A stretch of DNA of 61,489 bases, filler included, from Circinaria calcarea (lineage: Eukaryota): the NCBI GenBank assembly GCA_051942165.1. It is 7 parts of 7 records of this genome, joined end to end, with 100 filler letters (N's around TTAATTAATTAA, not from the genome) between each part and the next. Parts side by side here need not be neighbours in the genome. Positions count along the whole stretch, not along the records: positions 35,214 to 43,906 come from JAVECS010001070.1; 6 more parts are not named here. One strand, given 5' to 3'. A model generated the notes under the pieces. It saw nothing but the letters and a program-made list of their open reading frames with translations. It had not been told where the DNA came from and ran no database searches. The translations under genes were made by a program, and so were the position numbers. Shown piece by piece: positions 1 through 61,489 of this stretch. Numbering within the stretch: position 1 is the stretch's first letter; each line of letters begins with the position of its first letter.

Positions 1-41
1 TAATAGGGCACAGACTCAGCGTCGAATCATCACCACTGAGC

Positions 42-1253
42 TCAAGCAATTTTGCGTCCAACATTGCCGACACCTCTACCCACAACGCTAACAACGATAT
101 CTCCATCTTGACCTGAAGCGGCATCTCTGATGCCCCAGCCACTTGCACCAAAGGCCTTCAGATCTCGGGCAAGACCGATTATCTCATCAGTGCCGATCAT
201 GTCCCTCCCAACTTGCAATCGACCAACGTCTTCGGACCCCATGGCCATTAGCGTTAACAAAGTTGGAGCCGCTGCAAGGGACGTGACCCCCCCAAGAGAG
301 ATGACTTCGAGTAGTTGGTATGCACAATGCTGACCGATTTCTTCGGGAGGCTGACCACCTGATGGTGGCGATGCAAGGTCCGCGGAATAAAGGGAGCCGG
401 TAGAGGACTCTGCCACAAGAGACAGTCCAAAGCCAATGCCAGTCTTTCGCTTTGCGTTCGGATTGGCCTTGTCTGGCGAAGCTACAAAGGGGGCCGAAGA
501 CACATCAGAGAAAATATAAGTGTCGCCGGTCATTGGATTCAAAACACCTCGTGCTGCTTCTATCATGCGGGCATTGTTGGATGCAGAAACACCAGTACAA
601 TATGCCACGCCCCGGATTCTCTTTATCCTTCCAGGATTTAGGAGATGTATGGTCTTTGGTAGTCGTACTTGATGTCCAAATACCAATTGCACTTCACCAG
701 CACCCCCTCTTCCTCCCGATCCAGGGTTGGATCTACGTAGTATTCGTAACTCGATGTTATTTGTGATTCCGAATTGCGAATATAGCGGTAGTATGGCGGT
801 ACGTACGCTGTCTGCAGACATGTCTCCCGTGTGCGTAGCGGATGTGATAACCCCTGAACCTGTGAAAAGTATATTTATTGGGGCTTTCGAGAAAGGTGCC
901 AGCAGACATAGTGGAATAAGAAAGTAGCTGATCCCTCTTGCGCATTCTGCTGGGAGCTCATGCCGTATGACCCCACCACTTGCACCGGAGCCTGGAGTAC
1001 TGCCTGTAATGAGTCCGGGACGATAGAGTAACGTTGTGCCAGTGTATGAAATTTCAATATGTGAGCCGTTGGTGATGGCTTCGAGCAAGCGGAGAAATGA
1101 TATCTCATGCGGCGCAAGACCTGGGTTCGCAGGCGATGAGGGACGGATTTGTGATATATGAATTGTACGACCTGTCAGGGTGGAGAGGACCAGGCGGTGG
1201 GCGAGAGCTCTTTGTGTCTTGAACCGCAGTGGACCTCTTTCTGCGTCTGCCAT
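42..1253 (-). CDS. RCL1: RNA 3'-terminal phosphate cyclase-like protein (18S rRNA processing)
   Basis: ORF with RLVLSTLTGR..I..IR, EISFLRLLEAITNGS.IEISYTGT, LAPFSK, RIRGVAY, GFGLSLVAES and a C-terminal G.GVGNVGRKIA, all typical of fungal Rcl1; first ATG (MADAERG) at 1253. Confidence 0.93.
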   Translation of the reverse strand: MADAERGPLRFKTQRALAHRLVLSTLTGRTIHISQIRPSSPANPGLAPHEISFLRLLEAITNGSHIEISYTGTTLLYRPGLITGSTPGSGASGGVIRHELPAECARGISYFLIPLCLLAPFSKAPINILFTGSGVITSATHTGDMSADSVRTAILPLYSQFGITNNIELRILRRSNPGSGGRGGAGEVQLVFGHQVRLPKTIHLLNPGRIKRIRGVAYCTGVSASNNARMIEAARGVLNPMTGDTYIFSDVSSAPFVASPDKANPNAKRKTGIGFGLSLVAESSTGSLYSADLASPPSGGQPPEEIGQHCAYQLLEVISLGGVTSLAAAPTLLTLMAMGSEDVGRLQVGRDMIGTDEIIGLARDLKAFGASGWGIRDAASGQDGDIVVSVVGRGVGNVGRKIA

Positions 1254-1973
1254 TATAAAGTCTAAAGGCGACACTTACCTGGAGAGCATCAGTAGGCGTT
1301 GATATATTCTTTCTATGATTTTCTTCCATACCAGTAGTTGTGAACTTTGACGAAACTGTGCCCGGTGATTTGGAATATCAGCCGGAAAGACGGTGCAATT
1401 GTCTTAAGATTAAAATTCTAGAATAATTATTTGGTAAAGAAAAGTTTGGCAAAATGGTAAATCGAACTTAGACCTCTGAAAGTGGGTAAAGCTCAGGAAA
1501 CTAGGTAAACCCACTTGAATCCCTACGAAACTTGGATTTCCCAATTGTAGGGACTGGAACCTACTCATAGAAACCAGGGAAACCCCATTCGAATCTTGAG
1601 ATTACCGGCGACACAGCCGTGGCATCTTACGGGACATATTTACCACCGGTGAAAGAATCTATTCCCCTATAATTTAAATAAACGCTGATACGGAGCTGCT
1701 TTCATCCTCCCCGTATTTGTTCCTTATAGTATTGTGATCTGGGGTTCTACCTTTCTAGTCAATTTGTATCATCTTACGCAGATGACTTCTTCTACCATTA
1801 GATTTCCACATTGCCTATACTCTCAGCAATACTATACCAGCGCCCAACCTCGCTTCATTTACTCATCTCTACGAAAATACCACAACAACTTAGCCAGAGT
1901 GTCCAGTCCTCGAGCGCTATTATATCACGTCCCCTAGGACTTAATTACATGAGACAGCGAACCCGCATCTACC

Positions 1974-2624
1974 ATGCTTCCCAGTCCATTGAACATGCCT
2001 AAATGGCAAGTCCATTACCTGGGGGACCCAAAAGGCGCTTTCACTGACCACCTGCCTAGGCTCGAAGAGAACTCCCACCTCCTGAAACCCCCAATCAACA
2101 ACTACTGCGTCTACAAAAAGGACGTCACAGTAATGGTACCGCTCCCTTTTATCTTGAAACCCCGCTCTGTTGGACTCCCTGACTCCATCGCTCACCCCAA
2201 CCAGATCGTCGGCGGCCCCAACGCCCGAACAGACTACCACATCAACGAGACCTGCGAATGGTTCTACCAATACCGCGGCAGCATGCTTCTCAAAGTCGTC
2301 GACACCGGCACCCATAGGGACATCCCGATCCGGGAAGGTGAAATGTTCCTCCTGCCACCCAACACGCCGCATAACCCTATTCGCTTCGCCGACACGGTGG
2401 GCATCGTAATCGAGCAGCCCCGGCCCGCAGACAGCAAGGACCGGCTGAGGTGGTATTGCCAAAGCTGCGGGGAAGTCGTGCATGAAGCGGCGTTTCACTG
2501 TACGGATTTGGGAACGCAGATCAAGGAAGCGGTGGTGGGCTTTGAAAAGGACAAGGAAGCGAGGACGTGTGGGAAATGCGGGGAGGTGGTGGAGATGGTG
2601 CCGAAGGGCGTGGTACAGCCGTGA
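1974..2624 (+). CDS. BNA1: 3-hydroxyanthranilate 3,4-dioxygenase (kynurenine/NAD pathway); introns 2006-2059 (GC-AG) and 2136-2204
   Basis: Spliced protein [61 protein letters not shown], RWYCxxC and C-terminal CxxC rubredoxin-like sites. Confidence 0.95.
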
Positions 2625-3184
2625 GGGTATGAGCCTGTGGGGAACACAAAGTGTGCGTGATGGGAAATGTATAACGACGTGTACGATGATGTCAATCTAG
2701 ACCATTAGGGCAGTGTGGTCGATATTTGTACCTATTACATGCCTGTTTCTACAACGGTATCTGGCAAATTAACTGTTTACTCTCGCATGTCGGCTGGCAC
2801 TGTTGCCACTAATGACACTGCTCAGCCCTCCCGGACATCCGATGGTAAAAACATGTTTGAAATACTTTTGGAAGCTTCGCCCAGAGAACAGCAAGGGACC
2901 TGATCTTGGCCCCCTTGGTCCGATCTTCACAGTCTCGTGCTTATTTTGCCAGACGCCGTCGTGAGAGTATGGAGCAAAAGACTCGACACTTTTTCCGCCT
3001 AAAAAGCTTAGACCTGTCCAATGACTTTTGCTCCATACTCTTACGTTAGCTATCATGTACATAGCCAATCTTCCACGAACTCGTCACCATGTTCTTGTAA
3101 AACTAGGAATAAATGTTTGCACTTGAACCAGATAGTTGGCATAGCCTCTTGGAATATCGTTGACACAAGACGAAAGATTCCACA

Positions 3185-5558
3185 CTATCGTACACTCATC
3201 TCTTTCGTCTCTCTCTCCAATGCAAGACTTTGCACCTCGAATCCTTCTTCCCCTTCCTCCTTATACGCCGGGAGTCCGACAAATTTGTTGATCCAATTCA
3301 AAACGACCGTATGCCAGACAAGACTGTTCTCCTCCTTGAGGACCCAGTGATTCTCATCCGGAAACGTCAGAAATCTGCTCTCGACCCCCCGTTCCTGCAA
3401 GACGTTGAAGGCCGCCAAGCCCTCGCTGATAGGTAAGCGGAAATCCAATCCGTTGTGGATGACTAGTTCAGGCGTGCTCCAGTTACCGGTGTGTCTTGAT
3501 GGGTCCCAACGATCCCACTTCTCTTGCGCGGTCCAGACCGGTCCGCCGAGATCGTGGTTAGGAAAGTATTGCTCATCAGAGGACATTTGGTTACCCATGC
3601 TGAAAACGCCGTCGTGACAGACCAGAGCCTTGAGTTTGCGCCCGAGGGGGTGGCCGTTTATCCAATTCATCATGTAACCGCCGTAAGACGCGCCGAGGGC
3701 GACTGCCCGATCGGTGTCTACATAGGACAGGTTGTCTTTAATGTACTCGAATCCGTTGACAAGATCTTCGTACGGGAGGCTTCCCCAGTTATTTTTAATT
3801 GCGTCGCAGAAGTCCTGGCCGTAACCGGTGCTGCCAGTTGGGTTGGGTGCAATCGCAATGTAGCCTTGCTCTGCGAATACTGCGGGATTCCAGCGGGTGC
3901 TCCATTGATCTCCCCATGCGCCTTGGGGCCCACCATGTATCAGATACGCCAGGGGATACTTCTTGCCCTCTACAAAGTTGGAAGGCTTGATAACCCATGC
4001 GTGGACCTTGTAGTCACCTGACCCCTTGAACCAAATATCGGAAACCTGCTGTTTTCCCAAGCCGAAGGAGCTTCCATTGCGCGAGAACGAGGAAACTTGC
4101 TTGATACTTGATGGATTAGCCGGATTGATGATACTGAAAACACTACTGTCTATCAGGCTACTGCCAGATATGAACAAGTCAGGAGAATCTGCCGCAAGTG
4201 GGTAAACTTCCGATATGTAACCTGCGTCGGTTACCTTCTCCGGTAACGCATCCAGATCCGTTGGCGTTGCTGGAACATCAACCTTGAACAAAATATTTCG
4301 CCCTTCTTCTTCTGCTGTCAAGAACAGGCTCTTGCCGTCGTTGCTCCATAAGATGCTCTGCGGACTTCGATCCCACATTCCTTTGCCGTCGTTTGACTTT
4401 AAGACCTCGGTTGCAGCTGACGTTTTCGTAAGATCGGGAATTAGAACGAGTCTGTTCTTGTCACTCTCATACCCATTCTTCTTCATGTTAAGAAAGGCCG
4501 CGGCTTGGCCGTTTGGCGAAATTGCAGGAGAACTGCATGCTCCTTCGAGATCCTCAACTTCTACCTTCACCGGCTTTGACGATGTGGCGGTTGTGAAACT
4601 TAATACAGGCAAATAGTAGAAGTGACATGTAGTATTAGTGGCAGGATTCAGGGTTGGATCCTTTGCGACGAATGCGATGCCTTTCTTGCTAATATCGAAA
4701 TGTCCAGAGTCGCCGAATGGTGGGATGGGGGACTCCAGGTATGTGTTCTCAAGCGCGTTCATCACAGGCGAGAGAGTGTAACGGCCACTGGATCCCGTAA
4801 CGTGCGACTTTGGTGTTTGGAGAACGCCATACCATATTGAGTTCCTGTTCGGACTCACATATTTGTCCCAGTGGCGTACCATGAGAAAGTCATAGACTCG
4901 ACCGGTGGAGTACGTCTTAGGCGCATTCTCGGGGTTGTATAGATCACCATCTGGCTTGGCCTTCCCAACAAAGGCGATGGCTACACGGCCTTTGTCCAGA
5001 ACTTTGAGCTTCGCGTCCGATACTGGTCCGGGCACAGTCCCCGCAACATATGTTTCCCGTGCTCCTTCAGTGCTCCCGATTATCAGCTCCGTGCTGCCTT
5101 TCTCCCCTTCCCTAAACCATAATATTTCATTTTCCAGCCAATGAGGCTCACTTGTCTTCTCCTCGTTAGTCACCAGTGTCGATTGGCCGTTGCCAATGTC
5201 TAAAATTCTAATCTCCCTTATCTTTTTGTGCGACTCGAATGAATACGTTGAAACAGTGTATAAGGCCAAGGTGCCTCTTGCATTAGGTGTTGCACAGGAA
5301 CGGCGAGGTGCGCTAAGGAGAACTCTAGTTCACGGATATTAGAGACCACGCCTAAGAATGTTTGCTGGCCTGTGCTCACTCGGGGGTAAACTTGGTAGCA
5401 CGAATTGTCATCTCTGCTGATTCCTGTGGGAGTTTGGATTGAATGGTAGCTGAAGGAGAGCGGTAGACAAGCAGAGAAACGAAAAGCGCAATGTAAAGGA
5501 GACTGACGGCGGATATGCCGGAGAAGATGGCGAGATATATGGTCCTTGTCGCAATCAT
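3185..5558 (-). CDS. DPP5: Dipeptidyl-peptidase V-type S9 serine peptidase; intron 5325-5379; alternative start at MTIRATKFTPE
   Basis: FTPEVLLSAPRRS after splicing, VRHWDKY, LIHGGPQGAW, GASYGG nucleophile, DFR and FPDENHW catalytic motifs. Confidence 0.9.
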
Positions 5559-6611
5559 TGCAAGAACCTACCATTGCTAATGTACCGGCAGATATGGGGG
5601 GATCCGAACGCGGGGTTAGAGTACGCTCTAGCTGTCGATAGAAGGTCGATAGCGTCTCCACGAAATCATGATTCATTCAGGAAGTCGAATCGTAGATCAA
5701 GATATATTTATGTCATTCCGAGCGCTGTGGCCCTTCAGGCATTGTGACACGTATGTGGGATGAAATGTTTGAGTTTTGGGGACTGGGAAAATGTTGGTCG
5801 CAAAGAACACACTCAATCGAATGGACTGCAAACCTCTCAAAGCTAAATGAAGAGTCAACATCCCTACCGAGACGATATCCATCGCGTGTGGGTTTTGAAT
5901 ACAGAACGATATCCTTATCTGGAAACGGTGAGTACTGTTGGAGGTTTTCAGTTACGGAAGGTGTGAATGCTGTGAACTCGACCCCTGTGTCAAGTCTAGC
6001 AATTGCTACGAGAAATAAACAGTGTCAATATCAGGTTTTATATGACCAGTTCGATGATGAACTAATGCTGAAGGAAAGCCATATAAAATTGAAGAATTCA
6101 GCGTACCATATCGTCGCATTGCGCCAACCGGGCATTGAACCCAAGCATCCTCAATCAAACTCCTATATCAGAGAAAGAAGAAAGATAAAATGTACCAGAC
6201 TGTCGCGCTGCACCAATTGTACTGCGCCGATTGTGGATTGAAAGCAAAAACCCCCAATCGAGCCCATCCGAGAACATGCGAAAAAGAAAGGGGTCAGATC
6301 ATCCCGTCGTGCAACCAGTTGATAGTGTTTTGGATCAACGTCTCCAGCTCCGCTCCTTGTCGCCCGACTCCTCGACTCCCGCCCTCGACTCCTCCTCCCC
6401 TCAAACACTCCTCCGCTCGACTCCTCCTCCCTCGCGCCAGACTATCCCGCTGCGCATCCTCCCTTACAGACACGTTAGCAAGAGAATGGTTGCCCTAATG
6501 AATACCCCTAGAAGCCAACAAACTCACAAACGGTCAAGAGACTTGGTAGATGCCCCTAAAGTCTCCTAGAAGTTGAAAGGCCCTAGAGCCCAAGCTGCTT
6601 TCTGCCAAAGC

Positions 6612-7021
6612 GGCTGTCCACTAATCTTTTGTCAGTGTTGCGAGGGAGATACTCACCGTCCAGAGACCGTCTTCCACCAGATTTCCTCTGCCAATGCCGC
6701 TGTCTACTAATCTTTTGTCAGTGTTGCGAGGGAGATACTTACCGTCCAGAAACCGGCTTCCACCACAATCTCCTGTCAAAGTAGCTGTCCACTAATCTTT
6801 TGTGAACATCACGACGGAGATACCTACCGTCCATGGAACGCCTTCCATCACGTCGTCTCTGCCAGAGCCGCTGTCCATCAACCTGTTTGCTCGTCAGCTT
6901 TGTTTGTCAGCACTATGCGAGGGAATTACTTACAGTCCACAGGACGCCTTCCATCACGTCGTCTCTGCCAGAGCAATTGCTAACCTGTTGTTTGTCAGCA
7001 AACCGCGAAGGAGGGACTCAC
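6612..7021 (-). repeat. Degenerate tandem array of about five ~85-bp units, each containing a mini-intron-like segment (36 nt in the first three) on the minus strand
   Basis: Repeated gctgtccactaatcttttgtcagt..gagatact(c/t)accgtcca; the reverse complement reads GTRAGT...CTGAC AAAAGATTAG. Confidence 0.7.
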
Positions 7022-7625
7022 CGTATAGGGATCACCATCCATCACGTCGACCGCAACACCACCCACCGTCCCAACATACCAAACCCCGATCGAGTCCTCC
7101 AGTCGTCGTCGAGTGTTGCTGAAAGTGTGGTAAGCACAAGGTCAAACATTGGAGCAAATCTTACTTACAACTCACAGAAGTCCGTCGCGCCAACAGCCCG
7201 GTCAAAGGATGCACAAGACATTCGGCCCAACTGCCGCGCCTACGACGAGGTTAACCAAGAAGGATAGGGGGAAGTTGATGGAGATGTACTTACAGTGGTG
7301 AGTCTTCGATCTTGCCATCAAAGCTTCCTTTGACCGCATACCCAAGTCTATGAAATGCATTAGCTGATGATCATCAAGTGCAGATACGGAAGCAACTTAC
7401 CACCCCGCTTAACAATCGAAGTATCCAAACGCCAAAACTCCAAACACCCAAAAAAAGAACCGAGAACAAAACTGAGGAAAGATAGTGGCGATGAGAAGCA
7501 TCGGAGTTGGAGAAGAGATCGTGTTCGCTAGCATTCGACTGCTCAGGGTGCCGCGCCCAAGTTGGCTAGACTTCGCGGTGCGTGTGGTTGTCAAGTCGAG
7601 TGATGCTGATGGGTGCAAACAGTGA

Positions 7626-8544
7626 TCATTCCTCCTCGTCTTCGTCATCGTCATCGGGCCATCCGCCCTTCGGGGCCCATCCATCCCAGAAGTTGCTTGG
7701 GTACCGCCATCTGACGGGCTTGATGTACTGGGCCCTGTTCCAGCTCACCGTCTTGAGCTTGGCTGGAAGGGAAGTTTCTTCCGAAGGAGTTGTCGAACCG
7801 GAAGTCGAGCAGTCTGAGGCGTGCTCGGCGGCATGGTTAGCCAGGAAGGTGCTATGGCGCTGAGGCCACCAACAACAGCTGATGTTGTCGCAGTTACGGT
7901 CTGGTCCGCCTACTGCTGGTGTGTGCGCCTTGAACCAGGCGTCGTTGATGCGCTCTACCTCCTTGAGCCTTGCATCGCCCTCGAAGTTGTAGACGCCGAG
8001 GTCCCTTGTCTTGCGCAGTTCCCGTCTAATCGGTATACCGCTGGCGGCGTCGGAGGCTTGTGGCCTGATTGATGTCAGCATTAGTCTATCCATATCTGGG
8101 GTTGAGGTCTTCTGACTTAGCCTCGACGATGTCGAGTGGTTCCCTTCTCATCAGGATACCACGGATGGCCGAGCGACTGCGGTCTGATCCGTCTGTCGCT
8201 GGCGGGGAGGAAGCCTGTGACTTGGCCTCCGTGGGAGTCTTGCAACTGCCGTCCAATCGGTCTGTTGCAGGTCGAGGAAGTTTGCTGCAGCTCCGGTCTG
8301 ATCCGTCTGCTGCTGCTGCTGCTGGTGAAGCGGCCTGTGACTTGGCCTCGGCGAATTTGTGACTTTTGACAAGTCGAGGGATTTTGGAAACCCGTGGCCC
8401 GGTCTCCGTGAGGTCGCTGCAGCTGCGGTCTAATCCGTCTGCTGCAGGAGTTTGGGCTTGTGGTTGAGCCCATGGTCGAAGGCGAGCCTGCCGTGCCAGG
8501 CGTCGCTCGGACAAGGAGGATTGAACAATAGTCTGGCGAGGCAT
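7626..8544 (-). CDS. Orphan protein (possibly degenerate) with internal repeats ADGxDRSCS / EAKSQA and an acidic C-terminus
   Basis: Two consecutive ORFs (8086-8544 and 7626-8093) separated by an intron-like stretch (branch CTGAC, CAG acceptor near 8065, non-canonical donor); no recognisable family. Confidence 0.35.
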
Positions 8545-8708
8545 TGTAAAATGACACTCTAGAGACGACTAAGTGTTCGGAGAGAAAGAGAAGGTGCAGA
8601 AAGATCTCAGTGACTTGGCCAAGAGAGAAGTGCTCGTATGTGCTTGAAAGAAGTTGGCAGTTGGCAGAATACGAGAGCTGGGCAGGAATTCCTGTGAAGA
8701 AGGAAGAA

Positions 8709-8808
8709 NNNNNNNNNNNNNNNNNNNNNNNNNNNNNNNNNNNNNNNNNNNNTTAATTAATTAANNNNNNNNNNNNNNNNNNNNNNNNNNNNNNNNNNNN
8801 NNNNNNNN
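8709..8808. other. Artificial contig linker N44-TTAATTAATTAA-N44 (also at 17514-17613, 26314-26413, 35114-35213, 43907-44006, 52700-52799)
   Basis: Identical 100-nt spacer with stops in all six frames; the segments between linkers are 8705, 8700, 8700, 8693 and 8693 nt, i.e. size-sorted. Confidence 0.98.
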
Positions 8809-9696
8809 GAGGAGGTAAAGAATAGCATCAAAGCTCAGAGGGCGCACGTCGATGAATTGATGTCTTCAAGGTTTGTCATTTGATTGAGGATTGGTCATGG
8901 GATACCCACTCATCCTACACAAAAGGTGTGGAATTATCTACATGTGGCCTATGCTTCCTTTGGTTGGGTTCTGGGGAGGGTAGGATCATATGATGGACTG
9001 GCATCACTGGATTTCATATGATGGGGTTATGCTTATGGAGTTGTGCGGTTTCTTGCATAATTTCTTCAGCATCTGTCAATTTGGCCGGGATCGCGCGAAG
9101 ACTTCTGTTACTGGGGTATTTCCTACGTGTCAATGTTAAACTTTGGCATGGTTCAAGACTTCATCATCCAGCATTACCTGAAGAAATCCTGATCGTACGA
9201 GCCGTCCTCTACCTCAGAGATGAAGTTATAATGGAGCAATTGCCGCCTAGGATCTATAGCTACATGTAGTTAGTTGTTTATTGCTCCTATTGCTTCACAC
9301 CATTTGAGTTCCAAACCTTATGGCCACAATCCCAGCATCTAAATGTCTCACTTCTATTATTCTCCAGGCTCATACCGCATCCACTTTACAAGATCCATCC
9401 TCTTGAAGCTTCTACACGATCCCCATGCGCCAATTGCCAATCCTCAGTTCCCATACTTCCACGGAAAATGGCTCGGACTACATTAGGGATACTGGCTATT
9501 CCTGAGACGCTTTCTCAATATCAACCTCTCGGCAAAATCGACCCGGAATAACGTCATCACATACAGAGAAGGATGCGCCGCTTCTCTGTTTATTAACTTG
9601 TGTTGACCAAACGTACATGCGCTAGCAACAAAAGAGATGTGTATGTAGCCTCGCCCTTGCTGTAATTTCATAGTCCATCTTGGTCATCTACTCTAC

Positions 9697-12389
<2,693 letters not shown>

Positions 12390-12831
12390 TTACGGAGAGA
12401 AATCAGACAGAGGCAACTTAGAAGGTAAATTCAAGCAGGAAGCGTGTCTAGTAAATCGGGGGCACTCACCTACTATACGTTATTTACAGATCCAACAATA
12501 CCTATCTCGGCAGCCATGAATAACCCCCACAGCGATCGACCTGAAATAAACGGGATTCGAGTGGGGTCTGAAAGTGTCCATAGTAATTGTCGGGCCACGG
12601 GCTGGCATGTCCTCCACTAAGGTACGTTTCTGGTCAGAGTATGCGCGCATTTCTGTGCCTCCCGAGCTGCAGTAGTCTACAATTGCAAATTCTGGAGGCA
12701 TATCATTCCGTGTCGCACTATGGACACCACCCATCAGCATTCTTTCTCGAGGGCTCTCTACTTTGTCCCTCAATTCTCCCCGTCTTAACATCTGGCCTGT
12801 AAGATACATACCTCTTCTTCTGCTGTCTATA

Positions 12832-13370
12832 ATGTCCGCACCAGCTCTTGGAAGCACTTTCCCTCCTCCAGCACCCGTACCCTCTCTATCAATTACTCCA
12901 AATGTCCCCCAAACGGCCTTGGCCGAGCTTGTTGTGCTCATGGTATTTGAATTTGTGGTGTTGGTCTGTATTATTCTCCGTGTGTAGGCTAGACTGAAGA
13001 AAAGAGTTGGCTTTGCCCCCATTGACTATGCTATTTTCTGGGCCTTTCTATGGGCGTCTGGTCTTACTTTCAGCTCGCTTGCATCCATTTTGTAAGGCCA
13101 TCACATAGCCGAGATCATTGAGCTTGCGCCTGAACGTCTTCTAGCGATGGCTGAGGTGAGTTTCGCAATAGATGTGATAGACTTCGAGCGACTATAGCTG
13201 GCTGCGGGTAGCTCTTCCTCGCTGCCCAATTCACTTGGGCACTAGCAAATGCGGGCGTTAAAGTTTCCATCATTGACCTCTATATAAAGATCTTTGGAAG
13301 TAATCGTATGTTCTGCAGAGTATGTTTTGTACTCATGGGCTTTGGAATAGTAGTAGCTAATTATCTAGAC
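12832..13370 (+). pseudogene. PTH11-like/rhodopsin-family integral membrane protein remnant
   Basis: VVLVCIILRV*ARLKKRVGFAPIDYAIFWAFLW ... AQFTWALANAGVKVSIIDLYIKIF pattern with in-frame stops; intron at about 13156-13211. Confidence 0.65.
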
Positions 13371-13376
13371 GATTTC

Positions 13377-15099
13377 TCACAGCATGGCCTTCCATCTTGG
13401 CTGTCTCCACAAAGCTCCAATCTGCGGCTGGGACTTTCGAGCAAGCATTGGCTCCTCGGCGGCATATTGCAAGTATGCACCCATTATCTTAATACCCCCT
13501 CGATGTAGTTGGACACATCCAGCTTTCATTTTCCGAGTGCGACCCATCCGTCGAACTAACCAATGGGGACCAGCATCACATCTTTGCCGGCTGCTTGCTG
13601 GATGTCGACCGCGACCGGAATGCTGCCCGAGTGTGCATCAGCATAAGCTCCCAAATGCCAGTGGGGTCATCGAGGTATACCTTCCGCCTTCCCGGGTCAA
13701 AGCGGGCTCGACCCTGAAAACCGTCTTCATTGCCTTGGCTACTACAGTGAAGTTCCAGTTCGTATGGTCGGAGAGCAACCAGGGGCACTCTTCCGTGGAT
13801 TCTACCTGCAAGGTGTTCTTGCTGCCGAGTCTAGCGAATTCCTTCTTCACGAAGTCGGTGACCATTTCGTTGAGCTTAGCATTCTCCATGTCTGAACGGT
13901 TCTAATCGAGAATTTTCCAATAACCTTAGCTGGGATTATAGTCTAAGTCCCCGGGCCGGCGTATGCGCCTTCGATGCCGTGGACGGTCAGAGACGGAAAG
14001 CACCACCGTGCCATTGTAGTCGGTGTTTTTTCATCATACATTGTCGTCTTCGAGCCGATTTCGTCTCAGTATTGCTCCATAGTGAAGTCGATATCTTCAT
14101 AAATCTTCCACTCGTCGTCCGTGACGGAGGCAACCATATCGTTGACACCTATAATTTGGATTTGGCCTTTCGTATCCACGAGCGATCCTAGTATGCGCAC
14201 AAGATCGTTCAAAGGTTCTTGAACGGTGCCTCTATAGATGCCACTGTGGATGTTTTCTCGAGGTCCGCTGACAGTGACTTCGTAGCAGACAATGCCACGC
14301 AAACCGCATGTCAAGCAAGGTCTGTGGGTGTCTAACCAGTGATTGTCAGATATGCTAATATCATTTACCTTCTCAAACAGCCCTCCAACTTCTGTTTGTC
14401 CCTCAATGAACGCTTTCAGTCCTTGGCTGCCAGAATCTTACATCCCCTCAAAACACATGATCAGGTTGACTGGGATCTCGATACCGGCCTCCTGGTATGC
14501 TTCGATTATATTCAGCCAGGCAATTATAGGGCCCTTGTCATCGGTGGTCCCTCGCCCATACATTGTCCCATCTTCGACGCTTAGCTTGAAAGGGTCTAGG
14601 TCCGTGGTAGAGGCTGACTGAACATCGTAATGGCCATAGATGAAGATATTACGCTTGGTGGGAAACGATCCATAGTGAGCTACAACGGCTGGAGGCAGGT
14701 CAACGTCTTCTTCGCCAGGTTGTTTGCCTCAGGGCCACGTCTTGGCTTCGGCTCCTAGATTTTGAAGCTCCCTAACCAGAAAATCGGCCATCTATCAAGC
14801 GTTAGCATGCATTTATACAACGCTTTAGACTGCTTGAGGGTACCTCAACGACTTTAGGCCGAAAAAGAATGTCGCCGGAAACGGAATGGTATGAAACGGC
14901 ATCTGCAAGACCTTCCAAAGCTGTGTGAGATAAACAATAGTAATAAGGATAGGAGAAGGAGCAACATACGGGTAATGAATTTGTCTTTCGGGTAATCCAC
15001 CCTATGGTTTCAACGGTTAGCAGTTAAGCAAATAAGAAACCGAGGTCCTACATATACCTTTAAGAAAAAACCGTCGAGCTGCATAGTATTGGGAGCCAT
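13377..15099 (-). pseudogene. DUG1: Cys-Gly metallodipeptidase (M20A, CNDP2/Dug1-like) pseudogene
   Basis: IYGHYDVQ, MYGRGTTDDKGP, MCFEGM*DSGS, ISDNHWL, GLRG, IHSG, FPSLTVHGIEGA, GKFSIRTV, TREGG, AHSENE; several stops and frameshifts. Confidence 0.85.
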
Positions 15100-16719
15100 C
15101 TTAATGATTGGCTGTACTGGCACCAAGAGTAAAATCCCGTGCTTTATAAAGGTAAACATACAACAGCGAAAATATCGTCAGCAGATATAAACCGGCTATA
15201 ACAGCGTTCGGGGGGCTCTTGAGCTAGAGTGTGAAAAGGAAAATGCTTGCAACAATTGAAAACGATAATGAAATAAGCGCCTAAACACCAGAGGCTAGCA
15301 TGATTTCATAGATTCCTGCATAGTGAGAAATTAATGGGCTAGGAGATACAACTCCGTTACCGCTGTGAAAATAATGTGCTCGTCAATGCTGCAGCATGTA
15401 CCTACAGTCATGTTGTGTAATATTGGGAAACCCGGTAGCGGTATTCTTTTCGAGAATTGAATGGACTTGAATCAAGAAATCGCATGGTGGGCTTGTATGC
15501 ATCTAATGTGGTCATGAATCCGTTATAGGCGGCATTTGGAAAGTAGCGGATAAGATTGAGATTGATGCCACCCACACACGAGTTTGAACTTGACGATCTT
15601 AGTTGGTGGAAACCCCACGTTCAACCAAGTCTTATCTACAGCCAGCTTCGAGCTCTCTGCATAACAATGCCGGGGCGGGGTTGGTGAAGGTAGTCAGTCA
15701 TAGCTGTTCTATGACCTCAATAATCCTAACCAAGCACTCTGTCTGATGTCGTCGGCACGCGTTGTATCAGTGCTGTTGGTTTTGACCATATAGCGTTAAG
15801 GCGCATTGAAATAGTCGCTTGAGATCCTCGCTGCCTGTGGAAGATGGCGCTGTTCTGCTGGAACTCTCTGCGTTGCCAGCTTCGACGATCAAGTCCCTTT
15901 GAATCCTATCGCCATATATATCACCTGAGGCATTGATATGATTACAGCACCGCCAATAGAAGACAGCTCTTTGACGGTCATGTCAGCCAAATGCGTATGT
16001 AGCCTCGATTCAGCCGCTTCAGTAACTGGGACTGCAGTGCACAGACTTGATATTTTATATTTTCCCCTCACCGGAGGATGATCAGGAGATCACATCATGC
16101 ATGGGAAAGTCATTGACGGATTCGATAGGGTTGGCCGACGTCAGCCATGTTGCGGAACAACCTCAGTGTTCTTCCAAATGGTATCCTGACGTTAGTAGAC
16201 TGGCCGGGTATATCTCGAGGTTCAATATACGGTTGGGGGGCCGGCGTTCCGCAATCCACTTTAAACCTCTAAAGATAGATAGATGACAGAGCAAATAAGG
16301 CGATCTAATATGCGGGAACAAACCAAAGCATTCCTGACCGCTTTTCGTAAGTGGCACGTTTAAGCAAGGACCTCTTGGGTAAAAAGTCTCGATCACGATC
16401 AGGCTTTGGCGCTTGCGAGCTCAACTGCACTTTCCTCCAACTTCGTGAATGAAGTCATAGTTCCAAGGAGGGAGCTTATGCAAGGGGGTAAACAGAAGCA
16501 TCACGGCTAGGCAGCCAGAGAATTTGCTGGATCAGTGAAAAACTCATGGGACGGTTCTGTGAAACACGCGAGATACTTGCATCACCAATATGCTTAGATT
16601 ACTTTATCTCTGTAAATTCGTTTGATCATGTCTCGAAGATCTCAATAGCTGCATTACCACGACGTATGTATTCCACTGCAATATACTTTCCTACCAACAT
16701 CGAGCACGCCATGTTCCCT

Positions 16720-17513
16720 TTACTCCACCGGGTAAGCTTTGGCAATCCTCGTGCCCACCTTATAATGGGCACCCAACTGAGCAGTCAAGCTCACATTGCT
16801 CTTCGCTTCGAAAACCAACACGATGTCTGACCCGCCAAACTGGAAGTACGAAATTTCCTCCCCCTTTTGGAGCGTCATACCCACTTCGGCAGTGAGAACG
16901 ACTGAGGACACCTGCCCCATTCCCATCGGCAACACCGCAACGAGCCCGATCGCCGTCTCCAAAACCACAAGACCACGTGCCTGTGCAAACTGGTAGCCGG
17001 CCGTGTCCGGTGCGTCAAACTGCCTCATGGCACCGTCCATGCTCCGGGCCGCCACGAGCTTCTTGCTGGCGCCGTCTTCTCGGGGCGGACCGTCCACAAT
17101 GTTGACTTCCAAGTACACATCACCTGGAACGACACGAGCTTCGAGGACCTTACCCCCGACCGGCGCGTGCTGTCGATGGTAGTCCTCTGGGCCGAGGAAG
17201 GCGTGCATAAAAATGCCACCTTTGAAATTGTGCTGGTAAGGGCTATCGTGGAGTAACTCGGCAATTCTCCAGTGCATGTTTTTGATCGTCACGCCCGAGT
17301 CTGAGCGGACCTCCCATTGCCCGCCGTATGTCGAGTCCGCGGGGCTCACAATGACCGTGGGGTCGGTGATGACCGCAATGGGCCTGTACCCTGGTTTGAA
17401 GGAGCGAGCGAAGAAATCGTTGAATGTACGCCAGCCACCGCGTGGTACAATGTATTCCTTCATGTTGTAATTGGGCGAATCGCGGAAGCTCTCCAGGGTT
17501 TCTGGTGTGAGGG
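16720..17513 (-). CDS. Phosphatidylserine decarboxylase-family protein (pyruvoyl-dependent), 5'-truncated at the contig end
   Basis: TFNDFFAR, IVSPADS, AFLGPEDYHRQHAPVGG, GMGQVSS, KGEEISYFQFGGSD self-cleavage motif. Confidence 0.88.
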
Positions 17514-19419
17514 NNNNNNNNNNNNNNNNNNNNNNNNNNNNNNNNNNNNNNNNNNNNTTAATTAATTAANNNNNNNNNNNNNNNNNNNNNNNNNNNNNNN
17601 NNNNNNNNNNNNNGAACACTTTTGTGCTCCCGATAATAATGCCGACACGGGATTGTACATCGGAGGAGATTGGATAGCGAGGGGAAAGGTGGAGAAAAGA
17701 ACAAAGGGGAAATTCGTGCTCACAGGAGAAAGGCCGCTTGGCATAACCGATAGACCCTCAATCCTACTGTTCAACCCAGAAAGGCATATATATGAAGAAG
17801 AAGCTTCAGGGCTCCAAAGTTGGATCAGCGTACATTTGACCAATGGACTGTTCCATATTACCTCCAACCATCGCGCCTACCATGTGATTCAGTTCTCGGT
17901 GCAAGAGTCTAATTGTGTAAGCAGTACCCGATGGAAAACATGCCATCCTTGCTTCCTATTGGTAGACCAACTCCTTAGACTAATCAACGGAGTCACTTGA
18001 AGATACTAAGGTTCGGAGATGACAACCACATCACTAAGAAAGTCCTTGCCGACTTGTGTAACTTGTCTAGCGCTTTTACGGGAGTCATTCCGTGTGCATC
18101 ACGATCATTCTACTATTCAAAACATACTGCCAGCACTCACGAATCGGCACTAGTATCCGGAGAGAGCCTCCCTATATCCGAAAACAGAGATGATATTTGA
18201 CAATCCTTGCGGATTGTTATTCTAAACTAACCATCGTTCATGCAAAGCCGTGATGCGTGTGGGTATCATGAGTCCGCTTCCATCAATCCCGTTCGTTTAC
18301 TCGCTGTTTCCTCACGGTTGCCTCGGGTACGGCGTCTTCATGTTCATGCCTAGGGTGCGACATTAACAACCACCTTTCCCCGCCAACCTCTGCGCCGGCT
18401 GTTCACATTAAGCCTACTTGCAACACGAGAAAAAGGACTGTCGACCGCGATCAAAGCCGGACGAGGAAGCCGAGACGGAGGCGAACTTAAGGGATCCCGA
18501 TACAACCACTCTAGCAGCTATTGTGTTTCCTACGATATCAATGACACGTTCTTATGGAGGAGTTTGTTCATCGATACTGCAAGTACCCTTTTTTCCCCTT
18601 CCGAAGATGCAGGTATCCTAAGTTCCTCCAAAGTCCGAGGCATTGCGGTTCTAGATTACATTTCTTACTAGGACGTTAGCTAGAGTTCTGAAACTGGATA
18701 ACTCGCTATACCTACTAAGTAATACTGTTACTTATTCATGCTTACGTCATACATCTTTACAATATCCGGTTCTTTTTCCTATGCTAGTCAAGTAATTGTC
18801 AAGAGATTTCAACATTCAATATCGATAGGTAGAAGATATTTGATCAGCCCAGAATCTACTCTCTTAGCCGCCACAAGTACCTCCGCGGTACCCACGGAAA
18901 AGAACTTGCTACATACATATATTTTTCGCGGTTTTTGCAAGATTCTGACCTTTACTAACGGCTAAAGACTTAATTCCTCCATATATTCATGGAATGTACA
19001 TCCGTACTCGTCATCGGATCTCTGAAACAATCCCATGTCAGGTCTGCACTCCTGCATTTCAACCGACCACCACCCGAATTCAAGTTCATCACGTTTGTTA
19101 CATCACCGGTGATATAGGATACCCGTCCTTGACCCCGCGACTCTCAGTCCCCGTTCCCCTCGGTCAGGTATAGATCTATCTTGAACTGAATCGGATTTGG
19201 GTTTATCTCCGACAGCCAAGTGAGGAGATGTAAAGATTAGAAACCTTGCTTTGTTTCAAAGCCGGCCAACTACCTTCGTTACCGGTATCTGGGTATTCTC
19301 ATCAGGGAAAACAACGGGTATCATCTGTCGGTTTTCTATGATGATCTTATGTTGATATTTACACGCAGGCTTTGTCTGTCAGACTTTTCTTGTGCGCTCC
19401 GCTTGTGAACGAAACCCCC

Positions 19420-19760
19420 TGTCTTGTCCTTTTTCTTTGTACCCTCTTTTCTTCCCCTCCTCCTCCCTTCCTTACGCATCTAGTTCTACTCTATTCCTTT
19501 CCCTTCCTCCTTCTCTTCCTTCTCCTTATCATCCTCTTCATCCTCATTCTTCTCCTCCTCATTATTCTCCTCCTCCCCCTCCTCATCCTCCTCCTCCTTT
19601 CACCTTTACGTATCTAACTCTACTCAATTCCTTTCCCCTCCTCCTCGTCTTCTTCCTCCTCTTTCTCCACTTCCTCCCCCCCCCCTTCTCTTCCACCTCC
19701 TCTTCTCTTACTTACACCTCTAACTATGCTCAATTCCTCTTCCCTCCCATGCTTACCATT
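19420..19760. repeat. Polypyrimidine/(CTC/CTT)n low-complexity tract
   Basis: About 340 nt of almost only C/T on the + strand. Confidence 0.85.
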
Positions 19761-21806
19761 CATTATTTGCAACAGTTTGAATCGTCCAGATCTTACGCTT
19801 GGAACCCGACTGGGCTACTGTAGAAGAGGGGGTTTCGATCACACATTTCCATTCATTTGGGGTTGTCGGAACTGAGCATGATCGTAATCACAAGATTTAA
19901 AAGTCTCATACACACGTAACCTTGAGTCATTGGAGCATGTGACCTAAGCCTTAAGTGGGTAGAGAGGTCCTGGTCTTCGGGGGTAGAATAGAGTGACATT
20001 GTGTTGAGCATGCAGTAATGTGTGGTGGCATTCATGCTATCTGAGAGTATGTGACTGTCTAAGCTATCTACGTAGAGAAAAGTGCTTTTATGATACGTGT
20101 AGGAAGTGTTTAGCATGGACCTCCTATGCAACACATGCTTCGGTAAGCCCTATGACTTCCAACACATTGACTCCACTTGCCTCAGGGTAAATAGGGTGTG
20201 GGGGATACTGCGAGTGTTTTTGCACGGCATTATTACGGAAAGATAAGTATGTAGTTGGAACTTGGCTATGGGGTTTGCAATCATAAAATCAGTTTAGTTT
20301 ATGTCCAATATGAACAGATTACTCGTTCTACGACATCAATGTTTCACTTTGATTAAATCGAGTCACCATGAATTAGAGCACCAAACATTAATTGGATCTT
20401 CTATATTGGCAACTGCCATGAGAAACTTTGGTCATAACTATTTACTAGCTTCAGCAACAATAGACCTTTGATTATCAAAATCACAAAATGCAACTAGGTG
20501 TGTGTGAGGTACTTCTTTTCGTTAGCGAAACCTTTTTTCTCCCCTGCCTCCCTATAGTATCGTCATGACCGAAGCAACTATCCCTTAATCTTCCTGCCGT
20601 ATGGTAGCCGACTCCACGCGCCCATTTCCAGCAAACGGGAGCACAAGTTTACTTTTCACGTGTGCGTGAGGGTGCAATCAGTGGTGCGAGTGACCAGTGT
20701 GTCGAGCCCATTTGCTACAGATGGTCGGTTAGTGATATAGAAGCTGGTATATCGAACAGGAATGATAACTTACTTGGCGTGATTCCTTCATGTTTGCACG
20801 ACTGCTGGGGAGCAGCGCCTACTTCGGTAGGGAACAAGGGGACAAATCTGGATCTGATGGCGTTGGGGAGCGATACTGGGATCGGCGGCGATGGCGGGAA
20901 TAGCACTTTTCCCGGATGCTGTAGAGTGAGATCGGCGGCAGATGACGGGAGCAGCACTTTCCCCGGATGTTGTAGAGTGAGAATCGGCGGCAATCTTGGG
21001 AACACGCTGCTTTATCCAGTTTTCTATTTTATTCAGAGACGTCGATTGTGGCCATTGAGTTTTCAAGATATCCAGAAGAGAGTCGAGGACTTGATTTAAC
21101 TCTTCGCAATCAAAGTCTCCGCCCAAAACGTAACTTCGACCTTGGGATATCGAAAGATATTCATCTTCAACGTCTTTTAATCCATAACAGGAACAAGTTG
21201 TTTCTCCACCTTCAAGTTTTTGCTGGGCAATATCATACCCGAGTCCTATTTTTTTCGATACTGCACTTTCGGTGTTCAATGGTTCGTGCGTCTCTGGATT
21301 GCGAGTCCCAAGCTTTGCCACGTATGGAAGAATAGAGATTCTCTCGGTAGAGTTGTGGCGACGAACGTAAAACTAAGGATCGATTTCTTTATATCAGCTT
21401 TGTATTGGTCGAGCCAAGCGTATAAATCGCTCTACCCAGCTTCACATTTTTAATTATTACTTCCCTTTAGTAACCACGGTTCGTAATCCAGTAAGGGGTA
21501 GTTCGTTAAGATCTCTTGGTTTGCCTCGTTCTAAAAATCGTGTACTGATAGATACGGGCAACGATCCAAAATCAGGCCTAGGAGGTCCGGCAACGAGCGG
21601 GATAATACCAGAAAAATCCCAAATATAATAAGGGACGACTTAATATTTTTAAATCTAGAAATAGTATGATGTCTCTGTAGCACCTTCAAAGCACATCGGA
21701 GGTTATATAATTCAACCATACCATTATTCGGGAAGATGGAGTCATAACCTTTCTAAATTAGTACTGTCAGGGATGTATGTGGTTACATAGGGAAAGACTT
21801 AAGGCG

Positions 21807-22091
21807 CTAAGCCCATTTGCCGAGGGATATCTTCTTGTTTTCATCATCCACGTCTTTTTGAATCTCCCAAGTACATTTCTTTGCCTCTTTAAACGTGTAC
21901 TCAATCTTTAGCTGAGTAAATTCAGGAGGAAAGCAATCAGTGTGGCTCTTATAAAACATTGCTAGTTTGTCATGAACCAAACGATGTATTCGAGGACATG
22001 TGGCAGCAAAGGACGCTCGTCCACTTGCATCCAAGAACCTCAAGAGGCGAACAATGATCTCCGTGGGCAAGGTCGTAAGTCTATATCTCAT
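21807..22091 (-). CDS. F-box domain-containing ORF (short, possibly a fragment)
   Basis: LTTLPTEIIVRLLRFLDASGRASFAATCPRIHRLV fits the F-box consensus LP.E....I..YL......L..TC. Confidence 0.55.
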   Translation of the reverse strand: MRYRLTTLPTEIIVRLLRFLDASGRASFAATCPRIHRLVHDKLAMFYKSHTDCFPPEFTQLKIEYTFKEAKKCTWEIQKDVDDENKKISLGKWA

Positions 22092-24375
22092 ATATAAAAC
22101 AGCTTGCTACAAATAACTCGAAACCTTGATCCCTTCTTGCTTTGCTGCATTTCCACGGAAGAAACATCCTGTAATATGGTCGTCTGGGAATAGACGGTTT
22201 GGGAATCGAGGAGATATTATCTTTGTTGTAGCGATAGCTGAGGATGGTTATCGATGAGAATTTGAATATCATATATAAAACGAGTTTCCTCTGGCAGCGG
22301 TATAGGTTGCTCCTATTTACGTTGTGGATCTACCGGCGCTACATCCGAAAGGCCACGGTGTTGACCATCCTCAGCTGCGTCGCCTTTTTCCGGCACAAGT
22401 TTAAAACTGTAGTCGTCGCTGTGATCGCGAGGGGGGCTAGATTGCGAAAGCTTGGAAATGGTTCTCTCATACGAGTCCTCGTCAAGTCCTGCAATATATA
22501 CTCGATTTGGGGTTGATTCGTCACAATGAGGCGTTGTGTTATTGATTCGCAGTAAATCTAACAGAGATTGCCTGTGTATTTCGAGGGTATCGGACTGATG
22601 TGGTCTTGGTGAAGGCTTATCAACAAGATTAGGGATGGATGATCGAAAGGTAGGCTGGCTTTCCTGGTTACGACTGAGTGAAGGCTGGCCGATAAGGCCA
22701 TGGTGGAATGATGGAGATGTAGGCTGGTTATGAGTGAGTGAAGGCTGGCCGACTAGGTCAGGGTGGGATGGTTGATTGCGTCCACCTAAAAATCACTAGT
22801 TGGCCTGACGCCAAGTTATTAAATGTGAAAAAACTTACTTAGTACGAAGTGGAGAACTGCTGCGTATCAATCATGAGTGGTGCGACGATAATCGGCCTCT
22901 GCTTGCCGAAATGCACTCGTATGTTGTTCGTGCCCTTGTTGGAGGCATTCCAAGGCGTGGTGGAGAAGGTCCATGGTTGCGTTACTGCAAGCCAGCCTTG
23001 GCTACTATTATATATGTATGTAAGTAATTCAAGGATTGCATCTCAGAGTGATGGACAAGTTGCGGTGTTTTCAAGGAATGGGGAGAGAAAATTTTCTTAA
23101 GAAGTACAGGATGACCACCAGGGGTGAATGAAAATCACACGAAATAATGGCAAACCACTAAGAGTGAATGAAAATTAACGCGAAATGATAGCAAATAATC
23201 AAGAGTGAATATAAAATAACGCAAAACCATGGCAACATTCATATTATTAAGGTGCGTGAAGCAAATTAACTTGCCCGGCGGGTCGCTTAGGGAGGCTTCC
23301 GCGGTTAACAGTGCCGATAGCATCTTGGAGGGCTTGGATTTCGGGCGTGAGGGCGTAGAGGTTGACGGGGAAGGGGGGAGAAGAGAAGTAGGTGCGGAAA
23401 TCGATGCGGGAGGAGAAGGTTTCCATGGTTTTCAAGGGGTGGAAAACGCTAGTGGTAGATTGAGATAACTGAATATTAAATCGCGGTAAGAGTAAAGTAG
23501 CTTGGTTGATACTTATCTTTTGAGTTTAATGGGACTTTTGGTTTTTGCTGGACACTGGGGGAAATAGATAAGGGGCACAAACATCAATAACTTAGTTTGC
23601 GACGGCTCGTGAGGTCAGTAGTACGAGGAATTTAAGAGGTATATACTCAGTAATATGGTACATTGACCTACTCAATAAAAATTGAGTTATTGCCTGTGGG
23701 AGGTAATTCGAGTGTGAGGAGCACCCCGTGCAGTCATATATAGGCGCTATAGAAATAGGAAACCGAATACTTCAACCCGCTCAGTAGAGAAGGTCAGAAG
23801 CGCACTATGAGATATTAGAGGGTATCAATGGATTTCGTAGTAGCAAAGGCGTATCCCGTTGTTTGGTAAAGTGGTAGATTCGCCTCCTGTAGGTAGGTAA
23901 ATCAAGCTGGCAAACCACGAGCGTTTGCCGGTATGTTTTTGATTTTGGCACTTCTCATCCTCTCACAAATTTGTTGCTTGATCTTTAAACTAATGATGGG
24001 ATCAACCTGTAATCTAAACAAAAAGTTCATTGTGAGACTTCTTAGAACAGCCTAGCTTTGCTTGTTCCAGATTGAGTTGTGCAGCAAATGCTGTTCTCCA
24101 GGCAATGATGAAAACAGAGTCTTTCGGAAAGACATTTAACATTGCTCTTCGAAGAGATGTTTTGGCTTGTCCTAAATAGATCACATTTCCATCGTCTTTC
24201 CTGTGATTCAGCTAATGGATTTTGCCAGCAATACTCTTACCGTTTGCAATAAAGCGTGACTGGTTCAACGTTAACGACTGCTTTCCATTTAACAGAATAT
24301 AAACACCTCCTGCTTTCAGTTCTGTTCACCATCAGCTCCTTTCGCGAGAACACGTCTTAAATTACAACTTTAGCC

Positions 24376-24855
24376 ATGGAGACCTTATCTTCCAGAGTCA
24401 ACATGTGGGACTTCCAGAGCGACAGACAACGTTTACATGTCCGTTACTTCAAAACCGGAGCTTACAACAACTGGGATGCCGAAATCGCTCACTTCGAAAA
24501 TGCCATCAATAAGGTGAGAAATAGCAGTGGACCGGCCACTGCAATTCATCTCGCGTTCGATAATATTCTAGTGTCGAAAGGAATGAACGTCTTTTACAGT
24601 CCTGAGTTTCAACGCGCTTTCGATTCCTGGATGAATCTGCCAGGGGAGCAAGAGACGTTCAAGGTTCGCTGTCATAGGCCCATGATGGATGGCATCAGGG
24701 TCAGGCAGGGTCTGGACGTAGAAAAAAAGTTTAACGCAATCCTTGGGTGGGCGAGATTTGTGGACAATTCCTTGCCCGATGTTCGAGCTGTTGATGAAGT
24801 AATAGTGGTGGATGGGCCCGGTTATGGGAGGGCCATGACTGGCAAAGACCTTTAA
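24376..24855 (+). CDS. Hypothetical 159-aa protein
   Basis: Intact ORF, good start context (gccATGg), TATA-like tataaa near 24297; no family recognised. Confidence 0.55.
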   Translation: METLSSRVNMWDFQSDRQRLHVRYFKTGAYNNWDAEIAHFENAINKVRNSSGPATAIHLAFDNILVSKGMNVFYSPEFQRAFDSWMNLPGEQETFKVRCHRPMMDGIRVRQGLDVEKKFNAILGWARFVDNSLPDVRAVDEVIVVDGPGYGRAMTGKDL

Positions 24856-25202
24856 TCATTGCCAATCTCAGCTAGGGATGGAGGGTGTTCTGATGGCAAC
24901 AAATGCTTTATCTCAATTGCCTCTGATATAAATACTCTAGATCTATGAGATTGTGTCTATGAAATTACTTGGAGGTAGACACCTGGCTCGGTTGTAGGAT
25001 TTCCTTGAAGTAGCGAAGATGTAATCTGAGCTGTAAAACTAGCCAATCCCCGAAACTTTTTTCAAAAAGCACTCCTAGTTCGAGCCCGGTAGGGGGAAGT
25101 AATTGTTAGATCTGAACAGGGAAGAGCCAAGTGCAGTTGTTCGATCCACAATGGATCACTGACTTATTCAGTGAAAGTGATGTCATTGCTCATCAACAGC
25201 GT

Positions 25203-26222
25203 TTAAAGTGATATGACTAGCTTCTTCCCGCTTACCCCAGCTTTGTGCATATTCAACGCTTTTTGAACTGCTTCAATCCCACCATCTACCTTTTCAATCG
25301 CTGGTGTTGGCACATATGTCTTACTCGCCAAAGCATTCTCCAGCCAATCATTGAACAACCATGCCCCAAACTCTCTGTCTCGTACAACTTTGAAAGCGGC
25401 TGTGTTGGAGATTGTTACATTCGCAGGCTTTTCCACATCGCCAGGCCAGGGAAGGGTGAGAACCAACTTCCCACCACCAAGTGCTTCTAATACCTTAGCT
25501 GCTTGGATGAAGCTGCCGTTTTCGGAGATGGGATCGTAAGCATAATCGAGGCTGGTGTTCTCAGACTTGATATTCGAAATGATGTTGTCGACGACCTTGG
25601 GGTCCTTATAGTCAAAAGTAAACTTGGCACCAATCTTCTTAGCATAATCGTGATGTTGCAGGCTCGAGACCGCATAGACAGTGAAGCCGAGAGAAGATGC
25701 CATTTGCACCACCGCCGTACCTACGGACGAAGAGGATCCCCAGACAAGAAGTCCACCCTTTTGTCTCTCCGCATTTGGAGTGGGACGAGGAATGTCGAGG
25801 CACAGGAAGATGCCAACGCCGGCCGTGGCTACTGACATGGGCAACACGGACCCCTCCTCAAAGCTGATGTCCTCAGGAAGCTTCGTAGTTGCATTGTCGT
25901 ATAGTAGCGTGTACTCCTGGAATGCACCTTGGTCGGTGTCACTGTTTGCAATAACTCCGGCGAACCCAGCGACCCGATCTCCTTTTTTGAAATGGGTTAC
26001 TCCCTCACCAACAGCTTCGACTGTCCCACTGACATCGCTACCGAGTACAGTCGGGTATTTGTTGACAAAGAAGCCTATGTCTTGGATTTTCCAATCAACC
26101 GGGTTTATGGCAAGTGCATGATTCTTGACAAGAACCTGGTGAGCCTTGGGGGTAGGGATTTCCCGTTTTACAACGGTGATTCGTGCTTTCGCTTCCTGGA
26201 GGACGGCTGCTGTGTTGGACAT
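25203..26222 (-). CDS. Zinc-binding ADH-like / trans-enoyl reductase-like MDR protein (CipB/ToxD type)
   Basis: [62 protein letters not shown]. Confidence 0.9.
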
Positions 26223-26760
26223 TGTGGTCGATGTCAATCGTATTGAAGGTGTTAGATGATACGGAAACAATTGACAATTATACACGAAAGGACTTAACGG
26301 AGTTATCGCTTTCNNNNNNNNNNNNNNNNNNNNNNNNNNNNNNNNNNNNNNNNNNNNTTAATTAATTAANNNNNNNNNNNNNNNNNNNNNNNNNNNNNNN
26401 NNNNNNNNNNNNNTGATCAATCGAAATTGGAGCGGCTCTGTATAGAGAATTAGCCAGTGTACCACTCTCACATGGTCTAGTAATACCCTGAGAAGCGTTC
26501 CGTGAGTAGCGACTGGATGAGCACGTTTTGGTAATCTAGGAGAAGCATTGTCGCACTTTTCGATCATGATATGGCAGTGAGATTCGTGTGGAAGAGAGGG
26601 ACCATATAACTGGAGTCCCAAGCTCTGCCTGCCCGCTTCCTGTTCGATGTAAGGCTGCGACATACTACGATAGGGCTCCGCAAACGGCGCTAGTGGTGGG
26701 CTGTCGGCGCTGGCTTCCCCAAAAAGTTTCGGTGCTTCTGAACAGACTGCCCATTGAAAG

Positions 26761-29700
26761 ATGGTGAAGTCGTACCTGTAAGTGCGTCTCACCGTTTCCA
26801 CGGTAGTTGCATAATACTGATGATGACAGAAAATATGAGCACTCGAAGACATTCGGTCTCATTACATCTGCTTCGTCAAACATCGTCTGGAGCCCTGATG
26901 AAAATGCGCCCAGCACAGATTCTCGATCTACAGGCGCCGGTCGAGCCATCGTTGGTGCCGACGAAGAAGTCCTCTGCTGGGACGTGAAGAAAGGGGAACT
27001 CCTTAGCCGGTGGAGAGACAGTGGATGCAATGCAGAGGTTACAGCTATTGCGCATAGCAAAGCTGATCCGGACATCTACGCTGTTGGGTGATTGAAACTA
27101 AGAGAGTCTCGTTGATATTTCCTGGCTGACATATACTCTAGATATGGCGATGGAAGCATCAGGATATGGGATTCACGAATAGCCACTGTCATAATCAGCT
27201 TCAATGGTCATCGGTCATCTATCACGACTCTTGCTTTTGACAAGTCTGGCGTACGGTTGGCCAGTGGTTCCCGAGACACAGACATAATTATATGGGACTT
27301 AGTCGCAGAAGTTGGGCTTTTCAAACTGCGCGGTCATAAAAATCAAATCACCGCGCTTCACTTCCTACAACCCGGGAATATAAGTTACGATGGTACCGAT
27401 GATGGTAGGGCAGGCGCAGACGGTGGGCTCGTAGCCGATGGGTCTGTTCCGGCCGAGGTTGACGCAGGGTTTCTACTTACAACTAGTAAAGATGCTTTGA
27501 TAAAAATATGGGACATCGCGACCCAACATTGTATAGAGACCCACGTGGCACAGTCGAATGGAGAGTGCTGGTCACTGGGTGTCTCATCAGATGCGGGTGG
27601 CTGTATTACAGCCGGAAATGATGGGGAGCTTAAAGTCTGGTCCATCGATATGCCGGGTCTTAGTAAGGCTTCCTTGCAGATCAGCGAAGCCCCGAACAGG
27701 AGGTACTTGCGGGAACGTGGTACATTCTATCGTCAGGGAAAAGACAAAACCCAGGGGGTCACTTTTCATCCGAGGAGTGGCTACATTGCTGCACATGGTT
27801 CAGAAAAAGCCATTGAGCTATGGAGAATCCGCTCAGAGAATGAGGTGCAGAAAACTTTAGCAAGAAAACGAAAGAGAAGGCGGGAAAAAGCTTTAGCACA
27901 GGGTAATGAGGATGGCATGGTCATTGCAGCTTCTCTCAAAGACGACGAGAAGATCGAAGATATTTCAACGGCGGACATTTCCGAGGTCATTGTTCCTTAT
28001 GTCATTATTCGAACAGGTGGAAAAGTACGGTCTGTTGACTGGGCAGGCTCTAGAGCAAGTAAGGTCCTTCAATTACTGGTAGCCACGACCAATAATCAGG
28101 TGGAGAAGTATGCTATTCCAACAAAGCACAAGGAGAAGAAATCAAAAGTTGAAGAGCCACCAGAATATAATCGCACCTTTGCTGTCGATATGCCAGGCCA
28201 TCGTACCGATGTTCGCTCAGTGGCCTTGAGTTCAGATGACAGAATGCTTGCGTCTGCCTCAAACGGGAGCTTGAAGATATGGAACGTCAGAACACAAAGT
28301 TGTATTCGAACGCTTGAATGTGGCTATGCTCTTTGCTCGGCTTTCTTGCCTGGGGATAAGATCGTTGTAGTCGGAAACCGAAATGGCGAACTTGAGCTGT
28401 TTGATATCGCATCATCTACCTTGATCGACACAGTCAAAGCACACGAAGGACCTGTGTGGACTTTACATGTTCACCCCGAAGGGAAATCTGTCGTGACAGG
28501 TAGCGCCGATAAATCTGCCAAGTTCTGGAGCTTCGAGATTGTTCAGGAAGAGATTCCAGGGACTAAGAGAACAACCCCTCGGCTTAAGCTTGTTCATACT
28601 CGCACTCTCAAGGTCGCCGACGATATTCTTAGTGTCCGATTTTCACCTGATGCCCGGCTACTCGCAGTTGCACTCCTTGACAATACAGTAAAAGTCTTCT
28701 TCGTGGACTCTCTCAAGCTTTTCCTGAATCTGTACGGTCATAAACTTCCGGTTTTGAATATGGACATCTCATACGATAGCAAGCTTATTGTGACTTGCTC
28801 AGCTGACAAGAATGTTCGCCTTTGGGGACTCGACTTTGGAGATTGCCACAAAGCATTCTTCGCCCATCAAGACAGCATCATGCAAGTGGCCTTCGTCCCA
28901 CACAATCAAGACGGCAACGGTCATCATTTCTTCAGCGCTAGCAAAGATCGGATGATTAAACATTGGGATGGCGATAAGTTTGAGCAGATCCAGAGACTAG
29001 ATGGACATCATGGAGAAATCTGGGCTATGGCTGTTAGCCGGACCGGAGAGTTTGTTGTCAGTGCAAGCCATGACAAGAGCATTCGCATATGGCAGCAAAC
29101 CGACGAGCAGATTTTCCTAGAGGAAGAACGAGAGAAGGAACTGGAAGAATTGTATGAAAACACTCTTACCACCTCTCTAGATCAAGAAGAAGAGACAGGT
29201 GCAGAGAAGAGCGAAGTGACCGCTGCCGGGAAGCAGACGGTTGAAACATTGATGGCGGGCGAGAAAATCGCTGAAGCCCTGGAAATAGGAATGGCGGATC
29301 TAGAGTTGATGAAGGAATGGAGAAGTGCAAAAACTTCACAGACCAACCTTGCCTTACCTCAACGTAATCCCATCCTCATGGCTTACGGCAATATCTCTGC
29401 CGAAGAACATGTCCTTGGCGTGGTACAAAAGATCCAAGCGGCAGCTTTGCAAGATGCACTGCTCGTCCTTACTTTCGACAAAGTCACTTCTCTCTTTACT
29501 TTCCTACGAATATGGGCGGAACGACAATGGAACATGCCGTTAACATGTAGAATCTTGTTCTTCATGCTGAAGACTCATCACCGGCAGATTGTAGCCACTA
29601 AGACCATGAGATCCATGTTGGACGCCATTCGCGTGAGTCTAAGAGAGGCATTGCAGCAGCAAAAAGATGAGATGGGATTTAACATGGCTGCGCTAAAGTT

Positions 29701-29818
29701 TGTGGGCAATCAGGTTCGGGATAAGGGCACAAGGGAGTATGTGGATGAAAAGGTTTGGGACGAGGAAGAGAAAGGGGAAAAGGGGAGAAAGAAAAGAGCG
29801 TTTGTGGACGTAGCGTAG
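26761..29818 (+). CDS. UTP12: U3 snoRNP WD40 protein Utp12/Dip2; introns 26778-26829 and 27088-27141
   Basis: Spliced N-terminus MVKSYLKYEHSKTFG; multiple WD repeats; LFLNLYGHKLPV, DFGDCHKAFFAHQDS, IFLEEEREKELE; C-terminal Utp12 domain. Confidence 0.95.
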
Positions 29819-30228
29819 CATAGCATTTTGATCAAATCTATTTATTAAAGAGCCGCTTATGATGCCACCTTCGAACTGAAATCAATGACACGTTCGGGCT
29901 AAGTGAGACCTACCTGACACCACGAATGTTGCAGCGTCCAAACATCATAAGGTGACTCTCATCTACCAGTCGGAGGTTTTAAAACCATCAGCTACTGAAC
30001 TCCGCAAGCTTTCGAAATCTCTCGGGAACGGTTTGAAAGTACTACCCGTAAAGTGGCCTTCGACAGTAGGATCGAGAGCGGACCCCGGCACAAAAACTTC
30101 GAGGAGATTGTTCATGTCCGACTTCGTAGCACCGCCTCCTGGCCTCGTCGATCCCCTTTCCTCAACACCTCCTGATCGTTCATCACCTCCCCGCCCCTTT
30201 CAAACCCGATTACTATTCCCGGCCCTTG

Positions 30229-30627
30229 TCAACTCCTCACCAACCCATAGAACAGCGTCCAAGTCAACACAAAGCTACTCAGTCCCCCCACTACATCTTT
30301 TCCCCACAGCCCACTCCACTGACTCTCGAAAAATCGCGCCGGCTTTCCCTCCGCAAGCACGCTCCATATCAGCGCGCTGACGAACAGGGTACCGATCAGG
30401 TAGAAGAGGAAGCCAGGGTAGGATTCGAGACCGAGGATGCCAGCGGCAATGCCGAAGAGGGAGGCGGTTAGGGAGCGGATTTGGGAGATTATCTTTGCGG
30501 AGAGTTAGTTTGGACGGGGAGGGGAAGTGGTATTAGGGGGAGAAGGGGGCATGGGACGTACGCGGGCATTGTGCTGGACGGAGTCGGGGACTATGGGGTT
30601 TATGATTAGGGCACGCTCATCGTTCAT
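30229..30627 (-). CDS. EMC6: ER membrane protein complex subunit 6; intron 30493-30561
   Basis: Manual splice gives MNDERALIINPIVPDSVQHNAR|IISQIRSLTASLFGIAAGILGLESYPGFLFYL...GLSSFVLTWTLFYGLVRS*; absent from the ORF track. Confidence 0.9.
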
Positions 30628-30813
30628 GGTGATTGTGTGAGTGGGTTAATGTAGTAGATATGGAGAGATGTAGCTGGGTTGTAGAGCTAATAATAAGCGG
30701 ATATCTATTTCAGGGTTCATGCGCGCTTGGCTGTAGATTCTATCCCCCCCCCTTTTTCCCCGGCCTTTGCCCGCCGCCAAAAGCCGACTTACCTCCTCGC
30801 CTTCCATGGAGAA

Positions 30814-31639
30814 ATGAGGTGGCCACCTTGGTCAACCATTACCCATGACGAAGAGAAAAGGCCAGAAACTCCTACATCACCGGGTCTCCCTACAAATTCG
30901 ACGGACTTATCGCAATGGACTTCCCCTGACACTCTCATCCCAACTGCCATCCTAACAGGTACAATACTTTTGTCGGTTCGAACTTATCGCTTGTATCTGC
31001 GCAGGATACCTAATGCCTCCAATATTTCGGCATCATTCTACAAGAAACGGTCACTGTTTGGAAAGGTAACTAGTGTAGGCGATGGGGATGGCTTCAGACT
31101 GTTCCACACTCCTGGGGGAAGGTTGACGGGCTGGGGCTGGTTGCCATGGAGGAAGATACCGAAAGGGCGGGCTTTGAAAGATAGAACAGTATGGTATATT
31201 GGATACAAATGACATTCGGCCTGACGACTGATTTTATTTTCAGATCTCCGTTCGCATTGCCGGCATTGATGCACCTGAGCTGGCCCACTTCGGCCGTCCC
31301 TCTCAACCCGGTTCTCAGGAGGCTTTAGATTGGCTCACTTCCTACATCCTTCACCGTCGAGTCCGTACCTACGTCTACAAGCGGGATCAATACGACCGTG
31401 CGGTAGCAATGGTGTATGTGAGGAAATGGTTATTGAGGAGGGACGTGGGATTACAAATGCTGAAGAGAGGACTGGCCACCGTGTATGAAGCTAAGACCGG
31501 TGCAGAGTTTGGGAAGGTAGAGGAAAAGTACAGAAAAGCAGAGTTGTGGGCAAAGAAGAGAAAGAAGGGGATCTGGGCTGCAAGGGCGGAGGCGTTTGAG
31601 AGTCCGAGGGAGTACAAGAATCGAGTCGGACAAATTTGA
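30814..31639 (+). CDS. LCL3: Staphylococcal-nuclease-like endonuclease Lcl3; intron at about 31189-31243
   Basis: MRWPPW start, N-terminal [62 protein letters not shown]. Confidence 0.92.
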
Positions 31640-33180
31640 GGTTTTGGGGTTCTTGCGGACGAAACATCAATATGTGACAAAGTGTCGACTATTCAAATAG
31701 ATTCTCTGTCTCTTGAATAGGGTGACTATAGATGAGATTTAGGGGTGCTCCTCGCATAAAAGGAGCGTGGTTCTATGCCCTTCTCTTTCGAGGTATTCCT
31801 GAACCTCTGGGCAACTTCTAGGCATCTTCCATTGCTGCCCGAATATACAACTTTAATAGCCAACCATTTAAGGTTGATGGTGTTCAGCGTGTTATGTTGT
31901 GACAGCCGGATCTACCCTTTCAAACTCGTTTAGAGGTGTGATTTTACCTCCTAGAAAATCAGCGCGATTACCGAAGGTTCAATCGCGGTCCTAATTACTT
32001 CAGACGAATTGGAACCAGGGGCCCAGTCCCAAAGGGGTGGTACGACACAGGAATTACCAAATTGATTGACGTATCACCAGGGATACATTTACGTGGACGA
32101 TTTTAAGGCATGACCATTTTCCCCTTTAAGTGGAAATAGGCACGTTGAACTTCCGCTGCGTCTAGGATGGATCGTCACTGACGGCCTTTGAACGGAAGTA
32201 GCATGCCTCGATGGCGCGCCATAAGTATAAAACATGCAGTAATAAGGAGGAGAGCATATCCGTATTATGAAAGTACCCCTTTATTTGTGCAATTGCACAA
32301 CTCGGAGCCCATATGATATCCCTATTGGAACGCTAAGCCCGTGGAGTTTGGATGTCGACACTGCTTCATAAGTCATGCCGTTGCTCATATCACCTTTATT
32401 ACTTCTCCCGCTTCATTTACACTCGAATTGCTCTGGCAGGGTAGATTAAGAGCTGACACTATTTCCTCGTTTCACCGTCTCATTGCCCTCCTCTTAGGGC
32501 TGGCGGTAGGATTCGGCTCTATACCCTAGGTCGATGGCAAAAGGGCCAAAGGCGAAATCTTGCACGGCACCGTCTGACGCGCGGCCAGGACATTTATTCT
32601 TGAATGAAACATATAAGAAGGCGAAGTGTTATTATCCAATCAAGTCACAGTCATTGATCTTCTCATAGTAATCCTTTATTGGATCTCTATTTTAAACGTG
32701 CGCTGTAAATCCCAAGTATTATTACTCACATGCTCGATGGCAATATTGTCTGCAAGCATTTTAGCTTTTTCCAAACAGTCGAGGAAGGTTTTGGATAATG
32801 ATGTTTGGTATAAAAGTTTTGCAGAGGGACTCCGTAGAAGATCAAGAATATCAGTAAAGACAAGTCTGACTAGACTTTGTTTTGTAACAAGCTTGGAACC
32901 TACACTGGTAATAATAGTTCGTACGTCATTGGACTTATGCGGAGATGTTTCCTGGAGTTGAACTTTGTCAAAGAAAGCTATTTTTAGGCAGGGGGCTTGT
33001 TGGTAGGGCTGACTGGCTACTTGAGCTCCCATCTCGAAACGTAGATCAGGCACCATCTACTGCATTTGTTGTGCCCCCAAGAATTTGAACCGTCAAAATT
33101 CTCCCATTGACACAGCCAAGGTAATAACAAGTGTAAGAAAACTACCAGCTCTTAGATTGCTATACTCCACTCAAGATACC

Positions 33181-34565
33181 ATGGGAAAGTTTGGATTTGG
33201 TAAAAAGGACGACGATGGGGACAGTTCCAATCGACTTGCTCTATTTGGCTCGCGGTCAAAGAGCAAATCACCTGCGCCCTCCGCCAATCCCTATGCGCAG
33301 CCAGCTTTAGCAAATGACCCCTACACGCAAGCCAAGGCCAAAGCCTACGGAGCCCCTCCACCTGTGCAGGCTCAGGCAGGTTATGGAGCACCCAACGGTG
33401 GTGGCTACCGGGATGAGAAAAGAAATGAATTTAACGATAACGGGAATAGATACGGTGCTGCTCCAGGTGGTCCTGCGGCAAATAATGGAGGAGGTTATGG
33501 TGCGGACAAATTCAGCGGTCAGAGCGGGTATGGTGGTGATAAATTCGGTGCTTCAACCGGAGGGTCTTCCTCACGTTACGGTGCGGGAGGATATGGGGGT
33601 CTTGGGGGAGTAGGTGGATACGACACAGCCGCCGACGAAAATCGAGATGCCCTTTTCGGGGGAGCTAAGGATCGTGTACAGCAGAAACCCCAAGGGCAGG
33701 CTGGGTATGGACAACCACCTCCTTATGAAGATGCGAATCAATCAGGAGTGGTCGGAGGTGAAAATCAAGGTTATGGTCGCAGTACCTACGGAGACAGGCA
33801 ACTGACAGCTGAGGAAGAAGAGGAAGAGGATGTCTCCGCGACCAAACAGCAAATCCAGTTCATGAAACGCGAAGATGTTTCCAGCACTCGAAACGCACTC
33901 CGGATCGCCCAGCAAGCCGAAGAAACCGGACGCGACACGCTGGCGAGACTTGGCGCGCAGGGAGAAAACATTCACAATACCGAAAAGAATCTCGATCTTG
34001 CACACAACCAGAATCGAATGGCCGAAGACAAAGCCAAAGAACTCAAGACGATCAACAGGAGCATGTTTGCCGTCCATGTCTCCAACCCATTCACTGGAAC
34101 GTCCCGTCGTGAAGCCCGAGATCAAGCCGTCGTCGACCGCCACCTCGAGGAACGAGACCGGCGCGAAGCAACCCGAAAAGCAGAGTACGACTCTTCTCAA
34201 CGACTGCAGAAATCTTTCAAGGAACTACAGCCGGGGAGTGCGGGTTACGGGCAACCTCGAGGCAAGAATCTGGCCGAGAGGGCCAAGTATCAGTTCGAGG
34301 CCGACTCGGACGACGAGGAGATGGAAAACGAAATCGATGCCAATCTTGATGCTTTGGGAGGTGCGGCTGGGAGGTTGAATGCGTTGGCGAGGGCGACGGG
34401 GCAGGAGGTGGCAATCCAGAATGAGATTCTCGATCGGGTTAGCGAGAAGGTGTGTGATCCCAACTCCCCCTGGCTACGTTCGATGCATACTAACAAGAAA
34501 ATCAGGGAGATCGTGTGGATATTGGCATTGCACAGAACAGAGCCAAACTGGATCGAATCCACTGA
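33181..34565 (+). CDS. SEC9: Plasma-membrane t-SNARE Sec9 (SNAP-25-like); intron 34450-34506
   Basis: Gly/Tyr-rich N-terminus, EEEEEEDV..TKQQI, SSTRNALR, TLARLGAQGE, RSMFAVHVSNPF, RAKYQFEADSDDEEMENEID. Confidence 0.93.
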
Positions 34566-35213
34566 GTCTGTTGGGCATTGATTTGGGCATTGATATCTGC
34601 ATGCAAGACTTGACGCCCGGAATGGGGGTTTGGGAAAGGATAGATAGGTATCTATCTGATTTTTAAGCGGCATATGACCGGGGGCGTTTTTTATGTACGG
34701 GAAATCGAAACGTTCAGTCAAAATCATGGTCGGTGTGGAGCCTTAAACCATCAATCCCGGTTCCCGGGAATCAGGACTACGTAAACCAAATGACCGGAGT
34801 TGGAGAAGTTTTAAAATCCTATGACCAATCGAAAACCTCCCCCCCCCCCTTTTCTCGCCCTCCTTTTTTCAGACTCTTTCCCAGCTCTAGAATATTCTTA
34901 TCCCTTTCCCCCTTTCCCTTTCATCTTAAGAAAAACTTTTCTCCGCCGTAAGTAACGCTTTACAGATTACGGGAAATCTTTACCCTGAATCCTTTGGTAA
35001 GGAAGCGTAAGCGTGAAAAAGGGAAGGAAAGGGAAGGGGATGGAAGGGAGAGAAACCCGCTGTTCTTAGGTCGAGGGAAGGGGTTGAGGGAAGGGGATAG
35101 AGGGGAAGAGATGNNNNNNNNNNNNNNNNNNNNNNNNNNNNNNNNNNNNNNNNNNNNTTAATTAATTAANNNNNNNNNNNNNNNNNNNNNNNNNNNNNNN
35201 NNNNNNNNNNNNN

Positions 35214-36457
35214 CTTCCTTCCCACCCCCCGCGCCCCCCAAGACCAAGAATTCCCCAATTCTTGGTCTTGGGGGGAGCGTGGGGTGGGAAGGAAGGCAAA
35301 AAGGGAGACAAGAGGATTTGTAAAAGGGGGATTTGTGTTTGGTGGGCAAAGTAAGCCAAAGATAGGGTAGAAAGGAACGAAACGTAAGTGGAGAACCAAT
35401 GGAGGGAGAAACAATACCTTGAAACCCCAGCTCTGATGATGTAAATCGTGAAACTTGGCCCCGTTGGCATTGAGGGAGCGGAAGGGATCCCAGGGAAACA
35501 CGTAGCCGCAGTGGTCGCTGATGGTCTTGATTGTCGCCAACGAGCCGAAAATCATGCTCTGGCGGACCGAGAATCCAGCCAGGGCGTTCCCCATCATGAA
35601 GCTAAGGATATCGAGGAAGAGACTTTCGAGCCAGTGGGCGTATACCGCCCCATATGCATAGGGAACATAAAGGCGATGATGTTGAGCGTGGACGATACCT
35701 GCGGATCGGGGGTTCAGTAATGTACCCTGTCCCAAGGAGATTCCGTGTGGAGGGAGGGCACCGGCGGCGAAACGAACAAGGGGAAAAACTTACGGTAGAG
35801 CGTTTTGTTCACATGGCAAAGTCGATGGGTAAAGTATATCCAAGTATCCACCACCGCTAAAGCGATGAAGAACTGCACGGCGGGAACAAGGAAAGTTTCG
35901 ACAAGGTTCGCCACGAAAAGTTCGGCCGAGGTAAAGCCCAGAGGTTGGGACGAGTTCAATCCGGCAAACGACGCAGGCCCACCGGCGAGGAATTGGGCAA
36001 GCGTTGCACTTTTGCTAGACGTGGCAAAGGCAAGGCCTTTTGCGTCGATTCCGACAGAAGCCAGTATCCAAGGGACCAAAGTGCGGGCGTGCCTCACTCG
36101 TCCTGCCCATCGGTGTACATCACAGCTCTTGTTGGCCACCATCTCCGGCCCGGCACCGTAACTTAAAAGCAATCCGATAGAAATTTGCATCAGGTGATAG
36201 CGAGCGACGCCTTGAAAACATTCGAGCCGGGACACATGATTGCGTTTGAGGTCCTCCTCCGTCGGATGGATGCGGTATTGCGTGAACAGCTGCTGCCTGT
36301 CGAGCCAGTAGAAAAACCCGCAGGCGACAATATACACGACGGTGGGCAAGACAGTAGCGAGAACGGCATCGGATATTCCAGATATCAGTGCTGGTTGGGG
36401 GATCGGTGTGCAGGACGGGGTTGATGAAGCATTGAAATCGTATGTTGCATTCAACAT
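35214..36457 (-). CDS. Fatty acid hydroxylase superfamily, sphinganine C4-hydroxylase (Sur2)-like and diverged; intron 35699-35793; 3' end missing or unclear at the contig edge
   Basis: QYRIHPTEEDLKRNHVSR; His boxes THRLCH, HAQHHRLYVPYAYGA and HDLHHQSWG; DHCGY.FPWDP. Confidence 0.85.
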
Positions 36458-37543
36458 GATGGGATATCAAAATGGAGCTGACGGGGAGCAATGATGGACG
36501 ACGGTCGATTGAGGAACAGTACAGCTTCGAACAGCTTTCAGTCGAAATTCAAGTTAAAGGGATACACTCGATGACAAGCGCTGCGAATTGGGGCCGCAAG
36601 CCATGCATTCTCCGACATCATCCATGTCCAGAAGGACCTCACTTGATTCGCGTATCGAGTAGACAGAGGAGAGCGATCTACTGCACTCTGTATTTCCCCA
36701 CATGCGGCTGGGAGGAGATCAATTCGGCGGAATTCGGTCATGCAGACTCGCGGATTAGAGATTTTGCTGCCGGGACTAAAAGTACCTGGGCGACAAGCTA
36801 AAAATGGAGAAACATACCTTAGGTAACGATGAAATGAAATCAATGTCAATACGGAATCAATCAAGAAGCCACTCTCGACTAATAATTGTTGCCCCCTACA
36901 CTTGTATTCGGGCTGGTCCACATGGCAGGGAGCGTCGAGTTGATGCAAGGTGACACTTACTGGCTCTTCTCTCGCTCAACTAGCACAGTCGCACCCCAAT
37001 TGGCTTAAGATGCGAAGCTTTTCGTTTTCATATTCTCGTATTTTATTTTAATCCTACGCAGGCTCGCTGACCGAGTGATAGAATAAATACGAGAAGCAAA
37101 ATCCTGGTGCCTGTCCTTACGATACGAAAACTGCTAAGTATTTTGTTAAGGGTGTTGTCCGCGGCTGTTCTGCTGGCAAGAAAAGTGTGCCTGCTCTGTT
37201 AGAATGTGCAATCACGGCACAGTAGAAATGCATTGGTATCAATACGAATCGGTGGTACTCCATAAATTTATGGAGCGGAAGTAACAAGGTGGGCATAGCC
37301 CCTATATGCCATAATTGTAATGACAGTAGTGTTTGCGCAAACAGCAGAAGTACTAAACCCCCATGAACCCCTGAATGCTCTAAGCCGTGTGTGCGCTAAG
37401 CCATAGTAGTTTGAATCGAACAAGCAAGGGGCTGAATCGTGACACTACCCGCGCTCTATTCTCCTGCAGCTTTCCCCCTTTTCCATCTCCCGGTTTGGTT
37501 CTCCCATTGAAACCCGAGATAGATATCGAGTGAATCCGATTTG

Positions 37544-38092
37544 CTAGTGGAAATAGTCGAGGTAGGAGAAGGCTTCGATAAGGCTGTCTGGAGAGCCAGC
37601 TTTGGCTTTTTCAATGGCAGCATTGGTAACTGCTTTAGGAAGAACTGCAGTGCCGTCCTCAGATCGCTTGTGAAAGTAATCGAGGTAGGAGAAGGCTTCG
37701 ATAAGGCTGTCTGGAGAGCCGGCTTTAGCTTTTTCAATGGCAGCATTGGTAACTGCTTTAGGAAGAATTGCAGTGCCGTCCTCAGATCGCTTGTGAAAGT
37801 AGTCGAGGTAGGAGAAGGCTTCGATAAGGCTGTCTGGAGAGCCGGCTTTGGCTTTTTCAATGGCAGCATTGGTAACTGCTTTAGGAAGAACTGCAGTGCC
37901 GTCCTCAGATCGTTTATGAAAGTAATCGAGGTAAGAGAAGGCTTCGATAAGGCTGTCTGGAGAGCCGGCTTTGGCTTTTGCAATAGCAGTAGATGTGACT
38001 GCCTCAGGAAGCTTTGGAGATTCTGCTTTAGGAGTTGGAGCACCGACCGCCAGGGCAACGGAGAAGGCGACGATGATAAGAGAGCCTTTCAT
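37544..38092 (-). CDS. Secreted Kex2-processed repeat protein: candidate fungal RiPP (dikaritin) precursor with 4 cores ending SLIEAFSYLDYFH
   Basis: Signal peptide MKGSLIIVAFSVALAVG; 41-aa (123-bp) repeat KRSEDGTAVLPKAVTNAAIEKAKAGSPDSLIEAFSYLDYFH; differences between core copies are synonymous in this frame; adjacent DUF3328 genes. Confidence 0.9.
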   Translation of the reverse strand: MKGSLIIVAFSVALAVGAPTPKAESPKLPEAVTSTAIAKAKAGSPDSLIEAFSYLDYFHKRSEDGTAVLPKAVTNAAIEKAKAGSPDSLIEAFSYLDYFHKRSEDGTAILPKAVTNAAIEKAKAGSPDSLIEAFSYLDYFHKRSEDGTAVLPKAVTNAAIEKAKAGSPDSLIEAFSYLDYFH

Positions 38093-38538
38093 GTTTGCGA
38101 GTTCGAAAATAGATTTGGCGAAGGAAGTTCAAAGGTAGGCTCAAATGAAGTTCAAAGATAGATTCAAATGAAGGAAGTAGATCAAAGCCGACTGGAGAAG
38201 GTGGATGGCCAGGAAATCATACGGGCTATAGCCCATATTTATACTTGATCTGCTGCAATATGGGCGCTTCTATTCATGCCGGTATATTGACTCGAACCTG
38301 GGCATCTTAGAATTGCTTCCCTACCTCCGCGGCCTGTAGTGCGAGCCATTAGTCCTGTTGCCACTATTCCGTGTATCTGACACGACAATCCAGCTTTTGG
38401 ACTGAATTGCACTTTGGGAGTTGATTGTAACCATCAGTAGAAAAAGGGCAAATGCGGTTACTGACGGAATGTTAGAGGCGGTGTCCTCTTTGGACATGGC
38501 TATCCTTCGAATTATAAAGACATGACAGGGACAAGGCC

Positions 38539-38835
38539 TCCAATAGTGCAGCCGGTGCAATGCAGTGCAGTGAACTGCACTGTTTTGGCAGTTCAGCTCC
38601 GTACTGCACTAGCAGGGCAAGGGGGCTTGAACTGCATTGGCAGTGTTTACTGATAGTGCAGTTAATCTCGCTAAACGGCTGAGCGTAGGGTTGTACCATT
38701 AGTGTAAAAATCATCTGCACTAGCAGTGTAGTGCAGTACACTACCATTGAACTGTATTATTAGTGCATTGCGGGCTTGGCAGTGCAGACTGCACCGTGAA
38801 CTGCCAATGCGCATTGCACCGGCTGCGCTATTCGA
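38539..38835. mobile_element. MITE-like inverted-repeat element rich in TGCA/TGCAGT motifs
   Basis: tccaatagtgcagccggtgcaatgc (38539-38563) versus gcattgcaccggctgcgctattcga (38811-38835), 2 mismatches; no clear TSD. Confidence 0.6.
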
Positions 38836-39108
38836 GGATTGGGGCTGAATGTAATCATCATGAAAACATGACAGGGATGCAGTTAGCTGAAAATACTTAC
38901 ACATCCACTGTTTCGACGGTGTACCCGAGCAGTTACGTACATTATGAAAACGTGCAGCGGAAAGAAGTACAATCTCGAATCCCTCTCCGCTGTTATATAA
39001 TCCACCTTCGGGGATAGCTATACGCCCACGTTTTCTCTCCGTCTATAAACTGTACTCTTCATTCTTACTCACTCACTCAAAGAGATTCTGAGACAAAACT
39101 TTCTAACG

Positions 39109-40130
39109 ATGTTGCCCGCCGGGGAAGTCTCTCATAGCACCAAGTATGAAGAATTAGGGTCAGAGGAGAAAGAGGAGAATGGGTTTCTTCTTCCAACCAC
39201 TGAAAAAGCTTATGCGAAGAGAAGGATGAATTCGAGAAGCCATGTTTGGATATTATATCTGACAAATGCGGTGACTCTGATCGCTGTTGTGATTCTGGCA
39301 TTAGTTGCCAAGGAAGCTCGTAGGGATCCAAGTCTCGTAGGTGTTTACTGTGAGACTATTTTCGGAGGTTGCAGTAAGAACATTTGCTAATAGAACATAC
39401 CAGCACCGGCAAGATCTGCTGTCGAATATGTGGTACACCGGTTTGATTCCGCATTTGAGAACAAAACTGAGTATATGGGCGATCCTACTCCGGAGATCGA
39501 TGCTCGATGGTTAGACTTGGCAGCTTGTAGGAAGTTCTGGCTTCTCGCCGTGGCTGATGTAGAATCCTGACTGTTAAGACAGACGGAGTGTCCAAAATTT
39601 CTGATTCAGAAGCCGCCCAGCTTTTCGAGCCTACCATGTCTAATCTCGACAACGAGTCGGAGCATTGGGTTACCCTCGACGTGTTCCATCAGTTGCACTG
39701 CCTCTACAACATCCGAAAATATTTCCACCAGGACTATTACCCATTCCGCCGAGAATATCATGCAAACGGCACCGAAAACAAAGATACTATACCATACGAG
39801 CACTGGGGTTAGTACAGCTTACTCCCTACCTCTTCAACCTTCCCTGACAATTTCGGTCTTCCAGACCACTGTATAGATTCCATTCGGCAAAGCCTTATGT
39901 GCTCGGCTGACATCACTCCCATCTCATTCCATATTGACAAACGAGGGTCGGGTATCTTTCCCAAGTTACAGGCTACTCACGTGTGTCGCAATTTCGACAA
40001 AATCACAGAGTGGGCCAAAGAGCACTTTGCTGGGAATAATGTGAGGTTTCAGTTCAAAGAAGGTGATGCGTTATTAGATTACTATAGGAGTAATGAAGCA
40101 GATATTCGTCAGAACGGTGGAAGTAAGTAG
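39109..40130 (+). CDS. DUF3328/UstYa-family oxidase 1; introns at about 39350-39402, 39528-39582 and 39808-39864
   Basis: N-terminal TM helix, YSPARSAVEY, MGDPTPEIDARW, LDVFHQLHCLYNIRK, HWDHCIDSIRQSLMCSADITP, HVCRNFDKITEWA; two HxxHC motifs. Confidence 0.92.
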
Positions 40131-40287
40131 GTAGAGGCGAGAAGGGTATGGGCTCGGACATTTTCGCCAAGGAAATTAAGTATTCTCAGAAATACGCAGA
40201 TTTCAGCGTATCTAAATTCTAAACTCTGTACTACGTATATCCAAGCACTGCATCCAGTTATCTGAGGTTCGAATAGAAATCTCTATA

Positions 40288-40430
40288 TCCCTTCGACTGT
40301 TGCTCAGGCAGGATGGACCGTGCGTTTTTTGAATACAAGGTTAGGATTGGCCAGTTAGGTTGGCACGAACCAGAAGTTGGTCCGTTCAAAAAACGCACGG
40401 TCCATCCTGCCTGAGCAACAGTCGAAGGGA
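40288..40430. mobile_element. 143-bp MITE with perfect 46-bp TIRs flanked by TA (Tc1/mariner-type target site)
   Basis: tcccttcgactgttgctcaggcaggatggaccgtgcgttttttgaa (40288-40333) is the exact reverse complement of 40385-40430; TA at 40286-40287 and 40431-40432. Confidence 0.85.
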
Positions 40431-40938
40431 TAGCTTAATATTTAACCTGAGAACCGAATTCCCCGTCGTTGTTCACCTCCTCTCGGTAAGAAAACTTAGC
40501 TTCGTTGCGACCCAAGGATATGTCGAGACTCTTACGACAGACTATGCTTGCAGGTCCTCACCGACTCGTTGGCCGCACCGTCCTTACTAAGTTGAAAAAT
40601 ATTAGCAGTTCAGCGAGCAGCGGACGCCTATTTTACTTGACTACTATCCCATGGCATGGCGGCTTGGCCAGGAACGCTTACAGTCGGATGGCGTTACATT
40701 GAAAAGTCGTTCCCTGACGGTCTCAGAAACGTGGCATCGCGGCTACTTGGATCTGAAAGTTTGGGGCTGAGGATGCGAAAAGCTTATTCGGGGTATATCC
40801 GAGGCTAATCTTCAGCTACAGTTCCTTATCTCTCAGTAGGGAGGAAGCCATTCGCTCAACCCGAATGCCCGTCTGCTCTTCGTTTATTGATTTCCTTTCC
40901 TCGATTCTTCTTGGTCGTTTTATTATACGTTAATCAAC

Positions 40939-41931
40939 ATGAAATTCTTATCCAAGGTCTACATACCTGTCCCATTGTCCGAACAGGATTCCAATGAATC
41001 TAGCTCTTCACTTTCCGAAGGGCCACACGGTGATGAGGAACGGGCAGAGGAGTTGAAACGTTGGAAAAAGATCCGCCTTTCGGCAATCACCCTCCTGCAC
41101 TTCGCAACTCTCCTCTTCGCATTATCCGTGGTCGTATTCGTCGCAGCAATCATCAGGAAACCCAGCGACTCGGAATGCACACGACAGGTTTCGACATACT
41201 GTAAGCGAGAATGCCACTGCTTGTATTGGAGATGGCGGTATCTCAGTCAACTAACGAATGGCAGCACCTGCTATTTCTGCCGTCGAATATGAAGACTACG
41301 ACTTCGAGAACTCTTTTGCACATCCAACGAAGTATCGAGGACCACCGACAGCCACACTCGAAAGTGAGTGGAATAGACTTTGGCAATGTAGGTGACCAGC
41401 GTCTCCGGTGAATGCTCGATTTTGATCAAGTGTAGATGGTTATGTCAATATACCAGAGAACGATCTCGTTTTCTTGAATAGATCAAACTCGAAGAAAGAG
41501 TGGCAGCGTCTTCCTCCCGAGCATGGTGGAGGATACGCGGGTCTGATAGACGTGTTCCATCAGCTTCATTGTTTGGTACCAAGCCACCCCTTCCACTCTT
41601 GTTTGGCTTTCTTCAGTACTTTACTGACTATAATTCGCAGAATTATATCCGGCAATACACCTGGGGTGACTTCTATGACCGACACGGCATGAAAAATGAT
41701 CTCATATCAACGCCTGTTGGAAATAGAATGCATGTCGATCACTGTATCGAGACACTACGGCTAGTGCTAATGTGCCATTCTGACACGACGCCGGTTTTGC
41801 TGGAAGTAGATCTGATGGCGGCAAAGGGCCGTCGTGCTGACTTTAATGCACACCATAAATGTCGAAATTTTACTAAGTTGCAGGAATGGATGGATAAGAA
41901 CGTCAAGGTCGAAATGTACCATCATGAATAA
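40939..41931 (+). CDS. DUF3328/UstYa-family oxidase 2; introns at about 41201-41264, 41387-41435 and 41576-41640
   Basis: N-terminal TM helix, YSPAISAVEY, YRGPPT..ESEW, IDVFHQLHCLNYIRQ, HVDHCIETLRLVLMCHSDTTP, HKCRNFTKLQEW. Confidence 0.93.
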
Positions 41932-42279
41932 AATGGTACAGGATATAGGCATAAAGGTACAAAGATGAATCACTTTTACAGAATTTTGAGGCCTAGGGGT
42001 CAACGCCAAATTATTTATGTTATGGCGCTTTGGCGCCGGGCAATCCCCTAGGGTTATCTAGAAGTGGGGTTGGTTTGATAACTACCTCTTAAGTTGTTGC
42101 TCAGGGGGACAGAACCGTGCACGCCGTATTAATAAGGGGGTTTAGTTTCCCCGCACAAATTACTACTAAAATAAGCATCTCTTCTCCACCGATTGGCCAG
42201 AATTAAAGTTCTATTAGTGCCCGAAACACCCTGTAGCGCGCACAGTTCGTGCTGCCTAAGTGGGCAGCTTAAGGGATAT

Positions 42280-42738
42280 GAAGGAGTTCGTATTTATTAA
42301 GCGATAAGCGATAGCTTGCCCCGAATATTTACTATAGGCGAGAAGTTATCGCTTAAAGATACAGGACTCCGGCCTAGTATTCGGGCATGGGACCACCAGC
42401 ATTGGAGGAGTCCCACACAAATCTAGACTTTAATATTTAGCGAATAGTTACGTTCAGGGTTGCAATTTTCTTCAGCCGCGTGGCAGTGAACTTGCGCTTA
42501 TACCGTATGGTAACGCGAAGCTAAATCGTAACAGCATAAATTGCTAGGGGCGTTTGGCTGCCCTAACGTCTAATAACGCGGTTATCTGTACAGCTCAAAA
42601 TTAAATTAATTGGTAGGGTTAACATTGACTTTATTAGCCTATATAATTAGATTTGGCATATGTATATTCCATATGCAAGGAGGTCGTCTGCCCGCGATAT
42701 TTGGCGAGAACTTATCGCTTAAAAATACGAACTCCTTC
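42280..42738. mobile_element. Degenerate TIR element of about 460 bp
   Basis: gaaggagttcgtatttattaagcgataag versus the reverse complement of cttatcgcttaaaaatacgaactccttc (1 indel); AT-rich interior with subterminal repeats. Confidence 0.6.
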
Positions 42739-42739
42739 G

Positions 42740-42985
42740 GAGCTGAAAGTTGAAAGCCGCCTTGCAGGTCGGATAACTTCATATCAGCTAATTCAAGCTT
42801 AAAGTTAAAAATCGCCGTGCAGGTCAGCTTTCATGCAGTGGGTACGGGACGACTTCGTGTCAGCGAGCTGAATCAAGCTGAAGTTAAAGTCGCCGTATAG
42901 ATCGGCTTGCGTACAGTGGGCACCGGACGACTTCATATCAGCTAATTCGAGCTGAAAGATCACATCGCCGTGCAGCTCAGCCCTC
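42740..42985. repeat. Degenerate tandem repeat, about 3 units of 75-78 bp
   Basis: Recurring acgacttcatatcagctaattc(a/g)agct.aaag....tcgccgtgcag units. Confidence 0.65.
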
Positions 42986-43193
42986 AGCACCGTTTCGCGT
43001 GACTCCTCCGCCCCCCGGTCTTCGCACCGGGTTTAGTCTCGTAAGAAGAAAATGGTGGTCTTTGCCATATTCACAACTAAGAGTTCAACCCATATATTTG
43101 TTCTCCTCCGCTCAGGCCACCCCAAATCCTTATTTTCCAGGCAAAGCCACTTCACTCCCAAAACCTCTCTGCATTCTCGCCATCAACGATAGC

Positions 43194-43388
43194 ATGCATC
43201 TCTTCCTTTCCGCCATCTTGCTCTCGTGCATTACTTGCGCCTTCTCCTTTCCTCTCTCGACTCGCCAGCAGCTCGAGAGCTCAGACACTCCCACCGCCCT
43301 CTCTCGCAAGTTCGTTTCCGCCTATCAGGATGAAATCGACGCCGCTGATCCAATCGCTGTGCTTGGAGATCGTTCCGCTCCACTCTAG
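43194..43388 (+). CDS. Small secreted peptide (64 aa)
   Basis: MHLFLSAILLSCITCAFSFP signal peptide followed by ..LSRKFVSAYQDEIDAADPIAVLGDRSAPL; pyrimidine-rich 5' leader. Confidence 0.55.
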   Translation: MHLFLSAILLSCITCAFSFPLSTRQQLESSDTPTALSRKFVSAYQDEIDAADPIAVLGDRSAPL

Positions 43389-44006
43389 TCACCGGGTGCA
43401 AAGGCAACTAACTGCCGGTTGAACTTGGGGGCATTCGCGAAGGAAAGGACACAGGATATGGACGTTACTTAGAAGGGATAGGGCCTCAGAGAGACTGTAT
43501 AACATTGCTATACTATTCTTTGCCCAGAAAGCGGTTAGCTGCATGTTATTCTGAGCCACAGCGAATATATACTTGGGCGACGTTCGAGAGATTAGCCACT
43601 GCACCGGCTGCACTATTGGAAGCTCTGGAAGTAGGAAACGAAAGAAGAAGAGTCAATTCGGGCGCGTTTTCCCTTGCCTCACCCTCACCCTCACCCTCAC
43701 CCTCACCCCATCCATCCGCTCCCTTCCCGGTCTCGAAACCCAGATTCGTCAGTTAGCCTCTCGCCCGCGGTGATAGGTATAGAACGTTCCGAGAACGTTT
43801 CGATAGGTACGACGACAGTCGGCCGGAGAGCAGGGTGCGGAAGGAGAATATGAACTGCGCGAAGTGTAAATATCCCCCAAATCTGCCCCCCATCCAATCC
43901 CTCCTCNNNNNNNNNNNNNNNNNNNNNNNNNNNNNNNNNNNNNNNNNNNNTTAATTAATTAANNNNNNNNNNNNNNNNNNNNNNNNNNNNNNNNNNNNNN
44001 NNNNNN

Positions 44007-45604
44007 TTCACATCGGGAATAGCATAATATTGGAGATCGGAGGCTGTTTGCAAATCCTGGTTTCGCTCGGCTTCTTCAAGCTTGACTCTCAACGAATCTA
44101 GTTTCATCTTGGCCTCTTGAATTTCTTTACTCCGCTCTTTCTCACTCTCGTATTTTTCTCGCAAAGGCTTGAGCTCTTCCTGGACATTAGCTGCTTCGGC
44201 CTTCGCTTGTGATAGACGTGCTTGAGAAGCTTCATCTTTTTCACGCTCGAGTGCGTGGATCTCAATCTGTAGTTGACGTAATTTACGTTCCAGGTTGTCG
44301 ATAACTTCTGGTTGCGACTCCCGAGTGACTCTGACTGCCGCGGCAGCTTCGTCAATCAAATCTACCGCCGAGTCTGGCAACCGACGTGCAGTGAGGTATC
44401 GAGCAGCCAATGTAGCAGCAGCTACGATAGCACCGTCCAAAATGTTAACACCATGATGTACCTCGTATTTCTCTTTTAAGCCACGTAGAATGGAGATAGT
44501 TTCCGGTATCGTTGGTTCCTGAACCAGTACCTGTTGAAACCTTCGCTCAAAAGCTTGATCCTTTTCAATGTACTTCCGATACTCTGCCAGCGTGGTAGCG
44601 CCAATGCAATGTAGCTGACCTCTGGCGAGCATAGGCTTCAAGAGATTGGCTGCGTCCATGCCACCCTCCCCGCTCGATCCAGCGCCCATTAGGAGATGTA
44701 TTTCATCGACAAATAGAACAATCATCTCCTTCGAATCCTCGATTTCCTTCAGTACTCCCTTCATCCGCTCTTCAAATTCCCCGCGGTACTTGCTCCCGGC
44801 AACCAAAGATCCGACGTCAAGCGAGAGTAGTTTACATGCCGCCAGATTGGCTGGAACATCCGCATTGACTATACGTGAAGCTAACCCTTCAACAACCGTG
44901 GTTTTACCAACACCAGGCTCGCCGATCAACACGGGGTTGTTCTTTGTCCGCCGCGACAATATACGTATCACTCTTCGAATCTCTTCTTCTCGGCCAATCA
45001 CGGGATCGATTTTTCCCTCTCGTGCCAATGAGGTCATATCAATGGTAAACTTCTTGAGATTCTCGTTCTCTTGCTCGGAGTCCGCCGTCTTCGAGTCAAC
45101 CCTCTTGGTTCCCCGAATCTGTTGGATGGCGGTATCAATGAGTTTTGTATTGGGGATGTTTGCATCCGCTAAGCATTTTTGGATCGATGAATCCTGCGCC
45201 AGGGAAGTGATGAGATGGTCGATCGCTATGTAGCTGTCTTTCTGCGTCTTTTGCAAATCGTTCGCCGCGCGTAGGATCTTGGAAAACTGAGGAGATACCG
45301 AGACGTGTTCTGGTGGAGGATCTTGACTGGGCAATCGGACCAGAGCTTTCTTCATAGCCCGATCGAGTAGTTGTGGATCTCCATGAGCGCGTTCAATAAC
45401 CTGTCTGAACAAGGGCGCTGAGCTGGCGGCATGTGACGCGTTGACTTTCTGTTGCTGGTCCTTGGATTCATCGATAGGGGGATCGAGGAGAGAGACTGCG
45501 AGATGGAGGGGGAGAATCTGAGAGTGCGAATATTGCTGTGCAAGATCGTGAGCATCGGCTAGGGCTTTCTGTGCCCTGTCGGTAAACTGCATGGTCGACG
45601 CCAT
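44007..45604 (-). CDS. HSP104: Heat-shock protein Hsp104/Hsp98 (ClpB AAA+ disaggregase), 3'-truncated at the contig end
   Basis: IDPVIGREEEIRR, RRTKNNPVLIGEPGVGKT, LFVDEIH, DAANLLKPMLARG, GATTLAEYRKYIEKDQAFERRF, RRLPDSAVDL. Confidence 0.97.
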
Positions 45605-45845
45605 TGTGAGGTGTTGAGGTCAGTGACCGAGACTCCAGGTCGCTGTCAAGAATAGGATGAAGAAGGAGTGCCGGCGTGGAACCTCCCAGATGCTTTGTCT
45701 TTACTTGAATTCAGTGAGACGGCTCGAGGAACAAAGACCGAGTTTGGTAAAAGAGTGAGATGTAGTGCGAAAAGTTAAAGAACTGACTTGTGCTACTGAT
45801 CATTCCTCTCAAAACATGAGCCAAGGTTGATGTCATCCCTCGTGC

Positions 45846-45860
45846 ATCTGGAACTTTCTA
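45846..45860. promoter_or_regulatory. Possible heat-shock element upstream of HSP104
   Basis: aTCtgGAActTTCta: two perfect and one imperfect nGAAn units about 250 nt upstream of the ATG. Confidence 0.4.
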
Positions 45861-46824
45861 CCGGTCCGGATGATCCCCGAGCCGGACCGTTTTATCCGTA
45901 GGGCAGTGTTAACGCTGCCACGCTGCGGAGCAATCACCGAAAGATAAAAATTTAAAATCCTTCCTGCCCGGCACGAGGCACTTCGCACGTACAGAAATAT
46001 AAACTGAGGCTGAATTGGGAGCACCGTAACAAAAAAACACTGCAACCCCGACCGTAATTTCTCGCAAAAATATTAACCTCTAGATTTTCTGGACCCCTCC
46101 AGTGCTGGTGATCCCATACCCGAATCCTAAGCTGGAAGGGTCAGTATCTACGGTTGGGGGTAATTCAGGGTTGCAATGTTTTTTGTCAAGCGCGTGCATA
46201 CCTTGCACATCTGAAGGGTCCTATAGGCAACTATATTCCCATAACCCGTAAGGATAGTACCTTTACTCTCTCCTATTGAAGCGGCCATTAGGAGTTGTGA
46301 TCAGGAATGCTTGGAGCCGCTACTTACGTCCAGCTGGCTGGGTCGAATGGAGGATAGGGATGTTTTTAGTCGCGTCCTGGTTCCGGATGCCCGAAGAGCA
46401 TCCCGGGTTTTCCTCAGCTTTGGGGAATACCGGCCCCCGGGGACGGAGCAACTGCCCCCCCGCAAGAGGCCCCCGGAGAGTCTGCGGAGCGAAAACGGTT
46501 CCGGAGGCTATTGCGGTGGGGCTAATGACTTTGTGGGTTATAGGACACCGGGGAGAGCTCCTGAGAATCACCAAGCTGCTTGTTCATTCAGAAAGCCCCT
46601 TCATGGATTTAGAATGCTAAATCCGCTTCAGCGAGTAACCATGAAGCCACTCCAAGAGCTACCATCTCAGATGGAGAACCCTAGCCTTTGCGTTGCTAAA
46701 GTAATTCATTCCTGTTGTAGCCCCACGTACCAGTCGTACTGACCACACATTCAAAGAAGATAGATAATTCACGCAAAGTGTCTCTCAAGTAAGGAGTCTT
46801 GATCATGATCCCAAAGAGAAGCCC

Positions 46825-48989
46825 CTAGTTACCGTCCACGGTGACTATCGAAGCTTTATCCTTTTCTTGCAACTTTTCAACCGGAGGGCTGGGCACAGCG
46901 TCTAATGGTGCTGCGTGTAGTGCCGGCTTCGCACTTTTGCCCAGTGTTCCATTCCGCCGCTTTTCGATTGCGCCGACGACCCAGGCAGCAACTTCTTGGT
47001 CTGCAGTTAGTGGGGCCGCTGAATAGGAGTCCTCGTCCTCAGCCACAGCGTCTTCATCCTCCTCTGCAATAGTGGGCGGTTTGAGCAGTGGTGCGAGCCA
47101 GGGATGGTTGATGAGCATGGCATAAGTGGGGCGCATTTTGGGCACCTTGTGTAAACACCCTCGGACGAAATTGCGGGCTGTCTCGGAGAAGCCAGACTCT
47201 GGCAGGTCTGGCGGATCCCCATCGACAATAGCCTAGAATGTGATCACGTATCAGCAGCATCTCGACGCGAATGATGAACACTTGTGGGACTCACACTCAG
47301 CTGACTAAAAATGTTATTGTATGTTTCTGGAGGATAAGGATACCGGCCCATGGCACACTCGATAATACTTAAGCCCAAGCTCCATATATCACTCTGAACG
47401 CTATAAGTCCCTCCACCAGGATTAGCGCCAGCTTGGGCAATCCCTCCGCTAGAGATACGCTCAGGGGCCATGTAACTTTGACAGCCAATGTTTGTTTTCG
47501 CTATGCTAGCGACAAGGTTGCCGCTGACACCAAAATCGCAAATCTTGACTTGGCCCTTACTGTTAACGAGGATATTGGTAGGTTTGACATCCCGATGGAT
47601 AATGTTATGCTCATCTTTCAGCGCTTTCAAACCCATGACGGTGGACAACGCAACCTTTCGGAGTACATTCTCGGGCATACCATCACCGTACAATTTGTCG
47701 ACCGAACCCCCATCCATGAATTCCATACAAATATAAACAGCTCCTTCTTGGAAAAAAGCACCATAGAAATCTACAATGAAAGGGGAAATGCAGCGATGTA
47801 ATATGTCAAGTTCCATAATAATTGCAGCAAATTTAGCTTCGTCCAGTTCAAGGCGTATCTCTTTCATAGCCATGATCATACCAGTCGTATTACCTTGGGG
47901 CTTGGCAACTGGTGCAGTGAACGACTTACTTCTTTGCGGAGATTCTGGAGAGTCTGGGGATGGTGGCAGCAAGGATGACGATATCGATGAAGAAGATGCT
48001 GCTAGTAACGAGGGTGCCTTGTTGCCTTTCAGACCTAGACCAGGGCGCCTCATTTGTGGTCGGCTGTGCCTCACTTGGTAAACGGTACCATAATTGCCTT
48101 TCCCAAGTTCTTCTAGAGTGTCCACTTCATCCAGTGATATGTTGAAGCTTGTCCCACTGGAGAACTCGATACCGCCGCCGTGTATTGTGGCTTTACCCTT
48201 GAATTTCAGAGTCCCCGTGGCAGTATCAACATATTCGGAGTATTTGCTGAACATTGATTCTGGCTGGCCAGATTTGCCTTTACCATCGCCTTCATTGCCC
48301 ACGGCCGTCCCAGGTTCGTTTCCAGATCTGCCACTCGTAGGTGATGACGGTGCAGGTCCGCTGGCGTCTGCCAGCTTCATTCCCCTGTTGAGTCCCCGCT
48401 TCGCCGCTAGACCGCCCATTTTCGGGTTGATTCGAGCGTTTGGAACGGCGGGCGCGGAATTGTGAGGTATTGGTTGAGGTCGAACACTTGGAGGAAGTCT
48501 AAAAGCAGCTGGTCCACCAGCAAGAGGTCCTCCCACCGGTCCTGGTGTATTCGAGCCGGGTAGGGCTTGGCCCCTCCCAATGGCACCACCCTGTATTGAG
48601 CCGGCCGAATTTGGTTGACTCCCTGAGCCTGGTACGATCCCACCTGTCCGTAGGCTCTGGACAGGAGGAGCTCCTTGCCGAGACAAGTGGAACGCTTTCA
48701 TCTTCGCTTGCATGTCTTGTGATAAGCCACCACCACGGACAGTAGAGATCGAAGGCTGCGGAGGCCCTGGTCGCCGGGCGGCGTTGAGTGCGCCCAACGG
48801 CGTTGAAGAGGCAGTCATGTTTATAGCTGGCGGAGGATCGATGATGGTACGGGAGGGTGGGAGCCGCAGCGCTTGAGAGCCAGCGGAGGGGGCAAAATCT
48901 TCGGTAGACGTTGTAGATGGCAGCGCTGAAGAAATATCTGAGGCAGCCACAGGCTCGGGTGCGAGAGGGTCACCGGACAGTGAAGCCAT
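46825..48989 (-). CDS. PBS2: MAP kinase kinase Pbs2 (HOG pathway); intron at about 47233-47295
   Basis: ELGKGNYGTV, MAMKEIRLELDEAKF, FYGAFFQEGAVY, IIHRDVKPTN, DFGVSGNLVASIAKTNIGCQSYMAPERI, PPETYNNIFSQLS; Pro-rich N-terminus. Confidence 0.96.
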
Positions 48990-50476
48990 GGTGGTAGCCG
49001 GTTGATTCCCAATAAGAGGATAACCAATTTGAACTGTGAGAATGTATACGGAGTAGAGGCTGAATGGCACTCAGGACGCGTGGGAAGTCTTGTCTCGGAA
49101 ACTTTTGATGGAGGGACCCTCCGGATCCAGCGCAGTGGCTGAACGATGCTTTCCAGATCGCTAAGATCGGGAGATCTGCACGGTCTTACGGAGGCGTTGC
49201 CGATCTTGCTTTCCAAAGACAAGATATGGACATGTATCAGCACACAAAGGAGAAATCTTCAGTGGCGAGAATCAAAAGGTAATGCTACTCAACTACCATA
49301 ACTTAAATTGTGGCTAAGACTCTGCAGGGTCCACCGTTATATGAGTGCACGATGATACTCGCTACGGCCTTGTTTGCAGGACGCCCCAACGATGACGTCT
49401 GACGGGCAGGTTTCTGGCACTTCCCAGTCTCCCAGTCCTCTCTTTAATTCCATACCGGCAGTTTACGAATATACAGTAGTGACAGTATGCAAGTCACCAC
49501 CATGACAGGTAGACAAAACCCTCGATGCGGACCATTGCTGCATCTTTCGCTTACTGCTGGATATGTCGGCGATTTCTGCTCAAGGGCAAAGTCTAGAATT
49601 GGAATTTTGTGTATGTGCTTATGTGGCGAGATGGGTGTGGGGGTTTCAGTATCGAGAATCAGGGCGAAATCAACTTCTGCTTCACCGTGCAGCATTGGCC
49701 AAACACAGATTGGCAAACGGATTAATCGATCACGCCAAACTAGTGAAATGGCTAAGGTAATGAGAGTAAAAGTAGACACCCGCCTATTATCGATCCGGCC
49801 AGCAGAAGTATGGAGAGAGCCACTATTCTCTTGGTTTGATGCCATCGTGGCCTGTGTCGTCTATCGATATCAGATACGATAGCTGTACGGAGTAGGGAAT
49901 CCGAAGTCTCTCGGGTCAACATCCGTCGTGTCCACATACCTTAGTTGCGTTGAATTTGCACTGCGATACTACTTCATCAATGCAGCGCAACCGAGAGGGA
50001 TGGCAGGGAAAACCATGATCCACCACAGTAGATAGATAGATACTCCGCAGCTGGTCCTCGGAAATTGGTCCCTACCACCGAGTAACTTGATCTGATCTCG
50101 GCGCTAAAGCGGCCGGTTTCATCATCCTGCGTCTCCAGAATGACATCCAAGAATTGCCAAGCCGCCCCAAAGAAGTCTCATTCGGTGGAAGAGACAAGAG
50201 ACCGGTCTCGTACACCATCGCGACCCCCTTCACCGACTGCATGTCCTGCTGGCTGATCGGGACACGGTGCGATTGGGAGATGCTCGGCAGTCACTCTTGA
50301 TATATTGTCGAGCGGCTGTCAACTGTTTGATTGTTATCATCACCATTGAGATAGCTTCGCTGCAAATACAGCGTATACCGCCAACTAAACGCGGTTGTCA
50401 CCACATGTCAACTGAGGACCGACCGCCATCCGTTCACTAAACAGACAACCGTCCGCTCCTGCTTCCCTCGACGAAA

Positions 50477-52418
50477 ATGGCCTTTTTTACACATCCCACC
50501 TCGTTCCGCAATGCCCAGGCGTCAATACAGAGCTCGATGGCAGAGCAAGATCCCTTCTCCGTCATGAGGAAAGGTCATGGACTTCCTCCACACTCCTCGC
50601 ATCCGGCATTTGGCCACCTGGTTCTTCTCGTGTTCGAAGCGGTGCTCGAGGTAGTATGCGTCAGTCTTCCGGGCTACATCGTTGCTCGCCAGGGCATGTT
50701 CGACTCGGAGGCCCAAAAGTTCGTGGCAAACCTCAATGTGATGCTGTTCACGCCATGCCTGAGTATGCCCCGCTGCCCATGCCAAGTCAAGCTTCGATAC
50801 TCATGGATTCTGCAGTCTTTACAAAGATAGCGTCTCAGTTGAACGCCGACAAACTGACCGAACTCGCCGTCATTCCATTCATATTCGCCGCTCAAACTCT
50901 GGTCTCATATCTCTGCGCTATCGGCGTTTCGAAGCTGTTTGGCTTCGCAAAGAGGCCAAGGAATTTCGTTGTCGCGATGGGCGTGAGTGACAATTATGCT
51001 GGAGATATCGCTGCCCTTCATCTGACTTACTCTAGGTCTTCGGAAACGCCAACTCTCTACCGATATCTCTGGTCATCGCTCTGTCAGCAACGCTCGAGGG
51101 CCTTCATTGGGATAAAGTGCCAGGGGATAACGACGATGAGGTTGCAGCTCGCGGCATTCTCTACCTTCTGATTTTCCAACAGCTCGGTCAATTACTTCGA
51201 TGGAGCTGGGGATACCATGTCTTGCTTGCACCGCCAAAGAAATTCAAGGGGGATCTGAACCACCGGAATTCACAAATCGAACAAGGCGAATCTGTCTATC
51301 GAGATGACCTTACCATTGAAGAGGAGGAGCAGAGCCAGAACCGACGTAGCGGAGACTCTAGTGAGACGCAAGCTGATGACGCAAACGAAGATAGTGTAAA
51401 CGGTTCTTTGAATTACGATTCTGGTGAGCGGACACCCCTCACCCATCAACAGTACACATCGTCGGTGTCGTCCAAATTGTCAATGGACCGAGAACAAAGG
51501 GAACCAGGTCTTGCTCCAGAGCTTCTTGCTACACCGGCCAATGGAAACGTGAAGCCCCGATTAAGCGAGGATGAGCATATTACGTCTTTTCCTGATATAC
51601 GATCCATACCTTTTCCAGAGGACGACCATATTCCGGATGGCTTCCGAGGGTACCCGATGCGATGTAAGCTTGCCGTAAAACACGCGTTGTCTAGGCTTGC
51701 GAATTCCATATCAGTCCTGTCAAGTTCAATCTTCCAGTCACTGCCGAACCCGGTACAGAAGGTTCTGCATAAGCTCTATAATGGTTTCATGAAATTCATG
51801 CGTGGGCTTCGGGAATTCATGAATCCACCCTTATGGGCGATGTTGGTTGCTATTGTTGTTGCCTCTGTTCCCTCTCTTCAACGCCTGTTTTTCTCCGAAG
51901 GCACTTTTGTAAGGAATTCAGTGACTCGGGCAATAAGTCAGAGTGGGGGCGTAGCTGTACCTCTTATTCTCGTGGTTCTTGGTGCTAATCTTGCACGGAA
52001 TACTTTGCCTGATGATCCGCATCGCACGATTGAGGATGAGAAGTTGGAGAAGAAGATTTTAGTCGCAGCACTCATTAGCCGCATGCTGTTACCATTTTGT
52101 ATCATGGCTCCAATTCTAGCCGTGGTGGCAAAGTATGTTCCAGTCAGCATCTTGGACGACCCTATCTTTGTCATTGTCTGCTTCCTGCTCACCGGAGCGC
52201 CCAGTGCCCTCCAACTGGCACAGATATGCCAGATCAACGGCGTATACATGGGTGTTATGTCGAAACTCCTTTTCCAGTCGTATGTTGTCTGGTATGTCTC
52301 TCGAGCATTTCGTCGGTCAACGTCACAGAGAGTACACTGACTGTAACCTAGGATCTTACCGTCCACGATTATCCTGGTTATGGTTGCTTTGGAGGTTGTG
52401 GAGTGGACAGCCGCCTGA
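50477..52418 (+). CDS. Auxin efflux carrier (AEC/Mem_trans)-family membrane transporter; 3 introns
   Basis: LVFEAVLEVVCVSLPGYIVARQGMF, NLNVMLFTPCL, FGNANSLPISL, ARGILYLLIFQQLGQLLRWSWG, FMNPPLWAML, VAVPLILVVLGANL, APSALQLAQICQIN. Confidence 0.9.
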
Positions 52419-53761
52419 AAGGACATGTTACGCTGCCAAATCTAGGTGCTACAAGAACAAAACTTACATTACACCGAAAAACATAGAGTCCTGGATAACA
52501 GATGCTACACAACAGCATGGGCGGCACTCCGGCCAATGCGTAGGGCTTTTGGTTAGTTCTGGTATTATGGTTTCGATGATAGATATGGGATTAGAGCTCA
52601 GAGGGTTCACAATGCATCCGAGGTGGAAAGGATGAGCTCTCCCTAGGCGTTGGGTTGAGTTACTGACCCTCAAAAGGTTTTGGCATCCGCCATTTCGGTN
52701 NNNNNNNNNNNNNNNNNNNNNNNNNNNNNNNNNNNNNNNNNNNTTAATTAATTAANNNNNNNNNNNNNNNNNNNNNNNNNNNNNNNNNNNNNNNNNNNNC
52801 TAGTCATGGGAGTGTAAGAGGGATGCGGGTAGTATAAAGGGAGTGGAGGAGGTTACAGGACTTGTGTCAAGCAACATGCATGTGTGGGTGGCATGCATAT
52901 ATTGCGATTTAGGCAATAGCTAAATTAATTATGCAGGGAAAAATGCTCTTATAAGATGTGTCGGAGGTGTTAAGCATGGACCTGGCGTAATATGTAAATC
53001 ACACGTGACTCGGTAAGCCCTATTCGAACAACTTGCGAGTATATAATTCCAAGGGCTCGGGTATAACAGGTAACATGCGCTGGAAAACTCATATCTCGTA
53101 GAGTTTGATTGTGGGAATGCATATATACGAGCTTGGACCGCCATGAATATCGAGTTGTGACGGATCGGAGGTGTTTTGAACACCACCGGGAGAATCTAAA
53201 GCTGCAGTAATGGTGCAAGCGAGATAGCTCTCTTTCGGCAGTTCAATGTCTTGTATCATAGAAGCCCTGGGTTCGTAGCTCTCGGGTGGTTTCTCGTCCA
53301 TGCTTTGTTGTTTCCGAACGAAGGTCTTGGCTTATATCTCTTGCCAAAATGGTACTGATCAGATTGCTTGAATGGTGGACCCGTGTTGTACGGTATAGTC
53401 TGGTGCTCCTCGCCATCAGCATAATTCACTTAAATACCGCCGTTTCAGCCGACATACTATAAAGACACATGTCAGCTTTACTTCGGATCATGAACACATT
53501 TTGGAATACGATCTGAGATTTCGTCAAGCTTTCTTACCTTCCACAAGGTCTGCCCAAGTCTCGTAGGTTTCGCTCAAGGTTCCACCATTATAACAGATTG
53601 GACGTATTGATATTGCGAACCACAATTCGTATTATTAGTTCGAAGCCGCAAGCTTCTCAAGAACCGAAGGATGGAACTGTTCCGCAGGACTCCCCACAGC
53701 TTCTCTTAGTGGCGGTATGTATTGCAGTTGGTAGTATTACAAGGCCAGTACCACGTGCTTA

Positions 53762-56700
53762 TCAGTTGGTACACAGGAGGTAATCGTTAGTACTATTGTT
53801 AAATATCTCCATATCTGTCTCATATTGACTGCTAGACTCATTGTCATTTCCCGAGTCAACTGAATCGGTAAGATAGGATAAACTAGTATCCCTTGTATGA
53901 TATGAAGTTGCATCATCCCAAAGGGTTTGATATGAAGATCGGCTGGAGGCTGTAGGGACATCTCTGTGATCCTGTCCAGCATCAATGATGCAGTCTCCAG
54001 GACATATTACATTGACCTCCCTAGGACTGCATGGTTGGTCAAGGAGAAGGCCACGAGAGTGGGAAGATTCGGCGGGGCGGTCCGGTATCGTCTGAAAATA
54101 TGAGTGCGGCACAGGAAGTTCATGTCCCTGCAAGGGCAATCGTTCAGCGCGGTCAATTCTTGAGATGCTATGCTCCCGTCTCCTGCGAGAAGCGAAGAAT
54201 GTGTCTACGCTGTTTGCGAATGAAGGAAGCATAGAGTGTTGTACAAGTAGTTGTTGAACATCATCGACGCCGAATAAGCCATCGAGTCGTCTCTGCTCCA
54301 GAGCAGACCTCAGTACAACCTTGTCGGGGATATGGACATATTGCGATCTTGCATCGGTTTCATCCAACGGCGTGGGGATATTTGCGGTTAAGAGTAGCTT
54401 GATAAACTCCTGCCCACAATGCTTAATTCCGTACAATAGTGCTTTCTCATAGTCATCTGCAAAATTGGTAGTCCTGGTCTTGATGCTCATGAGACTGTTC
54501 AGTATTGGCAATGAATCGAACTTCACGGCCGTTTCTAGAGGACTCCAGTTCAAGCTAGTTCTTCTATCCCATGGATCTATACCGGCGTCGAGAAGCATAA
54601 CCACCATATCTTTATCGGAGTGTTCGATCGCCACCTTAAGGTGGTCCCGAAGTATCTCGTCCTGTTTCTCGTAGTATTGTAGGAAGAACTTGAAAGCTGC
54701 GGGTTGTCGCGCTTCGAGCGCTGTCATGAACAGCGGCTTCTCGGTGGCTGATCTGATCCTGATCCTGTTCCTAATAAAGTCATCGTCCGTTCCAATTGTC
54801 GATAGCGTATCAACCACTCTTTGTGAGTATAATAAAGCAGTAATTGCGTTGTCCGAGGCGACTCCGAACGCATAAGGGAGAATAGAGACTAAATCTTCTG
54901 AAATATCGAGATAATCACTAGTCTCAGCAAAGAATCGCAATATGTCCACACTATCAGTCAATAGGAGAACCTCCATGAGATTCCCAATGTTGATATAAGG
55001 GAGGCGCTGGACCGCATGACTACTGCATGAGCATGTTAAGACCAAGCGCCTCACTATTGCTCGATCGGTAGCTGTCAATATATCTGGCTTTGGAGCCTGA
55101 TTGAGGTAGCCCCTGAGAACATCGAGTTCGCCAAGATCCGTCGCTATTGTAAGCCTACTGATCCGCCTCCTCATGATCAGAGAACACGCTACCTCAGTCA
55201 ACCCTAAGAGTAACGCTAGCGTCAGTGAGCTTGGCACGCTGGTTGGGATACCGTGAAGTTGAATGGCACCGTCCTCGACTGATTTTATAAGCTCTAGCGC
55301 CGATACCCAGTTCGAGTAGGCAGCATCGCAAGAGAGAAATTCTATTATACCATCGGTCATGTCATGAAGATCTGCAGGTGCAACGTTTTGAATATGGGCA
55401 ATCCAGTGCGTCGCACTATATTCTAACAGATTCGCTTTGTACATCATGGCTATCCTTGCCAATGCTGTTTTCGTCACGTCAGACCGGTGATACCTGGCGG
55501 AGGGCTTCGCGTCAGAGGACGCGCTTATAGACGATTGGCGAAGCGCTTCACTGGCAAGAAGTTCTTTGAGCGTATACGGGGCGCATACTAAAGCTTTATA
55601 AGCCGTGTTAACTGCGTCAAGAGAACATGGCTTGTTGAATCGAGTAAGGTAGGTGAGAGAACGTTCGACGATACATCGGAGGGCCTTGCTTTCACAGAAG
55701 CCAAATATTGCTACTGATGTATCGAGTATTCGATTCGACAGGAGGTACTCCTTTACTGAAAAGTGAGAGAATCTCAACGTGCCATCTGCGTCCAAAGTAA
55801 CCAGACTCGAGCAGATTGATAAAACATCTGTAGGTAACAGCAAATCTTCTTTACTCGTACTTCCTAGCCGAATTGCGAGAACCTCGGCCAGTTCGTGTAG
55901 AAGCAAAGGTCGAGCTGAGAAAGCCATCCATCGCAGAGCGGTCACAGCATAATCACGATCTCCTTCATCGATACTTTCTAGTATACGACTATAGGTCTCG
56001 TCAAGAGTAGGTGGAAGAGAGGCGAGTGTCTCGACTATGCTCTCAGATGTTCGACACTTCCCAAGACAATCCAACTGGCAATCTACCCAGCGAAACCTGC
56101 TCAGTATGTGATTAGCTAGTTTGGTCTGGCCAGCAACTGAAAGGCTCCTCCAAAATAGTCGGTTCAATACGGACAACCACGCCAAGTGACAGTACATGAA
56201 ACAACTAACAGGCCGCTCAGGCGGCTCAGACCTTGCATCTATTTTACCACCATTGAAGGCTGGACATACTACCAGCGCCACTCTGACCAGATCTGGAGCC
56301 AAGCATTGAGGGATGTGCAACTTACATTCCGCCTGAGCTTTCCACCAAAATCCGTTCGATGCGTGCCTTGATTTCATTGCTCTTGCTCAGCCTGTTAAGC
56401 TTGTTGTCATCCCGAAGGCGTGATCTAACATGGATTCTGATATCATCCACGTGAGCACTGGCATGAACCTCCACAGGTTTGAAGAGTTTCAGTGCGTTCT
56501 CAACTTCATCCACGAACCGGCTCGTAACCAAGACATGAACATTTGACACGTCTGTCAGGATGTCGGGAAATTCACTCCTTTCGGTGCTTTCATCTAGGGC
56601 ATCAATAATGATGAAGGTTTGATCAAAGTGACTGATAATATTTGACAGAGTTAAGCAGAGTTGTTGCTCATCCGGAAGGCGTGAGCCAGCAGCGCACACT

Positions 56701-57563
56701 GTGTACAAATCGTAAACGTGTGGCGAGAAGCCCTCTATTTGAGATGCAAGTTGTCCCACTATCGATCGAAGCATCGCAATGTGGTCTCTCTTTTCGGCCT
56801 CCAGATTGAAATCATAGTAGAAATATGCCAAGGCACGACGTGGGTGCTGTTGAGTCTCTATCGTCAGGGACTTGATAACGATTGAGCAAAGTATTGTTTT
56901 GCCGCAGCCAGGCATCCCATGGAGCCAGAGCAGTCTCGACTGACCCGCTCTTTTCCAGTCATTATACCGTTGCCCACAGATCAGCCAGTCACCGGTACTC
57001 GGCTGGTGTTTCTTCCATGCTTTGCATTGCGCCTTAAAGGGGTCCAAGCCAGCATTCAGCCATTGTAAAGCTGCCTCATGGCGATTACTTGTTTTGCCTG
57101 ATTGCACTCCACGGCCTATCACCCTGAGAGTCCGCTTGATATCGATACCTTGTTGTGCAAGGTCGATCTGGAGGGCGGCGACAAAATGCATCTTACTTTG
57201 TTCTATGCTGGCAAGCACACGATCAATGGCTTTTCTTTCCTTTGGCCAGGTGATACGTTTAGCTAGGCCTCGGATACCATTGGCTCCAAGGGACTTTTGT
57301 AGACGACTGTTCAGCTTTTGTACATCCCGCTGACATTTCTGTATCGGACCAGAGTGGAGGCTAGATAGCTCTGGAGTAGGGCCCGAGGAAGATCTGATCT
57401 CTAGATCATTCAGACGGTCCAGGACAGTTTTAAGCGATTCAAGCTGCTCCACAATGTCATCTAAGTCTGCGGACTGTCTTTGTACGGCGTAACAGAACTT
57501 CAAAACGGAACTTGTGAATTGAATTATAGCTACTATGCTTGCGACCGCACTGAGACCATCCAT
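53762..57563 (-). CDS. NLR-like STAND protein: fungal N-terminal helical domain, NACHT (NPHP3-like), winged helix and degenerate ankyrin-like repeats; intron 56097-56325
   Basis: MDGLSAVASIVAIIQ N-terminus, TGDWL, WLHGMPGCGKT P-loop, IIIDALDE Walker B, GGM|FRWVDCQL, LPPTLDETYSRIL, FSHFSVKEYL, ankyrin-like PLETAVKFDS. Confidence 0.85.
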
Positions 57564-58670
57564 TGTGATACGAATAGAGAAAGCAGACGGGTAAAGAGCA
57601 CGCAAGGATCGATTACTTGCAGCTGTGCTGACAACGAGCCTTATCAGCAGTTAAGCAAGTAATGAGAAAGGGAGACCATGACATGCAAGGTCCAATGGTG
57701 GAGAACAGGGAAGACGACGGCATGCTCTTAACACTGACCTGGCAAATAAGGCAATCGTGCTTAACCTGCAGAAGATACGAATCGAGATGCGTAACCCACA
57801 GCGGAGATTGAGCTTGCCCCGACCCCCCTTCCCCAGGCTGCCCAGTTCAAGGCCATCCAACGAATGGACGGAGAGCACCAGAGTCTACTTTTCGAGTGGG
57901 TGCGTCACCCTCGGATCATAAGTGCAAGGCGATCGTTGCCTTAGATACCTTTGACCAATTCCAAATGAATAATCGCGGACCTGCCATCTGCAGACCCGCA
58001 CTATCGGACATTATATCCAAAAGGGGTGGCTGAGGCTGTGCTGCATACTGCATTGCTTCGTCTGGACTCTGCACTCGGCATGTCGGCCACTAACGTCTGA
58101 AAGGGTTAGAAGTAGCCCTGCTCCCGATCCCGTCCAGGTTACATGGCAGTATCCGAAAGGTTGGTAGGGCTGCTGCGGATGCACGAGCAGAGGAGTTGGA
58201 AAGCTGAGGAGGCTGATCCGGGAGAATAGGGACACTTATCACGTGCTATAGGCAAGCTAGTTGCCGAACTAAAGCCGCGAGCATATAAAGGATCTTAATT
58301 GGCTTATCACTAATGGTAAGCCCTCCACATGGTAGGCTTATCATTACAGCCGTGGTAGCGCACTCGGTGGCCGTAAGTCCAACCCATCCGAAGCCCAAAA
58401 ACGGGGACATTTACGCTAACCGTTTTATCCAGCGCCAAGCCACTATTTCAACATTATACCACAGTAAACCTCCCAATCATTAAGCTCGCACGCTCGCATT
58501 ATTACCCTGCCGATCTTACTGTGTCAGTCGAGATGTTTCTCGATAACTTCATATCTCAGGCATTTCGCAAAACTTGCATGACGAGGTTGCCCCAGTCTTA
58601 TATACGTTATAGCGGGTGCTTGTCATATTTTGTCTTCTGAAGGTGGCTGGAAAAGAAATTGTTGTCGATC

Positions 58671-59992
58671 ATGGCCACAACATCATCGTACGGGCACATG
58701 TCCTTTTGGGAAAAGCTTGATCTCATACCGGCCTTTTTATCTATCAGTGAGCTCTTCGTCGATTTTAGTACTCTTGCGCTCATCGTATACAGTTGGTAGT
58801 GCGATCTACGCGGCCATCCAAGCGCCTTTTCGCGGAGAAAGCGGTTCTCTCAAGCGCCAGGTTTCACTGACGATGGTTCGGGCAACTTGCACCCGTCTTT
58901 CGCCAGCGCAACTCCAGTTGGGGCCCTTAGTGATGTACTATTAAGGGAGGAGCCTTTATTCATTGGGTCAATAGGTTTTACACCCCCCCGGCAGAGGATG
59001 TGTACAAGTCCTTCGTAAAGGAGAAGAGGTTGCATCCAAAGTCCATCACTTTACCAGATGGCAGTACCAAAGCCTACTGGATCGGCAACAGCAAGGCCGA
59101 GAGAGTGATTATCTGGTTCCCAGGTGGGTTCATTCCCTAGACGACATACTCCCGTTTTTGGCCTCGGATCTTCCATCCAACATACTAACCGTTGCAAGGT
59201 GGTGGATACGTTGTTGCAGCCTCAGTAAGACATTTTCAGTTTGTCAACGAGCTCCGGGAGATGTATAATGGACAACATGAAAGCGTGGCGGTCATCATGC
59301 TATCGTACACCCTGACCCCTGAAGCGCAATACCCACAACAGCTCCATCAAGGAGTCGAACTATTACGATTCGTGACTACTACCCTGGGAACGGACCCTCG
59401 CGACATTGTCTTGGCTGGCGACTCCGCAGGCGGTAATCTAGCACTTGGCGTCTTATCCCATATCTCACATCCCCACGAATCCATACCACACTTAGAGCTC
59501 TCTCGGCCCTTGCGAGGGGTACTTCTCCTTTCGCCGTGGGCATCCTTTGATACGACGTTCGCTTCGTATGCTACGAATAGGCGTAAGGACCTTGTACTCT
59601 CTTCGACGCTTAAGCGCTGGGCAGACGCATTCATGGGTACTGCACCGCCGGATAACTACAACCAGCCTGGCAGAGCGCCGGCGGAGTGGTGGAAAGATCT
59701 CCCAGCCGAGGAGATGATGGTTGTAGCGGGTGCGGACGAAGTTTTGGTGGACTCGATTCGGGACTTGGGGAGGAGGATTGAGGTTTGCGATAGTTCTACC
59801 ATCTCTATATGTTGTAAGGTGTAATGACACGATGAACAGTCAACATACCCAAAGATTAGCGTTATTCCCGTTGAAAATGGCTACCATTGTCAGCCGATCA
59901 TGCGCTATGCGCCAGGATTGAAAGAGAGCCACGACGATGAGCAGTCGCGACTGATCAAGGCTTGGATGCGAAAGATTTTCGGGTTGAAATAA
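58671..59992 (+). CDS. Alpha/beta hydrolase (HSL/Say1-Mug180-like esterase); 4 introns
   Basis: IWFP|GGGY oxyanion motif, YTLTPEAQYPQQL, LAGDSAGGNL, LLSPW, GADEVL, C-terminal His (GYHCQP). Confidence 0.88.
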
Positions 59993-61489
59993 TGAGTGCT
60001 TCATTACTAAGTGGATAAAATGTCACAGGAGAGATAAATAGCAGATACCAATTCCTGGCTACATATCGTGCAGGGCTCCCCTGCACTAAAGGGTACCCCG
60101 CATTGACCACGTCTGCAACTGCTCATCCCCTTTATATATTGTCAGGGTAATGAGGAAGAAACGGCGAGCGGCTAGGAAAGGCGAGATAGCCAAGAGGCCT
60201 TACGCATAGTGTAATATCATAGAGCCTTGAGAATATAACATCCATTTGCACCTAACCACACTACTACCCCTATAAACTCCCAAAACCACTCACCCCCATC
60301 TCCTATCACAACTTTTGTAAATTCCGCTCGCTTACGAAACCCTAAGCGAGCCGAGCACCCATGTTACCATCATCGGGTACTCCATAAACCATTATTGCAA
60401 AATTCCCGACCTAAGCACAGTCTCTACCCGCCAACCTCAGGCTACCTTGTACTGGCTTGATACCCTCGTAGCTGCTTTTGGGAACTTCACATTTTTAGGC
60501 TGGAAAGCAGCATCCGCCTATTAATAGTAGATGATGCAGAACGGACAGCTTTTAACCATGACAAGAAAACCTAGGGATCAAGCAACAATAGCGACGTATA
60601 TTACCCATCGCATATAAGAGGAGTTATTCCCTCCAATAGAGAGAAAGACATCGACGAATCATCCCAGCCAATAGCTTCTATACCAGCATCATCGAAGCCT
60701 CCTAAGCATCAGGGGTCCAATATTTAGCATTCTTGCGCAACCCGTTCGAATAGTGTCCTCACCGTCTGAGATTTGGTAAAATACTGAACGGAGGCAGCTC
60801 TTCAGTACTCAGGGACTTCAAATGCTCTTAAGTTCCTTTAATCATAACCTTATTCTGGGGGATTCAAGACCGTTAAGAACAAGCAGGAGCTCGGGACTTT
60901 AGCAAAAGATAAACAGAGAGGGAATTGCTTGATGAGCATTGACAAGGACCATTAATAAAGGGTAGGTAAAACTTAAAAGCTTTCGCCTTGTATACGTTGG
61001 ATATAGAATATTCTGTACATCTTGTGTTAACTCGACTCATGGTGTTAGTAAGGTTGAAGTATCCTCGCTCGCAATGCCTTCTCACACCTGATGAATAAGA
61101 AGTCACAATACGAAGGATCAGTTTCGACACGGAGCAAGATTTAAAGACATGATGGGGCTGTTTCATGATAGTATCAAATAATTATGACGTAAGGTGGGTA
61201 ATTCTTTAACCCTGTAAGGCGTCACTGGCGTTTACACGGCGCGTTTATCGGATAGGAATAACTTCAAGCTAAAGAAAAGTATTCAAATCTACTTATATGA
61301 CACCTCGATTGTCAGACAGTTTTCGGAAGACTTGATGAGAGCGATGGCATGCTTTCCTACTGTCGGACGCAGTCAACGTTTCTTCACTGCATTCCATGAA
61401 TATATATCATTGCAGTCAGTTTGCCAAGCACGGAACGCGAATTGCCTGGCGTCTTCGCTTTACGGAAATAGATACTATTCTACTTCCAC

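Follow-up and report, generated by a model that had tools for sequence, protein, structure and literature searches.

A probable dikaritin-type RiPP locus with a four-repeat precursor and two UstYa genes in a lichen-forming fungus

Published genome mining reports 7,878 Kex2-repeat precursors (KEPs), with 1,758 adjoining DUF3328 genes and 2,560 without a homologue, a KEP being defined by a signal peptide and at least three tandem repeats that are separated by dibasic sites, none of them shorter than 8 aa or longer than 100 aa (PMC7329392, Umemura 2020). According to that account, DUF3328 genes are strongly enriched beside KEP genes, and Tyr occurs in 65.6% of such repeats. For asperipin-2a of Aspergillus flavus (aprA, aprY, aprT, aprR), a KEP and one UstYa homologue, without a tyrosinase, are described as sufficient for a bicyclic Tyr-ether peptide (PMC6514808). 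The epichloecyclin precursor of Epichloe festucae (cluster gigA, gigB, gigC, kexB) is described as four imperfect 27-aa repeats, each a short core plus a non-core 'follower', and its authors note conserved tails (PMC10540207). DUF3328 enzymes are also active in NRPS and polyketide pathways (PMC12048977), and thus the adjacency of UstYa genes is in itself no proof of a RiPP role. A survey of lichen RiPP clusters describes UstYa-like genes as widespread; its account leaves out the genus studied here, and neither of the two conserved clans that it describes has a precursor with repeated cores (PMC12048977).

We analysed a window (the whole stretch of DNA studied, 61,489 nucleotides) from Circinaria calcarea (GCA_051942165.1) that consists of 7 separate contigs of 8,690-8,708 bp each, with linkers N44-TTAATTAATTAA-N44 between them. 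The contig of interest (JAVECS010001070.1) spans 35214-43906 (8,693 bp); the preliminary description was right that it ends on both sides, the true right end being 43906 and not 43388. We conclude that this lichen-forming ascomycete probably carries on it a minimal dikaritin-type RiPP locus, dependent on DUF3328 enzymes, with the following features.

35214..36457, minus strand: fatty-acid-hydroxylase-family (Sur2-like) gene, 5' part only (PF04116); two-exon model with exon 1 at 35794-36457 and exon 2 at 35418-35698, the contig stopping short of the last exon
37544..38092, minus strand: KEP-type precursor gene, 182 aa (ORF, repeat and KR-site analysis)
38093..39108, no strand: 1,016-bp intergenic region shared by the divergent precursor and UstYa-1 genes, with no Pfam-bearing ORF inside; presumed bidirectional promoter
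39109..40130, plus strand: UstYa-1 (DUF3328), 284 aa; PF11807 on two exon pieces; four-exon splice model, 39109-39349, 39404-39526, 39583-39807 and 39865-40130
40939..41931, plus strand: UstYa-2 (DUF3328), 271 aa; PF11807; four-exon splice model, 40939-41200, 41265-41387, 41436-41575 and 41641-41931
43194..43388, plus strand: orf64, a second precursor-like ORF, 64 aa, with a hydrophobic N-terminus and the C-terminal motif SAYQDEIDAADPIAVLG (tblastn, shuffles, profile)

Four of the 125 ORF pieces scanned matched PF11807 (E 5e-12, 2e-19, 1e-7 and 9e-21), so that the HMM search proposed in the preliminary description recovered both oxidase genes. Their four-exon models are consistent with homologues, and all six introns are 48-65 nt long with GT..AG ends. 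The two proteins share 34% identity over 212 aa, and each has one membrane helix (residues ~48-66 in UstYa-1, ~54-72 in UstYa-2) and a pair of HxxHC motifs 36-38 residues apart: HQLHC at 157 and HWDHC at 195 in UstYa-1, the latter spanning an exon junction, and HQLHC at 170 and HVDHC at 206 in UstYa-2. Further conserved Cys follow the second motif. An N-terminal disordered region, a single membrane helix and a lumenal HxxHC(x)nHxxHC domain with further conserved Cys are likewise described for CctR, a copper-dependent DUF3328 enzyme of cyclochlorotine biosynthesis that differs in hydroxylating an NRPS product (PMC12435403).

The precursor consists of four units of 39-41 aa with exactly three KR sites, and thus has the repeat number and lengths of a KEP. 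All four units end in AGSPDSLIEAFSYLDYFH, the stop codon following directly after the fourth, and the repeat has a 123-nt period (TRF: 3.6 copies, 95% matches). The N-terminus is hydrophobic (best 12-aa Kyte-Doolittle score 3.05, residues 5-16), with the small residues AVG|AP next, and qualifies as an ER signal peptide by hydrophobicity alone, a heuristic used here rather than SignalP. Units 2-4 differ from one another by 2-5 nt in synonymous codons and by 0-1 in non-synonymous ones, and we count this excess of synonymous changes in favour of a RiPP locus. Counted against it are the length of the repeat unit and the undefined N-terminal processing site: at 41 aa the unit is long compared with the 13-14-mers of UstA. 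Of the core, only the C-terminal end (...YFH) is pinned down, by the KR sites together with the stop codon, and 'FSYLDYFH' is a guess as to where it begins.

Neither the precursor repeat nor its core had a detectable relative in very large protein collections or in a metagenome scan, both were absent from the papers searched, and the exact precursor sequence was absent from the public protein collection. These results support the preliminary description, which took the core to be unlike YAIG, YVIPID, FYYTGY and GLKLAF. Its account of a secreted precursor at 37544-38092 with four identical cores, divergent from two tandem DUF3328 genes with two HxxHC motifs each, agrees with our ORF, TRF and KR-site analyses and with the spliced, PF11807-matching models. 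Two PF11807 genes neighbour the precursor, the nearer one 1,016 bp away, and the dikaritin-type assignment that it had made is well supported by this architecture of a KR-repeat precursor with two UstYa genes.

A close parallel may be drawn with asperipin-2a, whose cluster also pairs a Kex2-repeat precursor with a UstYa homologue, without a tyrosinase or methyltransferase, and whose core is likewise aromatic-rich with several Tyr (PMC6514808). It differs in having one UstYa and the core FYYTGY, against two UstYa and ...FSYLDYFH in 41-aa units here, AprA and AprY being set apart from our proteins by description, and in genes for a transporter and a reductase, neither of which was seen on the 8.7 kb of our contig. 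The ustiloxin cluster (UstA, UstYa, UstYb, UstQ) shares two homologous DUF3328 proteins, a signal-peptide KR-repeat precursor and a Tyr-containing core flanked by acidic residues; however, the UstA core is YAIG, set in 16 repeats of 13-14 aa, and the tyrosinase, methyltransferase, FMOs and further genes of that cluster are absent from our contig (PMC6514808). Epichloecyclins also come from a symbiotic fungus, with four long repeats, a DUF3328 cyclase and a conserved Tyr, but as described their core follows the Kex2 site, whereas the conserved part of our precursor precedes it (PMC10540207). The contig bears no SET methyltransferase or dedicated kexin of the epichloecyclin kind, and the cores (INFKIPYT type) look unrelated. 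A Pfam scan of ORFs on the 8.7-kb contig found no transporter, peptidase, tyrosinase, methyltransferase or regulator, and this weighs against the dikaritin-type reading. As seen on this contig, the locus falls short of the five-gene dikaritin definition, which includes a tyrosinase, a methyltransferase and a transporter or peptidase (PMC12048977); the contig is only 8.7 kb long, and the asperipin cluster likewise has no tyrosinase or methyltransferase.

If these genes are expressed, the signal peptide would take the 182-aa precursor into the ER, and Golgi Kex2 would cleave after each of the three KR sites to give four peptides of 39-41 aa. A Kex1-type carboxypeptidase would then strip K and R, leaving ...SYLDYFH at the end of each peptide. 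The UstYa proteins, one alone or the two together, could oxidize a C-H bond and join it to the side chain of a Tyr, so that one or two macrocycles form within the aromatic C-terminal stretch, before further peptidases trim the N-terminal spacer. By analogy, both enzymes may be single-pass, lumen-facing, disulfide-linked dimers that require O2 and electrons and in which HxxHC(x)nHxxHC supplies a binuclear copper site.

The contig holds a further candidate precursor. In orf64, the tail motif Y..D.[VI].AAD..AVLG lies at the C-terminus, a few residues from the stop codon, and tblastn searches located the same motif at the end of precursors that adjoin the nearest relatives of UstYa-2, at five independent metagenome loci (L002/L003, L005/L006, L012, L014 and L015, from which the family was defined). 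The Tyr and the V/I four residues later are conserved. Shuffle z-scores for orf64 were 5.8-12.1 (0 of 300 shuffles each), and a profile from the five other loci, with orf64 left out, recovered it at E 3.1e-8 among 11,298 ORFs. The four-repeat precursor, in contrast, did not match this profile, and its shuffle z-scores ranged from -1.3 to 5.8. The exact orf64 sequence was absent from the public protein collection; the ORF was unmentioned in the preliminary description, although the end coordinate used there, 43388, touches it.

The last exon of UstYa-2 shares 78% identity with the best public relative and 51-57% with its counterparts at the tail-motif loci. At UstYa-2-related loci, KEP-type precursors lie 1-2.3 kb from the UstYa gene and are mostly divergent, as on this contig. 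At the tail-motif loci, however, the repeat cores are unrelated, and the repeat precursor carries the motif terminally or internally, whereas here it is on the separate orf64. We propose that orf64 belongs, as a second precursor, to a family travelling with the UstYa-2 clade; to judge from its sequence, it may serve as another substrate or as a recognition tail, perhaps a relic of one. A more far-reaching suggestion, which we regard as speculative and rather doubtful, is that the motif marks an undescribed RiPP precursor family co-evolving with one UstYa clade, and that it either acts in docking, as a follower element, or is a second core under conservation. In this fungus it would have become a separate 64-aa gene, and the locus would yield two products, among them a new Tyr-cross-linked ...SYLDYFH peptide. 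Were this so, no repeat-core dikaritin-type precursor would have been described from a lichenized fungus before ours.

Kex2-repeat/DUF3328 pairs already number thousands, many without homologues, and thus this contig is a new case of a known class: a typical, previously undescribed member of a large family of fungal ribosomal cyclic-peptide clusters. The tail motif apart, it is an ordinary example. Nevertheless, each new KEP-UstYa pair is a candidate new cyclic peptide scaffold, lichen fungi are hard to culture and their peptide chemistry is under-explored, and the explicit precursor offers a concrete target for heterologous expression. Additionally, a motif common to six independent loci could help to explain how UstYa enzymes recognize peptide substrates.

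As the four-repeat precursor is without the tail motif found in the precursors that accompany the closest relatives of UstYa-2, UstYa-2 may act on orf64 instead. It is possible, though less likely, that UstYa-1 acts on the divergent four-repeat precursor and UstYa-2 on orf64, the conserved C-terminal motif itself being the core. Both the window and five distinct metagenome loci have the motif beside a UstYa-2-like gene, and in L015 it lies within each of seven KR-bounded units, as expected of a core; in L005 and L014, by contrast, the KR-bounded repeats are hydrophobic and without Tyr, and the motif appears once, at the very end, a pattern that better fits a follower or recognition tail. The UstYa-2-like genes of all tail-bearing loci fall in one 16-row tree group (support 94/97), with UstYa-1 a long, distant branch, and among loci with usable flanks the motif is present in 6 of 7 inside this group and 0 of 6 outside, although the group was picked after the data were seen. 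Short contigs do not allow the motif to be scored, and for this reason a tree label test was not significant (6 changes; 124 of 500 shuffles were as low). Moreover, orf64 is short and a predicted ORF only.

The dikaritin-type reading must also be weighed against two alternatives that leave the repeat peptide unmodified or enlarge the pathway. It is unlikely that the repeat protein gives rise to secreted peptides without modification, as a signal- or pheromone-like KEP, with the UstYa genes acting elsewhere: 78% of published KEPs are reported to have no DUF3328 neighbour, and many yield linear peptides, but pheromone-type KEPs are almost never DUF3328-adjacent in the same account (PMC7329392), and this precursor directly and divergently adjoins a UstYa gene. 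Its conserved unit end carries two Tyr, two Phe and one His, and no candidate substrate gene besides orf64 was found elsewhere on the contig. The precursor ORF had no curated-threshold Pfam match and no pheromone family among its sub-threshold matches; it does not have the features of a fungal alpha-pheromone precursor, with no MF_alpha family in the Pfam matches and an adjoining DUF3328 gene.

Very unlikely, in our view, is a fuller cluster in which the Sur2-like di-iron hydroxylase tailors the peptide. The preliminary description correctly placed this gene beyond the precursor on the same contig (1,086 bp downstream, same strand), and its family acts by C-H bond hydroxylation, yet cluster membership was not supported. 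Hydroxylases of this kind act on membrane lipids, and we know of no fatty-acid-hydroxylase-family enzyme in any characterized dikaritin pathway. The gene is a genuine family member (PF04116, E 2.5e-11; histidine boxes HRLCH, HAQHH and HDLHH), its two-exon model being identical to a public partial protein. Whereas the precursor is unique, the hydroxylase has 115 relatives at E<=1e-5; tblastn found none in 30 related UstYa loci, and PF04116 matched none of 147 ORFs from six long loci. Its conservation across Lecanoromycetes, its truncation at the contig end and its absence from the 30 related loci suggest that it is probably a neighbour unrelated to the pathway. Most relatives are from named lichen fungi (dozens, ~50-76% identity), those in Leotiomycetes are ~46-48% identical, and a 31%-identical paralogue is present in another lichen fungus.

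We have found that a four-repeat secreted precursor and two UstYa (DUF3328) genes, lying together on one contig of the lichen-forming fungus Circinaria calcarea (Lecanoromycetes, order Pertusariales), are well supported by their sequences as a candidate RiPP locus. The preliminary description had proposed a dikaritin-type cluster that also took in a neighbouring hydroxylase; the precursor and the two UstYa genes stand, and membership of the hydroxylase, for which adjacency is the one argument, is not supported. The layout it described was otherwise borne out: the precursor with four repeats is confirmed, it is divergent from the tandem DUF3328 genes (1,016 bp from UstYa-1, with UstYa-2 another 808 bp beyond), each of these carries two HxxHC motifs in its spliced model, and the contig ends on both sides, at 35214 and 43906. 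The features discussed are as follows.

8709-8808, 17514-17613, 26314-26413, 35114-35213, 43907-44006 and 52700-52799: linkers, N44-TTAATTAATTAA-N44
35214-36457, minus strand: hydroxylase, PF04116 (E 2.5e-11), three histidine boxes
37544-38092, minus strand: repeat precursor, 182 aa
39109-40130: UstYa-1, four exons, 284 aa
40939-41931: UstYa-2, four exons, 271 aa
43194-43388, plus strand: orf64, a 64-aa ORF, 1,262 bp downstream of UstYa-2

The six 100-base linkers split the window into seven pieces of 8,690-8,708 bp in falling length order, and the finding falls entirely within piece five (35214-43906; 8,693 bp). As the window consists of separate contigs, genes of adjoining pieces are not genomic neighbours. 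Other pieces hold genes for a WDR3/Utp12 protein, EMC6, a nuclease, a kinase and a membrane transporter, and a long ORF at 43955-45604, also in another piece, was judged by eye to encode an Hsp104-like chaperone.

The precursor begins with a hydrophobic stretch followed by small residues, which is signal-peptide-like by a hydrophobicity heuristic only, and comprises four units of 39-41 aa (DNA period 123 nt, 3.6 copies, 95% matches). Each of units 1-3 is followed by a KR, these three being the only dibasic sites, and unit 4 runs to the stop codon, so that all four units share the same 18-residue end, AGSPDSLIEAFSYLDYFH. KR and the stop codon set where the released peptide ends on its C-terminal side; no site marks the N-terminal end of the core, and FSYLDYFH is thus just one possible boundary. 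Unit 1 departs from the others in its first half only, and units 2-4 show 2-5 nt differences in synonymous codons versus 0-1 in non-synonymous ones, an excess that fits selection on the peptide.

Evidence for the oxidases comes from a profile search in which four of 125 ORF pieces matched PF11807 (UstYa), all between 39558 and 41928, confirming the DUF3328 assignment of both genes. Gene models, built from three-frame translations, DNA and tblastn with homologues, contain six introns of 48-65 nt with GT..AG ends throughout. Both proteins have a polar N-terminal region of ~50 residues and a single 19-residue segment of strong hydrophobicity; a YSPA motif lies where exons 1 and 2 meet, and the HxxHC motifs are spaced 36-38 residues apart. 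Their additional cysteines do not vary across 23 aligned relatives, and the two proteins are 34% identical over 212 residues. In the cited text, CctR is anchored in the membrane, faces the lumen and forms a disulfide-linked homodimer; two copper ions are bound by its HxxHC(x)nHxxHC, it requires O2 and electrons, and the cyclase AprY is reported to behave like it (PMC12435403). Both UstYa proteins match the CctR architecture.

Modelled on established knowledge of the UstYa family, the pathway would begin with ER entry of the precursor, Kex2 cleavage at KR and removal of K/R by a Kex1-type carboxypeptidase, and would continue with Tyr-coupled macrocyclisation by UstYa and trimming of the N-terminal spacer. 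UstA is processed by Kex2 to 13-14-mers, with cyclisation by UstYa/Yb together with UstQ. According to the passages cited, a four-gene cluster forms the bicyclic Tyr ethers of asperipin-2a (PMC6514808), epichloecyclins undergo GigB-dependent cyclisation through Tyr, from a precursor likewise built of four long repeats, each a core with its follower (PMC10540207), and DUF3328 enzymes use copper and O2 chemistry (PMC12435403). The last eight precursor residues include two Tyr, two Phe and one His; with two oxidases, one or two macrocycles would be plausible.

A role for the hydroxylase in the RiPP pathway is not supported. The earlier label of Sur2-like di-iron hydroxylase is acceptable for the superfamily, given PF04116 and the three histidine boxes, and adjacency speaks for cluster membership. 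Against it, 115 of 929 candidates are relatives of the hydroxylase at E<=1e-5, where the precursor has none, and tblastn found no hydroxylase relative at E<=1e-3 in 30 metagenome loci holding UstYa-2 relatives; nor did PF04116 match any of 147 ORFs (110 aa or longer) in six long loci. Named relatives are mostly from lichen fungi, at about 50-76% identity, with Leotiomycetes at 46-48%. Its exon retrieved only 'hypothetical, Ascomycota' clusters from the protein atlas, and solved structures gave nothing below E 0.068 for the family.

The spliced two-exon hydroxylase model equals the public protein Q9187_004976 ('MAG: hypothetical protein', partial, Circinaria calcarea) residue for residue, exon 1 being 100% identical. 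Full-length relatives have a further exon beyond ...HHQSWGFK; in this gene that exon is lost with the end of the contig. The left end itself (35214-35295) is a near-perfect hairpin with 39-nt arms, 95% complementary, and a 4-nt loop, probably an assembly artefact that truncates the gene. A second copy, protein P0042, is 98% identical and lies on a 3,313-bp contig of the same public assembly, which points to two haplotypes or strains having been assembled together; its annotation reads through the first intron.

We found relatives of UstYa-2 in varied genomic settings. Its last exon has 34 relatives among 35 candidates, the best 78% identical, and the named ones (49-59%) are from Hirsutella, Microdochium, Aspergillus and Cadophora. 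Scanning metagenomes with an alignment of UstYa-2 relatives gave the 30 loci, at 39-67% identity over the best segment (27 at 42-57%); these are JGI contigs, and several repeat a sequence that another sample also yielded. Genes for Kex2-processed repeat proteins (KEPs) with quite different repeats lie close to the UstYa gene in L005/L006, L014, L015 and L023, and other neighbours include Zn2Cys6 regulators, an ABC transporter, an alpha/beta hydrolase and a second UstYa.

The KEP of L023 (4022-4441, minus strand; 139 aa) has six repeats of the type ATPEWFDDAYPSK...KR, another aromatic/acidic core that lacks the tail motif described below, and adjoins an ABC transporter and a UstYa gene 50% identical to the UstYa-2 last exon. 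Those of L005/L006 (6494-7225, minus strand) and L014 (2770-3219, minus strand) have hydrophobic KR-bounded repeats without Tyr, such as TTNLVLTNVLAHDEK and EDPVIAIVKPDNVG, and one Tyr-containing tail motif each, at the very end. If UstYa acts on these repeats, no Tyr ether could form within a repeat.

The small ORF orf64 links the contig to several of these loci. It has a hydrophobic N-terminus and the C-terminus ...KFVSAYQDEIDAADPIAVLGDRSAPL, and this tail (Y..D.[VI].AAD..AVLG) matches the C-terminal ends of the precursors of L005/L006 (E 1e-5) and L014 (E 3e-4) in tblastn, with weaker matches to L002/L003, L012 and the repeat units of L015. Smith-Waterman scores of orf64 against five metagenome precursors exceeded all 300 shuffles each (z 5.8-12.1). 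A profile of the five metagenome tails only, built with orf64 left out and searched against 11,298 ORFs from six-frame translation of the 30 loci together with the entire window, found the training loci, their two duplicates and orf64 (E 3.1e-8), the next match being at E 6.7. The motif lies at most 3 residues from the stop codon in four of the five loci; in L015 it is inside each of seven KR-bounded units. No Pfam family covers orf64 or the tail-motif precursors, the motif strings did not occur in the literature searched, and orf64 is absent from the public protein collection, its protein atlas scores (at most 0.84) being leads only. orf64 may serve as a second substrate or be left over from a recognition tail.

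The tail motif is not present in the four-repeat precursor. A by-eye alignment of the precursor unit to the L015 unit and tail motif was not supported by shuffles: the precursor scored z 3.5 against L015 (4 of 300 shuffles as high), 0.1 against L014, -1.3 against L012, -0.6 against L002 and 1.0 against orf64, and the z of 5.8 against L005, from two repeat proteins, is not trusted. Thus, we claim no homology between them.

In a tree of 25 last-exon sequences, from which L002_7507, L022_2616, L027_3324 and L030 were left out as too short or stop-containing, the UstYa-2-like genes of tail-bearing loci all fall in one 16-row group, which was picked after the fact and whose support, 94/97, falls short of the star threshold of the tool. 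Where flanks were usable, the motif occurs in six of seven loci inside this group versus none of six outside. The label test for tail-motif loci did not reach significance (124 of 500 shuffles gave values as low), since short contigs do not allow the motif to be scored.

The locus belongs to a known and very large kind, and the precursor itself is without a found relative. A word-indexed search of 5.8 billion proteins (8,000 candidates scored) kept no match at E<=0.01, the precursor itself included, and exhaustive phmmer against 1.84 billion cluster representatives gave six matches at E<=1e-3, of which none reached E<=1e-10; their lengths are 506-4,487 aa, and the two inspected are unrelated long repeat proteins. 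The metagenome scan returned 592 pattern matches, none confirmed as relatives, and all these searches overlook unannotated small genes of fungal genomes. The exact sequence is absent from a 15-billion-protein collection that holds the hydroxylase of the same contig; thus, public records lack an annotation of the precursor gene. In the literature searched, the core and its substrings matched nothing but one unrelated antibody sequence, and similar cores might be in bioRxiv or PDF supplements.

In the counts cited from Umemura's survey of 1,461 fungal genomes, DUF3328 genes lie near 1,758 (22%) of 7,878 KEPs (mean 1.7 per precursor, mostly the next gene), 2,560 KEPs have no homologue, and Tyr is present in 65.6% of DUF3328-linked repeats (PMC7329392). 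By these counts, a unique Tyr-rich repeat beside two UstYa genes is a typical case. The conserved tail motif and the lichen origin add modest interest. One survey of lichen RiPP clusters was found among the matches listed; it describes UstYa-like genes with HXXHC as widespread in 111 genomes, reports 'no conserved repeated regions' in two conserved clans examined for precursors, and does not include the genus Circinaria in its main text and four supplement files (PMC12048977).

The intergenic regions of the contig carry several repeats. In the gap between the UstYa genes, two perfectly inverted 48-nt arms flank a 51-nt spacer (40286-40432); this may be a miniature transposon or else act as a terminator with a strong hairpin. 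A 27-nt element with inverted copies 93% complementary occurs between the precursor and UstYa-1 (38536-38563 and 38811-38837) and downstream of orf64 (43597-43623), and might represent either a small repeat of dispersed type or a common regulatory site. Between UstYa-2 and orf64, in a stretch free of genes, there is a 78-nt tandem duplication (42786-42942; two copies with 78% matches), accompanied by further short direct repeats.

Follow-up and report, generated by a model that had tools for sequence, protein, structure and literature searches.

The window analysed here is the whole stretch of 61,489 nucleotides from Circinaria calcarea, in which separate contigs of about 8.7 kb are joined with N-linkers between them; the whole assembly, fungal by its spliceosomal introns and DUF3328 genes, comprises 31.5 Mb in 5512 contigs. 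The locus under study lies on one contig (35214-43906, 8693 bases), which alone was taken as its neighbourhood, and the DNA past the N-linkers belongs to other contigs. Reading of the ORFs identified an intronless, KEP-type precursor gene of 182 aa at 37544-38092 on the minus strand, which has one match within its own genome. Its ATG has an A at -3, and a TATA box found by sequence reading (TATAAATA, 38236-38243, minus strand) stands about 150 nt 5' of it, followed by a pyrimidine-rich leader. The protein begins with a signal-peptide-like N-terminus of residues 1-17 (38042-38092, minus strand; Lys2 and a 7-residue hydropathy of 2.1-3.0 over residues 6-15), for which we infer a predicted signal cut at G17|A18, the G|AP junction. 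The rest is dominated by a 123-nt tandem array (37543-37989, 3.6 copies, 95% matches, 0 indels). On the minus strand, unit 1 (37916-38041) starts with AP-TP-KA and carries a diverged leader before the first core copy, and units 2 (37793-37909), 3 (37670-37786), and 4 (37547-37663) each correspond to a predicted 39-aa Kex2/Kex1 fragment; three KR sites part them (37910-37915, 37787-37792, and 37664-37669, minus strand). A previous sequence-only reading of this DNA had proposed the same ORF and architecture, with a signal-like start, KR sites, and a TAG-ended last copy, all of which we confirmed. Its 41-aa repeat holds for the period of 123 nt, but the full 41-aa units number three, the first unit being partial and diverged. 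KEPs are defined in PMC7329392 by a signal peptide, three or more tandem repeats of 8-100 aa bounded by dibasic sites, and cleavage by kexin; here, three 39-aa units and one partial unit lie between such sites.

Each unit ends in the 13-residue sequence SLIEAFSYLDYFH, which is present in four copies (37916-37954, 37793-37831, 37670-37708, and 37547-37585, minus strand). After three copies comes KR; the fourth stops at TAG, in register with the AAG (Lys) codon. Because KR/Kex1 trimming and the terminal stop give the same end, the C-terminus is ...YFH, as had been claimed. A TAG-ended last copy, at positions where other copies meet KR, also occurs at three of five other KEP-like loci of this genome (L048, L055, and L056); it is an ordinary trait, though one that fixes the C-terminus. 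All five aromatic residues of the unit fall within its last eight positions, and the two Tyr per core are invariant in 4/4 copies.

Two UstYa/DUF3328 genes are located on the same contig, 1.0 and 2.8 kb from the precursor and transcribed divergently from it. Gene 1 (39109-40130, plus strand, 284 aa) has four exons at 39109-39349, 39404-39526, 39583-39807, and 39865-40130, and gene 2 (40939-41931, plus strand, 271 aa) has four exons at 40939-41200, 41265-41387, 41436-41575, and 41641-41931. Both are GT-AG models without internal stop, and in both PF11807 matches exon 4 (E 4.7e-11 and 3.7e-17, respectively). The two proteins share 34% identity, and each has a transmembrane helix (19-residue hydropathy of about 2.5 for the membrane anchor) and a pair of HxxHC motifs (HQLHC and HWDHC in gene 1, HQLHC and HVDHC in gene 2). 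DUF3328 proteins are described as dicopper enzymes that are anchored in the membrane and face the lumen, and AprY as a cyclase that depends on copper and oxygen (PMC12435403); the double HxxHC is reported as a mark of RiPP-related DUF3328 (PMC12048977), and enzymes of this family tailor non-ribosomal compounds too (PMC12435403). Dikaritins are defined by an ether bridge that joins Tyr to a second side chain (PMC11253845). The locus shows the class-defining dikaritin enzyme adjoining the precursor (two PF11807 genes), the double HxxHC with an N-terminal membrane anchor, and Tyr in the repeated core.

The contig also carries a fatty-acid-hydroxylase-family gene (35214-36457, minus strand). At the very contig start is a 39-nt inverted repeat with a 4-nt loop (35214-35295), possibly a fold-back of the assembly by which the hydroxylase gene is cut off. 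On the 8.7-kb contig, ORFs and Pfam revealed no recognisable transporter, reductase, tyrosinase, or peptidase, with the remaining ORF lists judged by eye; the contig stops 2.3 kb to one side of the precursor and 5.8 kb to the other and may cut the cluster short. A dipeptidyl-peptidase-like gene (3185-5329) was rejected as a cluster member, as it sits on another contig. A 64-aa ORF with a signal-like start and without a Pfam match (43194-43388, plus strand), 1.3 kb past gene 2, may encode a small secreted peptide or be noise. Repetitive DNA was seen at several places: a MITE-like element with 27-nt terminal inverted repeats (38536-38837) lies in the divergent promoter of the precursor and gene 1, and its ends have at least 40 genome matches, including 43597-43623; a 147-nt element with 48-nt perfect inverted arms and TA at both ends (40286-40432) lies between the UstYa genes, with a related arm at 42095-42120; and a degenerate 78-nt tandem repeat (42770-42986) is found 3' of gene 2. 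The contig ends in an alternating GAA/TTC run (about 43780-43803), which resembles a heat-shock element; the Hsp104-like gene next in the window is on another contig.

We then compared the repeat copies at the DNA level. Five core columns vary (TCT/TCC, GAT/GAC, TAC/TAT, TTT/TTC, and CAT/CAC), and all five changes are silent, with a chance of 0.0002 when all changes are considered and 0.004 for transitions only; the synonymous-only variation that had been reported for these columns is therefore correct, and the V/I substitution reported in the leader is real. Among units 2-4, seven codons are variable, of which one changes a residue in the precursor frame vs six in the antisense frame and six in the other open minus-strand frame. 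Expression of the antisense ORF had been named as the outcome that would speak against the sequence-only reading, and these counts do not favour it. Given the silent-only variation, the TATA box, and the ATG context, the minus-strand ORF is therefore the constrained frame, and the antisense frame is very unlikely to be. Units 2-4 contain one replacing change in 39 codons, a near-identity that may reflect recent duplication, and unit 1 has an altered leader next to an unaltered aromatic end.

The earlier claim of purifying selection holds for the frame, in which silent changes indicate constraint, but not specifically for the 13-mer. In all four copies, the leader has five silent and five replacing changes vs five and none in the core (Fisher p=0.10; one column, the silent third position of an E/K codon, is left out of the replacing count of the leader), and in the full units alone the ratios are 2:1 and 3:0 (p=1.0). 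These counts show no significant relaxation of the leader relative to the core. The GSPDSLIEAF codons are DNA-identical across copies and KAKA differs silently, which extends the invariance eight residues further upstream into a 21-aa block, KAKAGSPDSLIEAFSYLDYFH (copy 1 at 37916-37978, minus strand, recurring every 123 nt). Because this block is 21 residues long, conservation sets no core start at SLIEAF; the core start at Ser that had been proposed is arbitrary, since the block spans it, and Phe is better supported.

The other UstYa loci of the genome bear on this boundary. PF11807 gave 71 exon-level matches on 36 contigs, indicating a large UstYa family. A repeat-ORF scan of all 36 PF11807 contigs (40 stretches, 273 kb, longer contigs in part), limited by fragmentation and introns, detected a repeat ORF on 6/36, and UstYa genes are thus often without a visible precursor. 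The five other KEP-like loci, of four types, lie beside UstYa genes on C883 (L039), C1349 (L041), C1887 (L048), C3542 (L055), and C1815 (L056). L048 (7 repeats) and L055 (9 repeats) are near-identical, in L041 RR sites enclose several AKVAYDE-type cores, and the signal peptides of these loci are seemingly on a separate exon. The context [DE]-A-[VIF]-x-Y occurs in three of the four other precursor types (EAIAY, DAVTY, and EAVVY; the fourth reads AKVAY), and the present unit reads EAFSY, a fit seen in 0.9% of shuffles. In addition, the residues of FSYLDY are spaced as in asperipin-2a (FYYTGY), and this F-x-Y-x-x-Y pattern arises in 0.24% of 39-mer shuffles and 3.6% of last-8 shuffles; these motif tests are post hoc, having been chosen after the sequence had been seen. 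The asperipin-2a spacing and the shared context therefore favour a core from Phe over the 13-mer. By analogy, the core FSYLDYFH, bicyclised through Tyr ethers, is likelier, with predicted boundaries at 37547-37570 for the TAG-ended last copy and at 37670-37693, 37793-37816, and 37916-37939 for the other copies (minus strand).

Asperipin-2a is bicyclic, with ethers from Tyr side chains to beta-carbons (PMC6514808), one of which is Tyr-O to Phe-Cbeta (PMC12186524), and the Phe-carbon-linked Tyr, followed by Thr-Gly and hence Tyr3, is itself beta-oxygenated (PMC9609662). If the locus is of the dikaritin type, we tentatively propose, on this analogy, that the product is FSYLDYFH or FSYLDY minus 4 H, with the ethers Tyr3-O-Cbeta(Phe1) and Tyr6-O-Cbeta(Tyr3), for which the computed [M+H]+ values are near 1087.45 and 803.32, respectively. 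In asperipin-2a, the second ether would likewise come from Tyr6. The core may instead be longer, either SLIEAFSYLDYFH after an Asp cut or the entire 39-mer cyclised at its tail, or the link may be of a non-asperipin type, such as Tyr-His or Tyr-Ile; this is a form of the dikaritin explanation rather than a competitor to it, and we consider it possible though doubtful. D precedes SLIEAF here, as an acidic ED motif flanks the ustiloxin core (PMC6514808), SLIEA is invariant, epichloecyclins have Tyr linked to the N-terminal residue, possibly through nitrogen (PMC10540207), and two UstYa enzymes and the extra Phe-His tail leave room for other chemistry. However, KAKAGSPD is invariant too, so invariance marks no boundary, and the exact spacing and shared context point to the Phe start.

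Any short product requires extra proteolysis after Kex2, because a unit is 39 aa plus KR and Kex2 by itself is unable to expose Phe. To this extent, the second protease that had been postulated is needed; the leader as quoted, however, is 26 aa, not about 30, and reaches 31 aa if the core begins at Phe. The leader may plausibly serve enzymes as a recognition sequence. Ste13 removes X-A/X-P dipeptides in alpha-type pheromone precursors, after each KR. The resemblance to its substrates did not survive inspection: X-P/X-A dipeptides are confined to the stretch behind the signal peptide (AP-TP-KA, followed by ES blocks), units 2-4 start SE-DG, and Ste13 has no place to begin on the repeats. With this SE-DG start and no MF_alpha Pfam match, the ORF does not qualify as an alpha-type mating pheromone; an ESM Atlas match to an MF_alpha cluster (score 0.80) was dismissed as chance level. 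The genome carries a kexin-type gene on a different contig. The missing second protease is a class-wide gap and not special to this locus, because the proteases removing the ustiloxin core flanks are likewise given as unidentified in PMC6514808 and removal of the GigA follower as unexplained in PMC10540207.

We also searched for relatives of the enzymes. Gene 1 forms a clade with Cytospora mali and Discula destructiva proteins (the latter CAN8099823.1; support 1.0, 57-64% identity), and its closest relative is KUI54253.1 of Cytospora (Valsa) mali var. pyri, which is 57% identical and colinear. The adjacent accession number, KUI54252.1, is listed as a stand-alone KEP flagged 'DUF3328 in vicinity' (Table S2, PMC7329392). 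The Cytospora locus is thus like the present one in having a KEP with DUF3328 nearby and the UstYa protein closest to gene 1, and this pairing, from accession order alone, supports the present one independently. It differs in that KUI54252.1 did not turn up in the precursor homology searches; Table S2 gives accessions without sequences (PMC7329392). For the V. mali allele KUI70043.1, the same table has no catalogued KEP under the prefix KUI700. The best full-length relatives of gene 2 are 41-55% identical, and it clusters with proteins of Elsinoe australis and a single unnamed one; its relatives fall under nine accession prefixes, of which one has a KEP in the catalogue at a close number, nine numbers away. 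No solved structure matched the UstYa alignment. Twenty metagenome loci, all distant, are related to gene 1, and two of them hold repeat precursors of other types, each with a UstYa gene on the contig: L089 has six copies of a ...VYVHGSYGYDKAKR unit (2092-2740, plus strand), and L077 has two copies of DDIFYPQREGWG (near 4463, minus strand).

Scoring of 8000 candidates of 100-319 aa gave no homologue of the precursor itself at E<=1. A phmmer search of 1.84 billion representatives gave six matches at E<=0.001, and the four inspected are unrelated long repeat proteins (506-4487 aa, 17-33% identity) with periodicity alone in common. A pattern search of metagenome contigs yielded 593 matches, none of them confirmed. 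The best ESM Atlas score (0.85, low recognition) is a lead only, and Pfam matches on the precursor (E1_dh, Drf_DAD, and others) left no passing stretch, their scores being summed over repeats. A degenerate core pattern recovered the four known copies and eight two-mismatch matches vs four control matches; four of the eight were inspected, and none is inside a repeat precursor. As no precursor homologue was found, the Tyr pattern is known from this one locus. Precursors without relatives are common among KEPs, 2560 of 7878 being stand-alone in the survey of PMC7329392. The literature search returned no report tied to the present locus, the full texts not having been searched for the peptide sequence itself, and none on the Cytospora locus tags.

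From its sequence, the locus most likely belongs to a known fungal cyclic-peptide class, with an unusually long leader before each copy, and we consider it probable that it is a dikaritin-type fungal RiPP precursor with its UstYa enzymes. The precursor would enter the ER, where Kex2 would cut after KR and Kex1 strip the KR, giving four peptides that end in ...YFH. The membrane-anchored dicopper UstYa enzymes would oxidise the aromatic end to form Tyr ether rings, the second enzyme closing the second ring or adding another oxidation. Removal of the 26-31-residue leader would fall to proteases encoded elsewhere, which could cut after Asp or Ala or trim as aminopeptidases until stopped at the first ring. 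The product is probably a secreted defence or interaction metabolite. We also modelled the repeat. The AlphaFold single-sequence model has two helices per unit joined at GSP (pLDDT 63.5, pTM 0.44); at this low confidence, it is equally compatible with a helical leader or with a linear peptide acting whole. When one 39-aa unit was modelled together with a dimer of the Cytospora orthologue, used as a stand-in and with the alignment unused, the outcome (score 0.00) spoke neither for nor against a complex. The long helical part might be a true leader and the locus a dikaritin subtype, in which the invariant KAKAGSPDSLIEA docks on two divergent UstYa enzymes for sequential ring closure on FSYLDYFH, and another link or oxidation may be added at the Phe-His tail. 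We regard this as an unlikely case; if true, [DE]-A-[VIF]-x-Y, which precursors otherwise unrelated share in this genome, would be a rule by which UstYa enzymes or the trimming protease read their substrates in general. A three-gene locus would make UstYa substrate recognition and flank trimming directly testable.

Other explanations account for parts of these data. The precursor could be a linear KEP, from which Kex2 and Kex1 free an unmodified 39-aa helix-turn-helix peptide that works whole while the UstYa genes serve another substrate. Such peptides are documented, for example the Rep1 repellents and candidalysin (PMC7329392, PMC9769878); the whole unit is conserved, with no significant difference between leader and core, and the modelled helix pair at GSP would suit such a peptide. 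However, two intact UstYa genes adjoin the precursor, and the orthologue of the nearer one is, by accession order, also beside a KEP. Moreover, the 39-aa unit is weakly amphipathic (11-residue moment of at most 0.44 in the computed windows), the near-identical units 2-4 are perhaps a recent duplication, and unit 1 kept its aromatic end while its leader changed. We therefore judge the linear peptide improbable. The model, all-helical with regular repeats, is also what an intact secreted alpha-helical repeat protein would be predicted to show, and three of the four phmmer matches inspected look like helical, TPR-like repeat proteins; yet KR closes every unit of this secreted-type protein in a genome with a kexin, the pTM is low, and the matches share nothing but periodicity, which makes this account very improbable. 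Finally, the antisense frame (37523-38161, plus strand) or no frame at all might be functional, the repeat being a gene in decay or not coding at all. Of the rival frames, the antisense one runs open over 212 codons and the second minus-strand one over 210, but the former is open because the sense ORF has no TTA, CTA, or TCA codons, and it has no ATG before 37916. In addition, the signal-like peptide, start context, and TATA box are all on the minus strand, and the variable codons of units 2-4 argue against both frames, leaving this account scarcely credible.

We compared the locus, read as a dikaritin system, with the known ones. DUF3328 is near 22% of 7878 KEPs, and because thousands of KEP-DUF3328 loci are predicted (PMC7329392), one extra predicted locus is ordinary; a 2022 review counts only five characterised dikaritins (PMC10512285). 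The present locus is a convenient test case, with three compact genes, a single invariant core, and an asperipin-like bicycle of predictable mass, and its non-core part is long enough for leader deletion or swap experiments on UstYa substrate recognition and flank trimming. The asperipin-2a cluster of Aspergillus flavus (aprA, aprY, aprT, and aprR) likewise has a KEP precursor with F-x-Y-x-x-Y and an adjacent UstYa cyclase, and, as described in PMC6514808, PMC12048977, and PMC12186524, it is without a tyrosinase, none being recognised on the present contig either. In contrast, the asperipin repeat is 8 aa and the present one 39 aa plus KR (41-aa period); the present core has Ser, Leu-Asp, and a Phe-His tail; and a single AprY, a reductase, and a transporter stand against two UstYa genes here, with neither of the other two seen on the contig. 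The ustiloxin and phomopsin systems (UstA, UstYa/UstYb, and UstQ; PhomA) share the signal peptide (here a signal-like start), KR-separated repeats, DUF3328 pair, and, as predicted here, flank removal by further proteases, whereas their core motif Y-x-I-x (PMC7329392) is absent here (the Tyr contexts are YLDY and YFH), and a tyrosinase, methyltransferase, or other tailoring gene was not seen on the present contig. The epichloecyclin system (GigA and GigB) resembles the present one in its four long repeats of 27 aa, mostly non-core (PMC10540207); unlike here, where the aromatic part comes last, GigA has the core first and then a follower, and its methyltransferase and kexin genes have no counterpart on the present contig. 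At 3-5 times the unit length of ustiloxin, phomopsin, and asperipin (13, 14, and 8 aa, respectively), the long unit is the distinctive trait of this locus, for which the 27 aa of GigA are a partial precedent.
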